DNA from: Hyaloraphidium curvatum SAG 235-1
Taxonomy: Eukaryota > Fungi > Monoblepharomycota
NCBI GenBank assembly: GCA_025558095.1
Contig: JAIVFI010000046.1
Span: 1-64,000, forward strand
DNA length: 64,000 nucleotides
Reading direction: 5' to 3'
Shown: positions 1-64,000 of the stretch, in pieces
How the letters are laid out: the number at the start of each line of letters is the position of its first letter
How positions within the stretch are numbered: the stretch's first letter is position 1
Notes under the pieces: generated by a model
The model's input: the letters and a program-made list of their open reading frames with translations, nothing else
Told to the model about the DNA's origin: nothing
The model's database searches: none
Made by a program: the position numbers and the translations under genes

Positions 1-36
1 ACCGAACCCAAACGCGCCCGACACTCCGACCGCAGA

Positions 37-1323
37 ATGCTCGCCGAGAGACGGCCCGGCGGCGTTCCGGAGCGGGCGGCTTCAGCCATCTGGGGGCCGC
101 CGCAACCCCCGCGGCCCCAACCCCCGCGGCCCCCGCCGGCGCCGGCGCTGTCGCCCGCATCGCCACACTCTTCGCCCGCAACGCCGCACTCCTCCGCGGG
201 CTCCTCGGCGGGCTGCGCAGCGTGCAGCGCGAACCGCTCGAGTACATTCGACGAGGGACGCGCCCGCCGGAGGGACTTCAAGGTCCTGCGCGCGCTGGGA
301 GCCGGGACGTCGGGCTCCGTGCGCGCGGCGGTGTGTCGGAGCACCGGCGCGGGGGTGGCCGTCAAGTCGTACGCCAAAGCACCTCCGGAAGCGCGCTCCG
401 TCGGGCCCCCCGGCCCCTCGGGGTCTCGCGGCCGGGGCGGCGCCGGCTGCGACCCCGCGGCCCTCCGGCGCCGCGTGGCCGCCATCGCGGACCTCCGTCA
501 CCCGAACCTGCTCGAGGTGTACGAGTTTTTCGAGACCAGCCAGTCGTGCTACACCGTCATGGAGCTGGCACAGGGCGGGGACCTGGACTCCTACCAGTCG
601 TTGATGGGCAAGTTGCCCGAACGAGACATTGGCTCCATTCTGCACGGCATCCTCTCCGGTCTGGCCTACCTGCACTCCCGCGGAATCGCCCACAGGGACG
701 TCAAGCCGGGCAACGTGCTGCTGCGCACGAGGGATGACCCGTCCTCGGTGGTCCTGGCCGACTTTGACGGCTCCTTCGTCTCCGGACCCGGGGAGGACGC
801 TCCCGGCATGAGGATCCTCGTCGGCACGCCCTACTTCCTGGCCCCGGAGCTGGTTTCGGGGAAGGACTATGGCCCCGAGGTCGATGTCTACTCGGCCGGC
901 TGCATCGCCTTCCTCCTGACGTGCGGCCGCACCCCCTTCGAGGACTCTTCCTCCTTTGCCGAGCTCTATTCGCGGATCTCCCGCGGAGGCTGGACGTTCC
1001 CCAGCACCGCCCGCATCTCTCGGCCGCTCGAGGACCTCATCCGGAGCATGCTCAGGACGGACCCGGCCCGGCGCCCCTCGGCCTCGGCTGCCCTCGCGCA
1101 TACCTTCTTCGCCTTGGGATCGCGGCGGAGGTCAGCCAGCGGCGTTCGGGTGCGGTTCGACGAGCGGACGGGGGAGCTGTTCCCCGACGAAGGCGGGACG
1201 GCGCCGGGCGGTACGGGCTGGGCGGAGTCGGGGGCCGAGGCGGTGGAGCTGGCGTTGGGAAAGAGGGCCGCCGTGGTGAGGGCACGACAGGTGGTCCTCG
1301 GCAGGGAGGCTGCGTCCGTGTAG
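37..1323 (+). CDS. Atypical CAMK-like Ser/Thr kinase, copy 1 (DFD motif), intronless
   Basis: LGAGTSG Gly-loop, VAVK, HRDVKPGN, ADFDGSF, GTPYFLAPE, DVYSAG, and C-terminal SGVRVRFDERTGEL motif. Confidence 0.9.
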   Translation: MLAERRPGGVPERAASAIWGPPQPPRPQPPRPPPAPALSPASPHSSPATPHSSAGSSAGCAACSANRSSTFDEGRARRRDFKVLRALGAGTSGSVRAAVCRSTGAGVAVKSYAKAPPEARSVGPPGPSGSRGRGGAGCDPAALRRRVAAIADLRHPNLLEVYEFFETSQSCYTVMELAQGGDLDSYQSLMGKLPERDIGSILHGILSGLAYLHSRGIAHRDVKPGNVLLRTRDDPSSVVLADFDGSFVSGPGEDAPGMRILVGTPYFLAPELVSGKDYGPEVDVYSAGCIAFLLTCGRTPFEDSSSFAELYSRISRGGWTFPSTARISRPLEDLIRSMLRTDPARRPSASAALAHTFFALGSRRRSASGVRVRFDERTGELFPDEGGTAPGGTGWAESGAEAVELALGKRAAVVRARQVVLGREAASV

Positions 1324-1977
1324 CAAGGGCAAAATGTGTTTGTGGTTTTGCGTGTCATTCGAAGTGCCCTGCACCTGCATCCGGCCGCCAGCCCTCTCCG
1401 CGACGCATACCCGCATCGGATTGGCTCTCTGTTTCTGCCGTTTGCGCCTGCCGGAGGAGTTCGGCGTGCGGCGCCCGCCAAGGGGCGACCCCGGCCGAAT
1501 CCCGCCCGTGTGGCGCTGGGAGCACAGCCATCGGAACCACCGCGATCCCTCGCACCGCCGGGGCCGAATGACGGGGCGGACAAGGCTACCCGTAAAACAC
1601 ATGCCATCGGGCCACCGGCAGAGCTTACCGGTCGGGTTTTCCATCGATTTTGGCTGCGGGCCGGCAAACGGACGCCGGCACCGCTTTGCCGCGGACCTCC
1701 TTCCCCTGCCGCCGTACTTCACTTCCGAGTGCATTCACCCGAGGCGAGCCCCTTCGCGTCGCGGTAAACACCGGCTTCCAATCACTTGCCGCGGGCGCCG
1801 GAGCCGGCCCATGCGGACCTGCGCGTCCGATCGCTTGGGACACTGGCCGCGCCCTTAGAGTTGGGGATCGGCCAGCCGAGTCTAGCCGCTTCCGCTGCGG
1901 TGCTGTGGTCCCCGCTCGGACCAGTTTCGAAATCCCGAGGGGCGAACCACCAACCCATCCCTCGCCTGCAGAAAGGA

Positions 1978-3171
1978 ATGTCCTCGCAGACGCGAAACGC
2001 AGCCGCCGCCGCCATGCACGCCCTACCGGCCCCTCCGCGGGCCGCTCCGACGTCGCCGCCGCCGCCGATCCCCTCGCCACCGCTGTCCTCCCCCGGCGCC
2101 CCGCCGGGCTGCGAAGGCTGCAAGGCGTGCCGCTCGAGGGCATTCGCCGAGGGCCGCGCCCGCCGGAAGGACCTCGAGGTTCTGCGCACGCTCGGCGCGG
2201 GGACTTCGGGCATCGTGCAGTCCGCCGTCTGCAGGCGCACCGGGGCGGTGGTGGCCGTCAAGTCGTGCCGCAAGGCCGCGCGCGAGGCATACCTCCCCCC
2301 CGTTTTGCGGGCGCCATCGGGCCCCGGAGCCGACCCCGTCTCGCTGCGCCGCCGGGTGGACGCCATTGCGGGTCTTCGCCACCCCAACCTCCTCGAGGTG
2401 TACGAGTTCTTTGAGACCCGCGACTCCTGCTACGCCGTCATGGAGCTCGCGCAGGGCGGGGACCTGGACGCGTACCTCGCGTCCACGGGCAAGCTGCCGG
2501 AAAGGGACATCCGCTCCGTCCTGCACGGCATCCTCTCGGGCCTCGCCTACCTGCACTCCCGCGGAATCGCCCACAGGGACGTGAAACCGGCCAACGTGCT
2601 GCTGCGCACCGAAGACGACCCCGCGTCGGTGGTCCTCGCCGACTTCGACGGCTCCTTCGTCTCGGAGCCCGGGGAGAGCTCTGCGGGCATGAAGACCCTC
2701 GTCGGCACCCCCTACTTCCTGGCCCCGGAGCTCGTTTCGGGGAAGGACTATGGCCCCGAGATCGATGTCTACTCGGCTGGCTGCATCGCGTTCCTCCTCG
2801 CGTGCGGCCGCACCCCGTTCCAGGACTCTTCATCCTTTACCGAGCTGTACTCCCGTATATCCCGCGGGGGCTGGACGTTCCCCAGCGCCGCCCGCATCTC
2901 TCGGCCGCTGGAGGACCTCATCCGGACCATGCTCAGGACGGATCCGGCCCGGCGCCCTTCGGCATCGGAGGCCCTCGCGCATCCCTTCTTCGCCTCGGGA
3001 TCGGGGCAGAGGTCGGCCAGCGGGGTCCGGGTGCGGTTCGACGAGCGGACGGGGGAGCTGTACCCCGACGACGGCGGCGCTGCGCCCGGCCGGACGGGGT
3101 GGGCGGAATCGGGGGCCGAGGCGGTGGAACTGGCGTTGGGAATGCGGGCCGCCGCAGTGAGGGCGCCATAA
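1978..3171 (+). CDS. Atypical CAMK-like kinase, copy 2, intronless (start ATG 1978 or 2014)
   Basis: Same motifs as copy 1 (VAVK, HRDVKPAN, DFDGSF, APE). TAA at 3169 replaces copy 1's CAG, which shortens the tail. Confidence 0.88.
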   Translation: MSSQTRNAAAAAMHALPAPPRAAPTSPPPPIPSPPLSSPGAPPGCEGCKACRSRAFAEGRARRKDLEVLRTLGAGTSGIVQSAVCRRTGAVVAVKSCRKAAREAYLPPVLRAPSGPGADPVSLRRRVDAIAGLRHPNLLEVYEFFETRDSCYAVMELAQGGDLDAYLASTGKLPERDIRSVLHGILSGLAYLHSRGIAHRDVKPANVLLRTEDDPASVVLADFDGSFVSEPGESSAGMKTLVGTPYFLAPELVSGKDYGPEIDVYSAGCIAFLLACGRTPFQDSSSFTELYSRISRGGWTFPSAARISRPLEDLIRTMLRTDPARRPSASEALAHPFFASGSGQRSASGVRVRFDERTGELYPDDGGAAPGRTGWAESGAEAVELALGMRAAAVRAP

Positions 3172-3804
3172 GTGGTCTTTGGCGGGGTAACTAGCCGGCC
3201 TAGAGAGAGCACATGTTCGTGTGGTCGTGATTGGCATTCGAAGCAGTCTGCTGCGCTGTTTGCGAGATAGTGAGCCGGGTCCGGCTTTGGTTGCCCGCTG
3301 ATGGAGACCGTGATGGGTCCTCGGGACTCCGAGGGGGGCGGTCCTTGGGAGACGGCGAGGACGGCCCTGGTGGCGCATCCGCATGTCGGGGCTGGGGCAT
3401 GGCTACGGTGTCCGATCCCGCCCGAAACGCTCTGAACGCTCGCTGGCGCCCGGCTGCGCTCCGGAGCTCGTCCGGTGGTAGATTTAGAAATCCCCCTTCC
3501 TAGTCGAGGCCATTTCGTGGGATTTTCGGCGGGTTTTCAATTGGGTCCGCGGTCGCCCACCGCATTGCCGACGACCCCTGAATCCCTCGGACTTTCGGGC
3601 AAGTCGGCCCGCGTCTGCCGCACGTTCCAACTACGCTACCCAAATATACTGTTATGGCACGTTCTTCCGGAAGTGCGGCGCACCCTCCGGTGCGGCCGTA
3701 TGCACGCCAGCACGTCGCGATCGACGCTCGCCGTGTGAGGGAAGGTCGGGCCGACTGCCCGAGATCAACCGCCCACCGCAGCTCGCCGACGACCTCCTCC
3801 GGCA

Positions 3805-5040
3805 ATGGCGCCCGCCCACGGCCCGTCGGAGGGTTTCGCTGACACACCCGCCCCGCAACCGCCGCCTCCGTCGCGCGCCGGCGCCGCGCGGTCCCCCGCG
3901 CCGCCGCGCCATTCCCCGCCCTCCTCCGCCGGCTCCGCGTCCGGCTGCGAGACGTGCGAGCCGCGTCGGCCGCGCGTGTTCGCAGAGGGCCGCGCCCGCC
4001 GCAGGGATCTCAAGATGCTGCGCGCGCTGGGCGCCGGCACGTCGGGCATCGTGCGGTCGGCGCTCTGCAGGACCACCGGAGACGTCGTCGCCGTCAAATC
4101 GTGCCGCAAGATCGAGGCGGGGTTTCGCGGACCGCCGGCGCCGCCCGGCAACCCCGCCCTCGGAGGCGCTGGCTTCGATTGCGAAGCGCTCCGCCGCCGG
4201 GTGGCCGCAATCGCAGACCTCCGTCACCCGAACCTGCTCGAGGTGTACGAGTTTTTCGAGACACGGGAGTCTTGCTACGTGATCATGGAGCTGGCTGAAG
4301 GAGGCGACCTGGACTCGTACCTCTCCTCCGTGGGCAAGCTGCCCGAAAGGGACATTCGAGCCGTCCTGCACGGCATCCTCTCCGGCCTGGCCTACCTGCA
4401 TTCTCGTGGAATCGCCCACAGAGACGTGAAGCCGGGCAACGTGCTGCTTCGTGCCAAGGACGACCCCTCGTCCGTCGTCCTCGCTGACTTCGATGGCTCG
4501 TTCGTCGCAGATCCGGACGACACCTCCCCGGTTATGAAAACGCTCGTTGGAACGCCATATTTCCTGGCCCCAGAGCTGGTTTCGGGGAAGGACTATGGCC
4601 CCGAGGTCGATGTCTACTCGGCCGGCTGCATTGCCTTCCTCCTGGCGTGCGGCCGCACCCCCTTCGAGGACTCTTCCTCCTTTGCCGAGCTCTACTCCCG
4701 GATATCCCGCGGGGGTTGGGCCTTCCCCAGCAGCGCGAAGATCTCCCGCCCCCTCGAGGACCTCATCCGGAGCATGCTCGAGACGGACCCCTCGCGCCGA
4801 CTGTCGGCATCGGCGGCCCTCGCCCACCCCTTTTTCGCCCTCGGGTCGAGGCGGAGGTCTTCGAGCGGGGTCAAGGTGCGGTTCGACGAACGGACGGGGG
4901 AACTGTTCCCCGAGGACGGCGGCGGCGCGCCTGAAGGGGTGGTCACCGGAGACGAGGCGGCCGAGCGGGCTCGCGCCATACAGGTTGCGGTGCTTAGGGC
5001 GCGGCATGGGGTGCACGGGCGGGAGCCGTCGTCGGAATAG
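3805..5040 (+). CDS. Atypical CAMK-like kinase, copy 3, intronless
   Basis: Complete kinase motif set, DFDGSF, SGVKVRFDERTGEL. Confidence 0.9.
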   Translation: MAPAHGPSEGFADTPAPQPPPPSRAGAARSPAPPRHSPPSSAGSASGCETCEPRRPRVFAEGRARRRDLKMLRALGAGTSGIVRSALCRTTGDVVAVKSCRKIEAGFRGPPAPPGNPALGGAGFDCEALRRRVAAIADLRHPNLLEVYEFFETRESCYVIMELAEGGDLDSYLSSVGKLPERDIRAVLHGILSGLAYLHSRGIAHRDVKPGNVLLRAKDDPSSVVLADFDGSFVADPDDTSPVMKTLVGTPYFLAPELVSGKDYGPEVDVYSAGCIAFLLACGRTPFEDSSSFAELYSRISRGGWAFPSSAKISRPLEDLIRSMLETDPSRRLSASAALAHPFFALGSRRRSSSGVKVRFDERTGELFPEDGGGAPEGVVTGDEAAERARAIQVAVLRARHGVHGREPSSE

Positions 5041-5385
5041 TTGGTTCGGTAGCTTTCTTGATTGGATGCAGTTTTCGTGTCGATGTCCGGACTCGTGCTC
5101 CAGGCGCCATGCCAAGTTCTTCCGCCCGGTCTCCAATCGGGGATGACGCAACCCGGCGGCCCAGTAAGATCGCATTGGTCCCGCGAGCGCCGGCCGCACG
5201 GTGACCGGTCATCTCGCGATGCGTCAGGGCAACGCCAAGTCCGACTATTCCGAGGCACCCCTCGCTGCCGTACACTCCGGAGCGGCGGCGAAATCGGCGA
5301 TCCGATGCCGCGGGTGGTTCCTTGAGGGCCGCCTATCGCGTCGGGGCTTCGATTCTGGAGCGTCCCTACCCCTGCCCCAACCGGA

Positions 5386-6766
5386 ATGCAAGCCGTGCGG
5401 CCTCCCTCGAGTCCCTCCTCCCTGGCCGGGCGTCCGGACCTCCGTCCGTGCAGCCGCGCCGGCGCCGACCCCGCCTCGCCGCCGCGGCGGTGCTTCCCGG
5501 GACCCAACGCCCGCACCCTGTCCTCCAGCAGCAGCTCAGGGTCCCCCGACCCCGCCGACGACGCCGGTGCGGACGGGGAGGACACCTACTCCCACGGCCG
5601 GGCGCGGCGGCGGGCGTACAAGATGCTCCGCTTCGTCGGCGCGGGCGCGTCGGGAACGGTCAGGGCCGCCGTGAGCCTGCAGACTGGCGAGGTCGTCGCG
5701 CTCACGGCCTCGCGGAAGCAGACGCCGGCGGACGACCCTGGGTCCGAGATCGCTTTCGGGCCCTGGGACGCGGAGATTCGCCGGCGCTACGCGGTGATGG
5801 CGGAACTGCGTCACCCCAACCTGGCGCGGATACACGAGTTCTTTGCCACTGCGAACAAGTTCTATGCGGCCATGGAGCTCGCCGAAGGAGGGGTGGGTCC
5901 ACGTGGCATCCCGCCCACCCCGACGCTCTCTGACCAGCGCTGCTGCAGAACCTCGAGAGCTACGTCGGCCGCGGGAAGATGCTCCCCGAAACCGACATCC
6001 GAGTGGTGCTCCAGGCCATTCTCGACGGACTTGCCTACCTCCACAGCCACCGCATCGCGCACCGCGACGTGAAGCCGGCCAACGTCCTCCTGCGCCGCCA
6101 ACAAGACCTCTCCTCGGTGGTCCCCGCCGACTTTGACGGCTCCTTCGTCTCCGACGGCAACGAAACCTCCCCCAACATGCGGACCCTCGTCGGCACGCCC
6201 TTCTTCCTCGCCCCCGAGATTGCCCTCGGCCGCCCGTATGGGATCCCCGTCGACGTCTATTCAGCGGGCTGCATCGCCTTCTACCTCGCCTGCGGCCGCA
6301 CCCCGTTCGAAAACGCCACCAGCTTTGACCGGCTCTACCATCGGATCTCGACCGGCGACTGGCGGTTCCCCAAGGGCGCGACGTGCCGGCCGCCCTTGAG
6401 GACCTCGTGCGGCGGATGCTCGCGACGGACCCCGCAGGAAGGATCGCAGCGTCGGGGGCACTGGACCACCCGTTCTTCGCAAAGGCGAGGCGGAGGCTGA
6501 GCGGCGTGGAGGTCTGGTACGATCTGAGCACGGGTGAGCTGGTGGCGTGCAGCGGAGCCGAGGCGTGCAGCGCGCTATGGACGGGGACCAATGTGCACTC
6601 TGCTATCCAATACCTGGACTTCCTGCGCTTCTATGCGCGACGTCTTGACGACGTGGACCTAGAGTGCTGTCTGTCGTCGGGATCGGGTAAGCTGGCGGCG
6701 CTCGGGGGTGCAAGTGGTTTAGGGACCACTCGCCGGAACGAAACCGCCCGCGTCCCTCGGCTATGA
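5386..6766 (+). pseudogene. Kinase copy 4; intron 5893-5948; catalytic Lys lost and 1-nt frameshift near 6381
   Basis: Splicing GTGGGT..CTGAC..TGCAG joins MELAEGG to NLESYV. VALT replaces VAxK. The frame switches from WRFPKGA to PAALEDL, where copy 5 reads [13 protein letters not shown]. Confidence 0.75.
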
Positions 6767-6991
6767 ACCCGCGGCGCATGCGGTGCCTGAACCGATACTC
6801 GGGACTGTTCGCTCTGCATCCTGGGACCACCGGGCGGTGACCGGATCGGAGAAAGGCGCCGACTCGTGGTTTGCCAGGGGAGTTCGCAGGGGATCCCGGA
6901 ATCTGGGCCGGCCTCGACCGAGTGTCCCCTGCACCGCTTCCCGCTCGTTCCCCGATTCCAATCCCGCCGCCTCTTCCCCAGTTCCTTCCGT

Positions 6992-8217
6992 ATGGCGCAC
7001 CCTGCTCCTACGTGGACCACAGCGGCCGGAGACCTCCCAGATCTCCGCAGCTGGAGGCGGCCGGCCGTGCGGCCCCTCGCCGGCCCGGAGGAGGCGGCCG
7101 CGGTCGTCGACGCCCGCCGCCCGTCGGTGGTTTCGACGACGTCCTCCGACGGGGCGCCCGCCGAGTCGCCCGACGCCGTCGCCCGCGGCCGGGCGCGACG
7201 CAGGGCCTACCGTTCGTCGCGCACGCTGGGGAGCGGCGCGAGCGGGACCGTGCGGGCGGCGGTGAACCGGGAAACAGGGGCCGCGGTGGCGATAAAGGTA
7301 ACCCGCCGCGGGGGCCCCGTGGACGACTGGGGCCGGTCGGGAGGGACTTCCGGGACCGCAGAAGAGGCCGGGCGCCGGTTCGACGCGCTGGCTTCCCTGG
7401 AGCACCCGAACGTGCTTTCCGTCGTCGAGTTCTTCGAGACCCGGCGAGCCTTCTATCTGGTCATGGAGCTCGCCGACGGAGGGGTAAGCACTATCGCGGG
7501 GCGACAAGGCTGGGTTGGTTCTGACGAGCCCCCGCACAGGACCTGCAGGACTATGCGCGGCGCCGGGGGACGCTCGAAGAGGACGACATCCGCGGGGTAC
7601 TGCGGTGCATCCTCCGCGGCCTGGCCTACCTCCACGCCCACGGCATCGTCCATCGCGACGTCAAGCCTAGCAACGTGCTCCTCCGGCGGCGGGACGACCC
7701 GCGCTCGGCGGCCCTGGCCGACTTCGATGGCTCCTTCTTTTCCCGCGACGACGCCGGGGGAACACCGCCCAACATGCGCACCCTCGTCGGCACACCCTCG
7801 TACATGGCACCCGAGGTCGCCCTGGGCCGCCCGTACGGGGCCGAGGTCGACGTCTACTCGACGGGCTGCATAGCCTTCCACCTTGCCTGCGGGCGGACGC
7901 CGTTCCAGGATGCAGGCAGTTTCGAGGAGCTCTATCAGCGCATATCGGCCGGAGTCTGGCGGTTCCCGGAAGGCGCAAAAGTACCCGCCGCGCTCGGCGA
8001 CCTCGTCGGGCGGATGCTCGAAACCGATCCCGCGAAGCGCATCTCGGTGGCGGAGGCGCTCGACCATCCCTTTCTCGCCGAGTCCAGGCGCAAGCTGAGC
8101 GGGGTGGAGGTGATGTACGATGAGGGCACGGGGGAGCTGGTGGCCTACTGCAGGCGCGAGGAGCCTTCGGCGTGGTCCGAGCGCGGGGAAGCAGGGGTCG
8201 TGGAGAGCGCCGTATAA
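6992..8217 (+). CDS. Kinase copy 5; exons 6992-7483 and 7540-8217
   Basis: GTAAGC..CTGAC..CACAG intron (7484-7539) joins MELADGG to DLQDY; [22 protein letters not shown]. Confidence 0.85.
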
Positions 8218-8389
8218 TGTGGAGCCCGCCTTTGTCATCCATCTGCGACCGGTCTGTCTTCAGGTGAGAACGGCTGTGTCGGAAACCGATCGGGAAGGGC
8301 GAGCGGCTCGGCATGGAGATCCCCAAAAGGTCCACGACCATGATCATTTGCAGCTGCTATGTAAGCAAGGCAAAAGCAGCAGCGCAAAC

Positions 8390-8714
8390 TCTCGGAGCCC
8401 CTGGAGGACCTCAGCCGGCGGATGCTCGAGCTGGACCCGGCCGTGCGCATCACTGCATCCCAGGCGCTGCGGCATGACTTCATTCAGCGGGGTGGCAGGC
8501 GAGGGTCCAGCTCGGGCAGAGGGTCATGTACGATCCCCGGACCGGGGAACTGAAGCCCGAGGGGAACTCTTGGGCGACGACCGCGAAAACCGAGGCCTTG
8601 GAGAGGGCGCTGACCCTGCGGACAGGGGGGCAGAGGGTGGAATCGAAGGCGGAGGAGCAGTCGGTCAACGACGTTCGCCGGCCGCTCCAGGACGGGCCTG
8701 CCGGTAGGAAATGA
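8390..8714 (+). pseudogene. C-terminal relic of a sixth kinase copy
   Basis: Reads PLEDLSRRMLELDPAVRITASQALRHDF and then, frameshifted, VMYDPRTGEL; no N-lobe upstream. Confidence 0.7.
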
Positions 8715-8797
8715 CCTCGATCCGTAATCCGTTCTCTTCTTTCTGCCGCGTACAAGACTCGAGAAGCGTAGCGTGCAGCATTCCCGCCCCCCATCCG

Positions 8798-11700
8798 TCA
8801 CCCCGGCCCGCGCTCCCGCAGCCGCCGGCGGTACTCTTCCAGCACGTTCACGAGCGGGCCGGCCTTCGGCGTGTCCGACGAGGCGGTGGCGGTTTCGTCA
8901 TCCGCGGGTCCGTCATCAGGCATGTTGGCGGCGGGGGAAGCGGAAACGGGTCCGTTCGGATCCGTCTGGTCCGTGGCCGAGTCTGCGTCCGTTGACGCCG
9001 GGGCCGCGGCGCCGGCTTCGACCGCCATGGAATCCGCGAGATCGGGCTCCGGAGAGTCTGGCCAATCCTCGTCCATGCCACCGTGCTCCAAGCCCATCTT
9101 GGTGTCGTCCAGGATGTCGGAATCGGGCGGTCCTGCCTCGAGACCAGACGCCTCGCCTTCGACGGTCGTCTCCAGTGCCGCACCTGCCCCCTCCTCCCGC
9201 ACCTTGTCGCCAACCCGCCCACTGTCCGCCTCGACGGTGATGCCGAGTTCGGCCAAACGGCTCCTGGCGGCCCTGACCTCGTTGGCTGTCCCCAAGGAAC
9301 GAGTACACCACTTGTACACGCACCTGTTCACATAGTCGAGGGACGACAGCCCGCCTAGCAATGTTCTGGCATGCGCCAGTAGTGGTTATGGCAAACACCA
9401 TTCCGTCAACCACAACGACAGACATGGTCCGCTCGTCGCCTGTCGAATGAATGTACCGCAGCTCGGTCCGGGTCCACCCGGCCGCGGTCGCCATTGCCTC
9501 GAAGCGGACCCTGAGCGCGGCTTCCAACATTTTGAGCTCCGCTGCGAGCTCCGGATCCCTCGGATCCCCCAGCTCCAGTGCGGTGGAACCTGCACCGTGT
9601 GCGACGCTCCAAAGGCGGTCGCGCGCGCAGTAAACGGCCTTCCTTCCAGAAAGCGCTCAGAGATGAGAAGGGCGACATCCCGGCCCCGAGGACCCGGCCT
9701 CCCGAGAGAACTTCGACCAACGGGCAGCCGTTCCGCTCCGAGACTCGATACTCCAGGGATCCGTGCCCTTGCTCCGCGCCAGCAGCCTCCAGCTGCGACT
9801 TCTGCGAGGCAAGCTGCCGTAGATCGCTGTGCATCTTGAGCATGCCGAGAAGCATGGCCCGTTTCGGGGTTTGCTTAGTAAAGGTTATCCGGTTGGGGAA
9901 GTTGTCGAGCAGACAGTCGAAGACATTGCGCAGCCCGCTGACGTCTCCATCGACAGGGGTAACCACGCAGCGCACGTCGCCGAAACCCATCTCCGCAGCC
10001 GCCTGGCGGAGCTTCTCTCCAGCGAGGGTGAGGTCGGGCTCCGGATCGGCGTGCGCTCGGGTAGCGGCGGGCAACTGGAGTCTCCCGGAGCCGTCAACGC
10101 GAAGCGCGCTGTTGGCCGCGCGCTCGCGGGCCCACAGTTCCATTGACGACCTCGCGCGCGCAAGCACCCGATCGCCCAACAGAACCTCCGCGACGTAGAC
10201 TTTGCTGGTCGGCTTTGAGACTCGGAACTCTGGAGCACCGAGCCCTGCGTACGATGCCGCTTCGTTTAGCCACCTGATGAGATCGACAAGGCGGCCCAGC
10301 TGCAATGTCGCTTCGCGGACGCCGTTGAACCTGACGTGCCCGACCGACTCGAGGCTGGCGGAAGCCCGCCCAAGGGCGTCGCCGAGCCACAAGCAAAACC
10401 GCTATTGCGATGAGCCCGTGCTCGTCACCTCCGGGGTGACAGTCCACCGCACATTCTCGAACCCCAAGCTCCGCCGCCAGCTGGCGCATTTGCGGCTCCT
10501 CCTTGGCCGCAAGGGCGGCGAACCTCTCGTCCCTGTCGGCCAGCTGCTCTTCGCTCAAGGGTTGGCGATGAAGCGGCAGTTTCGGCTTGTCAGCATGGTC
10601 CAGCGAGGGCGCGGCGTCGGGCTCAGCCGCGCTCGGATCAGCAGTACGGCGCGCAGCCGTTGCATTGGCCGCAAAGTTCCCCCGTTCCACCACCGCCAGC
10701 GCTGCCGTGATCGCCTCGCGCCTGGCCTTTAGTTCCAGCCGCCGCCGCATCAGAGGGTTCGAACCGCTGATCCGATACTGTTTGTCGTGAAGCAGCGTCC
10801 GGCCCGCGGTGACGTGTGCGCGCACGACCGAGAGCTTCGCGCTCTTCCAGAAGCTGATTTTGACCTCTCCGAGACCCGCTTCCCGGGCCGCTGAGTCGAG
10901 CTTCTCCTGGAGCGCTTCCCCGAGCAGGGCACCCGAGATCTCCCTCGCGGCGCGCTCGAGGTACGGACCAAACACCCGCTCGACGACCCGCCTCGCGAGC
11001 TCGATCCCGCCGCTGACGTACACGGCGCCGACGAGGGCCTCCACGGCGTCCCCGAGGCGGTCCTTATTGGAAACGGAGCAGGCGACGAACCGGACGAGCT
11101 CGAGGTCCGTGGCGACCTTGGCGAGCATGTGGGCTCTGACCACACGCGACCGGAGCTCGGTGAGGATCCCCGGGGGCTCCTCGGGAAACCGGTGGTACAC
11201 CACGTCGGCGACGACGAAGCCGAGCACCGCGTCGCCGAGGAACTCGAGGCGCTCGTTGTCGTGGGGTGAGGCCTGACCGCGGGGGGTGAGGGCCAGCCGG
11301 AGCTGGTCGAGGTCCATGGCGACGCCGAGACGGGAGAGGAGGGGTGCGAGGCGCTGGCTGTCGCCCTGGTACGAGGGGACGGCCCGGGGAAGCTCCGCGC
11401 GGGCCCGCGGTGTCGGGGCCTGCTTCTTCTTCTTCAGAGGCTCCGGCCTCTCCTTTGTCTTGGCCGGTTCGGGAGGCGAGTCGATTGGAAAGAGCTCGTT
11501 CAGCACCAACAAAGGGTCGCGTCCCGGGACCGCAGCGGGTTGCGGCTCCATGGGAGCTGCCGGCACCAAAGTTACGTCCGGGGACGTCGAGTCTTCTGGA
11601 GGAATGGGTGGTCCTCCTGAACCGTCATCGTCGCCCGCCACGTCCACCAATGTCGGTTCCGGGGTATTCAGGGCTTCGACCGGGTCAGTCTCGCCGACGT

Positions 11701-12139
11701 CCAATGCCTCTCCCATGTCCGTTGCCGCTGCCAGCTTCGCCTTCTCGGCCGGGCCCGACCCCAGAGCAATCGCCTCCATGACGCTCCCCGACACCACTTC
11801 CCCCTCAGCCCTCCCCGGAGCCCCCTTTTGCGCCTCCCACACCTTCTTCTTCCGCCGTGTGCGAGCCCGCCCCACGGCCGGCCGCTCGGCGTCGCTCTGC
11901 GTGTCCTTGAGCAGCGAGAGCAGTGTCTGGGCCGCAAATTTCGGCTTCTGTCCCCGATCCCACGGGTAGGGAGAGGCGGAGAAGGTCCGACAGGCGGCGG
12001 GGACGAAGTGGAACGCGTCCATGACCGCTAAGTTGGAGGCCCTACGGCAAGTGTTCCGGGAACGTTGGGGCTGCCACGTCGCCGACAGCCCGCGCCTCCA
12101 TGCCACCCGGAAGAGCCGGATGGGGGCGAGAGGGGCCAT
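8798..12139 (-). CDS. RNase III-domain protein, copy A: presequence, RNase III, dsRBD-like tail. The first ~560 codons are intact; the tail is disrupted.
   Basis: HDNERLEFLGDAVLG signature and GDAVEALVGAVY. Arg/Ser-rich N-terminus MAPLAPIRLFRVAWRR. Frameshift near 10463, TAG at 10402-10404 and further shifts, all found by alignment to copy B. Confidence 0.8.
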
Positions 12140-12374
12140 CGACCCCCAACAACGGTCGGGCCGGGGTCGCGGTTTGTTTACGGTTGACGAGACGCGCGTC
12201 GATCGGCCAAGTGTCCCCGCACTACGAGGCCTTCGCCGCACCCTGCGGCGATCCAGCTTACTCCTTATGATGAATGGAAGTAAGCAGTGCAGGACCATAA
12301 GCGAGGGAAAGTGCGGCCGCGGAAGAGTGGAAGTGACATCTATCCACCAACGCCCCTGACAAGACCCGTCACCG

Positions 12375-14717
12375 TCAAGCTTCCCCCTTCTCTTTGACCT
12401 TGAACCCCGCCGGCGGCGGCTCGTACCGCTTCCTCAGCTGCCTGAAGAAGCTCCGCACGCTCCACGAGTCCTCCCCGTCCTGCATCCCGAAAAAGTGCCA
12501 CTCTGCGAACGGCTTGTTCCGCTTCTTCTCCCCGCTGACGTTGTGGTCCGGGTTGAACCGCGTGAACTGCTTCAGGTACCCCGCGTAGGACGCCTCGTCC
12601 CCCCAATCGGCCTCAGCCCCCGCGCCCTGGTAGCGCTCCTCCCTCCCCTGCCCCTCCCCCACGCTCCCGCCGAGCCCCTCGACGTTGTCCGCGGCGCGCA
12701 GCTCCCTGTTTCCCCCGCTGCGCTCCCAGTACAGCGGGCTCCAGCACATCTCCCTCAGCCTGCTGCTCGCCCTCTTGAACGCAAACAGCTCGTCCTCGGC
12801 CGTGAAGATGGTCATCCTGTCGATCCGCCGGCGGTCCACGAGCTCGTCCTCCCGCGCCGACGACGAGAAGGGCGAGCGCCGGCGGTACGCGAGGTCGCGC
12901 GCGGTGATGGCCATGGCGGCGCCGACCGTCTCGCGGAGCATGATGTCCATGTCGTCGCCCTCCTCGGCCGCTTCCTCCGCTTCGGCTGGCTGCCGGGCCC
13001 GCGGGTCCGGGGGGCCGCCAGATTCGGCCTCGTCCGAAACCGCGGCGCGGTGCCCCCTCGTCGCCCTGAACCCGCCCCTCGGCGCCTCCCGATCCCCCAG
13101 ATCCCATTCCCCCGCCCCGTCCCCGCCGAACGGCTTGGCGCGGACCACCGGGGCCCCCTTCTCCGCCTGCTTCACGCGGAACAGCCGCTCGGGCTCGCGG
13201 TCCGCGAGCACGTACACCGCGCAGCCGCCCTCGTACGCGGCGTCGAGCAGGGTGATCAGCCTCCGCGCCGCCTCGCGCTCGCGGAGGCCCATGAGGGGGA
13301 GGTCTGGGAGAACGAGGGTGTCGTACCTCCGGCAGAGGTGCAGCACGTCCAGCGGCCCGAGGGGGGTGAGGAGGTACGAGAAGGGGAGGAGGCACGCGCG
13401 GTGGTCCGGGGGGAGGGATTGCGGGACGGTGAGCGCACGGGAGAGGATGGGGAGGGAGAAGGGTGTTAGCGCGGGGCGGGAGGCGGCGGGGCCGAGGGCG
13501 CGGTCCAGGGTGGCGGCCCAGCCTTCCTCCCAGCCCTCCTCGCCGCGCACCCAGAAGCGCTTCTCCTTCTGCCGTGCTGCGGCTTCGGCGGCCTCCTCGG
13601 ACCCGGCTTGGGCGCCTTCCCCGCCCATCCCGGCGAGAACCCCCCTCCAGTCGCGCCCCCCGACCTCGACCCCGTCCATCCGCCCCTGCACCACCCTCCC
13701 AAGCCCCTTGCCGAGAGTGCCAAGCTCGCCGGGCTGCTTGTTGGATGTCGCGAGCAGCACCCCGCCGAGGGAGAAGAAGTGCTCAAGGAGCACCGAGAGG
13801 ATCGAGGTCGTCGCGGGGTCGGGGGCCTGGAACTCATCGAGCATGAGGACGGGGTGGGCGCGGACCATGCCGAGGGCGATGGTCAGGAGCACGTGCGGTT
13901 CGCTGGGTACCGGCTGCGCGTCTTCCGAACCCGCCACAGGGGAGTGATCGGGGTGCCTTGCAGCACGGGTCCGCACGCGGTGCATCTGCCCGTAGAGGTC
14001 CTGCATGAAGGCGTGGAAGTGCACTCTGCGCTTGCGGTGCGTGGGCAGCGAGTCGTGGAACAGGTTGAGGAGCAGCGACTTGCCCGTGCCGACGGGGCCG
14101 TGGAGGAAGATGCCCTTGGGCGTGAGCGGGCCGTCGTCCTCTGATCCCGCGGCCGACGAGGCGTCGGGCGTCTTGACCACCGACGAAGTGGCGTCATCGG
14201 GTGCTACGGTCGACCAGGTGTCGCCGTCCTCGTGCAGCCGCGCGCCCGGGCCCGGCCGCGCCTCTCTGGCCCTCCTCTCGGCCCGCGGCGCGTAGTCGGC
14301 GACCTCGTCGAACAAAGACTGCAGCTTCCGAACGGCGAGGAACTGACCCTCGTCGTAGCGGATCACGCCGCGCGAGACGAGCGAGCGGTAGAGTTCCATC
14401 GGGCCCGTCGGCAGCAGCGCCGATTCCGGGGCAGCGGGCACCTCGATCGGGGCCTCGGCGGCAACCGGCCCGCCCACAGTCGCAAATCCGCGGAAAGGCA
14501 ACAAAATGGCATGTCCCGCGGTTGAGACCGACCCCAATTTGGAGTTCAAGGCTGCCTTCCGGCCCGACAGGCGGCTCCGAAGTGCCGGTGAGGAAGGTCC
14601 TGCCCTGCTCGACAGGCCGCCTCCAATCGCGCCCGAAGCCCGGCCAGAGACAACGATAGAGCCATAGCCGTGGGCAGCGGGACTGTTGAGCCCGCGAACG
14701 GGCCTGGTAGCCCGCAT
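12375..14717 (-). CDS. AFG1: AFG1/ZapE-family mitochondrial ATPase
   Basis: PKGIFLHGPVGTGKSLL Walker A, RRVHFHAFM, LDEFQ Walker B, ATSN, AARRLITLLDAAYE, FAFKRASSRLREM. Confidence 0.88.
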   Translation of the reverse strand: MRATRPVRGLNSPAAHGYGSIVVSGRASGAIGGGLSSRAGPSSPALRSRLSGRKAALNSKLGSVSTAGHAILLPFRGFATVGGPVAAEAPIEVPAAPESALLPTGPMELYRSLVSRGVIRYDEGQFLAVRKLQSLFDEVADYAPRAERRAREARPGPGARLHEDGDTWSTVAPDDATSSVVKTPDASSAAGSEDDGPLTPKGIFLHGPVGTGKSLLLNLFHDSLPTHRKRRVHFHAFMQDLYGQMHRVRTRAARHPDHSPVAGSEDAQPVPSEPHVLLTIALGMVRAHPVLMLDEFQAPDPATTSILSVLLEHFFSLGGVLLATSNKQPGELGTLGKGLGRVVQGRMDGVEVGGRDWRGVLAGMGGEGAQAGSEEAAEAAARQKEKRFWVRGEEGWEEGWAATLDRALGPAASRPALTPFSLPILSRALTVPQSLPPDHRACLLPFSYLLTPLGPLDVLHLCRRYDTLVLPDLPLMGLREREAARRLITLLDAAYEGGCAVYVLADREPERLFRVKQAEKGAPVVRAKPFGGDGAGEWDLGDREAPRGGFRATRGHRAAVSDEAESGGPPDPRARQPAEAEEAAEEGDDMDIMLRETVGAAMAITARDLAYRRRSPFSSSAREDELVDRRRIDRMTIFTAEDELFAFKRASSRLREMCWSPLYWERSGGNRELRAADNVEGLGGSVGEGQGREERYQGAGAEADWGDEASYAGYLKQFTRFNPDHNVSGEKKRNKPFAEWHFFGMQDGEDSWSVRSFFRQLRKRYEPPPAGFKVKEKGEA

Positions 14718-14865
14718 CGGTGTTGGGACGGCGGGGCACGGAAATCGGATCGGGCGGCCGGCCGGCGGCCGGCGAAGTCAAAGCTGGCAGGAACGAGATC
14801 GACTGACTGCGCGAAAGAGCCAGATCAAAGCTCACAATGGCATTGCGACAGAATTCAGATCACAC

Positions 14866-16137
14866 TCAATCATCCAGCTCGACGTCCGAGTCCTCGGGCT
14901 CCTCCTCGCGCCCACCCCACGCCCACCTCGAGACGCCCGCCTCGGAGGCGGTCCACACCTCCCCTCCGAAGATCCTCACCACGCCCGCCGGGCACTCCAT
15001 CCTCGCCACCCTCGTCCCCGAGAACAGCCCGTGCGCCGACATCCCGAACTCCCCGAGCGCGTAGACCACCCTCGCCCGATCGTCGACGGCCAGCGACACG
15101 GGGGACAGCGGGTCCGCGTGCGCAGGGAGGGGGTATTCCACCGCCGCCTTGCCCATCCGCCTTAGGTCCACCAGCACCGCCGACCCGCCCGCCCCCGCCG
15201 ACGCGAGGAACCTGTCCCCGGGCACCACGGTGACCGCGGTGGTGCTCCCGGGGTGCCGGCACGCCAGCTTGGGCTGCCCCCGCTCGCGCAGGTCCCAGAG
15301 GAGCACCCTCCCGTCACGCATGCCCGCGGCAGCGAGGGGCGGAGCCAGGTGCGCCGAGAACGGGTCCGACGGGCTCCTCAGCACGCGGGGAGCGCCGGGG
15401 ACGGAAGGGAAGTACGCGAGGCCCCTGGTGAACCCCGCCAGCGCCGAGCCGGAAGCGAGGGAGGAGCAGAAGAGGGAGCCTCTGTGCGGGGACCAGCTGG
15501 AGAGCACGGCGGGGCCGTCGGTGCCGAGGGAGAGGAAGCGCACGAGGCCGGGAGCGTCGGCGGCACCGAGGTTGGTGGCTGCGAACAGCTGCGGCGCTCC
15601 GGGGCCGGTGTCCGGGTCCAGAGAGATGGAGGTGATCCGGCCTGCTGGTCTGGGTGCGGGTCCAGAGGCCGGTAGGCGGGGCCGAAGCAGCGACGAGGAA
15701 ACCGGCCCCGGCTGCCCCCGGCGGACGGCCCCGAGCTCGCCCGACTCGGTGCCGACGACCACCGCTTCCGCGTGCGGCCCGACAACGGCAAAGTCCGACA
15801 CCGCGCCCCTGAAAAAGGGCAGGTCCTCGGCCGGCCGCAGGCGCGACGCCGCCAGCCTCGCCAGCGCCCCCTCCAAGCACCTCATCCCCTTCAACGACGC
15901 CGTCCCCCGACTCTGCCACATCAGCTCGGGCAGCCCGACCCGTCTCACATCCCCTTTCCCCTCTCCCTGGGCCCGCGCCTCATCCAGGATGCGCTCCGCC
16001 TCGGCCTCGCGCTTGCGCTTCCGCACGGCGTCCTGGGTCACGAAACCCTCGGCCGGCGCCTTCCACGAGGGAAGGACCTTGAAGTACTTTCGGGTCGAGG
16101 GGTCGAAGTAGTACCCCGGGATCGCGGGTGCCTCCAT
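14866..16137 (-). CDS. DCAF4/WDR21-like WD40 protein
   Basis: N-terminal IPGYYFDPSTRKYFK motif; GMRDGRVLLWDLR and VDLR WDxR-type repeats. Confidence 0.8.
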   Translation of the reverse strand: MEAPAIPGYYFDPSTRKYFKVLPSWKAPAEGFVTQDAVRKRKREAEAERILDEARAQGEGKGDVRRVGLPELMWQSRGTASLKGMRCLEGALARLAASRLRPAEDLPFFRGAVSDFAVVGPHAEAVVVGTESGELGAVRRGQPGPVSSSLLRPRLPASGPAPRPAGRITSISLDPDTGPGAPQLFAATNLGAADAPGLVRFLSLGTDGPAVLSSWSPHRGSLFCSSLASGSALAGFTRGLAYFPSVPGAPRVLRSPSDPFSAHLAPPLAAAGMRDGRVLLWDLRERGQPKLACRHPGSTTAVTVVPGDRFLASAGAGGSAVLVDLRRMGKAAVEYPLPAHADPLSPVSLAVDDRARVVYALGEFGMSAHGLFSGTRVARMECPAGVVRIFGGEVWTASEAGVSRWAWGGREEEPEDSDVELDD

Positions 16138-16381
16138 TGGGAAGGGAGGTGACCGGGCGGCCGTCGAGGGGAGGCGGAGGCCTGGGCCGCCTTCCGCCCT
16201 CCTCGGATGGCTCCCAAGGCTTCACGATCTCCGATAAAGACCGGAAATTACAAGAAGCTGGCGCATTTCGGGGCCGGGACCGCCTGTTTGACACTGTCGT
16301 TGTCGGGGGCAAAGGATTCCCCCGCGATCCCGCTCTCGTTAAACAAATGGGACGCCGCCAGGCCCGGCGTCCTGGGAGGCA

Positions 16382-19300
16382 ATGGGGCCTCTCGTCCCGG
16401 TGCGGGGACTTCTTTGGGCGCGGGCACGGGCGCTGCGGGAGGCTTCGTCGTTCCGAGTACCCCGGAACCCCTCCCGCCGGGCCTCGATCCTGCTGGTATC
16501 GGACTTCCTTCCCCGCCCGGCCTCCTCCTCCCGGACATTCAACACGTCTCCCTCCGGACACGATCGGGCCCAGAAGCCGATAATCGCGGCCGAGGCGCTT
16601 CTTTCGCTGCTCAAGGACGCGCAGCGGGATGCCGAGCGGCCGGCTGTGGGGAGGGCGTCGAGCAGGAGGAGAAAGAGGTCCCGGCAGCCGAAATCGGAGG
16701 TTCCTGGGAGAGGGTCTGGGGAGGGGATGTCGCTGAGCGTCATGGAGGCGTTCGCTGCTACATCGGGCACATCTGAGGACGCCGAGCTGGCGCGGACGGC
16801 GGACACGGCAGAGGCGCCCGCCAGGGGCGAAACGGACCCGGCCCAGGGCGGGAATGCCCCTGTCCCGATATTTTCGGACGCGGCTCACGATGGGAGTGGG
16901 GCCGAAAGACCACCCACTCCATCACCGGCTTCGGCATCCCCGGACGAACAACGCTGCCTCCTGCCGCCGGCGACGAGCAACCCGCGGCGGTGCCGGGGCG
17001 CGACCCCCCGCTAGTGCTGAGCGAGATGCTTCCCATCGTGGCGCCAAGCGAACCAGAAAAGCCCAAGGCGAGTCCGCGGCCGCCGAAGATTAGAAGGTCA
17101 CTGCGGCAACACCGGCCCGTCCCAAACCTCCCGACGCCGTTGCCTCGGACGAGGCGGACATCCAGCGCTTCGCCCCCCTCCTCTCCCGCATCGGCGTCGC
17201 CATGGACCTCAGCCAGCTCCGGCTCGCCCTGACCCCGCGCGGCCAGGCCTCGCCCCGGGACAACGAGCGCCTCGAGTTCCTCGGCGACGCCGTGCTCGGC
17301 TTCGTCGTCGCCGACGTGCTCGACCACCACTTCCCGGATTACCCTCCCGGCACGCTCACCGAGCTTCGGTCGCGCGTGGTCAGCGCCACCATCCTGGCCA
17401 AGGTGGCCGACGACCTGGAGCTGAAGCGGTACATCGCCGGGGAGCCGAGCCCCCGGACCCTCGGCGACGCGGTGGAGGCGCTCATCGCCGCACTGCACAT
17501 CAGCGGCGGGTTCCGGCTGGCGTCGCAGTTCGCGGAGCGGACTTTTGGGCCGTACCTCGAGCGCGCCGCCGACATGTCGCTGTCCCGGCGGACTCCGCCG
17601 CGCTGCTGGAAGCGCTGCTGCAGGGCGGCGGCCCAGGAGGCCGGGCTGGGCGGGGTCAAGATCACGGTGAAGAACCACAGGACGTTGCCCGCCATCCGGG
17701 CTGAGGTCACGGCCGGCACAACGGTGCTGGGAGCGAGGGAGCTCATGGTCAAGGGCCGGAAACGCATGCGGCGGAACCTGGAGCTCATTGCCGGGCGGCT
17801 TGCCATGCAAAGAGCCCAGAAGAGGCTCAAGCGCAGGTCGCCAGTGCCTGAGGCCGGCGGGGACTCCGCCGAAAGCATGGGGGACTCGGCCGTCGAGTTC
17901 ATGCCTGCCGTGGAGCTTGCGGAGTCTGAACCGAAATTGGACCTCCCGCAGGACATCAGGCGCTTGTCAAAGGATGCCTTCGCCCGGCGGAGGCAAAGGG
18001 TCGACGCGCTGGCGACGGAGGCCGAGGTGCAGCTGCTTTCACTTGCCGACAAGCTGGGTTTCGGCGGCGCAGTTTGCTCGGTCATCGAGGAGAAAAGCAG
18101 CAACGGGGTGATGCGGTGGAGATTCCGGTTGCTTCGCCACGAGACCGTCTTGAGCATAGGCGGGAGCCCGGAGTCGCCCGAGCACGCGCGCTATATCGGC
18201 ATCAACGACGCCCTCGCCGTTGTTCGGGATCTCGACAACGCCACCACGCGGCTTGAAACGGCCGCAGTGACTGCTGGGCTCGGGGTCCCGGAGCTCCAAG
18301 TCTCGCAGCGGCCCAACGGAAGCTCCTTCGTGGAGGTTCATCTCGGCGGCCAGGTGATCGCGAGCGGCGCTGCAATGTTTGAGCCCGTCGCGCGCAACAC
18401 TGCCGTCTACAACGCGCTTTATTTCCTCGGCGTCGGAGCTCCGCGCCCCGGCTATCTCGGTCAGCTGTCGGCGGGTGCCGGCCAGCAGGCCGCCGCACTT
18501 CCCACCGAACCCGAGCCCGAGCCGGTCGAGCTCGCCGAGGCGGAGCCCGACGCCGGCGCGACAGCACCGGAGACGGGATCGAGGCTGGTTGCGGCGCATC
18601 CGGGGGACCCCGGGGCGCGCGCCGATTCGGTTGCTGTTGCTGCTGAAAAGCTCCGCCGGGCCGCGGCAGATCACGGTTTCGCCAACGTGCAGTGCTCGGT
18701 TGCTCCAGGGGGATCCGAAGGTTGACAGCGTTTCGTCTTCAGATGTACGCTGGACAGCTTGCCCGCGACGCTAGATCCGCTGGGACTGGGCTCAACCGAC
18801 GACCAAGCCCTGGTCGACATGTCCAAGCCGGCGGAGGAAGCCATCTTGCTCCATGGCACGCGCAATGTCGTGATCAGGCTGGGCAACCTCTCCCGAGTGA
18901 AGCCGCAGCTCGAGAACATTGCCACCCGAGCCGGAGTGAGGGACCTCCAGTACCGGGATGCGGAGCGGAACGGCCTCGTCCTGTCGCAGGTTTTCTCGGG
19001 GGCCGAACTCATCGCCGGCGGCCTCGGCAGGGACGTCATCTCCGCGCGCATCCGGGCCTATTGCCTCGCGATCCACCACTGCATCCCCCGCGCGGGCCTG
19101 CGGACGGCCGAGGCGCGGGTGATGCGGGCCAACGAGTACTCTGCCGAGATCGACGCCCTGAACGCGGCCCTCCGGAAGAGCGTGGAGGAATCGGCTGTTG
19201 CCGCGGGTTGGGGCCGCGTTACCTGGGTCGTCTTGAACAACGGAGGCTCCGCCGTCCTTGTGGATGGGGCGCTGCTCGCCAGGAAGAGGGACAGCCCGTT

Positions 19301-19949
19301 CGCCAGCCGCACCGCGGTCACAATCAATCAATCAATCGCCCTCTGCGGGGCCCTCGTCGAGCTCGGCGCTGCGGATCAGGCCGTCTACAAGGCTGCTGCA
19401 GGAAAATTGCAGACGACGCAGGACGTCAGGCGCTTTCGGAGCGCGCTGGCGAGGCTGGGCATCGTTAACCCGGCCGGTTTCGCAGGGGACGAGCCGCAGA
19501 GGCACCCTGAGGACCTCGCGGAGGCTGCTGGCGGGTCAGCCGCAACGGCTACGGACGGCGTGGTCTCGGGCCTCTTGCCTTCCCCCGATTCCGCTACCCT
19601 GGACGACGACGATGCGGAGATGGTTTCGGAGAATGCCGACATGGGCCTGGATTGGGTTTCGCAGCCGCCCCCGGAGGACGGCTTTGCGGCGTCCGATGCT
19701 ACGCCGGACGCTGAGCCCGGCGTGGTCGTCGGTGCCGAAGCCGGCGTCGAGACCCCATCGATCCACACCGTCGCGGACCGGGCGGACTCGGGCCCAATCG
19801 CGACCTCCTCCTCCGGTTCCGACTCGCCGGAACCTGCATCCGAGGGTGGCGACCCCGCCAACGCCTCGTTGGGCAGGCGCAAGGCCGGCAAGCTGGAGGA
19901 CGTGCTGGAGGAGTACCGCCGGCGGCTGCGGGAGCGGGGCTTGGGGTGA
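16382..19949 (+). pseudogene. RNase III-domain protein, copy B (inverted paralog of 8798-12139), with frameshifts and an in-frame TGA
   Basis: DNERLEFLGDAVLG and GDAVEALIAAL. Both termini match copy A (LLSLLKD..DAERPAVGRA; VLEEYRRRLRERG). Indels near 16946, 17092 and 17585-17625; TGA at 18723-18725. Confidence 0.75.
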
Positions 19950-20154
19950 CGGCCGGGACGGCGGGAGTTCGGGAGGGCGGCAGCCCGGGCTCGTATGCAT
20001 CTTGTACGCGGCGGAAGAGATCGGATCGGGATCGGTGGATAACGACTGGCGCCTCCCGGACGTACCTTGCGATCGACATGGCGCTCGAGGACCCTGCCGA
20101 TCGCCGACGCGACTTCGAAATCACCCAATCCTCCACATCCCCGCCGGCCCGACG

Positions 20155-21322
20155 ATGGCGATGTGCGATGCCCCCGTCAACGAGCGGCAGCTCCTCTCGC
20201 TCTCCTCCGGCTTCCTCTCGGACGTCAACTCGGCCCCGCCCTCGGGAGACGATCCGGACTGGGCGTGGCACGCGGTCTACGAAGAGGGGGAGTTCGCGTT
20301 AGTTTCCATGCAGGGTGCGTCCGTCTTGCGCGGGAGGTGGGAGGGGGATTGATTCCGGGAACGCGGCAGGGGCGCTCGTCGGGCGCGCGGAGGCGGATCC
20401 CGCGTTCCGCGCGCTCGCGGCGCGCAGAACGCGGCTGAAGGAGGTGGAGAAGAGGGTGCTCCGGAACATCGGCCCGGGACTGCACCTCGTCGACGTCGCG
20501 GTGGAGTCGTTGGACGAAGGGGAGCAGGGGGCGGTCGGGGGGAGGTGGTTGCTCACCTACGAGGACGGGGGCAAACTGACGCGGGTGGGCACCTCGTTGC
20601 GACCGCCGAGACGCGCGTGGGCTGACGGGTTGCCGGGGTGGCAGGTGGAATGGGTCCCGGACGAGCCGTTCTACGCGCAGCTCTCGGAGGCGGCGCTGAG
20701 CGCGGCGCGCGAGGTCGAGGGGGCGGAGACGGCGGCGGCGGCGCTGCGATCTTTCATGTCGTGCCTAGGGAAGGGGCCGGAGAAGATGCTGGAGCTGTTT
20801 GCCGAGGACGGTGGGGAACGTTCGCGGAGAGGGGGATACAGGCGGTTGACGTCTGTCGGCAGGGCAACTATTGGAGTCGAACGGGCTCTTTGCCGCCGGC
20901 AAAGGTCCTTCCCCATCTCCCACGTGCCCGCCATCGGGTCCCTGACCCCCCTCCGCCCCGCAGACCGGATACGTTCCGCCGTCGCCGAGACCCACGCCGC
21001 CTACGGGCTCACCGGCGCCTCGCTGGCATCCGAGCCCGCCTCGTACCTGCCCTACACGGCGACGGCGTTGGTGGGATTGGAGTGGCGCGAGCTGCCCGAG
21101 GACGCGCCGAAGCGGGAAGGTGGGCTGTTACCACAGGGAGCAGGGCCTTCGTTTGACGCCCGCGATCCAACAGGAAGCTCGCAGGTGCGGTTGTGGATCA
21201 AGGCGGATCCGTCGGGCAAGATTTCTCGGGCTTGCATGTCGCCCGTGGACCGCGAGGGACGGGAGTGGGAGCAGAAGATGAACAAGAGGGCACTGCGGAA
21301 AGCAGCAGGCAAGCATCATTGA
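20155..21322 (+). CDS. Probable SnoaL/NTF2-like domain protein, about 3 introns
   Basis: Spliced reading LELFAEDGQLLESNGLFAAGKDRIRSAV is NTF2-like; GT..TGA[CT]..CAG introns near 20315-20368, 20811-20863 and 20905-20963. Confidence 0.5.
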
Positions 21323-21341
21323 CATCCCGGCGCGGGATACA

Positions 21342-21890
21342 TCAGAGGGTGGCGCTCCTCTCCTTCTCCTTCTCCTTCTCCGGCTCCTCGTCGCGCCTGC
21401 CAAAGAAGAGCGGCAGCACCGACGATGGCACCAGCTCCCTCCGATTGTCCTGCCACCGCACCACGCGGGCATAGCCCTGCTCCGACGCGGGCTCGATGTC
21501 CACCGCGTCGCCCGCGCGGAACACGGGCACCCCGCCGGCGTCGCAGTAGTCCGCCTTTGCGACGAACGCGCCGTCGCGCGGGGGTGCGCCGCCGGGGTAG
21601 GGCGGGAGGGTGTCCAGCGCCTCGATGCGGGCGTCGAAATCGTCCACGACGGGTTCGCTGCTGGCGAGCCCGGGGAGGGCGACCTGCCGCGCGACCTCGG
21701 CGGTGTATCCGAGCGCCTCGGCGTCGATGCCGACGCGGCGCGAGCGCAGCCGCATGTAGAATGCGGCGCCGACGAAGAGTAGCAGGGCAGCCGTGGCGCC
21801 GATGGCGACGGCGATGACGGTGCCGACGGGCGGCGGGTTGGGCGCGGAGAAGGCCGGGAAGCGGGTCGGGGCGGGCGCGGCAGGGTCCAT
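21342..21890 (-). CDS. Single-pass membrane protein with C-terminal SH3-like domain
   Basis: TM segment VIAVAIGATAALLLFVGAAFY followed by basic residues; PPY motif; FVAKADY..FRAGDAV..GYARV..ELVPSSVL. Confidence 0.6.
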   Translation of the reverse strand: MDPAAPAPTRFPAFSAPNPPPVGTVIAVAIGATAALLLFVGAAFYMRLRSRRVGIDAEALGYTAEVARQVALPGLASSEPVVDDFDARIEALDTLPPYPGGAPPRDGAFVAKADYCDAGGVPVFRAGDAVDIEPASEQGYARVVRWQDNRRELVPSSVLPLFFGRRDEEPEKEKEKERSATL

Positions 21891-22280
21891 TTCGTGTGCT
21901 TCGACGGCAGAGGCGGGTGGGCCGTGGTTGTCAGGGCGGTCGAGGGCGGGCAGAATGGGCAGCCGTGCGTCTCGGCGCCCATCCTTTAAAGTCGGGCACG
22001 CGCAGCCTCCGTTCTGGGGCGAGGTTTCTCGGCGGAAGGTTCGGCGCGTGGCGGAGTTGCACAGCTTACGGGTTTTGGCGGCGATAACCGCGCAACTAGC
22101 GAAATCCGCTAAGCGCATCCGGCAGTTCGCGAAATCTCCGGGGGCCCTCGTCGAAGCTCCGGCGCACGCAAGCGGCTGAATCCTGGGCGCGGGGCGCGGA
22201 CACATATAGGACGACCCTGTCTCCCGCCCGGCGCCCCCCGTACTCCGCCCGACACGCGACCACCGCCCCCCGCGGCCGCG

Positions 22281-23411
22281 ATGCAGACCGTCATCGGCTC
22301 CACGGGCGTCATCGGCACCGCCGTCGCCCGCGCGCTGCCCAACTACACCTCCAAGATCCGCATCATCGGCACCGCCGTCGCCCGCGCGCTGCCCAACTAC
22401 ACCTCCAAGATCCGCCTCGTCTCGCGCAACCCGAAGAAGGTCAACCCCGGCGACGAGACCGTCTCGGCGGACGTGCTCGACGCGGCTTCGGTCGCCCGGG
22501 CGGTGGCCGGCAGCGAGATCGTCTTCCTGTGCGTGGGGCTGGAGTATCGGACCGCGGTGTGGGAGCGCGACTGGCCCAAGGTCATGAGGAACGTGCTGGA
22601 CGCGTGCGGTGGGCTCCTTCGGCACCGTGCGGCCCGGCGGCGGTCTGATTCCTCTCTCGCGGCTGGAACAGCGCAGCACAAGACCAAACTGGTCTGGTTC
22701 GACAACATATACCCGTTGGACCCGACCAAGGTGTCGCACATGACGGAGGAGACCCCCATGAACCCCTCCAGGTGGGCCTCGCCCACCCCCCCCCCCCCGG
22801 CGCGCGCCGGGTTCCCCGCCGGACTATCGCTGATCCCGCCCCGCCTGTCAAGCCGGAAGGGCAAAGTCCGCGCCAAGATCGACCAGATGCTCCTGGACGA
22901 CGTCAAGGCCGGCAAACTCCAGGCCCTCGTCGCGCGCGCCGCGGACTTCACCGCCACCGCCAACTCGGCCATCTCCATCGCCGTCCTCTCCAACTTCCTC
23001 AAGGGAAAACCCGCGCAGTGGATCGGCGACCCCTCCAAAAAGCACAACTTCACCTACCACGCCGACGCCGGCCGCGCCGTCGCGGAGCTGGGCAACACCG
23101 CCGACGCCTACGACCAGATATGGAACCTGCCCAGCACGCCGCCCATGACGGGGAAGCAGTGGATCGAGCTCGCGGCGAAGGAGTGCGGGATGGACCCCGG
23201 GAAGTTCTCGGCACTGCCGCGGTGGAGCCTGCTCCCCCTGTCGGCGTTCGTTCCGTACCTGGGCGAGGTCAGGGAGCTCGCGTACCAGTTCTACGGGGAC
23301 TACCACCTCGATTCGACCAAGTTCGAGAGGCGGTTCGGGTGGAAAGCAACGCCGCCGGAGGAGCAGATCAGGGGGCTGGTTGAGGAGATGCGGGCCGCGG
23401 GCAAGGCGTGA
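22281..23411 (+). CDS. NAD-dependent epimerase/dehydratase (atypical SDR, bacterial-like); introns 22609-22671 and 22772-22852
   Basis: MQTVIGSTGVIG Rossmann start, RLVSRNPKKV, FDNIY, KGKVRA, ARAADF; both introns are 3n and stop-free. Confidence 0.85.
   Translation: MQTVIGSTGVIGTAVARALPNYTSKIRIIGTAVARALPNYTSKIRLVSRNPKKVNPGDETVSADVLDAASVARAVAGSEIVFLCVGLEYRTAVWERDWPKVMRNVLDACGGLLRHRAARRRSDSSLAAGTAQHKTKLVWFDNIYPLDPTKVSHMTEETPMNPSRWASPTPPPPARAGFPAGLSLIPPRLSSRKGKVRAKIDQMLLDDVKAGKLQALVARAADFTATANSAISIAVLSNFLKGKPAQWIGDPSKKHNFTYHADAGRAVAELGNTADAYDQIWNLPSTPPMTGKQWIELAAKECGMDPGKFSALPRWSLLPLSAFVPYLGEVRELAYQFYGDYHLDSTKFERRFGWKATPPEEQIRGLVEEMRAAGKA
22309..22415 (+). repeat. Tandem 54-bp in-frame duplication (IGTAVARALPNYTSKIR twice)
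   Basis: Identical units offset by 54 nt (22311 vs 22365). Confidence 0.95.
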
Positions 23412-23838
23412 TGAGATGGGAGGGCCGAGGGGTTTTGTGGAGGACGGGGGAGCGGGCTAGGCGCTGGGAAGGCCGTCCAAGAGGGAAGCATCGGGATGTT
23501 TCTGTATGTATTTGGGTCCAGTATTGGTTTTGTAGCTACAACTACGTCGATGCCTCGTGGGGACGCGGTGTACTTGGGTCGGGGAATCGATCGATGGGAG
23601 GCGAACGGCGGCATGCAGTCGGCATCCGAGCCCGCAATGAATTAATGGGGAACTATTGCAAACCATCTAAGAGCAGCGCGCCGATGCTGCGGTGGTCGCC
23701 AAACCCTTTGTCCCTTTGGTGTGTGGCGGTTCTCTCGGGGAGGACCCTTGGGGTCCTCCGCGCTCCAAAGCTCCCCCGCCGACGCAAAGGCAGCAAACCA
23801 ATTCCTCGGACCCGGCGCAACACCACCCGATCCCCGCC

Positions 23839-25527
23839 ATGCAGCGCCTCGCCCGGTGCGCGTCCGTCGCGGCGCTGCTGCTCGCCGCGCTCGCGGGCGC
23901 CGCCGCGCAGCCGTCGGGCTATGCCGGCCCCGCGACGGCCAACCCCTCGCGCACCTCGCCCGCCGCCAATGCCGCCCCCGCCACGACCCGCACGACGACG
24001 ACGGTGAACCCGCTCTTCCTGCCGCGCGCCTGGTCGCCGTTCAAGGACTACAAGGAGGGCGAGGTGGCCGTGGGCGCCGACGGGAGGAACTACGCGGCAA
24101 AGTACTGGAACCGCAACACCACCGTCACGCCGACCCCGGGCGCGTCGCAGGACGACATCGACGGCTGGGCGTGGAAGCCGGCGACCGAGGCCGACGTGCA
24201 GAAGCACATCCAGTGGTGGTCCTCGTGGTACAGCTCCATCACCGCGACGCCCTTCACCAAGACCGAGGCGGACGTGTCGACGCCCATGATCGAGACACCG
24301 CAGCCGACACCGCTCAAGAACCGGAACAAGGGGTACGGCATGGTCCCGGCGGCGGGCACGCGCGTGAACAAGGGGTGGATGTGCATGGAGTGGATCGACG
24401 ACATGGGTGGGCGGCGGCTCCCCGGCGGGCTCGGGCGTCCTCATCTCACCTCCGGCGCCACGCAGGCTACACCTTCCCGGTCCGCATCATCGGCGCCGAG
24501 CCCGGATCCGACTCGGGCGGCAACCCCGCCTGCCTGGCCACCAACTACAACAAGACCTCGTGCAACTACGTCTCGACGTGGTTCGGCGCCCTCGGCTCGA
24601 CGCCGTGGTCGGTGCAGTTCGGCAACTTCGAGCGCTGCCAGCAGCTCGTGGATTCGCTCAACGAGACGTCGCCCTACATCATGTGCGGGTCCGAGCACAA
24701 CAAGACGTTCGGCTGGCCCGGGTACGACGAGACGGACCCCAACTCGTGGTGCTCCGCCGCGGCGCTGGCGCTCGACATCCGGCCGGACCTGGAGCGCACG
24801 CACACCAACTCGGGGCCCATGAACACGACCTTCGAGAACGCCGCGGGACGGGTGGGTTGCCGATCGCCTGCCGCATCATCCGTCCCCTCATTTCCGTCGC
24901 GTCCAGCCCCCGAACTACCCCACCAAGGAGGACCGCCCCAACCCCCGCCCCGAGGACGAGCTCATGGCCGAGTGCATCACCTGGGGCTTCGGCTGCCTGT
25001 CGTGCGACGAGATCCGCTACGCGTGCACGGACGGCCACAGGAAGTCGTGCGAGTACCTGCACCTCATCCCGCCCAACTGCCCCGGCGACGGCGTCAGGGA
25101 CCCGGCGATGGAGTGGTACTGGCAGCGCGTCGGGGGCGAGTTCCCGCACAGGAGGTACACGCAGACCACCGGGCGGACGGCCACGCCGGTGCCCGATCCC
25201 GAGACGGAGAAGCCGGTGTTCAAGACGGACGCGAACGGGGACCACATCACCGAGGCGTGGGGCGGGCCGGGGGCGACGATCACGGGCGAGTGGCAGACGG
25301 TCTCGGGGATTCCGACCACGACGACGACGCGGTCGCGGGTGCCCGTGAGGACCACGGCGTCGGCCGCTGCCAGCTCGGCGGCGGGGACCTCGTCGTCGGT
25401 TGCTGCGGCTTCGGCAACCGGCACCCTGGTCACCGTCACCCCGACCAGGCCTTCCTCCGCTGGTCGGGCCGCCGCCGCAGGCGTTCTCGGTGTGGCTGCG
25501 GCGCTGGCCGCCGCTGCCGCCATGTGA
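23839..25527 (+). CDS. Secreted, probably GPI-anchored Cys-rich protein with a CBM5/12-like module; about 2 introns
   Basis: Signal peptide; WSPFKDYKEGEV..DGRNYAAKYW..TP..W motif; Ser/Thr-rich stalk; hydrophobic C-terminus GVLGVAAALAAAAAM. Confidence 0.7.
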
Positions 25528-25637
25528 GAGGATGTTCTTTGGGCTACTTCGGTTCTTCGTCGAGGCGGGTATTACGTGCGGTGATGTAGTTTATTCGCCA
25601 TTGAATAGCGATGCGAATCAGTTCGTGACAATTCTTG

Positions 25638-26710
25638 CTACGCGGAAGCGGAGATCGACATGCGGCACGCGATCTGGCAGAGCGCGGCCCGTCCCACCGA
25701 GGCGCACAGGGCCTGCCTTCCGGCCTTGCTGAGTGCGGGTGATCCCACTGAGGCGCAGAGCGCCTGCCCCGTCGCTTCGGCAGGCGGCTTGAGGCAGAGC
25801 GCGGCCCCGCGTCCGATCTTCGCCTGCTGCTGCTTGCCCCCCGCCAGGCTTTCGATGATGCCCCAGCATAGCGCTGCCTGGCCCGTGTCCTGCACGGCGG
25901 GCTTCGGGGCGCAGAGGCCGCCCCTGGCGCAGAAGGCCTTGCCGGCCGACTTGGCGGGAGGCTTGAGGCACGGAGCAGCGCCGGAAAGGTCTCCCGTTAC
26001 GCAGAAAGCCCCCTTGCCGGCCCTCGTCGAGGGATCCCAGTACATGCAAAGCGCGAGCCCGGTGTCTGCCTGGTTGGCTGCGGGGGGCTTCAGGCACAGG
26101 GCGTGCTTGGCGCCCGCCAGGTCGGCCTCCTTGAAAAGGACCGCGCAGAAGCCTTCCTTGGAAGCTCCCCCGCAGTCGTCGTCCTTGAACAGGGCGGCGC
26201 AGTCCGCGTCCGCGTCCGGGGACATCTCGTTTCCCCACATGGCCGGCGGGTCCTCGCCAAAGGCGGCGCGGTAGGCCCGCAGCCCCTCGGCGTAAGCCTC
26301 CGACATGGCGCCGCGCTGCTCGGCGGGGGTGTCCTCGGGGTCGGCGGGCACGTGGTGCATGAACCCGCCGGGCCCGAGGAGGGCCCGGGAGAAGGCGGCG
26401 TAGTCGATGGTGTGGAGGATGTGCGCGTGCCTGTTATCCAAGGCGACCCGCGTCAGATGTTGGCACCATGGTCGGATCGCAGGAAGGAGACCCACCAGAT
26501 CTCGTCGACGTCCAGGCAAGGCGGCATGCTCACGCCCCTCGCCGCCAGCGTGGCGAACCGGCGGTACTCTTCGACGGCGGCATCGGCGCGGGCCTCGGTC
26601 CACGACGGGTGCTCGCGGAGCACGCGGCGGCGGACCTTGGTGAGGTCGACGGCGGCGGCGGCTGGGTGGAGGAGGTTGAAGGTGATGGTGGGGGTGGGGG
26701 TGGACGACAT
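25638..26710 (-). CDS. GRDP/DUF1399-like domain fused to a Cys-repeat tail, copy A; intron 26431-26495
   Basis: EEYRRF..PPCLDVDEIW|HAHILHTIDY..FMHHVP..YRAAFGEDPP..W, then about 15 [A/G/D]-x-C motifs. Confidence 0.8.
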
Positions 26711-27189
26711 GGTATTTTGCGCGGGTTGTTGGTTGGGCTGCTTTGAGGGGAGGTTGCGTGGTTGCGCTAGGTCGCTTTGCTTTCGGTGCTTGGTATGGTG
26801 GAGGACCGCTGCAAGTGCGGGATGATATAGCTCTCGGAAGGCTACGCCGCTTGCCGGTCTTCCGTTCCGCAATGACTCCGCTCCGCGGGGCTGTCCGGTT
26901 CCCGGTTCTAGAAGGTGGCGGAGGGATGTGGGGCGGAGCAGCACAGCCTCGACGTCACGCCCGGCCCGTCGTCTCCCACGGCTTCAAACCTCAAGTGGTG
27001 GGCGTCGTGCAAGCCTGAGAAGGGCGTTGGACACGAGCAGCGCCATCATTGCTGCCTTGCAGCGCCCTCGATCGAAGTATCCTCACTGTTCCTCGGAACA
27101 TTCCGTATTCAGCCCTGTCTCCCCAAGGACACGGCAAACATCGAATCCGCCCTTTGGCCCCTTGAGTCGCTCACCAACAGCCTCCCGAA

Positions 27190-28232
27190 ATGACCTTCGA
27201 CGTCCGCGGGCGAGCCGCCCTCGTTTCGGGCGGCACCGAGGGCATCGGCCGCGCCGTATCGGAGCGGCTGCTCTCCGCCGGCTGCCGCGTCGTCGTCGCC
27301 TCCCGCGACGCCACGGCCGCCGCCATCGCCGTCGCCGAAATGCGCGCCAAATGCGGCGTCCCGGAATCGCACCTCGTCCCCGTCAAAATGGACATCTGCG
27401 ACCGCGGCAGCGTGCGGGCGGCGTGGGACTTTGGCGTCGCGCTGCACGGCCGCGTCGACGTCGTGGTCGCCAACGCCGGCTTCGCGGGGGAGAACTACCT
27501 GCGGGACTGCCTACTGCCGGGCGACGACGGGCCGTGGATCCGCGGGATCGAGGGCAACCTCGTCGGCACGCTCCTCCTGTGCCGGCTCGCGGCGTCGGCG
27601 TGGCTCGAGGACGGGATGCCCGCCGCGTGCGTTATCACGTCGTCGACCAGCGGGCTGCACGGGCTCTTTGGCGCGTCGTACGCGGCCCCGAACCTTTCCT
27701 GTGGGTCTCTTCCGACCGCAGCCGCAGCACGCTCCTCATCCCCTGCTCCGCCGCGTAGACCTCGTCGCCAAGAGCGGCCAGGTGCAATTTGCCTTTGCGC
27801 TGCAGGGTACGCTCGAATCCCTCGCCCGGGAACGCGGCCAGCCCCGCTCCCCGATCCGGGTGAACGTCGTGATGCCCGGCCCCGTGTGGACCAGGATGCT
27901 GCAGAAGGACGGGTCGGAGATCCTTGTAGGCCCCCTCGCGCCGTGCTGCCCTCCCTCAGCCTGATCATCGTTCGCTGCAGGGAAGGGAGATTGCGTCCCC
28001 CGAGGACATGGACCGCGCGCTGCCCGGCTTCTCCTCGGGCAGCGGGGGATGGACGCCGATGGACGGGCTTGTCGACGTGTTCTGGAGCGCCATCACGGAC
28101 GAAAAATGGCGCGGGCGGGCGTACGTCGTTTCGGGCGACGGTGGGGAACCAAAGAGGTACCCGAAGGGGTTCGTGTTCGAGGACTACCTCTCGAGGAAGC
28201 GGGGGCCGCGAGGGCCGGCGGTAAAGATGTGA
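27190..28232 (+). CDS. Classical SDR (15-hydroxyprostaglandin dehydrogenase-like), copy A; introns 27701-27758 and 27925-27980
   Basis: SGGTEGIG, VVANAG, spliced YLVAK catalytic motif, VNVVMPGPVWT. Confidence 0.85.
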
Positions 28233-28292
28233 ACCGCGCCGTCCGACCGGCGATAGAGCCCCGTCCATCCCCGGCGACGGACCCGACGGGGA

Positions 28293-29261
28293 TCACTCCC
28301 ACCGCACCATCCGCGCCAGCCCGCTCACGGGCTTGCCCCCCGCCCCCGCGGCCCGCGCCGCCTCCTTCTCCACGCACGTCAGCTTGGCCCGCGCGCCCAC
28401 GGTGCCGGCCTGCCGGGCCACCAGGCCCAGCACCAGCGGGTCCTCCGTATCGTACCCCTCGATGCTGATGCGGAAGCCGGGGGAGGGTTGCGAGGGGATG
28501 CGGAGGGGGGTGGGGAGGGAAAAGTCCATGCGGGAGGGCGCGAGGGTGGGCCGGAACTGGTGCACCGCGTCGAGGAGGAGAAGGAGCAGGAGGTCGGGGT
28601 CCAGGAGGGTAGAACCGTCGTCTAAACGGGGGCGGAAGCGTGAGCGGTTCCCTAATGGGAGCATACGGTGGTGCCCACCGGAGAGGGAGGGGTCCCAGAA
28701 CCGCCGGTCCGCGTTGTACGTCAGCGCCGCGAACCTAAACCCCAGCAACCCCGGCGGCACAAACGCCCTCTCAAACACCTTGACCCCGTTGGTCGCCTCC
28801 TCTGCCGCCTCAACCTCCTCCCCCTCCCCGTTCCCCGACCTCCACTCCCGCACGGACCACCCCTCCCTCCCCCCGACCTCGCGCTCCTCGCCGTCGTCCC
28901 CGATCCGGCGGACGAAGCACCGCGCGTCGGCGCCGAACTTCAGGGGCAGAACGGGGTTCCAGAACGTGCGGCCGCGGAGGAATTCCCGCAGGGCTCCGCC
29001 GTGTCCGTGTTCGGGGTCGAGGGCGTGGCGGTGGAACCATAGCGGCTCCCAGCCGGGCGGCACCGCGTCCCCGTTCCGCAAGGCGTGCGCGCGCGGGTGC
29101 GGCGGCGGGAAGTCGGGCGGGGACGAGTCGGCGGGGCCGGCGAGCGCGCGGGTGAGGTGCAAAGCCGGCGCCGGGACAACGTGCGCGGAGAGCACGGTGG
29201 GCTGCGTGGAGTGCCGGCGGAGGGCGCCGGGCTGCGCGGGGCGGAGGCGGGGAAGTCGCAT
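28293..29261 (-). CDS. Divergent HTD2/MaoC-like hydroxyacyl-thioester dehydratase, mitochondrial presequence
   Basis: VPPGWEPLWF; LLGFRFAALTYNADRRFWD resembles the HTD2 LFRFSALTFNAHRIH motif. Confidence 0.5.
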   Translation of the reverse strand: MRLPRLRPAQPGALRRHSTQPTVLSAHVVPAPALHLTRALAGPADSSPPDFPPPHPRAHALRNGDAVPPGWEPLWFHRHALDPEHGHGGALREFLRGRTFWNPVLPLKFGADARCFVRRIGDDGEEREVGGREGWSVREWRSGNGEGEEVEAAEEATNGVKVFERAFVPPGLLGFRFAALTYNADRRFWDPSLSGGHHRMLPLGNRSRFRPRLDDGSTLLDPDLLLLLLLDAVHQFRPTLAPSRMDFSLPTPLRIPSQPSPGFRISIEGYDTEDPLVLGLVARQAGTVGARAKLTCVEKEAARAAGAGGKPVSGLARMVRWE

Positions 29262-29367
29262 CGCGACGCGGTTGTTTGGGGTTTGTTTACCCCGATCGCC
29301 ATGCAGCTTAAATCGCATGCAAGAAGGATCCGCGTTGCCTCCGCAAATAAGCCGCCGATGCCCTGAA

Positions 29368-30963
29368 TCAGGATACCACCCGACCGCCGGCCCCCACGGC
29401 CCCCTCCAGCCCGTCCTTGCCGTACCACGCCGCCCACTTTTCCACCCACTCCCCGCACACGTCCCTCGGCACCTCGTGCCCCTCCGCCAGCACCTTCTGC
29501 ACGTGGTCCCCCTCCCCAGGCGCCCACCCGTCCCCGCCCAGGTGGCGGTGCTTGCACGACGGGTAGTGCGCCAGCAGGTCCCCCCTGCGCCATTCCCTCC
29601 CTTCCGCGGGGAGGCCGGGCAGCGGGTGCCGCGAGAAGGGGGGGCAGGCGGCGTGCAGGCCCGCCGGGTAGGCGTTCACGGCGTGCTGCGGGAGGAACAG
29701 CGCGCGGTCGAGGTACGCGGAGGGGAGCAGCGTCGCGAGGGCGTGCCGGAGGGAGGCCTGCTCGTGGTACTGCGGGCCCGCGGCGGCGAGCGGGGGGAGC
29801 GGGGGGACGGAGGGGTCGCGGGGCGCATCGGGGGCCTCGGTGGAGGAGAGCAGGGAGTGGAAGGATCGCAGGCAGGGGAGGGTGAGGTTCGCGAGGAGCC
29901 GCTGGATGCCCCCGCCTTCGGGAGCGGTCGGGCGGCAGCCCTCGTCGAGGAGGTGCAGGTACCCCGCGAGCGCCGAGCTCCCCGCATAGACATCCATCCC
30001 GACACCGTCCTCCGCCCCTTGTTTCCGCCCCTCCCTCACAACGAGCCCCGGTACACCGGCCCCGTAGGCTCCCCAAGCCGCCCGGAGCACCAGCAGCGCC
30101 GCCGGCGACGCCCTCCAGAGCACCGAGCCCGAGTTGGGGCCGTTGCAGTCCGCCGTCATGACGAGGTCGACCCTCCCGCCGCGCGCGAGGGAGCCGGTAA
30201 GGGGGTCCACCCCGTGCGCGCGGAGGAGGTCCGCGATCCGGAGGGAGTGGTTGGTGACCACCGCGTCGGCGTCCACGGCCCAGATCCACTTCCCCGCCGC
30301 CGGCATCCCCGCATCCGCGTCCGAGGGGGCTTCGAGCAGCGCTTCCATCAGGAGGATGGCCGCCCGCACCTTGGTCCAATGCGGCGTCCTCGCCCCGCAC
30401 AGCGACCTTTTCACGAGGTGGCACGCGGCCCCGTTTGCGAGGCAGTAGTCCAATTTGTTTCCCCACGACGTTGCGATGTACCGCTCCGGGGAAACGTAAG
30501 GGGGCGGGCCGGGGAAGGGGAAGGTGCCGGTGATGCGGGGGAACGAGAGGGTGGAGGGGAAGTCGAAGGCGATGGGGGCCTGGGTGGGGGGGCTGGGGTC
30601 GGTGATGGAGACGACGAGGAGGTGCAGGTCGATTTCGGGGCCTCCGCGGTCGGCACGGGGTGGGGGGGAGGCGAGGCGCCATCCCGTGCGGAGTTGCGGT
30701 GGGGCGCCTGGGTTGAGCACGAGCTCCGACAGTTCGGGATTGCCGGTGGCCGACTCCGATGCGGCGAACCGATGTACGGCCACGCGGCTTCCGAACGTGC
30801 CGCGGACGGTGGTCCACGCGGCGCCGTCGGGGTCCGCCGCGGGTTCCTGGGAAGGCCGCGGGGCGAGGAGGGAGAGGGAGAGCAGCGAGAACGCGAGCGC
30901 TAGAGCGCGGCGCAGAGCGAGCGGGATGCGGCCGGCCGTGGCGGAAGCCAGGAGGAGTCCCAT
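29368..30963 (-). CDS. GT34 (GMA12/MNN10-like) glycosyltransferase, copy A
   Basis: N-terminal anchor; HWTK, WIWAVDADAVVTN (DxD), DCNGPNSG, EQ, NAYP, GDLLAHYP. Confidence 0.8.
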   Translation of the reverse strand: MGLLLASATAGRIPLALRRALALAFSLLSLSLLAPRPSQEPAADPDGAAWTTVRGTFGSRVAVHRFAASESATGNPELSELVLNPGAPPQLRTGWRLASPPPRADRGGPEIDLHLLVVSITDPSPPTQAPIAFDFPSTLSFPRITGTFPFPGPPPYVSPERYIATSWGNKLDYCLANGAACHLVKRSLCGARTPHWTKVRAAILLMEALLEAPSDADAGMPAAGKWIWAVDADAVVTNHSLRIADLLRAHGVDPLTGSLARGGRVDLVMTADCNGPNSGSVLWRASPAALLVLRAAWGAYGAGVPGLVVREGRKQGAEDGVGMDVYAGSSALAGYLHLLDEGCRPTAPEGGGIQRLLANLTLPCLRSFHSLLSSTEAPDAPRDPSVPPLPPLAAAGPQYHEQASLRHALATLLPSAYLDRALFLPQHAVNAYPAGLHAACPPFSRHPLPGLPAEGREWRRGDLLAHYPSCKHRHLGGDGWAPGEGDHVQKVLAEGHEVPRDVCGEWVEKWAAWYGKDGLEGAVGAGGRVVS

Positions 30964-31406
30964 GGTGGTCACTCGCGACGGAGGCGGGGCCGGGGACCTG
31001 GGGCTCCCTCGGGACGCTGAGGCCGAGGGGCGCCGCTGGCGTCCGCCGACGCGTACAAACGCGACGGCAACGAGCGAGCTGCGGAGTTCACGCGGCCCGT
31101 CTGTCGGTTTAGGCTCGACACCCTCAGCGGCAAGGCTTCCCCGCTCGGGCGTCGGCGGAGGCTGACGCTTCCCTGCGCCGGCCGGCCCGATGGGGGGGTG
31201 ACGCATCACCCTGCGCGAGGCCATGCAATCATCCGCGTCGGAAAGCGCCACCAGCCCCGCGAAGCTTCGCCGCGTGCATCCTCCGTGCGGCGGGACGGTG
31301 CGCAGAGTGGGCGGATGCGGCATCGGGTGATCGGTTGACACGCTCCCGTGGCCGGCACCGTCTCCCCCGACGCGAATCGCGGCAGCAGGAGCCGCCCTCC
31401 CCGGCG

Positions 31407-32660
31407 ATGGCGACGACGATGGAGGACCGGCTGCAGGCGCGGGAGCCCGGGACGGGGCGGCGGAGGGCGATCCTGGTCACCGGTGGGCGGGGGCCTCCTC
31501 CTCCTCGGCCATGTACGGCTCCCCGGGGCTGAACGAGGCGTCCAGGCGCGGCGTCGGGAATGGGCTTGGAAGCCTCCAGGCTGTTCCACAGCAAGGGTGG
31601 GTGGCGTAGCTGCCCGTTCCTGGAACGGGGACGTGGACCTCACCCCGGCCGCCCAGGCTGGTTCGTCGTCGGCGTGGACGTCAACCTCGAGGACCAGCCC
31701 GAGAACCCCGCCACGGGCTACCCCCGACGCGGCCTGAGATCGCTCGAGGCCGAGCTCGGCGGCCCCTCGGAGTGCTTCGTGCGCAGGCTGGACGTGTCGG
31801 ACAAGGCGGCGTTCGACGCGCTCGTGGACGACCTAGAGAAGGCACTGCCGGGGCTGACGGGGGCCGGGGAGGCCAAATTGGACGTGGTGTTTGCCAACGC
31901 CGGGAGTGGGCTCCCCGTCGCCGTCTGCCCGTCGGGCACGCCGCTGATCCCGTCCGGCTGCACCCCGCACCCCTCCGCCCCGCGCCGCAGTCGGCCGCGG
32001 CGGCTTCTGGGCCGCCCAACCCTTCCAGGACCACCTCGACGTCGTCCAGGTCAACTTCGTCGGCGTCATGGTGACCATCTACTCCTCCCTCCGCCTCATG
32101 AGGAACAACCCCGGCGGCCTCGTTTTCTCCACCTCCTCCTCCTCGGCCATGTACGGCGCTCCCGGGCTGGCCACGTACGCCGCCGCCAAGCACGGTACGC
32201 CCGCGCAACCCCCCTTCCACCTTCCCGGTCCTGATCGATCCCCCCCTTCCCCCCGCAAGCCGTCAAGGGCCTCACCGAAGCCCTCTCCGTCGAGCTCGAA
32301 GGCTGGGGCCTCCGCGCCGCCGACACCCTCCCCGGCGCCATCGCCACGCCCATCCTCCCCCGCGCGTGGCAGGAATCCGCCCCCGCCGCGGGCGCGTGGC
32401 GGCTGGTCCAGCCGGCCGCGGTCGCGGACGCCCTGTGGAAAAGCTGGGTCGACGATCCACAGGGAGAGGACGCGCTGGGGTGGACGAGGGGGAGGGTGCA
32501 CTGGTACGTGCCCGAGGAGCTCGTGGGGGAGGTGGAGGCCAAGCTCGGCGCGCCGGGGGGGGCGGAGGTGGTCAAGGGGGAGTTCAGGAAGAGCTTCTGG
32601 GCGGGGACGGGGGCGAGGCTCGCAGCGGCGGGGGTGGTCAAGGCGCCGGCGGATGTGTAG
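31407..32660 (+). CDS. Short-chain dehydrogenase/reductase, about 4 introns
   Basis: ILVTG|GASGMG, DVVFANAG, YAAAKH, VKGLTEALSVEL. Confidence 0.8.
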
Positions 32661-32725
32661 CGGGAGGCGCCGATGGGGTGGATGGGCCGGCTTTCGAGGC
32701 ATGGCGGGAATGGAGAACGATGGCA

Positions 32726-33757
32726 TCACATCCTGGCACCCGGCATGCTTGCGCCCCGCTTCCTCGACACGTAATCGTCGACCTCGAACTGCCGCGGGTA
32801 CCTCCTGGCCTCCCCCCCCTCGCCCGAAACCGCGTACGCCCGCCCGCGCCATTCCTCGTCCGTGACGGCGGACCAGAACGCGTCCACCACGCTCTCCATC
32901 GGCGTCCAACCTCCCGCCGCATCCATGGAGCCCGGCAACGCCCGCTCCACGTTCTCGGGGGTGGCGACTTCCCTGCGCTGCGTCGGGAGTCAGGGTCGAG
33001 CGGAGGTGGCCCGTGGGCGGGAACGCACCAGGACAGCCGACAGGTCCTTCCGCATCATCCTGGTCCACACGGGGCCGGGCATGACGACGTTGAACCTGAT
33101 CGGGGAGCGCGCGAGGCCACGCTTCCTGGCTTGCGCTTCCGCCAGCCCCTGCATGTTGAGCGCGAACTCGATCTGCCCGCTCTTGGCGATGCAGTCTGCA
33201 TGCCGGGTCAGCGCCGCCGACGGATCGGGGCCCGCAGGGAACCCACACGACATGGCATTGTTCGGGAGCCCGGCGCCGTGGAGCCCGTGTATCCCGGCCA
33301 TCGACGAGGTGATCACGCACGCGGCGGGCATCCCGTCCGCGAGCCACGCCGACGCCGCGAGCCGGCACAGGAGCAGGGTGCCGACGAGGTTGCCCTCGAT
33401 CCCGCGGATCCACGGCCCGTCGTCGCCCGGCAGTAGGCAGTCCCGCAGGTAGTTCTCCCCCGCGAAGCCGGCGTTGGCGACCACGACGTCGACACGGCCG
33501 TGCAGCGCGACGCCAAAGTCCCACGCCACCCGCACGCTGCCGCGGTCGCAGATGTCCATTTTGACGTGGACGAGGTGCGATTCCGGGACGCCGCATTTGG
33601 CGCGCATTTCGGCGACGGCGATGGCGGCGGCCGTGGCGTCGCGGGAGGCGACGACGACGCGGCAGCCGGCGGAGAGCAGCCGCTCCGACACGGCGCGGCC
33701 GATGCCCTCGGTGCCGCCCGAAACGAGGGCGGCTCGCCCGCGGACGTCGAAGGTCAT
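32726..33757 (-). CDS. Classical SDR, copy B (inverted paralog of 27190-28232); 2 introns
   Basis: N-terminal half nearly identical to copy A; spliced YCIAK; C-terminus diverged. Confidence 0.85.
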
Positions 33758-34236
33758 TCCGGGAGGCTGTTGGTGAGCGACTCAAGGGGCCAAAGGGCGG
33801 ATTCGATGTTTGCCGTGTCCTTGGGGAGACAGGGCTGAATACGGAATGTTCCGAGGAACAGTGAGGATACTTCGATCGAGGGCGCTGCAAGGCAGCAATT
33901 ATGGCGCTGCTCGTGTCCAACGCCCTTCTCAGGCTTGCACGACGCCCACCACTTGAGGTCTGAAGCCGTGGGAGACGACGGGCCGGGCGTGACGTCGAGG
34001 CTGTGCTGCTCCGCCCCACATCCCTCCGCCACCTTCTAGAACCGGGAACCGGACAGCCCCGCGGAGCGGAGTCATTGCGGAACGGAAGACCGGCAAGCGG
34101 CGTAGCCTTCCGAGAGCTATATCATCCCGCACTTGCAGCGGTCCTCCACCATACCAAGCACCGAAAGCAAAGCGACCTAGCGCAACCACGCAACCTCCCC
34201 TCAAAGCAGCCCAACCAACAACCCGCACAAACTACC

Positions 34237-35300
34237 ATGTCGTCCACCCCCACCCCCACCATCACCTTCAACCTCCTCCACCCAGCCGTCGCCGCCGTCG
34301 ACCTCACCAAGGTCCGCCGCCGCGTGCTCCGCGAGCACCCGTCGTGGACCGAGGCCCGCGCCGATGCCGCCGTCGAAGAGTACCGCCGGTTCGCCACGCT
34401 GGCGGCGAGGGGTGTGAGCATGCCTCCTTGCCTGGACGTCGACGAGATCTGGTGGGTCTCCTTCCTGTGATCCGACCATGGTGCCAACATCTGACGCGGG
34501 TCGCCTTGGATGACAGGCACGCGCACATCCTGCACACCATCGACTACGCCGCCTTCTCCCGGGCCCTCCTCGGGCCCGGCGGCTTCATGCACCACGTGCC
34601 CGCCGACCCCGAGGACACCCCCGCCGCGCAGCGCGGCGCGATGTCGGAGGCTTACGCCGAGGGGCTGCGGGCCTACCGCGCCGCCTTTGGCGAGGACCCG
34701 CCGGCCATGTGGGGAAACGAGATGTCCCCGGACGCGGACGCGGACTGCGCCGCCCTGTTCAAGGACGACGACTGCGGGGGAGCTTCCAAGGAAGGCTTCT
34801 GCGCGGTCCTTTTCAAGGAGGCCGACCTGGCGGGCGCCAAGCACGCCCTGTGCCTGAAGCCCCCCGCAGCCAACCAGGCAGACACCGGGCTCGCGCTTTG
34901 CATGCACTGGGATCCCTCGACGAGGGCCGGCGAGGGGGCCTTCTGCGTGACGGGGGACAATGTCGGCGCTGCTCCGTGCCTCAAGCATCCCGCCAAGACG
35001 GCAGGCCAGGCCTTCTGCGCCAGGGGCGGCCTCTGCGAACCGCAGCCCGCCGTGCAGGACATGGGCCAGGCGGCGCTCTGCTGGGGCATCGTCGAAAGCC
35101 TTGCGCAGCAGGCGGAGATGGGACGCGGGGCCGCGCTCTGCTTCAAGCCCCCCGCCAACGCTGCGGGACAGCAGGCACTCTGCGCCTCAGTGGGATCCCC
35201 CGCACTCGGCAAGGCCGGAAGGCAAGCCCTGTGCGCCTCGGTCGGGAGGGTCGCTCTCTCCCAGATCGCGTGCGCGGCGGTGCTGTCTGTTTCCGCGTAG
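34237..35300 (+). CDS. GRDP/DUF1399-like domain fused to a Cys-repeat tail, copy B; intron 34452-34516
   Basis: Splicing gives DVDEIWHAHILHT; tail of ALC/AFC/GFC/APC repeats. Confidence 0.8.
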
Positions 35301-35458
35301 GCAAAGGCCCAATGCTCAGGTCTACATGTATGGAGCCCATCAGTCAATATCGAGTCATTATCGCAGTCTCGTTGAACGTCGTTCCTCCGTCGTTTGGCGA
35401 CCGATCGCATCCCCGAACCTCCTCCCGCGAGCGACCACGCGTCACCACATGATTCATA

Positions 35459-37066
35459 CTATCGCTCCCGCCCGCCGTCGGCGTCCATATCCAGCCCATC
35501 GCCCCCGTACCGCGCCGCCCAAGTGACCACCCACTCCCTGCACGCATCCCCCATCGCCTCCTTCGCACCCGTCACCCCCTTCAGCACATCCCGCACGCCG
35601 TCCCAACCCCCCTGCGGCAACCCGTCCTCCATCCGACGGTACTTGCACGACGGGTAGTGCGCCAACAGGTCCCCCCTCTGCCAGCCCCGCCCGGGCTCCG
35701 GGCGGCCGGGGATGGGCGGCCCGCGGTGGGGCGGGCACGCGGCGTGCAGGGACGGCGGGTAGGCGTTGATCGCGTGCTGTGGCAGGAACAGGGCGCGATC
35801 CGAGTAGGCGGCGGGGAGGAGGGCCGAGAGGGCGTGGCGGAGGGATGCCTGCTCGTGGTAGAGCGGCACGTGCAGGGAGAGGGCGGGGAGGGGGGGAACG
35901 CCCGGGTCGCGGGATGCGGCGGGGCCTTCGGTGGCGGAGAGGTGGAAGTGGAAGGATTGGAGGCAGGGGAGGGTGAGGTTGGCTAGCAGGCGCTGGATGC
36001 TCACGCCGTTGGTGACGTTGGGACGACATCCCTCGTCGAGGAGATGAAGGCGGCCAAGAAGCGCCGACCTCCCCGCGTATATGTCCATCGCATCGTCGTC
36101 GTCCGCCCCCTTCTTCGCTTCCGGAATCACCAGGCCCGGCACCCCCGCCCCATACGCCCCCCACGCAGCCCTGAGAAGGAGCAGCGCCGCCGGCGACGCC
36201 CGCCACAGCACCGACCCCGAGTTGGGGCCGTTGCAGTCCGCGGTCATGACGAGGTCCACCTTCCCGCCTCGGGTGCCACGGGTGCGGGCGCCCGTGCGGG
36301 GGTCCACCCCGTGCTCGCGGAGGAGCTCCGCGATGCGGATGGAGTGGTTCGTGACCACCGCATCCGCATCCACAGCCCATATCCACCTCCCCGTTGGGTT
36401 CTTTTCGGCATCCCCTTCCCCGTCCGCCGCATCCTCGAGCAACGCCTCCATCAGGAGGATGGTCGCCCGCACCTTGCTAAAGTGCGGCGTCCGGCTCTTG
36501 CACAGCGAGCCCCGCACGAGGTGGCATGCAGCCCCACTGGCGAGGCAATATTTCACCTTGTTCGCCCACGAGACGGCGAGGTACGCCACGGGGCTGGCGT
36601 ACGCGGGGGGCTCCGCGGCGGAAAGGATGGTAATGATGCGCCGGCGGGACTCCAGGTCGGGCGGGGGCTCGAGGGCGGCGTAGGTCCTCGGGGCAGGAGA
36701 GGGAGGAGGATCGTCGATGGCCACTGTGAGGACGTGCAGGTCTATGCCGGGGTCCGCAGCGGCGGCGGCGGCGTGCGGGGCAGCCAGGTGCCATCCCTCG
36801 CGAGGTCCCGGGGGCGCCCCTTGGCCGACCAGGAGCTCGGACAGCTCGTGGGCTCCGGTGCCGGAGTTCCATGCGGCGAAGCGGTGCACCGCGGCCCTCT
36901 CCCCGGCGGTGCCGCGAACGGTGGTCCACGCCGAGCCTGCCGGGTAGGGTTCCTCCAGGGTCCCCGGGGCAAAGAGCGAGAGCGAGAGCAAGGAAGCCGC
37001 CAGGGCAACGGCGCGGAGCAGCGGGACGGGGATGCGCATGGCCGTCGCGGAAAGCAGGATGGCCAT
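35459..37066 (-). CDS. GT34 glycosyltransferase, copy B
   Basis: Direct-orientation paralog of 29368-30963 with the same motifs. Confidence 0.8.
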   Translation of the reverse strand: MAILLSATAMRIPVPLLRAVALAASLLSLSLFAPGTLEEPYPAGSAWTTVRGTAGERAAVHRFAAWNSGTGAHELSELLVGQGAPPGPREGWHLAAPHAAAAAADPGIDLHVLTVAIDDPPPSPAPRTYAALEPPPDLESRRRIITILSAAEPPAYASPVAYLAVSWANKVKYCLASGAACHLVRGSLCKSRTPHFSKVRATILLMEALLEDAADGEGDAEKNPTGRWIWAVDADAVVTNHSIRIAELLREHGVDPRTGARTRGTRGGKVDLVMTADCNGPNSGSVLWRASPAALLLLRAAWGAYGAGVPGLVIPEAKKGADDDDAMDIYAGRSALLGRLHLLDEGCRPNVTNGVSIQRLLANLTLPCLQSFHFHLSATEGPAASRDPGVPPLPALSLHVPLYHEQASLRHALSALLPAAYSDRALFLPQHAINAYPPSLHAACPPHRGPPIPGRPEPGRGWQRGDLLAHYPSCKYRRMEDGLPQGGWDGVRDVLKGVTGAKEAMGDACREWVVTWAARYGGDGLDMDADGGRER

Positions 37067-37694
37067 GCGGACCGGCGCGGTCGCCCGCGCGAGCAGGCCC
37101 GATGCGCCGCGGTCCGCGGTGCCTCCGACCTTGCAATGGGAAGCGGCTCCGGAATGCAGTTCACGCGACGCCACTCGGTGCCCATCCCTGTGTTTTCGGG
37201 TGTTTTGGCGACGGACGGGTTTTGGCGCCCTCAGCGGCGAGGCTTTCTTTCCCCGCCCCCGAACCCTCGGCATGCATCGCATGGTCGTGGTCCGGGGGCA
37301 AGCAACAGAGGACGGAAGAATTGCAGCTCGCCGCACCCGCACGGCGGGGATACGGCCGGTGCATCGGGGCCAGTGACAGCGGGTGATGCCTCCGTCCGAT
37401 TCACACGGCCGACGTGCGCAAAGTTCTCTCACGCTTCCCCCGGCCCAGCCCGCCATAACCCGCCCCTTGGGCAGGTCCGCGGAGTCAAAAAGGATCTGGA
37501 TCGGGCGCCCACGTCCACGTCGACGCCGTTCGGGTATTGAACCCATGCGGCCGGTCGGGCGGTGGTTCGATCGGGAGGTTTAGGAGGTACGCCAAGCGGC
37601 AGCCCAATGCCAGAGTCGTTCATCATGAACGGAAAAAGCGGTTTTTATCTTTTTTGGCCCCCAATGTCACGCAGTTGTCTGCGGCTCACGATAC

Positions 37695-38110
37695 CGGGAC
37701 ACGGGGAGTCTAGAAAGGAATCCTCAAAAGACTCCATTCGCGATCCCCTCCACTGCTACAGCAACGACAAAAGACCCGGTTTCCTCCGGTCCATCAAGAT
37801 CGAGTCCACCACAACCGACGGGGATCGCTGGTTCCAAGACAGGCCGCGATCGGCTGCCGCGGAGGCTTCTCAGCAAGCGCGCCATCATGTCACCGGGGCG
37901 AAAACTCACCCTTCTTGCGCCGCTTAGGTGCACAGCTGCGAAATGCACTGCACGGAACCCGGTCAGCACGGCCGCCAGCCGCTGCCAGGCGCGATGGAGA
38001 CCGACCTGCCCGAGCGGGATGCCCCTGACCGCGCTCACGATCCTGCAGACGTCGTGGCACCCCACGATCCCGCCCTCGGCGCACACGCGCGAGATGCACC
38101 GCCCGAAAAT
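37695..38110. repeat. Degenerate dispersed repeat or gene relic; inverted partner at ~43700-44106
   Basis: Shared blocks gactccattcgcgatccc, caacgacaaaagacccggtt, aggtgcacagctgcga, acctgcccgagcgggat. Confidence 0.75.
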
Positions 38111-38767
38111 CCTGGCCGGTGCCGTAGACGATGCGGCAGAAGTCCTGGCACGAGATGATGGGGAGGCCGGGGGAGCCGCTGCCGGAGCCGGGCCGCCGCC
38201 GGCGCCGTGGCCGGCTTCGGCGGCGGAGGCGAGGGCGAGGGCGGCTGGATGAGGATCCGAGAGGGTTCGCCCCTCCATGCATCCCGTCGCAAGGAGTGCC
38301 CACAAGGGGTATCTTCCCTCCCGCTGGGCCCGGAGCGTCGAAGGAACTTGACCCCGCGGCTGGAGCCATGCCATGGCGCGGGGTCAATCAGCACGTCCCA
38401 CCGCACATCACCATGTCGGAACGCACGATCCGCAGTCATCCCGACGATATCTTTGTGCCCGATGCACCTCTGACCGCTGCTTTCCAGCTTCGACGCGCCA
38501 TCGGGCCGAGCGGGGTGGCGCGGTGCGGGGATCCGGCCGCCGCGCATCCGCGGGCGATTGCACGCACAGCGCGGCCCGCGCTGGCGTCGATAAGAGTTCG
38601 GATGCGTGCGCGATCTGCCTGCGCTTTGCCATGTGTCTCGCATGCGTTTTGTGCGTGCGCGGGGCCCGCGATCGGGATGGCTCGACGGCTGGCCGGCCGC
38701 ATCGGCCGACCCTCGCTATCCCTGTGCCGCGGCCGCGTCCGACGCGTGCCTCCCAACGCGCTGCGCG

Positions 38768-39934
38768 ATGACGTCCCCGCCGGCCGAGGAGCTGCCGGAC
38801 CTCCGCACGTGGCAGCAGGCGGGCTGGGCCGCCGGGGCGCGGCGGCGCGGGTCCCGCGCGGCGGGGAGCGGGCCGTCCCCGAGCCCCGACGCGGAGCCGC
38901 GGGTGAAGAACGACAAGGACGACGGGCGGTTCGCGCGGGGCAAAGAGCGGAGGAAGCGGTTCCGTGTGCTGCGCAACCTCGGCGCCGGCACCGGCGGCTC
39001 CGTCCGCGCCGCGATCGACCTCGACACCGGCAAGGAGGTCGCGCTCAAGACGGTGGTCAAACAACCCGCCTCTGGCGAGGTGCAACGCTCGCCCAGCGCC
39101 GGCCCCGCGGCTCCGGACCCGGCCGATCTGCGCCGCCGCTTCGACGCCATCGCGGGCGTGCGCCACCCGAACCTGCTCGCGGTCTACGAGTTCTTCGAGA
39201 CGCGCGACTCGTGCTACGTGGCCATGGAGCTCGCCCGGGGCGGGGACCTGGGAGCCTACTGCAAAGCGCGGGGGCCCCTCCCCGTGGACGAGATCCGCGA
39301 GGTGCTGCGGGGCATCCTCCGCGGGCTGGCCCACTTGCACTCCCACGGGATGGCGCACCGCGACGTCAAACCACAAAACGTCCTCCTCCTCCGCGAGAAC
39401 GACCCTTCCTCCGCCGTCCTGGCGGACTTCGACGGCTCCTTCGTGCCCTCCCCCGACCGCACCCGCGCCATGCGCAGCCTCGTCGGCACGCCCTACTTCC
39501 TAGCACCCGAGCTGGTCTCCGGGCACGACTACGGCCCCGGGGTGGACGTTCACTCGGCGGGGTGCATCGCCTTCCTCCTCGCGTGCGGGCGGACGCCGTT
39601 CGAGGGCGCGGGGGGCTTCTCCGAACTGTACTCCCGCATCCTCTCCGGGGCATGGGAGTTCCCGGACACCCCGGGCATCCCGGACGACCTGGCGGACCTG
39701 ATCAGGCAGATGCTGGCGACGGACCCCGCGGCGCGGCCGACGGCCGCGGACGCGCTCGTGCACCCGTTTTTCCGCCCCGGGAGGGACCGCTCCCGGAGCG
39801 GGGTGCGGGTGTCGTACGACGAGGACACGGGGGAGCTGCTGGTGCTTGATCGCAGCGGGGGAAGTGGGCGGCCGAGGGTGTGGGACGGGGCGATGGAGGG
39901 CAGCGGAGTGTCTCGGGACCTGGGGGCAGGGTGA
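38768..39934 (+). CDS. Dispersed copy of the DFD kinase family, intronless
   Basis: VALK, HRDVKPQN, ADFDGSF, GTPYFLAPE, SGVRVSYDEDTGEL; N-terminal LPDLRTW matches copy 5. Confidence 0.9.
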   Translation: MTSPPAEELPDLRTWQQAGWAAGARRRGSRAAGSGPSPSPDAEPRVKNDKDDGRFARGKERRKRFRVLRNLGAGTGGSVRAAIDLDTGKEVALKTVVKQPASGEVQRSPSAGPAAPDPADLRRRFDAIAGVRHPNLLAVYEFFETRDSCYVAMELARGGDLGAYCKARGPLPVDEIREVLRGILRGLAHLHSHGMAHRDVKPQNVLLLRENDPSSAVLADFDGSFVPSPDRTRAMRSLVGTPYFLAPELVSGHDYGPGVDVHSAGCIAFLLACGRTPFEGAGGFSELYSRILSGAWEFPDTPGIPDDLADLIRQMLATDPAARPTAADALVHPFFRPGRDRSRSGVRVSYDEDTGELLVLDRSGGSGRPRVWDGAMEGSGVSRDLGAG

Positions 39935-39973
39935 CCGCCACCGTCCGATCCTATGCTGCACATGACCGCCAAA

Positions 39974-41131
39974 TCACAGCTTCCCCATCGCCCGGTCCGC
40001 CGCCTCCCGCATCGCCTTGGTGGGGTGCCACATCTCCACCTTGTACCTCTCCCGCATCCGCTCCGCGCCGCCGCCGGGGGCGTGCACGACGGCGTCGACC
40101 TCGGTCTGCCACCGGGATTCAACCGATGTGCTCCTCCCCGCAACGGCGGCACACTCACGTGCAGGGTCAGCGGGACGTACCAGTGCAGCCTGTCCTTTGT
40201 AGAGTGCCCGTCCGAGTCGACGCCGTCGGGGTCGTTGGCCCACGCTGCCCAGACGGCCTCGGCGATGGCGCCCGGCGGGAGCAGGCGGTTCGGGTGCGAG
40301 GCGGGGAGGTTGGAGTACCGCGGGGCGGCGCGCTCCGAGACCACTGCGGGGGTCAAATGGGGTTAGGGGTGGGGATCTCTGTGGCATCCGGGTCGACCCA
40401 CGCGAGGTCTCGATGACGCCGGGCAGCACGTCCGCCGCGCGGAGTCCGTAGGCCCAGGGAAGCTCCACCGACAGGCTTTCGGTGAGCCCCTTGACGCCGT
40501 GCTTGGTCGCCGAGTACGTGCCCGCGCCGGGCCAGCCGAAGGTCGCCGTCGCCGACGCCGTCGAGATGACCAGTCCCCCAGGCTCGCGCTTCATCAGCGC
40601 CAGCGAGCAGTAGATGGTCACCAGCACGCCAATCAGGTTCACGCGGACGACGTCCATGTGAGTTTCGAAGGGGGTCTCGGGCCAGAGCCCGCTCCGGGCG
40701 ATGCCGGCGTTGGCAAACACCACGTCGAGCACCGCGCCGGGCGAGTTGCACCTCGCGGGCAGCTCCCTCTCCAGCCTCCCGACGAGCGCCTCGAAGCCGG
40801 GCTTGTCCGCCACGTCCAGCTTCGCCGTCAGCACGTTGTCCTCGCCCAGCTCCCGCCGCAGCGCCGCCAACCCCGGCCTCACCCTGCCCGTTGCGGCGTC
40901 GGTCTCGCCCTCCTCGACCACGTCGACGGCGACCACCAAAAACCCCTTGGCCGCGAACAGCCGCGCGGTGGCGAGGCCCATGCCGGCGCTGGCGCCTGGA
41001 GGCACCGGGTCGGCGGACGGCAGCGGGTTGCAGCGGATCGGCCCACCGGTGATCAGGATCGCGCGGCGGCGGCCGTTCGGGGCGCGCGGAGACAGGCGCG
41101 AGCGGTACGCAGCACGTTCTTGTTCGGCCAT
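39974..41131 (-). CDS. SDR, paralog of 31407-32660; about 3 in-frame introns
   Basis: RRRAILITG..GASAGMG, DVVFANAG, YSATKHGVKGLTESLSVEL, LHWYVP. Confidence 0.8.
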   Translation of the reverse strand: MAEQERAAYRSRLSPRAPNGRRRAILITGGPIRCNPLPSADPVPPGASAGMGLATARLFAAKGFLVVAVDVVEEGETDAATGRVRPGLAALRRELGEDNVLTAKLDVADKPGFEALVGRLERELPARCNSPGAVLDVVFANAGIARSGLWPETPFETHMDVVRVNLIGVLVTIYCSLALMKREPGGLVISTASATATFGWPGAGTYSATKHGVKGLTESLSVELPWAYGLRAADVLPGVIETSRGSTRMPQRSPPLTPFDPRSGLGARRPAVLQPPRLAPEPPAPAGRHRRGRLGSVGQRPRRRRLGRALYKGQAALVRPADPARECAAVAGRSTSVESRWQTEVDAVVHAPGGGAERMRERYKVEMWHPTKAMREAADRAMGKL

Positions 41132-41254
41132 GGCCGAGTTGCGGGAGACGGTGCGGGTCGTGGCAAGCGGTGGCAAGTGCTTCCCCCTTGCAGGTCTTGG
41201 CCGCTGCCGGTTTCCTACTGCGCCGTGTCAAGCACCAGCTACGGTTCCCCAGGG

Positions 41255-42199
41255 TTATGCCCCCCGGCTCTGCCTCGGCCCGAACATCCCCAGCCCCAGC
41301 TCCCCCGCCAGGAACCCCGCCGCCGCCCACCCGCGCACGCTGTTCCCCTCGCCATCCAGCGGCGGCGAGTACAAGCCGATCCCACCCCATCCGGGTGCCG
41401 CGGCGATCACCGCCCCCGACACGCCGGACTTGCCCGGCACCCCGACGTCCGCGAGCCACCTCCCCGAAGCGGTGTACAGCCCCGCGGTGGCCATCGCCGC
41501 CATCGCAGCCGTGCACGCATCCGCATCCGACGCGCGGTCCCCCGTCGACGGGTTCGAGCCGCCCAGCGCCAGCGTCCCCGCCATCCGCGCCAACTCCCCG
41601 GCGTCGGCGGACAGGCAGCACGCGCGCGTGTACAGGTCCGCGGCCTCGAGCGGGTCGCCCTCCAGCCTGCCCATCGAAGACAGCAGCAGCGCCAGGCCGC
41701 GGTTGCGGTCCCCGTGGGCCGAGGCGTACGAGTAGGTTTCCGCGTCCAGCTGGAGATCCCGCCCTGCGAAGCGGGAGATGCCCTCCCTCAGAAAGTCCCA
41801 CCGCGCGTCCGGGGTGGCGCCGGGGATCAGCGAGGCGGCGGCGAGCGCGCCGGGGTTGACCATCGGGTTTGTCCGGCCCCCGTCGCGCTCGAGCGCCGCC
41901 ACGGAGTCGAAGGGGAGGCCGGTCGCGCCGGCGCCCACAAACTGGGAAGCGCGGCGGGTTCCCACCGCAGAGCACGCCAGCGCGAATGTGAAGGGCTTGG
42001 AAACGCTCATGATCGGGAACCGCCTGTCCGCGTCGCCGGCGGAATGCACGGAGCCGCCTCGTGCGGCGGCGGCGAGCGCGAACCAGCCGCTGTCGGCGCT
42101 GGCCAGGGAGGGATGGTTCGCGGGGAGCGAGCCCGATGCGAGGGGGAGGAAGCGGGCGTGCGCGGCGGAGAGGAGGGCGGCGATGCGGGGGCCGGCCAT
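41255..42199 (-). CDS. glsA: Bacterial-type glutaminase A, intronless
   Basis: FPIMSVSKPF (SxxK), GATGLPFDS, NPMVNPGAL, YTASG, PGKSGVSG, SPPLDGEGNSVRG. Confidence 0.9.
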   Translation of the reverse strand: MAGPRIAALLSAAHARFLPLASGSLPANHPSLASADSGWFALAAAARGGSVHSAGDADRRFPIMSVSKPFTFALACSAVGTRRASQFVGAGATGLPFDSVAALERDGGRTNPMVNPGALAAASLIPGATPDARWDFLREGISRFAGRDLQLDAETYSYASAHGDRNRGLALLLSSMGRLEGDPLEAADLYTRACCLSADAGELARMAGTLALGGSNPSTGDRASDADACTAAMAAMATAGLYTASGRWLADVGVPGKSGVSGAVIAAAPGWGGIGLYSPPLDGEGNSVRGWAAAGFLAGELGLGMFGPRQSRGA

Positions 42200-42515
42200 C
42201 GCGGGACGCGGGGGGTTCGAAGGCGTTATCTCTCCGGGCGGGCGGGGCGGGGAGCGGAACGCGTTTCGGCGGCGCAATCCGGGCATTCGGGATCCGATCG
42301 ACAATATCCAGTCCAAAAGACGCGTTCCTACGATCTGCAGCTCCCAGGCAGTCTGTCTTGTGGTGCGTGTTCGGAAGCGGGACTTCGGGATCACCCGCCA
42401 ACCATCCCGTGTCTCCCGACAACGTACACGTCGACCCGCGCGAATCGCGCCTCGGACGAAGCTCCGGCTCCAGCGTTTCCGTCTCTCATCCAGCCGCAGC
42501 GTGTTGTCCCCCGCG

Positions 42516-43647
42516 ATGCGCTACCCGGCCCTCCCCGGCGTCGCGCAGCACCGCGCGGCGGTCAACGGCATCGAGCTCGACTACCTCGAGGCCGGCCCCG
42601 CCGACGGCCCTCTCGTGGTGCTCCTGCACGGCTTCCCCGAGTCCAGCTGGAGCTGGAGGCACCAGCTCCCCGCGCTGGCCGCCGCCGGCTTCCGCGCCGT
42701 CGCCCCCGACCAGCGCGGCTACGCCGGCTCGACCCGCCCCTCCGAAGTATCCGCCTACGGCACAACCCACCTCGAAGCCGACGCGCTCGCGCTGGTCGAC
42801 CGCCTCCTCCACCCGGGCGCCAAGGCCATCTTCGTCGGCCACGACTGGGGCGCCCTCCTCGTCTGGGACCTGGTCCGGGACCACCCCTCCCGCGTCAGGG
42901 CCGCGGTGGCCGTCAGCGTGCCCTACACCCCGTGGCCCGCCAAGCCCACCGACGTGCTGAAGGCCATGAGGGGCGACAAATTCCATTATATCCTGTACTT
43001 CCAGAGTGTCGGACCCCCGGAGGCGGAAATGGACCCCCAAAGGCGCGAGGTGCTCCGCCGCACCGTCTGGGCGGTCGCGGGGAGCAAGCCGGGGAGCAAC
43101 ATGTCGTACGCGGCCCCGGACGTGCCGGCCGAGGGCGGCAAAATCATGGACACGATGGCGGACACGCCCGAGGGGCTGCCCCCGTTCCTGACCGAGGCCG
43201 AGTTCGACGCGTGGGCGGCGGCGTACGACGAGTCGGGATTCTTCGGGCCCATTTCGTGGTGCGTGATCGGACGGGGGCGCCGTTCGACGTTTGAGCCTGA
43301 CGCCCGCCCCGGACCGCCCAGGTACCGCAACCTCGACACCAACTACGAGCGCACCAAGTCCATCCCCCCCTCGGTCGTTTCCATGCCCGTCTTCTTCATC
43401 GGCTCGGAGCGCGACCCCGTGCTCGCGGGGCAGCTGGACAAACTGGACGCCGTGCACGCGGCGCTGCCGGGGTACAGGGGGCACAGGGTGCTTTCCAGGG
43501 CCGGGCACTGTGGGTTGTCCACCTATCGGGGCCGTGCGGAAGCGCTGATCACGGTGCGGATTCTCAGGGACGCAGCAGGAGGAGCCGGAGGCGTTCAACG
43601 AGGCGCTGCTGGGGTTCCTCTCGTCGCTGCCGCCCGCGGACGCTTAG
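42516..43647 (+). CDS. Soluble epoxide hydrolase-like alpha/beta hydrolase; introns 43259-43321 and 43510-43567
   Basis: HGFPE, APDQRGY, GHDWG, YILYFQ, spliced ISWYRN and GHWTQQE. Confidence 0.9.
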
Positions 43648-43699
43648 ATCGCCCCGGGCGGGGTCGCCGGACGCCGTCCGCTTCTTTGACACGCCGCTC

Positions 43700-44106
43700 C
43701 AATAGATTGGTGATTGCATCTCGGAGGAAGTGTACGTGGGCCGACAGTCCCGGCAGCAACCGTCCGCAACGTCCTCCGGCGCGAATCCCCACGACCTGTG
43801 CAGGATCATCGCGGCCCGTGCAGGGGATCCCGCTCGGGCAGGTGGGCCGCCGCCGGTCCCGGCGTTAATCGCAGGGGACTTGGCTGACGTTGCGGTTGGG
43901 ACCGCCCTGCTTCGCAGTGCATCTCGCAGCTGTGCACCTGGGCGGGCAAGGTCGTCCGGCTCTGGGACGAGCGATCCACGTCGGTTTCGGTGGGGCTGGT
44001 CTTGATGGGACGGAGGGAACCGGGTCTTTTGTCGTTGGTGTAGCCGTGGACGGGATCGCGAATGGAGTCCGTTTTCTCCACTCCGTTCCGCGCAATCCGT
44101 GTCCCG
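43700..44106. repeat. Inverted partner of the 37695-38110 repeat
   Basis: Shares the blocks listed for 37695-38110; both copies translate HD.CRI..GIPLGQVG..AVH.AAVHL..GSFVV.VAV.GIANGV. Confidence 0.75.
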
Positions 44107-44909
44107 TCGAGAATGTTGGGGATCAGACGCCCTCGCCCACGCGGGCTCTCGTTTTGGGATCGTCGGGGCTAGTGTGGAGGAAGTGCGCAGTCGTTTGCTG
44201 CGCAGTCGCAGTCGGCTACGCAGTCGCGACGGAGTCGTAACAGCGTCGCAACGGCGTCGCAACGGCGCACAGCCACATCCCACACATATGTAAAGCGCGC
44301 AGCTGCGCACGTAGAATCTTTGCCGAAGTCACTCATCTCTGAGCATGCCGCGCGAAAGGCCGCAGCCGTCACTCCGAACCCTGAGCTACACGTCGCCAAG
44401 CGCGGTCCCGCGCTGTCAGAGAACCCAGGTCCGACGACGTTGTTTGAACCGGGACTAAACATCCGCGTGGCAAGCCGGCTTGTGCACATCATCCGCGGCC
44501 TGCCTCCGACCGTCACTCGGCGCTCGCGGAGGAGCCGGATCGGGCACCGCTCCGGGGTCTCCTGCTGCTCATCGGCCACGCCGCGCCGGGCCGGCTACCT
44601 CTCGACAAGGACAGGCCTGTTCGCGCCGACGCAGCGACCATATGGACGCCAAGGACCGCCGATCCGCAACGCACGGTGGGCCTCGCTCCCCCGCACGGCG
44701 GTTCCTCCCCAATCACCTCCCTATTCTTGGTTGCCGGCAGCGGAGCGGAGCCCCCATACAGGACGAGGTCCGCGACCATCCGCCTCCGAGCCCGGTGTCG
44801 ACGAATGTATGATGCATCGTGCGGACGGCGGATGGGGAGGACGCGGAACGGACGGTCCGCCGGGAGAGTCGGATGCGATCCCGGACGGCACGCATACGTC
44901 CTCTGGGGG

Positions 44910-45905
44910 TCAGCCCCCGCCGGCATACGCGTCCCCGTCGCCCGCCCCCGCCCCCACCTCCGCATCATCTCCCCGCACGACGACCTCGACCCCCGCCCCC
45001 GCGCCCCCGAAAAACTCCCGCTCCCTCCGCCGGCGATCGAACCCCCCGCACGCGGCCATCGCCGCGCACACCGTCCGCCCCGCCGGCCAGGCGGCCTCCG
45101 ACACCGCGGCGCGGATTTCGTTGGCGGAATGGCGCGCGGAGAAATGGAGGAGCACGACGGTGCCGCGCTTTCCGGCATCGGGGGCGTTTGTGTCGTGCGC
45201 GGAGAGGGCGAAGACGAGGTCCGGGAGCGAGAGGTGCGCGTGCTTGCGCGCCGCGTGCGGGTCGGAGAGGTACGTGCATTCGAGGAGGACCAGCTCCGTC
45301 GCGGAGAAGAGGCGCGGGCAGGGGGGCGCCGCGGTGTCGCCCGAGTAGGACACCTCGGCTTCGCGCACGGGGGAGTACAGGTCCTGCCCCGCGGCGGCGG
45401 CGGCGCGCTTCTGCTCGGGGGAGGCGTGTAGGAAGTGCTCCTTCAGCTGGCGGCGCGTCCGGTGGATCAGGTAGCCGACGGCGGGGACGCGATGCGCGGC
45501 GGGGAGCGCCTCGGCTTCCAGGCCGCCTCCCAGGTCCTCCACGTCGCCGGGAGCGACGCCGACGATCCGCATCGGCAGCTGCTCGCCGCCCAGGGCCGCC
45601 ATCTCCGCCCTCGCGCGCTCCAGTCCGTCGGCGGCCTCCCGCGGGACGAGGTACGCCGCGGGCTTCAGCCCCGATATCTCGCGCCACCGCGCGTGCGCAA
45701 ACACGCCCGCAAGATGGTCCGCGTGGCCGTGCGTGATCAGCACCGCGTCGGCCTTGCCAGCCGCGCGGGGGTCGAGCCCGGCGGGGCCGCAGTCCAGCAG
45801 CACCGTGCGGCGCGGGGCCTGGGCGCCGGGGGAGGGCGAGTACGAGAGGAGGACGGAGGTCGAGTGCCCGGCGAGGGAGTAGGCGGAGAGGATGGACCAG
45901 GGCAT
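44910..45905 (-). CDS. Short (TM/plant-type) tRNase Z-like metallo-beta-lactamase
   Basis: YSLAGHST, LDCG, THGHADH, HRVPAVGY, LKEHF arm, SGDT, LECTY, HFSARH. Confidence 0.8.
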   Translation of the reverse strand: MPWSILSAYSLAGHSTSVLLSYSPSPGAQAPRRTVLLDCGPAGLDPRAAGKADAVLITHGHADHLAGVFAHARWREISGLKPAAYLVPREAADGLERARAEMAALGGEQLPMRIVGVAPGDVEDLGGGLEAEALPAAHRVPAVGYLIHRTRRQLKEHFLHASPEQKRAAAAAGQDLYSPVREAEVSYSGDTAAPPCPRLFSATELVLLECTYLSDPHAARKHAHLSLPDLVFALSAHDTNAPDAGKRGTVVLLHFSARHSANEIRAAVSEAAWPAGRTVCAAMAACGGFDRRRREREFFGGAGAGVEVVVRGDDAEVGAGAGDGDAYAGGG

Positions 45906-46039
45906 CCTCAGGTGGAGAGGTGGACTCGCGGCGGTTAGACGTCTAAGCTAGCCCGGACCGCAGATACCTTTTCCGCTCCTCCTAAGTCTCCTCCACCTCC
46001 CTCGAATTCGCCCTCCCTCCTCCTCCTCCCCCCTCCATT

Positions 46040-47229
46040 ATGCTCTCCCGCACGCCGCGCTCCCCGCGCCCCGCGCCCGCCGCGCCCGCCGCCCCGCTCG
46101 CGCGCCTCGAGTCGCTGCTCTCCCGGCTCGAGCACCTGCCGCTCACCGCTCCCGCGGACCGCGCGGACGCCCGGGACAGGGCGCGGGAGGAGGAGGCCGA
46201 CGCGCGGTGGCGGAGGAAGGACGCCGTGGCGGCGCTGCTGCGGGACGAGGTGGCCGCGCTGCGCGGTGGGTTCCCCGCTCGGGCGGCGCGGGACGGGGCT
46301 GACCCGGGGAGCAGAGCAGGACGCACGGAACCAGGCGCGGATCCGGCACTTGCTCTGTCTCTTATCGGAGGACGGCGGTGCGGGAGATTGGGAACGGGAG
46401 GGGGACGCCGGGGACGCGTGGAGGGTCGTGGACAGGATGGTCGGTCCTCCCCCGCCCGGCCCGGTCTGCGGGGGCTGACACCCGGTCGGACGCAGAGGCA
46501 GCGCACGGACTCGCTGCTCGCAGCCTCGGACGCCGCGCGGCTGGCGGCCTCCGAGCAGCACGCGAGGGAGGTGGAGGAGCTGCAGGGGAAGCTCGCGCGC
46601 GCGAGGGAGCTCGTGAGGGACGCGGTGAAAGAGGCGGCGGAGACGCGGAGGGAGGTGGGGGAGGTGCTGAAGAGGGCGGCGGAGGAGGAGGAGGGGAGGA
46701 GGAGGAGCGAGGAACGGGAGAGGGAGAGGGAGAGGGAGGCGAGGGAGAGGGAGGCGAAGGAGCGGGAACGGGAGGACGACGCGGGACCGGACACGCAGCT
46801 GCTCGCCGAGCTCGACGCCTCCCGCGACGCCCTCCGCAGGCTGGAAGCCCGCAACGCCGAGCTCGCCCTCCTCCTCGCGGAATCCCGGAAGGAGTGGGTC
46901 CGCCGCCGCCCCCTTCCCCCCCGTCTCGGGGAGCTGACGATCCCGCGCCCCGCCGCAGGACCGCCGAACTGCGCCGTCTCCGCGCATCGGATCTGGACTC
47001 GTTCTCCGGCGACCTCGCGGTGGCGAGGGCGCAGCTCAAGTCCCTGCGCTCCTCCCTCGCCGCGCTGACCCGCCCCCCCGTCGAGGACCGCGACCGGGTG
47101 TTCTCGGCCAAGGACGAGGGCCGGGCGCGCCGGCTGGCGGATGCGGAGCGCACGGCCGGGCGGGCGGGCAACTTTCTGTCGGGGATGGGCGCCGCGGTGC
47201 GGTCGATGCGCGGGGAGGCGCCGTCGTAG
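46040..47229 (+). CDS. Coiled-coil protein of unknown function, several introns
   Basis: E/R/A-rich heptad segments separated by GT..CTGAC..AG introns; final exon ends RSMRGEAPS*. Confidence 0.55.
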
Positions 47230-47528
47230 CGCGGGGGCCTCGGTCGGCGACCGACGATCCGCCCGGGCCGGGGAACGCGACGACGACGCAGGCACGGCCA
47301 ACGCATGGGAACACGGCGGGGAACTACCTGGCCGGGAATCCGTCCGGCAATGTCGGAGTGATTGGGGCGGTCTGTGCGGAGTCTTGGAGCTACATCGGCG
47401 GGCGCACTCCCGCCCATGCGCCCATCCTTGTCCCCGACGCAGCACGCGTTGGCACATGGTCCGATCCGGGCGTCCCGCGTGCCCCCCTGGTCCGTCCGGG
47501 GCGGTTCCCCGCCCGCCCGCCGATCCGC

Positions 47529-48656
47529 TCACGCGGCCGGCGCCGCGCAGTACGTCCCCAGCTGCAGCCGCAGCCCGAACGCGCGGAACAGCGTCGCGCA
47601 GACCCTCGCCACGGCGACGCCGAGGTTGGCCAGCGAGGCGGCGGTCACCCCGAACCCTAGGAACGTGGCGCGCGGGAGGCCCGTCGAGATGCGGTCCATG
47701 GCGTCGCGGTGGGAGGCGAGGAAGGCGGCGAGCGCCGGTGCGCGCGGGGACGGGCCCGCGGGGGGAGGCGAGTTGAGGTCCGCGAGGAGCGAGGCGAGGG
47801 CGTCGGCGGACGCGCGGTACGTGCGCGCGACGGCGTCCGCGGAGGCGTTGACGAGCGCCAGGGTCGCGAGCACGAGGCCGGCGAGGTTCAGGTTGAACAG
47901 GGGGAAGGCCAGGCCCCAGGCGGGGAAGCAGGAGCCCCCCGCGGGGAGGGAGCACAGGAGCGCGCCCAAGACGCAGGCGGCGGAGCCGGCGAGGGGAACG
48001 TGGATGTAGGCCGGTCCCACGTTGTCGTGGACAAAGACCTGCACGTCCGATGCCACCCGCGCGTAGAGCGCTGGGAGCGGGTAGGCACCGGGCGGCGCCG
48101 AACCGGCCGGGCCGTCGCCCCCGTCGGGATGGATCTCCTCCCGGACGAGATCCGCGCAGGCGCCGACGAAATCGGCGCACGCAGTCCGCGCCGCGCGCAG
48201 CTGCACGGCGGCGACGAGGCGGGTGTTGACCCATCTGAGGACGCCGGATCCCCTCGACGGCGCGGCGACGAGGCCGGCGCAGACGGCGGCGAGGTACACG
48301 GCGAAGCAGGCCGCGGCCCAGCCCTGGGTCCGCAAAGGGCTCGCCGATCCGGCAGCCCAGACGTCCCAAGAGCACAGCGTCACGATGGCGGCCATGATCC
48401 CTCCGGAGAGACCGAAATGGAACAGCACAAAGCGCAGGACCACGGGGAGGCCGCCCAGGCACTCCGGGCAGGGGCAGGTGTCGGAGCGCCGGAAACCGGA
48501 CCTGGCGGCTTCGGCACCCGCGTCCGGAGCGGCCGACTCCGGATCAGCGCCGCCTGCAGGCCTGTACAGCGATTCCAGCGCCTCAAAATCGCTGCCCGGT
48601 GGGCGGTGCTGGTAGAACGAATCCTTGTCCGGGCGCTCCCCCGCGGTGCGTATCCA
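47529..48656 (-). CDS. Multi-pass membrane protein, possibly gustatory-receptor-like (7TM ion channel superfamily); 5' end lost or fused; first in-frame ATG at 48395
   Basis: CPCPEC motif, several TM helices, long amphipathic helix, terminal ATFLGFGVTAASLANLGVAV. Confidence 0.45.
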   Translation of the reverse strand, partial: WIRTAGERPDKDSFYQHRPPGSDFEALESLYRPAGGADPESAAPDAGAEAARSGFRRSDTCPCPECLGGLPVVLRFVLFHFGLSGGIMAAIVTLCSWDVWAAGSASPLRTQGWAAACFAVYLAAVCAGLVAAPSRGSGVLRWVNTRLVAAVQLRAARTACADFVGACADLVREEIHPDGGDGPAGSAPPGAYPLPALYARVASDVQVFVHDNVGPAYIHVPLAGSAACVLGALLCSLPAGGSCFPAWGLAFPLFNLNLAGLVLATLALVNASADAVARTYRASADALASLLADLNSPPPAGPSPRAPALAAFLASHRDAMDRISTGLPRATFLGFGVTAASLANLGVAVARVCATLFRAFGLRLQLGTYCAAPAA

Positions 48657-50728
48657 TTACCACGCCAGATTCTGCACGACGTCGGCGACGAGGTCCGGGT
48701 CTGCCGGGGAGCTGAAGTTGGGGGCGGCCAGCCCCAGCCCGCTCCCCACCACGCTCTCCAGCCCCACGACCAGCAGGAACAGGAAGAACTTCCCCGCGTC
48801 TGCTCGCAGCCCGACCATCCAGTAGACCGCCGATGCGAAGGCAAGCACGCTGCCCGTGATCAGAGGGAGGTACGCGAGCCCCTGGGCGAGGAAGACGGAG
48901 GAGGTGCGGTAGGTGCCCGACTGGCGCTCGCGGACGATGATGCGCCGCTGGGAGGGGAAGCGGTTGACGAGGGGCGTCATGCTGAGGAACGTGGCCTGGA
49001 TGAGATGTAGAAGAGCACGCCGTATTGGGACTGTGGGTTCCACAGACACATCCCGCGCAACGTTCGCATCAGTCAACGTCGAGCGAGCCCGTGGACCACC
49101 CCACCTGTAGCGCCTGCTGCGTCTCCGACGCCCCCACCCTCAGGAACGTCAGCCCGATCAGCACCACCAAGATCCCCGCCTGCCCCATCACCGCCAGCGT
49201 CACCCCCTTGGTCCTGTACGTGTTCCGCGCCGCCCGCTGCCAGAGGAGGAAGAACTCGCGCGGCCAGGGGAGCTGGCGCCGGGCTTTGGCGAGCTCCGGG
49301 GCGGGAGGGGGGAGGTTCGGGTCGGCGAGATGCGGGTCCGGGGGAGGGTGGGAGGAGGAGATCAGCAGGTCGATGCGGGCGGTGGAGGCGGCGAGGCCGT
49401 CGGGGGTGCCCGAGTCGGGGGTGACCATGTCGAGCTACCTGAGGGCGAGCCGAAGAAATGGTCAGAGGAGCGCTCGCCCGACGGTCACACCCGGTCCACG
49501 CCCACCAGTCCGCCGGGTTCGTCCCCCGCGGGGCTTCCGTCCCGAGCACGCGCTCAAAGGGCGCCGTGGCCTCTCTCGCCGGTCCGAAGAAGACGGTGCG
49601 ACCGTTGGCGACTAGTAGCACCTTAACGAAGAGCTGTTGGTAAAAGCGGCCATCGCAGCGGTGAGACGGTCTCGCCAGGCCGCATTGAGTCCTCCACCAA
49701 CGTCCAGTATCGTCTCCGGCGGCTGGTGCAGGACGGCCACCACGATCCTGTTGGACACGTCGCACATCCTGCGCAGGGTCGACACGAGCTCGAACGAGGT
49801 GTTGGCGTCCAGCCCCGAGGTGGGTTCGTCGAGGAAGACGATCGATGGGGAGGTGACGATCTCGACGCCGATCGAGACCCGCTTGCGCTGTGGGTCCGCG
49901 CGTACGTAAATCAACCGGCAATGGTTCATTTACGTCCTCGGTACCCACCTCGCCCCCCGAAAGGTGCTTCACCCCCACCTCCGCACGCGATCCAGCCTCA
50001 GGCTCGAGATGATCAGGTCCGTCCGCGCCTTGGGGTCCAGCCCGGTCGATTTCGGGAGCCGCAGCAGGGCTGCGAAGGAGATGGTTTCCTCGACGGTGAG
50101 CTCCTCGAAGAGCAGGTCGGCCTGTGGGTCAACGTCGATCAGCCGCTGAGCAGCTCATCTCATCTGAACCGCACCGAGCCACCTGCATCACGTACGCTGC
50201 CGCCCCCTTCCACTCCCTTTCGTCCCTCCGCCGCCCGTTCCAGAGCACCGTCCCGCCGAGCTCGCCCCCCTTGGGCAGCCTTCCCGCCAGCGCGTTCATC
50301 ACCGTGCTCTTGCGGCCCCCGATCCGCCGAGGATCCCGACGAGCTCGCCGGAGCGCACGGAGCCGGAGATGCCGGAGACGATGGCACGGCGGGACTTGCG
50401 GGCGCGGCGAAAGGTGGAGAAGAAGCCTCCTCCGCTGGAGGAGCCATCGCTGCCGGCCGCGGTGTCGTCCGAGGGCGCGTGAACGGCTTCCAGACCGACG
50501 GAACTGAGCGAGATGGCCGTCGGCTTGCGCTCGCCGATGCCCTGCCGCCTCGGACGGCCTTCGTCGACCGCCACGTCGGCACCCTTTCCCTTGCGCTCCT
50601 CCACCTCGTAGCGAAGGTCCCTCCAGACGAGCAGCGAATCTGGCAGGCGGACGGTTGGGACATTGCCAATGTCCGGCGCCCCGATCTGCAACGACAAATG
50701 GCATCGCTCTGATCGAGAACCGTGGCAT
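48657..50728 (-). pseudogene. ABCG (White-family) half transporter, frameshifted and truncated
   Basis: GELVGILGGSGA/KST with 1-nt loss (~50312); LSGGE|RKRVSIGVE; FLDEPTSGLD; LHQP; NPADW; IIVRERQSGTY. Further lesions near 49980 and 49005; last TM helices missing. Confidence 0.8.
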
Positions 50729-50841
50729 CTGTTTTCGGGAGCGTCTGGACTCCTAGGGGAAGCGTCCCTCGAAGGGACCCACCCACGTCGGCCGCCGGTC
50801 CCTAGCAGCCACCGAACTCCCGAACCCAACGCAACGCCACG

Positions 50842-53837
50842 ATGGCGCGCCGCGCTGGCCTCTTGGCGGCACTGATCGCGCTCTCCGGGGCCCTGCGAGC
50901 CTCGGCGGCCGGGATGTGGCCCGCGGACGCGAGCATCGAGCTGAACGGCGGGCCGCTCCCGAAGGGCGCGAGCGACTGGCGGCAGTGCGCCCGGCTCGTG
51001 GCGGTCAACAGCGGTCAGCACGCGGCGGAACTCTTTGAAGGAGAACTTGAAATTGTCGGAGGCATCGTGGACTGGGTGGCGGCCGCGTCGCCGGCGACGC
51101 TGCGGCCCTCGGATGAGGCGACCGATGTCTACACGCTCGCGCCGGCGCCGGCGTTCGTCGGTCCGATCGCCGCCGGGGAGTCGATCACGCTGGCCAACTT
51201 CTGCGTTGTCTACCGCACGTCGTGGAGGGCCGGGCCCGCCGTGCGGTTGGCCTCCGCGGAGAGCTACGTCGCCCTCGCCGTACGCGACCCATACACCGCA
51301 CGCGACTCGTACGCCCGGCTTTCGCCGCGCCAGGCCGGCCTCTTCTACCCCAACTGGGATACCGGCCAGTGCCGCTGCAAGCTGGCTGGCCGGGCCGTCG
51401 AAGACCCGGCACCCCCAACAACCACCCGCAGGACGACAACTCTGGCGGCCCCTACCACCAAGGCCCCTCCGCCGCCCCCGCCGCCGGCGACGTCGACCCT
51501 GACGACCACGTCCCTGACCCTGGTAAGTCTGCCGGGCGGGCTGCGCTCTCCTCTGACCCCGCTCTCGTGGCTTCAGACCCCATCCACGACTCCGACACTC
51601 ACGATCACGCAGACCACTTCGACCTCGCTCACGACGACCTCCGTGACCACGAGTACCTCGACGTCGCTCACGCGGACCACCTCCCAGTCGACCACCACCA
51701 CCTACACCTCCTCGACTACCATCACCCCCATCTGCGTGCCCGTAACCCCCCCTGTGGTCCCCATCGGCCAATCCGGCCAGGAAAACTCGGGCTACCTCCA
51801 GCTCGTCAAGCCCATTACCCCTCCGGGCGTCAACTTCACCGCCAACTCAGGCGGCGACGGCTGGGACCTCGGCTTCCACGAAGACGGTTTGCGCGTGTTC
51901 AACATCTACCACCACAAGAACCCCTGGGGCATGGACTGTCACGTCAAGTCCGACGGGTCACGGTGCGCTGGATACCCGTGGAACACGTCCGCCTCGGGGT
52001 ACACCATCGGCTCGCCGCTGCAGTCGGCGGTGCAGTTCCACCCCACCAAGCCCAACGTCATGGTCAGCTGGGTCATGATGATGATCGGAAGCCAGTCGGC
52101 GACGGCGGTCATGATGGTCGACATCGGGGCGAGCGCCGAGGACGTGCCAAAATTCGTCGGGGTGTGGAACGTGACGAGGCCGGGGTACGGGAGCAACCCC
52201 TACAGCGTGGGGTCCAACTACGGACCGTCGCCGGGTCCCATCGTCGACACGAAGTTCTACGGCTTCAACGGTGGGCCAGCCGCCCCCTTTCGGAGCGACC
52301 TGCCGTCTCACGCCCGGTCGCAGGTGCGATCAACTACGGCTCCAACGCCGAGCGCAACGCCATCCTGTGCTTCGACGTCGCCACGAACAAGGTATGCCCC
52401 GGATGCTCCCGCATAGCAGTCCGTCCCGCTCACCCGTACGGTCCAGACCTGCTCGGGCACCCCCCTCTCGCCACCCTTCTGGAGCGGCTGGATGAACGCC
52501 GGCGCCGTGAGCCGCCCCCGACTTGCCCCCCCCCGGATCCCGCTCACCTTGTCCGCCGGGCAGTACACCAACTGGATCACGCTGATCAACAACTACTTCT
52601 ACGTCTACGCCCCGGGCAAGGTCACCGGCGACGCGACGTTCAAGAACGTCATCACGTGCATCGGCATCACCGGGAGCCCATGTACGTCCAATTTCGCTGC
52701 CACGCATCTGCCCCCCGCTCACGCGTCGCGCAGGCCCCGGAACGTGGCCCGTCAACGTCACCACGGCCCCGCTGGCGGACGGCAAGGACGCCGCGGACCT
52801 TTTCCCGTACTACAACAACACGGACGTGATCGCTAAGGGCGTCTGCCTCGGCGGCAGCGGTGCGATGGTCAACAACGTGCCGGCGCACTGCTGGGACTTC
52901 ACCGGGCGGTTCATCGGATGTGGGTTTCTCACCCGCACCGGCCTCACCGCCTCTTCTGACCCTTTTGGATCCAGCGCTCAACACCCGCAACACGGGGCTG
53001 CGGTACTACGTCACCCGCGGCGCCATGTTCTCCGGCACCAAGCTTCTGCTCCCTTCGGGCGGCGGCGTGGGGTGCATCGACATCGCAACCAACGGCACGT
53101 GCGGGAGCATGTATCCCACGGGGAACTTTGCCCCTGCGTCGGACCTGAACAGCGGGTGGTACAGGAGCTATACCATCACGAAGGAGACAGCGTCGTGCTA
53201 CTGGTGCGTGCACCCCGCGCGCGCGCGGATCCGCCGCGGCTGACTTGCGCCCTTCGGCGTGCAGGGTGAACGGCGACGCGGGCAACATCTGGAACTTTGA
53301 CGCGGTGACGGGGACCATGGGGTGCGGCAACGTGCCGGGAGGCGGGGACTACTTCTCTCCCATCAGCCTGATCGACTCGGTCAAATGGTACGGCGCGCTT
53401 CCTGTGCCTTTGCACCTCGCATGCTCAACGTCGCGCCCTCCACCAGCTCCCAGAACGTCACTGGCTTCACCGCGTGGCAGCTCACCTCTGTCAACGGGCT
53501 GTGGTCCAACGCCACGGTCAACTTCTTCGACTCGGTCGGCCGCCCCGTGCCCAACTGGACCGGGGTCAAGCTGCAGGGGGCCGCGGGCACGCCGCAGAAC
53601 GTCACGCTGGGGCCCAACTTCCCCGTGGGCAACGCGTTCAACTTCGAGATCTTCTTCTCGGGGCTGTACTGCTCAAACTGCTCCTACACGTGAGTCGTCG
53701 ACGGCTTCGGGGTCCTCGCGCAGTGCTGACGCAACATCGTCCTCCGCAGGTACAAGGTGTTCTACGCCGCGACGCAGCAGCACTGCTGCAACTTCGTGAT
53801 CGGGGACGAGCCGTACCAGAGCGCCATCAACTGGTAG
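50842..53837 (+). CDS. Large secreted Cys/Asn/Gly-rich protein with a Thr-rich linker; many introns
   Basis: Signal peptide MARRAGLLAALIALSG; poly-Thr stalk; repeated C[FIW]D..T..C beta-type motifs; many NxS/T sites. Confidence 0.65.
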
Positions 53838-54328
53838 GCTGGACGGAGCATTTGTCGGGGACTAGAGGGCGCGGGGTGTGAGAGTTGTCGAGTTGTTTGT
53901 CTTGTTCAGGGTTGGAATACAAGTGTGAAAATACTGCGAAGGAGGGTCAGAGTGGCTGGGCATCTCGTCCCACGGTCGGGGAAGCACAGCCCGGATGCCT
54001 GCCATCCCGCGCTGGTGAACAGGATCGGACTCAATTGCGTCTCGGAGTAACGGGCGAAATGTTGCAGCGATTTCTACAGTGCGGATCGGCAGAGCTGCTG
54101 GCGAGCAGACATCTCGGGCCTCGATAGTTCGAAGCGCAGAACCGAGGCCGGCTTCTCCGGCGCGTGCGCACCTGGGAGCGAGGCATCCAGAGGCGGACAT
54201 CCTGATGACATTAGATGGCCGGACTTTCATATGGTGTGTGTGTCCGATCTGTTTGGCCGTCAGCAAGGAAACCGCGCCTCATCTGACCGCCCGCTTTGCC
54301 GCCGGGCCGCCGCCCTCCCCCGCCGGAA

Positions 54329-57096
54329 ATGGCGCCGAGCGCCGCCCGCATCGCGGTTGCGGCGGCTTTTGCGGGTCTCCTCCTTGTCACTTTCGCGGGA
54401 CCGGCGGCGGGGCAGGAGCGCAACGTGACGCTGGACCCCCTCTCGCGGGGGTCCCCGCTCTGTGCGCCCTCCCTAGGGCGAATCGACAGCTGGCTGGTGT
54501 GGTCGCTCCCGTGCACTTCGGCGTCGTCGAACGGGGCGCCGCTGCAGATCTGGTGCTGGCGGGGAGGTTATAGGATGTGCCTGGCGCCGCGGAACGCGAA
54601 CGACCAGTGCGTGTGGCGGGACGCCTTCAGCGGGCCGGCAAGGAGGAAGGCGGCAAGGGGGTTGCCCTTGGCGGATGACGGCGGGCTGGAATTTCTGCCC
54701 GCCGAGGATGGGGAGGGCTGGGAGGCGTCGCCGGACGCCCCTCCGGCCCGCCTGCTGGAACGGCAGGCGCCGCTCACCTGGCCCGAGTTGAGAGGCACCT
54801 CCTGCCCACCCGGTGCCGCCCGTGCCTCGGACCGCCTGCTCGCCACGATCGACTGGACGAAGCGGGTCGCGGGGCTGAACGGCACCTGCGGGGCGTCGTG
54901 GGGCGCCGCGCTGTTCCCCAACGTGTACAGCCCCTGCGACACCAGGTGGGACATCTTCTGCAGCCGGGCCGGCAAGCTGTCGGTGCGCGCCCTGAGGCGG
55001 CCGGCATCGCAGTGCCGCAGCACCACCGCTAGGCGGCGGACGACTACGCGGCGGGGCACCTCCGTCGCCCCGGCCACGGCCACGACGGCGGCCCCGGCCA
55101 CCACCGGGCTCCCCGCCGAACCCACCGTCGGCCCCGGAGGCACCTGCACGCCGGCCAAGTCCCTTGTGGATAACAAGCTGCAGTACGCCCTGGGCCAGTC
55201 GTGCGACCCGGCCGACCCGTACCGCTGGACCAATGAGTCCTTCTGCCTCTCCACCACCCGCCGTATCCTCTGCAACCCATCGACGGGCAACAAGATCCAG
55301 GCGCTGCCCTGCCCCGCCGCGACGCCGTTCTGCCGCTGGGGCCCTCCGGACCGCGACAACCGCAACATGCCCATCTTCTCCACGGACTGTGTCGCCGACG
55401 CTTCCCTCGCCTGCTCCAGCTACTCCAAACCGCCACCGGGCACCTGCTCCCCCGACCAATCTTCCAAGCTGCTGCAGGACTGCGAGCTCCGCACGGCCCC
55501 CGAGTACTGCATCTCGCCGCGCTCCATCCTGCTCTGCGACTGGGACGGCAAGTACCGCTTCTCCTCGTGTGGGGACACATTTTCCGACGAGGTCACGAGC
55601 GTGTGCTACAACTTCCAATTCGACGGGAACGAGACCTTCACCCGGGACATCTGCACCTTTGTCGGCAAGACCTACACCGCGTGCTCCATGAACAGGGACT
55701 GGTCGACCTGCCCGCTGTCGGGCGCGGGCAGGGTCTCCCGCCGGGGCGCGGGCGGCGGCACCGCAGAGACGATCCCGGCCGGCCTCGCGGGGATGGACTC
55801 CGCCGCCGCGGAGAGTTTCATGGCCTCGGAATTCCCGCCCGCCTTCCGCGCCTCCCTGGGCCCGCAGAGCGACTTCCCCCCCGCCGGCCTCCCCGCGCGC
55901 GCCCTGCTGCCTCGGCAGGAGACCAAAAGGATCGACGTGTCGGGAAGGTGGCGGAGCACCGTCCCGGGCTTCGTGCACGTGCTGACGCAATCGGCGACGG
56001 GGTACGTCACGTCGCGGCTGAAGGACCCGTGGAGCTGCACGGTGGACGGGTGGAAGAGGGGGGCGGTTGCTGGCGGCATTCTGGCTGAGGTCATATGGTG
56101 GGTAGCGTTCCGGAGCGCCGCTTCGTTGATCTCATATCCGACGTTCGGCGCAGGTTTGGACAGATGGACGCCGTCCCGCTCGCCAGTGGCGACCTCCCCA
56201 TCCGCGGCACGCACAACTGGTGCCTGGTCATCACCGACGACCATACCGGCAAGAAGGAGAAGCGCCTGATCCCCGCGGCCTTCGTCGCCGTGCTCGACGG
56301 CGCCACCAGGCGCTTCATCGACGGCCTCTCGCAGAACCCCGAGACGAAGCAGTGGTTCCCCACCGTCAAGATCGGGAGGTGGTGCGCGCCGGGGACGAGG
56401 CTGTCAGGGATGGCGTGGGCGCAGGAATTTCCGGCGAGCAGGAACACGGCCGACCTGGAGGAGCCTTTCAAAGGCGGTGCGGAGAGGTTCATCGGGGCCA
56501 TGGGGAGGGCAGGGGTCACCGTGCGGGTGATCAACACGTACCGGCCGCCGCAGAAGAGCTATTTGATGCGGTTCTCGTGGATGATCGCAAACGGTGTGTG
56601 CCCGGGCGTGCTGCCGAGCACAGGCCGCGCTGACGTCCGCGCAGGACATATGCAGGTCGAGGACGTGCCCGAGTACGTGCTCCCCCCCACCGTCAAGGAC
56701 ACCCCCCAGAACAACCTCCCCGTGGAAATCTGCTGGGTCCACACCAACGGCCCCTCCCCCGACGGCTCCTCCGGAGTCGACCGCGCCACTTCCGTCCGGG
56801 CGGCCACCGAGCTCCTTCAGGCCATGGGCGTCGACCCCGGCCTGCGGGACGCCCCCGGGCTCCCCTCGATCCACAACCGGGGCCACGCGATCGACATGAC
56901 CACGACGTGGACGTCGGCCGACATCGCGATCGACCTCGCGGCGCCGGACGCGAGGGGGAGGAGGAACAGGACGATCGCGAGCGCGCCGAAGAACGGGATG
57001 AACGCGGACTTGTGGGCCGTGGGGGCGGGGTACGGGGTGCAGCACTACTTCGGCGGGCTGAGGGACAAGAACCACTGGTCCATCAACGGGCGATGA
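54329..57096 (+). CDS. Secreted Cys-rich modular protein ending in an M15-like (VanY/LAS) Zn peptidase domain; introns 56098-56153 and 56595-56645
   Basis: Signal peptide; Cys modules; spliced EVIW|FGQM; TYRPP, SIHNRGHAID (SxHxxGxAxD), DKNHWS. Confidence 0.75.
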
Positions 57097-57477
57097 TGGA
57101 CCGCCGCGCGTGTTGGCCGCGCGTCGTGCACGGGGTCTTGCGGGAGCGGTGCGATGGCCGCCGTGGACATGGGGGGCGATTTCTCGGTCTCGATTGGCGC
57201 TTTCGATGGTCTGCGGCGGCGCTGCTATAGGACGTGAATCCGAGCCCAATCTGAACGCGGCGGCGGAACCCTCTCCGTAAGGCGGTTTTGGACCAGAAAA
57301 GAGCATGATGTGCGGTGTCGTTTGCGCTGCGCGCGATGCATTCGGGCGACTGGCCCACAAGATGGTCCCCGCGAAGTACAAGAAAGCGAGTACCTGCTCG
57401 CTGCCATGACAACTGTGCCGATGAGATGAGTGCCCAAAGAGTCACAGCCGAGCCACTGCGGTCGGCCGGAAGTCGAG

Positions 57478-58182
57478 TCACGCCACGACGCCCACGGGGG
57501 GCAGCCCCCTCCCGTCCATCGCCTCCCCCCCGCGCCTCCCCTTGCCCCTGAGCTGCGCCCTGTCCGCCGCCCCGCCGACCACCGTCCATCCGCCCAGCCA
57601 GCGCGCGAACCCGCCCGGCCACACGGCCTCGAGCACGACGACGTCCTCTGCGACCTGGCGCAGCCGCAGCTCCGCGCCCTTGGGCGGGACCACCGCGAAT
57701 GCCGAGCCGTCGGGGCCGACCAGCTCCACGGCACCGGCTGGGAGCGGGCCCCCTTGCGGGCCGCGGGGCAGCACGGTCCCCGCGCCCGAGTCCCGCGTGC
57801 CGAGGTCGGCCACCTCGTCCGAAGACTTCCACGCCAGCGGCTCGCCGAGCAGCCGCCAGCGGACTGCGTGCAGCGCCTTGAGCTCCTCGAAGAAGGCGTC
57901 GGCGGCGGCGGGCGCTGCGGGGTTGCCGACCGCCGCCAGGGCCGCCTGCGCCGCGCGCGCCTGCTGGTTCCGCGCCAGCCGCTTGGGAGCGTCGTTGTCC
58001 GGCAGCCCGAGCACGCCGTGCGCGAATTTGACCCGCGCAAGGGCCGCCTCGGCCGCGTCGCCGGCCGCCCTCAGCTCGCCGACGGTGTACTCCGCGAAGA
58101 AGCCGGGGACGCCGGCCGGCTCGCCCCCCAGCCAAACACGAGCCGCATCGCTCGCAGGGAGAGGGCGCGGGGCGTCGTGCAT
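57478..58182 (-). CDS. Hypothetical protein, about 234 aa
   Basis: ORF with protein-like composition and GC3 bias; no motif recognised. Confidence 0.5.
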   Translation of the reverse strand: MHDAPRPLPASDAARVWLGGEPAGVPGFFAEYTVGELRAAGDAAEAALARVKFAHGVLGLPDNDAPKRLARNQQARAAQAALAAVGNPAAPAAADAFFEELKALHAVRWRLLGEPLAWKSSDEVADLGTRDSGAGTVLPRGPQGGPLPAGAVELVGPDGSAFAVVPPKGAELRLRQVAEDVVVLEAVWPGGFARWLGGWTVVGGAADRAQLRGKGRRGGEAMDGRGLPPVGVVA

Positions 58183-59078
58183 GTCGATTTGCTGCGTTCT
58201 GCGTTCCGCAAGGAGAGTGAGAGTGTTGGAAGTTCTGCTTTGCGCCGCGTGAGTCAACTGCCGCAACCCGCGATCCGGTGCCGATCGGAGCACCGCCCGC
58301 TGAATCACACCGGGTCCGCACCTTTTGTCGCCAGGGCGCCGAATCCGCGATGCAACGCGCCCATCCACACTCGGCCCCTGTTTTTGGACCGTCGATGCGT
58401 CCGCCCTGCGGTTCCTGGCCGCGATTCGTCCCGCAGCGTTTGAGGATTCACCTCCTCGGTCGGTGCTTGGGGCCCAGATGCCGACCGACCAGTTCGGCCT
58501 CGGCCGACCGCCCTCCACGCGGATGCATCCCCCCGCCATTGTTAGCAAATGCTTCCGCGGTGCTTCGGGGCAGCAATGGCACTGTGGCGGCGGGGATGGA
58601 AGGGGAAGCTGCTTGGGACTGGTGGCAAAGAGAACTGGCCGGTGATTCATAAAGCGCGCAGCGCCGCACCGGCGCGGCGCAGCAGCTAGAGCCGTGCCTC
58701 GTCCGTTCCAGACCGCCGCGTACGACCCCACGTCCATCGTACCGTCCTCATCCCGGTCCCTTCGGCCCAGTTTCGGCCCAGTGGCTCATCCGCACCGGGC
58801 GCCGCCCGTAATTCCCCCTCGCCCTCCTTCCCCCATCATGAACCACGCGCGCATCACGTGACCGGGGCCGTGTCCGAAGGCGGTTCGGTTATCTACCAGA
58901 TTGAACCCCGATCGCCGCTCACTTGACACGGTTCTTTTGGAGGGGACGCCGTCCGAGGCCTGAAGCTGAGGACCGGACCCCATGCGTCCATGCAAGGGCA
59001 AGAAATTTCGATTCCGCCGTCCGTCGCACCCCTGCGTCTTGTCTCTTGCCTCCGCCTGGTACTGTCGGGTCCGAAGCC

Positions 59079-60027
59079 TCACGTTCCCTCCTTGGGCATG
59101 CAAGCCCCCTTGTGCCTCGCCCAATCCTTCCGCTGGCACTCGGCCGAGCAGTACCTCGCGGATCTGCACCTCCCGCACCGCTGCATGCCCTTGGTTCTTT
59201 CTGTCGAGGTCGACGGGCACGCGGTGCAGAAGCTACCCTCCGCGACGCCGTCGGGGTCGCCGCCGGCGCGCGTCCCGGCCTCGGAGGCGGCATTCTTGCG
59301 GCACGCGGAACCATCGCAGTGCGGGAAAGATGTCGGCGCGCCAGTTGACCGCCGGGAAGCCGGACGCCTCCGGGCCCGCCGCATCGAAGCCCACGAAGAA
59401 GGCGCTGCTGACCGCCCCGCAGCGCGCGCAGAGCCATTTCCGTCGCTCTCCCGAGAGCGTGGTGCGGAGGAGGAAGGCCCGGGCGACGATCGCGGCCTTG
59501 ACAGCCGCCGTTTCCGACACCTCCGCCCAGCCCCCCCGGCCGATCTCGTGCCGCTCATCGTCCACGACGCCAGGGGGAGACCACAGCGAGAGCCCGACAC
59601 ACTCGCTCATGGCCGTTCTGAGCTTGGCCTGCATCGCCTCCGCGGTCGACGGCAGCCCCATGAAAGCCTTGAGCTTCGAGACCGCGTCGGCATACTCCCC
59701 GCGCCGGCAGACGGGCAGGCAAGTGAGCACCGCCGCGGGCGGCCAGCTCCCGGGCAGGGCGGCGCTCCCGGCGACGGAATCAACCGTGGCGGCCCGCCCG
59801 CCGCAGTAGGCGCACTTCCAGGCCCGCGAGTCGACGGCCGCGGCCTTCCATCCCGCCACGGCCGGGAAGTCGCTCAGGAAGGTGCCGGCCCGCACGGCGC
59901 GAGACATGGCGTCGGGGGAGAACGCGAAGCCGCGCTTGAACCTCGTCGGGTCGCACCCTGCCTGCTGGACGATCATTGTTATGAGGTAGTCGGGCGCGGT
60001 CGGCGACGTGTCGCCCGGCGCTTCCAT
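59079..60027 (-). CDS. MYND zinc-finger protein with a 1-nt frameshift near 59325 (pseudogene or sequence error)
   Basis: CTAC..RCGRCRSARYCSAECQRKDWARHKGAC; two upstream CxxC..P.C repeats. Confidence 0.75.
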
Positions 60028-60353
60028 GGTCCCCGCCGGCTCGGACGTTCAGAGGCGGGTGAGCGATGCGGTCATCTTCGAGGCCCAGCCTCCGCGAGTT
60101 GACCAGGGGTTTGGGGGTCGGCGCTCGCCGGGCATGTCAGGCCGCGTCTGAGAGGTCGATCTGGCCGCCGCCGCGTGCACGCCATGGCCGCCGCCGCGAA
60201 GCAGGCTGGGATCACACCCGCTTCCTGGCTACTTGGGGACGGGGCTCGGCGAGCAGGACGGACGGAAGCCGGGGGCCTTGGCGGCACGCGGAAACACCGC
60301 ATCATACCCACTTCGTGGCTATTGTCGGTCCCATCGCCCTTCCTGGGCACCGC

Positions 60354-61445
60354 CTAGACGACCCCGCCGTCAGCGATTCCCACGCCCCACCGGCACAGCC
60401 TCTTCCACATCGCAACCTCGGCCGCGTCCTCGTCCCTCCCCGACAGCCGCAGATCCGACACGCGGATCTCGCTGGACTTGCGCCTCAGCATGGCTTCGAA
60501 GCCCGCGAGCCGGTCCGTCGCCAACGATGCCCGGAAGGAGTACAGGGCAAGTACCCCGCAGGGCGGGAGGTCGCATTCGGCGAGGGAGGCCGTGGTCCAG
60601 TCCGAAAGCTCGAACCTGCCGAGGCCCTGCAGGCAGGACAGGGAGCCAGGAACGCTGACCGGTCCATCGGGGACAGGGAAGTCGATCCCGATGGTCTCGG
60701 GGCGGAAGCACGGGAGGCGAAACAGCCGCTCTGCGTGCGTGAGCTCGTCCGCGGGGAGTTCGAAGTGCTTGAGCGCCGACCAGACGTGACTCAGGGGCAG
60801 CAGGGGCTCAAAAGATTCCTTTGAAGTGCCCCATGTATCGAATTCGAAAGTTTCGAGGCGTTTGAGAGGTTCGAGAGCCGCCGCGAAAGCAGCGGGATCG
60901 GCGGGGAACCGAGCGAAGAAGAGGCTGACGTGCTTGATTCCCGCGGGCAGGTCAATGCGAGGGCTGCGGTTGGCAGATTTGGAACCATAATGGACGTGGA
61001 GGTATTCCAGGTTCTTGAGCCCCGGAATCAGCTCGAACAGCAGGTCGTCCGGATCCGCTCCCCCGGCCACCTCCAGCTCCAGGCTGCGCAGGTTCCCAAA
61101 GAAGGCAAGGCACGTCACAATCCGAGAAACATTATCGACTCCTCCGTAGAGGTAAAGCTCCCTGACGAAGCCGGCGTTGGTGCGGGCCCCCGCGAAGAAA
61201 GACGGGACCGTGACCTCCTCGTTGTAGAGCCGCGTGTAGACGACGGCCAGAGCAAGGTCCCGCATCGTCCGCGAAACCAAAGCACAGTTGACGAGGGTCC
61301 TGTTCCGCCCCCACAAGAAACGGAAGATCTTGCCCCAAAGCTCGGGCGGCAATGTGGGCCCGGCGTCCGCTGCCCCGTTCGCGGCCCGCCCAGCAGCCAG
61401 GGACGCGTCCACGGGTCTCGATGACGCGTCTTCGTCGCGGCTCAT
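60354..61445 (-). CDS. F-box/LRR-like protein
   Basis: LPPELWGKIFRFL..LVNCALVSRTMRDLA, followed by NLRSLEL and NLEYLHV repeats. Confidence 0.8.
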   Translation of the reverse strand: MSRDEDASSRPVDASLAAGRAANGAADAGPTLPPELWGKIFRFLWGRNRTLVNCALVSRTMRDLALAVVYTRLYNEEVTVPSFFAGARTNAGFVRELYLYGGVDNVSRIVTCLAFFGNLRSLELEVAGGADPDDLLFELIPGLKNLEYLHVHYGSKSANRSPRIDLPAGIKHVSLFFARFPADPAAFAAALEPLKRLETFEFDTWGTSKESFEPLLPLSHVWSALKHFELPADELTHAERLFRLPCFRPETIGIDFPVPDGPVSVPGSLSCLQGLGRFELSDWTTASLAECDLPPCGVLALYSFRASLATDRLAGFEAMLRRKSSEIRVSDLRLSGRDEDAAEVAMWKRLCRWGVGIADGGVV

Positions 61446-61774
61446 TGCGTTCACGGCGACGATGAGGCAGGGAGAGGGCGTTCGGCGCCGATTTCGGGCT
61501 CGTTGCTTTCGAAGTCGCGTCGATGTGCGGACCAACTTGGTTGCCTTCGTTGCCTTTCTATCAAGCTCGATCTCGTGCAGGATTTCAGTGTGGAACAATA
61601 CCTCACTTCCGGGTCGTCGCCCTCGCGGCCTCCCTCCACGTTTTTCCGGGCAGCTCGTGACCGTTGTCCGTCGTGACCTCCAGCCCAACGGCTGCCAGCA
61701 GGACTGCGAAGTCGTTCACTGTCCAAAGTCGTCCCCGACCGACTCGATTCACGCACGGACGCTACATTGCGTGT

Positions 61775-62874
61775 CTACAAGCTCGCCTTGGAATCGTCCT
61801 TGTGACGGTCCGGAGGGCCGTACGTGGCCTCGAGCCGCGCCTTGACGTAGTCTCCGGCCAGGATAGGGCTGTACTTGGCCGGTCGGTCCTTCGATACGCA
61901 CGTGGGGAGCACATCCAGCATCACCTGCGGGGAAACGATGAGCAACGCGGCTCCAGCGGGCTTTGCCGGGGTCCACCCACGTCGTAGTCGACGCCGACGA
62001 AGCAGGGGATGGAAAAGCGCCTCGCCCCGGAGCGGTTGATCGCGCGGTGCACCGTCGAGAGGAACAGATCGTTGCTCCACCTTGCCAACGAGTCGCCGAT
62101 GTTCAGTACGAAGCAGCCGGGCGTGGGAGGGGCGTCGACCCATTTCCCGTCCTGGTTCAGCACCTGCAGGGCCGGCACTTCGTCCTGGCGGAGGATCGTG
62201 AAGCATTCGTAGTCCGTGTGCGCGCCGATCCCGATGACGCGGTCGTCGATGACGCCGGTCTGGGGCGGGTAGTGCAGCAGCCTCGCAATGCTGCCGACCT
62301 TGGTCGTCTTGTCATCGAAGAAATCCTCGTTCAAGTCGAGCGCGAGCGCGAAAAGCCTGAAGAGGACCTTGCCGAGCTTCATCATCTCGGAAAAGTACTC
62401 GTTCACGGCCTCCCGGAACCCGGGCAGCGCGTCCCGAGGGGGCCAGTTGTTCCCCGCAGCGAGGCCCGGGCCGCCGCCGGCGCCGGCGACTGCCTCCGCG
62501 CCGAAATCAAACGCCTCGTGGAGGTCCCCGCGGTTCTCGGGGTTGGTGTTCTCGCCCAGCAAGGGGGTGTACCCCTTGAAGTTGGCGCTCTTGTTGATGT
62601 CGAGCAACATCTTGAAGTCCTCGGGCATGTCGAAGAAGCGGTGGGCCTGGTCAAAGGCCGCCTGTACCACGCACTCCGGGACGCCCGTGTTGCTGATCTG
62701 CAGGAATCCCACGTTCATGGCCACGTCCCGCAGCCGCCGGGCCAGGGCCTTGCGGTCCTCGATGTTGGGAGACCGCGCCGGCCCGAGGTCCAGCACGGGG
62801 ATCTCGGTGAAGGCCGCGGCATGGAGCGACGAGTCGGCGAATCGCAGTCCGTTTCCCGTGACGACGGCGGCCAT
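61775..62874 (-). CDS. 2-oxoglutarate/Fe(II) dioxygenase (IPNS family); one intron ~61925-61980
   Basis: IPVLDL, GFLQISN, RLLHYPP, AHTDYE (HxD), NIGD, STVHR, RFS. Confidence 0.92.
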
Positions 62875-63004
62875 TGCCTCGGCCGACGGGATTGAAACGC
62901 GGAATGAAAACGGTTATCTCGCGGCGCCACCGCCCGCGTGAATCTTCTGATCGGTCGATCCCCCGAACCACCAACAACCACGAACACACCGGCACTTCTC
63001 CGAC

Positions 63005-63520
63005 ATGGCGACCTCCGAGGACCTGGAGTTCATGAAGGCCGCCGTCGCGGCGGCGCGGGAGGGCGAATCGCAGGGCGGCGTGCCGATTGGAGCCTGTCTG
63101 GTGGTCGACGGCAAAGTCCTCGGAACGGGCTACAACAAGCGCGTGCAGCAGAACTCTGCGATGTGGGAACCCCTCCTTCTCCCCGACATTCGAGTCAACT
63201 GACTCTCGATTGCCAGCCGCCACGGGGAGACCGACTGCCTGGAGAACATCGGCCGTCTTCCGGCCGCGACTTACAAGAAGGCGACCATGTACACCACGCT
63301 CTCGCCCTGCGACATGTGCACCGGCGCCATCCTTCTCTACGGCATCCCGCGCGTCGTCATGGGGGAGAACGCGACGTTCTACGGCGGCGAGGACCTGCTG
63401 CGGGCGCGCGGGGTCGAGGTGATCAACCTCGACCTTGCCGAGTGCAGAGACATGATGAAAAAGTTCCTCACGGAGAAGCCGGGGGTCTGGAGAGAGGACA
63501 TTGGCGTAGAGGACAAGTGA
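63005..63520 (+). CDS. FCY1: Cytosine deaminase; intron 63163-63216
   Basis: GGVPIGA, spliced HGETDCLEN, TLSPCDMCTGAI, GEN. Confidence 0.92.
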
Positions 63521-63820
63521 AGGGGTAGTGTACTTTGGTGGAAGCGTCCCGCGCAAGGGCATCGAAGAGTTCTGGAGGTGGCGCGCCACCCGCCGGCTAT
63601 CGCGGATCCAAACCCGCCGATCAGCATCCACGGTGAAATAGTCAAATTAGTCCGCGTGTTGCGGGTGTGAGATAGCGGTCGGATTCGGTGGGATCAACGA
63701 GGGTAGGGGGAGGGCCCGCAAGGTTTTTGCGGTGGCGGGGCAGCAGCGGCGGCGGCGGCGGCGGCGCCGGCGGCGGCAACTCAACGACAGATAACGAACC
63801 AACTCGCCCGGCCCCCCGCA

Positions 63821-64000
63821 ATGGACAGCGCCGACGCCAAGGAGAACGCCCTCGGGCCCGAAACGCACTCCAAGGAGGACGCGCCCTCTGCGATGGAGTC
63901 ACAGGTACGCCTCGCCGAGGCCCGAAACCCGCTATCGCGCTCACTGATCCCCCGGGCCCGCGCACCAGGTTCCCCTCAACGACGGTGCCGAGAAGCTCCC
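63821..64000 (+). CDS. 5' part of a gene running off the window (intron ~63905-63968)
   Basis: ATG ORF MDSADAKENALG, then GTACGC..CTGAT..CCAG and an open frame to the window edge. Confidence 0.5.
   Translation, partial: MDSADAKENALGPETHSKEDAPSAMESQVRLAEARNPLSRSLIPRARAPGSPQRRCREAP

Follow-up and report, generated by a model that had tools for sequence, protein, structure and literature searches.

What does a domain with conserved histidine and aspartate residues do with fifteen cysteines tethered to its own C-terminus? The question is raised by a gene of Hyaloraphidium curvatum SAG 235-1 that lies in GC-rich eukaryotic DNA of the window (the whole 64,000-nucleotide stretch that was analysed). 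A preliminary description of this DNA had proposed a His/Asp domain, an acidic linker and a tail of one-Cys cassettes, an architecture that the sequence bears out.

Gene structure and transcription

The gene is read from the sequence as two exons on the minus strand (26710..26496 and 26430..25638) with a product of 335 amino acids. Exon 1 (26496..26710) starts at the ATG at 26710 and comprises 71 codons plus the TG of a split Trp codon. These carry the domain through its N-terminal half, to PPCLDVDEIW, and the exon boundary is common to the window gene and the paralogs. The intron (26431..26495, minus strand) is spliceosomal and 65 nt long (GTGGGT...CTGAC...AG). It interrupts the Trp codon (TG/G), that is, the invariant W/H of the WHxH motif, with DVDEIW encoded on one side and HAHILHT on the other. 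Exon 2 begins with the C-terminal half of the UCP032817-like domain (26232..26430, minus strand; HAHILHT.DY...G.F.HH.P...Y..F...MWG). After MWG, it continues with 197 residues that make up the acidic linker and then the Cys-bearing tail (25641..26231, minus strand), followed by the stop codon (25638..25640, minus strand).

A transcript contig of 966 nt from the public run X1 spans 25621..26651 on the minus strand, extending 17 nt beyond the stop codon, to 25621. Exactly the 65-nt intron is absent from it, with GT..AG ends. The same run skips two introns of the adjoining SDR gene and so behaves like a transcriptome. The window gene is therefore real, transcribed and spliced as predicted, and the joining of DVDEIW to HAHILHT by splicing, as assumed in the preliminary description, is confirmed by the contig, which skips exactly the predicted 65 nt. 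In the searches described below, the window exons were used singly, and the full-length annotated paralogs P0002–P0006 served as proxies in profile searches and folding.

Family and fold of the domain

The domain had been called DUF1399-like. Neither window exon matches PF07173 (DUF1399) in a Pfam scan of the single exons, and the full-length paralogs P0002–P0006 score 14.1–17.2 bits, below the gathering score of 22.7 bits, with the match limited to about positions 87–141 of the 143 of the profile (the last third). A genome-wide search with PF07173 gave no match, but neither did any of its controls, and it carries no weight here. Membership of PF07173 at threshold is thus ruled out, and the earlier call has to be moved to a sister family, PF27765 (UCP032817-like; Pfam 38.1). 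This family is annotated on P0002–P0006, which share 68–77% identity in the domain with the window exons, and on other homologs found in the analysis. In the ESM Atlas, PF27765/PF07173 clusters are the closest whether sequence features or shape is compared; the PF27765 clusters are mostly bacterial, contain proteins of about 130–155 amino acids and often also have GRDP-like matches. We assign the window domain by sequence to PF27765, on the precomputed annotation of the paralogs rather than on a direct match to the model.

The proteins of PF27765 and PF07173 have the same N-terminal domain as the window protein, with ..EYRRF.. followed by D..WH.H...T..Y and G.F.HH.P. The window motif DVDEIW/HAHILHTIDY...GPGGFMHHVP fits the family pattern D..WH.H...T..Y...G.F.HH.P. 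In an alignment of 79 diverse family members, the D, W, H, T, Y, H and P columns are invariant, and the E, Y, H, G, H, Y, F and W columns are conserved in at least 90%. The constellation is probably a metal or substrate site, as predicted from these sequences. Members of PF27765/PF07173 have no biochemical activity on record, and the literature on DUF1399 and GRDPs is confined to plant phenotypes. One Symbiodinium member is labelled 'CBWD5' (zinc-chaperone-like) at source, a name that was set aside, as no Pfam match backs it.

AlphaFold2 predicts from the 79-sequence alignment a domain of six helices (pLDDT 91.5, pTM 0.85). No relative was found in the PDB by fold (best Foldseek E value 0.36; best VIA Z score 3.6 against 48,161 chains), and none that is usable by sequence profile. 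Neither the profile comparison nor the fold comparison with the PDB gave any resemblance to a known enzyme. Among the family members tested, NCBIfam gave no match apart from TIGR04222 in one fusion protein. In the Atlas, the domain model matches just its own family, including diatom proteins in which it is fused to ubiquitin- or SUMO-like domains. In the AlphaFold2 model of a full-length paralog, the tail is disordered (pLDDT 20–44). The preliminary description had entertained the docking of a tail Cys at the His cluster; the paralog model gives no sign of the tail docking on the domain.

The cysteine tail in H. curvatum and across the family

The tail of the window gene has 15 Cys in 197 residues (7.6%), and the contexts listed for them in the preliminary description match the sequence exactly in all 15 cases. 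Thirteen of the 15 are in the context [AG]-x-C, as against 4.9 expected from shuffles (0 of 20,000 shuffles reach 13; p < 1e-4), and nine are in A-[LF]-C. The cysteines are spaced 4–24 residues apart, CxC and CxxC are both absent, L or F is located beside most of the cysteines and there is a single His in the 197 residues. The product has no N-terminal hydrophobic stretch or transmembrane (TM) segment (maximum Kyte–Doolittle value 1.1–1.2), in agreement with the earlier claim that it lacks a signal peptide. No conserved cleavage motif was found in the tail, with K/R just loosely enriched at positions −3 to −5, and the DNA of the tail has no tandem repeats beyond a 6-nt unit.

The genome of H. 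curvatum contains eight paralogs, two in the window and six on contig C28 within about 35 kb; P0002–P0006 are five NCBI 'hypothetical proteins' of this organism. The position of the intron is the same in all eight. Over the C-terminal (exon 2) part, the domains are 68–100% identical to that of P0002, with one locus at 100%, and the tails are 79–197 residues long with 6–15 Cys. The second gene copy in the window is located on the plus strand (exon 1, 34237–34451; intron, 34452–34516; exon 2, 34517–35300). Its exon 2 product is 90% identical to that of the window gene and has 14 tail Cys, the differences being mainly in the spacers, and the introns of the two copies differ at 2 of 65 positions. 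Both copies are part of an inverted duplication, one arm of which (25842..27674, 1833 nt) is 97% identical to 33273–35105. Most of the window gene is inside the duplication, together with the 5′ part of an SDR gene (adh_short) that is oriented head-to-head with it and begins at 27190 (plus strand); the divergent intergenic region between the two genes (26711..27189) is also included.

Across the eight tails, A is found at −2 of 72 of the 90 Cys and L or F at −1 of 56 of the 90, and the +1 residue is hydrophobic or small. The A-x-C context is enriched over shuffles in seven of the eight paralogs (p ≤ 0.0013); the exception, C28_464k, has the shortest tail and is not significant. Among the paralogs, dN/dS is about 0.1 for the domain and 0.2–0.7 for the tails. 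As the values for the tails are below 1, they give no sign of diversifying selection. The tail of paralog C28_445k is made of seven tandem cassettes of 33 nt, which have diverged at synonymous sites (pS 0.36, pN/pS 0.43) and retain A-F-C-x-P-K, with the Pro at +2 encoded by all four codons. Since the motif is kept through this synonymous divergence, it is under selection and not merely the trace of a recent duplication. The cassettes of the window gene, in contrast to those of C28_445k, are old and diverged. Judged from these comparisons, the domain is strongly constrained, and the tails change fast yet keep A-[L/F]-C.

When 1.84 billion representatives were searched exhaustively with a profile (E ≤ 1e-3, clustered at 50% identity), the domain family came to 4218 clusters. 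Among the best 132 of the 4218 with the WHxH motif, 95 have tails of at least 10 residues, and 76 of these 95 tails have at least two Cys; in the same 132 representatives, Cys makes up 7.9% of the tails and 2.3% of the domains. Many tails among the best representatives are exact cassette repeats. The tail of the jakobid Andalucia godoyi (P0009) contains AALCFARNTDSSAEK four times, that of the amoeba Arcella contains GTCGSGTCSAGNCSGKVTE five times, and further members contain KKIAPSGSCSTG, KKAGCGNCHGK or SCNGCNGTCGGEGKE, each eight times. Typical bacterial members of PF27765 differ from the window protein in being 130–155 residues long with a short tail or none, as compared to 15 one-Cys cassettes. 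The bacterial copies come from Chloroflexota, Actinomycetota, Proteobacteria and CPR lineages, and bacterial tails carry short conserved Cys clusters (e.g., CxRTNCKPQKCR and RCxDHACHVPTSCACR). Many tails in the family are CxxC- or Gly-rich or carry short conserved Cys/His clusters that resemble ordinary metal sites.

The cassette type A-hydrophobic-C-hydrophobic is found in Hyaloraphidium, in the jakobid protein P0009, in metagenomic relatives (P0008) and in a bacterial metagenomic tandem pair (P0102 and L044), where it takes the forms A-[TA]-F-C-Y-V (six copies) and A-Y-C-Y-V-x-K-P (about 11 copies). In a quick tree, the fungal paralogs cluster with Andalucia and four metagenomic long-tail proteins (SH-aLRT 97), and the bacterial pair is placed outside this fungal–Andalucia clade. 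The cassette is therefore either old or convergent. The preliminary description had predicted that homologs would carry Cys-cassette tails of variable copy number, and this holds: there are 6–15 Cys in the paralogs, four copies of AALCF in Andalucia and six and about 11 in the bacterial pair. Other homologs are fused to TM segments, TIGR04222 or ubiquitin-like domains instead of Cys tails. Domain–TIGR04222–GC-tail fusions are seen in P0152 and L041; in Lysobacter, one such fusion has GGCGG as its tail. The invariant residues of the domain are also kept in homologs without a Cys tail, so the domain has a role that needs no Cys tail in cis.

Genomic context and the role of the tail

Peptidases or transporters had been expected near the homologs. 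In about 25 loci, covering the fungal, other eukaryotic and bacterial genes, no tailoring enzyme, peptidase or transporter recurs beside the gene. The 17 bacterial loci, found with an eight-sequence alignment, have no common neighbour beyond local synteny, and no rSAM, YcaO, LanM, MNIO, peptidase or exporter was found among the conserved or immediately flanking genes scanned at these loci. For contig C28, coding ORFs were chosen by GC3 and then scanned. The neighbours of the paralogs are mixed (glyoxalase, α/β hydrolase, thioesterase, F-box, kinase, UvrD and PDR ABC transporter); these heterogeneous housekeeping-type genes rule out a biosynthetic cluster around the C28 paralogs. The SDR gene was likewise rejected as a conserved partner. 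It adjoins only the two window copies, because of the segmental inverted duplication, and is absent beside the C28 paralogs; the SDR near the relative P0007 is unrelated to the window SDR. Beside tail-less bacterial members, we looked for a split arrangement of enzyme and small Cys-peptide gene and found no convincing ORF. Three further neighbours are single cases: one paralog has a PDR ABC transporter about 3 kb away, P0007 adjoins a reprolysin gene, and the close relative P0011 adjoins an ankyrin-DHHC palmitoyltransferase gene.

MNIO enzymes were considered as a partner in trans. The genome of H. curvatum gives no match to the MNIO family (PF05114), the control genome being positive. MNIO genes are absent from three of five bacterial genomes with homologs; in Ferrimonas, the MNIO gene is about 145 kb away, and in Lysobacter, the MNIO and the domain gene are on differently numbered contigs. 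Being absent from H. curvatum and from three of the five bacterial genomes, and not adjacent in the other two, MNIO was discarded as a partner. With respect to multi-core RiPPs, the loci have no linked modifying enzyme, and no release signal (cleavage motif, peptidase or exporter) recurs. A conserved domain with a variable tail is the layout of a RiPP precursor and equally that of any protein with a variable tail.

Several known systems share part of this layout. Plant BURP-domain peptide cyclases of the lyciumin/moroidin type, the subject of PMC12037056 and PMC8672867, are autocatalytic and need no separate tailoring enzyme. They combine repeated short cores and a His-containing metal domain in one polypeptide. 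The window protein, however, has no CH motifs or signal peptide, and a BURP domain is absent from the Pfam scans of the window exons and the paralogs. Its domain stands at the N- instead of the C-terminus, Cys takes the place of Tyr or Trp as the repeated residue, and it has no known product. In the fungal borosins (OphMA-type), enzyme and substrate tail are fused in one protein, and the window gene encodes a fungal protein in which a putative enzyme and a tail are joined in a comparable way. The differences are that the window protein has no SAM-dependent methyltransferase (no methyltransferase family was found in the Pfam scans of the window exons and paralogs) and that a borosin has one C-terminal core rather than repeated cassettes. 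TIGR04222 membrane proteins and bufferins, which are putative or proven substrates of MNIO enzymes, resemble the window protein in layout: the N-terminal module is conserved, and the C-terminal tail behind it bears Cys and is unstructured. PMC12452194 proposes MNIO enzymes as modifiers of the Cys tails in TIGR04222 proteins and suggests that the N-terminal moiety may contribute to the biogenesis of these proteins. The absence of an MNIO gene from the H. curvatum genome sets the window protein apart, as does its being cytosolic, with no TM segment or signal peptide. Metallothioneins and metallochaperone tails share with the window tail a Cys-bearing, low-complexity, fast-evolving segment without a fixed fold; at 7.6% Cys, with no CxC/CxxC clusters and with single cysteines in conserved hydrophobic flanks, the window tail differs from metallothioneins.

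This last likeness leads to an account in which the tail, comparable to a dilute metallothionein or to the variable Cys/His tail of a metallochaperone, would passively buffer or store soft metals such as Cu(I), Zn or Cd, to be handled or delivered by the His-lined domain, with no covalent modification. Such a reservoir would fit the Cys enrichment of the family tails, many of which contain CxxC, CGNCH, GC-rich stretches or short conserved Cys/His clusters, and the conserved His/Asp residues of the domain. It would also fit the fusion of some members to TIGR04222 with Gly/Cys tails, a class discussed together with the copper-binding bufferins (PMC12452194). The tails of the window gene and its paralogs fit it less well: there is a single Cys per cassette, 9–24 residues from the next one, the window tail has neither CxC nor CxxC and one His in 197 residues, and its Cys content is far under metallothionein level. 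The hydrophobic flanks (L/F and I/L/F) and the conserved A at −2 are not required by metal ligation. We regard the reservoir as somewhat unlikely. Alternatively, the domain could be independent of a tail that is a fast-evolving, low-complexity appendage, acting as a redox-sensitive or disulfide-cross-linking spacer, with A-x-C arising mostly from duplication. The disorder and relaxed constraint of the tail and the 33-nt tandem repeats of C28_445k would be expected of such an appendage, as would the many alternative appendages across the family. The plant GRDPs, which combine DUF1399 with a Gly-rich low-complexity tail (PMC4299439), resemble the window gene in joining the domain to such a tail. 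Descent alone is nevertheless inadequate to explain A-x-C, because the motif has outlasted saturating synonymous change inside C28_445k, occurs in paralogs with otherwise unalignable tails and is found in phylogenetically separate bacterial members. An independent appendage therefore seems improbable.

Two further accounts involve enzymes encoded elsewhere. The protein could be a classical RiPP precursor, in which the domain would be the leader or recognition part (as in Nif11 and NHLP), an unlinked enzyme would modify the cassettes and proteases would release them. The conserved N-terminal module, the variable multi-cassette Cys tails and the exact repeats in many homologs are consistent with this, and precursors remote from their enzymes exist in other systems, the precursor genes of the prochlorosins being dispersed away from the enzymes. 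In leaders, however, an invariant His/Asp/Tyr/Thr constellation is not usually retained from bacteria to eukaryotes. None of the about 25 loci contains a co-occurring candidate enzyme, H. curvatum has no MNIO, and neither a conserved site of cleavage nor a signal peptide nor a dedicated exporter was found; this makes a classical precursor quite improbable. S-acylation would give the cassettes the role of a reversible, cysteine-string-like membrane tether that replaces the TM segments of other members. It draws on the hydrophobic contexts of the tail cysteines, on the TM helices that other members have instead of Cys tails and on the DHHC palmitoyltransferase gene next to P0011. That neighbour is one case, the A at −2 and the downstream K/P-P are left unexplained, and the same cassette type is found in bacteria, which to our knowledge have no DHHC enzymes. 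We consider acylation highly improbable.

The reading that we favour, if tentatively, is that the domain handles the tethered tail cysteines in cis, with binding or modification predicted at the His/Asp site. It is preferred because the conserved flanks of the cysteines (A at −2, L/F at −1, a hydrophobic residue at +1 and frequent K/P-P) exceed the needs of simple metal ligation and because the domain is the sole component that is co-inherited with the A-hydrophobic-C-hydrophobic motif. The window gene encodes a cytosolic two-module protein of the PF27765/GRDP-like superfamily. The first module is the six-helix domain of about 140 residues, which carries the invariant constellation in a fold without a solved relative. 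The second is the disordered tail, which offers 15 thiols, each in an A-[L/F]-C-hydrophobic motif that is often followed by K/P-P. Tails grow and change through duplication and substitution of cassettes, with selection retaining the motif. In this reading, the domain would bind or chemically alter the tethered cysteines at the His/Asp site, making the protein a self-contained thiol-cassette system. We infer metal binding by the domain, its action in cis and the chemistry.

A narrower form of cis handling, in which the domain would be a metal-dependent enzyme of new fold acting on the A-hydrophobic-C-hydrophobic cassettes of its own tail, is in our view unlikely. A self-modifying RiPP is a possible reading, and excision of peptides, as in a true RiPP, is unsupported. 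Several observations speak against handling in cis: the domain has neither a known nor a predicted enzyme activity, it has no PDB relative, and the model shows no docking of the tail. The invariant residues also occur in tail-less homologs, many tails look like ordinary metal sites, diversifying selection is not seen, and no peptidase or exporter is linked.

No mention of UCP032817, PF27765 or PIRSF032817 was found in the full-text literature, and we found no earlier description of the pairing of this domain with Cys-cassette tails; the combination of a GRDP-like domain with a low-complexity tail was already known. The family comprises over 4000 clusters in bacteria and eukaryotes and has no known activity and no solved structural relative. 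Cys-bearing tails are very common among its best matches, and selection maintains the A-hydrophobic-C-hydrophobic type in a fungus, in a jakobid and in bacteria, with no linked enzyme. A domain of unknown function thereby gains a concrete hypothesis, namely that it engages in thiol chemistry with its own tail. Should the cysteines be modified in cis, the protein would represent a new autocatalytic system of post-translational modification and a first RiPP-like class from the monoblepharids, an early-diverging fungal lineage. If the domain were a cis-acting enzyme, a partner-less self-modifying or RiPP-like class would extend across bacteria and deep eukaryotes, with an eight-gene expansion in Hyaloraphidium. 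If the tail cysteines instead bind metal, the architecture would be that of a new metallochaperone. The finding also offers a biochemical lead for the plant GRDP proteins of stress and development.

An inverted duplication and its transcripts

The Cys-tail gene (25638–26710, minus strand) and its second copy (34237–35300, plus strand) lie in an inverted duplication with arms of 1833 nt, located at 25842–27674 and 33273–35105 of the window. The arms are 97% identical, not exact, and contain most of the Cys-tail gene together with the promoter and the 5' part of the adh_short SDR gene (start at 27190, plus strand); the flanks are far more diverged, at 72–84%. Between the two window copies, dS is higher for the tail (0.16) than for the part of the domain encoded by exon 2 (0.06), which suggests either that the domain has undergone gene conversion or that the tail mutates faster.

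A contig from the public transcriptome-like run X1 covers 26840–27607 and differs from the window sequence at seven positions. It probably derives from the second copy (33.3–34.1 kb), 97% identical here, and reads of the two copies are therefore not cleanly separable in this interval. The upstream neighbour at 24964–25527 (plus strand) encodes a product with a Cys-containing N-terminal part, a stretch rich in Thr, Ser and Ala, and a hydrophobic C-terminal end; a Pfam search of this product gave no match, and its layout in sequence looks GPI-anchor-like. Word depth in X1 is 688 for the contig of this gene, the top of the stretch, and 25 for the Cys-tail gene.

Paralogs and relatives with Cys-containing tails

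Six further paralogs, found on both strands, share a stretch of about 35 kb on a second H. curvatum contig (G000 contig C28, 445.7–479.1 kb), as read from loci L001–L010, L013, L014 and L017–L021. The paralog at 457.0–457.9 kb is missing from the word-search matches to annotated proteins. Unrelated genes lie between the paralogs (glyoxalase, alpha/beta hydrolase, thioesterase, F-box, kinase, UvrD helicase and PDR ABC transporter).

On a bacterial metagenomic contig, two UCP032817-like genes are found in tandem (L044, 3487–4410 and 4716–5576; also L045), their tails containing about 11 A-Y-C-Y-V-x-K-P cassettes and six A-[TA]-F-C-Y-V cassettes. Upstream of the pair lies a CHASE histidine kinase, and about 1 kb downstream a TauD-family dioxygenase. 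P0098 and its cluster members from Symbiodinium natans end in a (CG)n-like Cys tail and carry the source label 'CBWD5'. Pfam scans of two labelled members detected neither a CobW domain nor any other, and a merged gene model is the probable source of the label. P0011, a close relative with a Cys-rich tail (L043, 4579–5292), lies upstream of a gene for a DHHC palmitoyltransferase with ankyrin repeats (6480–8309), at a distance of 1.2 kb; this single case is only a lead for the idea of S-acylation.

Fusions of the domain

Ubiquitin/SUMO-like (Rad60-SLD) domains are fused to the domain in other early fungi and in stramenopiles (P0016 from Allomyces javanicus, P0075 from Chlorochromonas danica, and three ESM Atlas rows), the Allomyces fusion having three domain repeats. 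A Lysobacter protein (L041, 5872–7356; also P0152) combines the domain with a TIGR04222 membrane domain and ends in a GGCGGCGG tail. The fusion connects the domain family to proteins for which a role as MNIO substrates has been proposed (PMC12452194).
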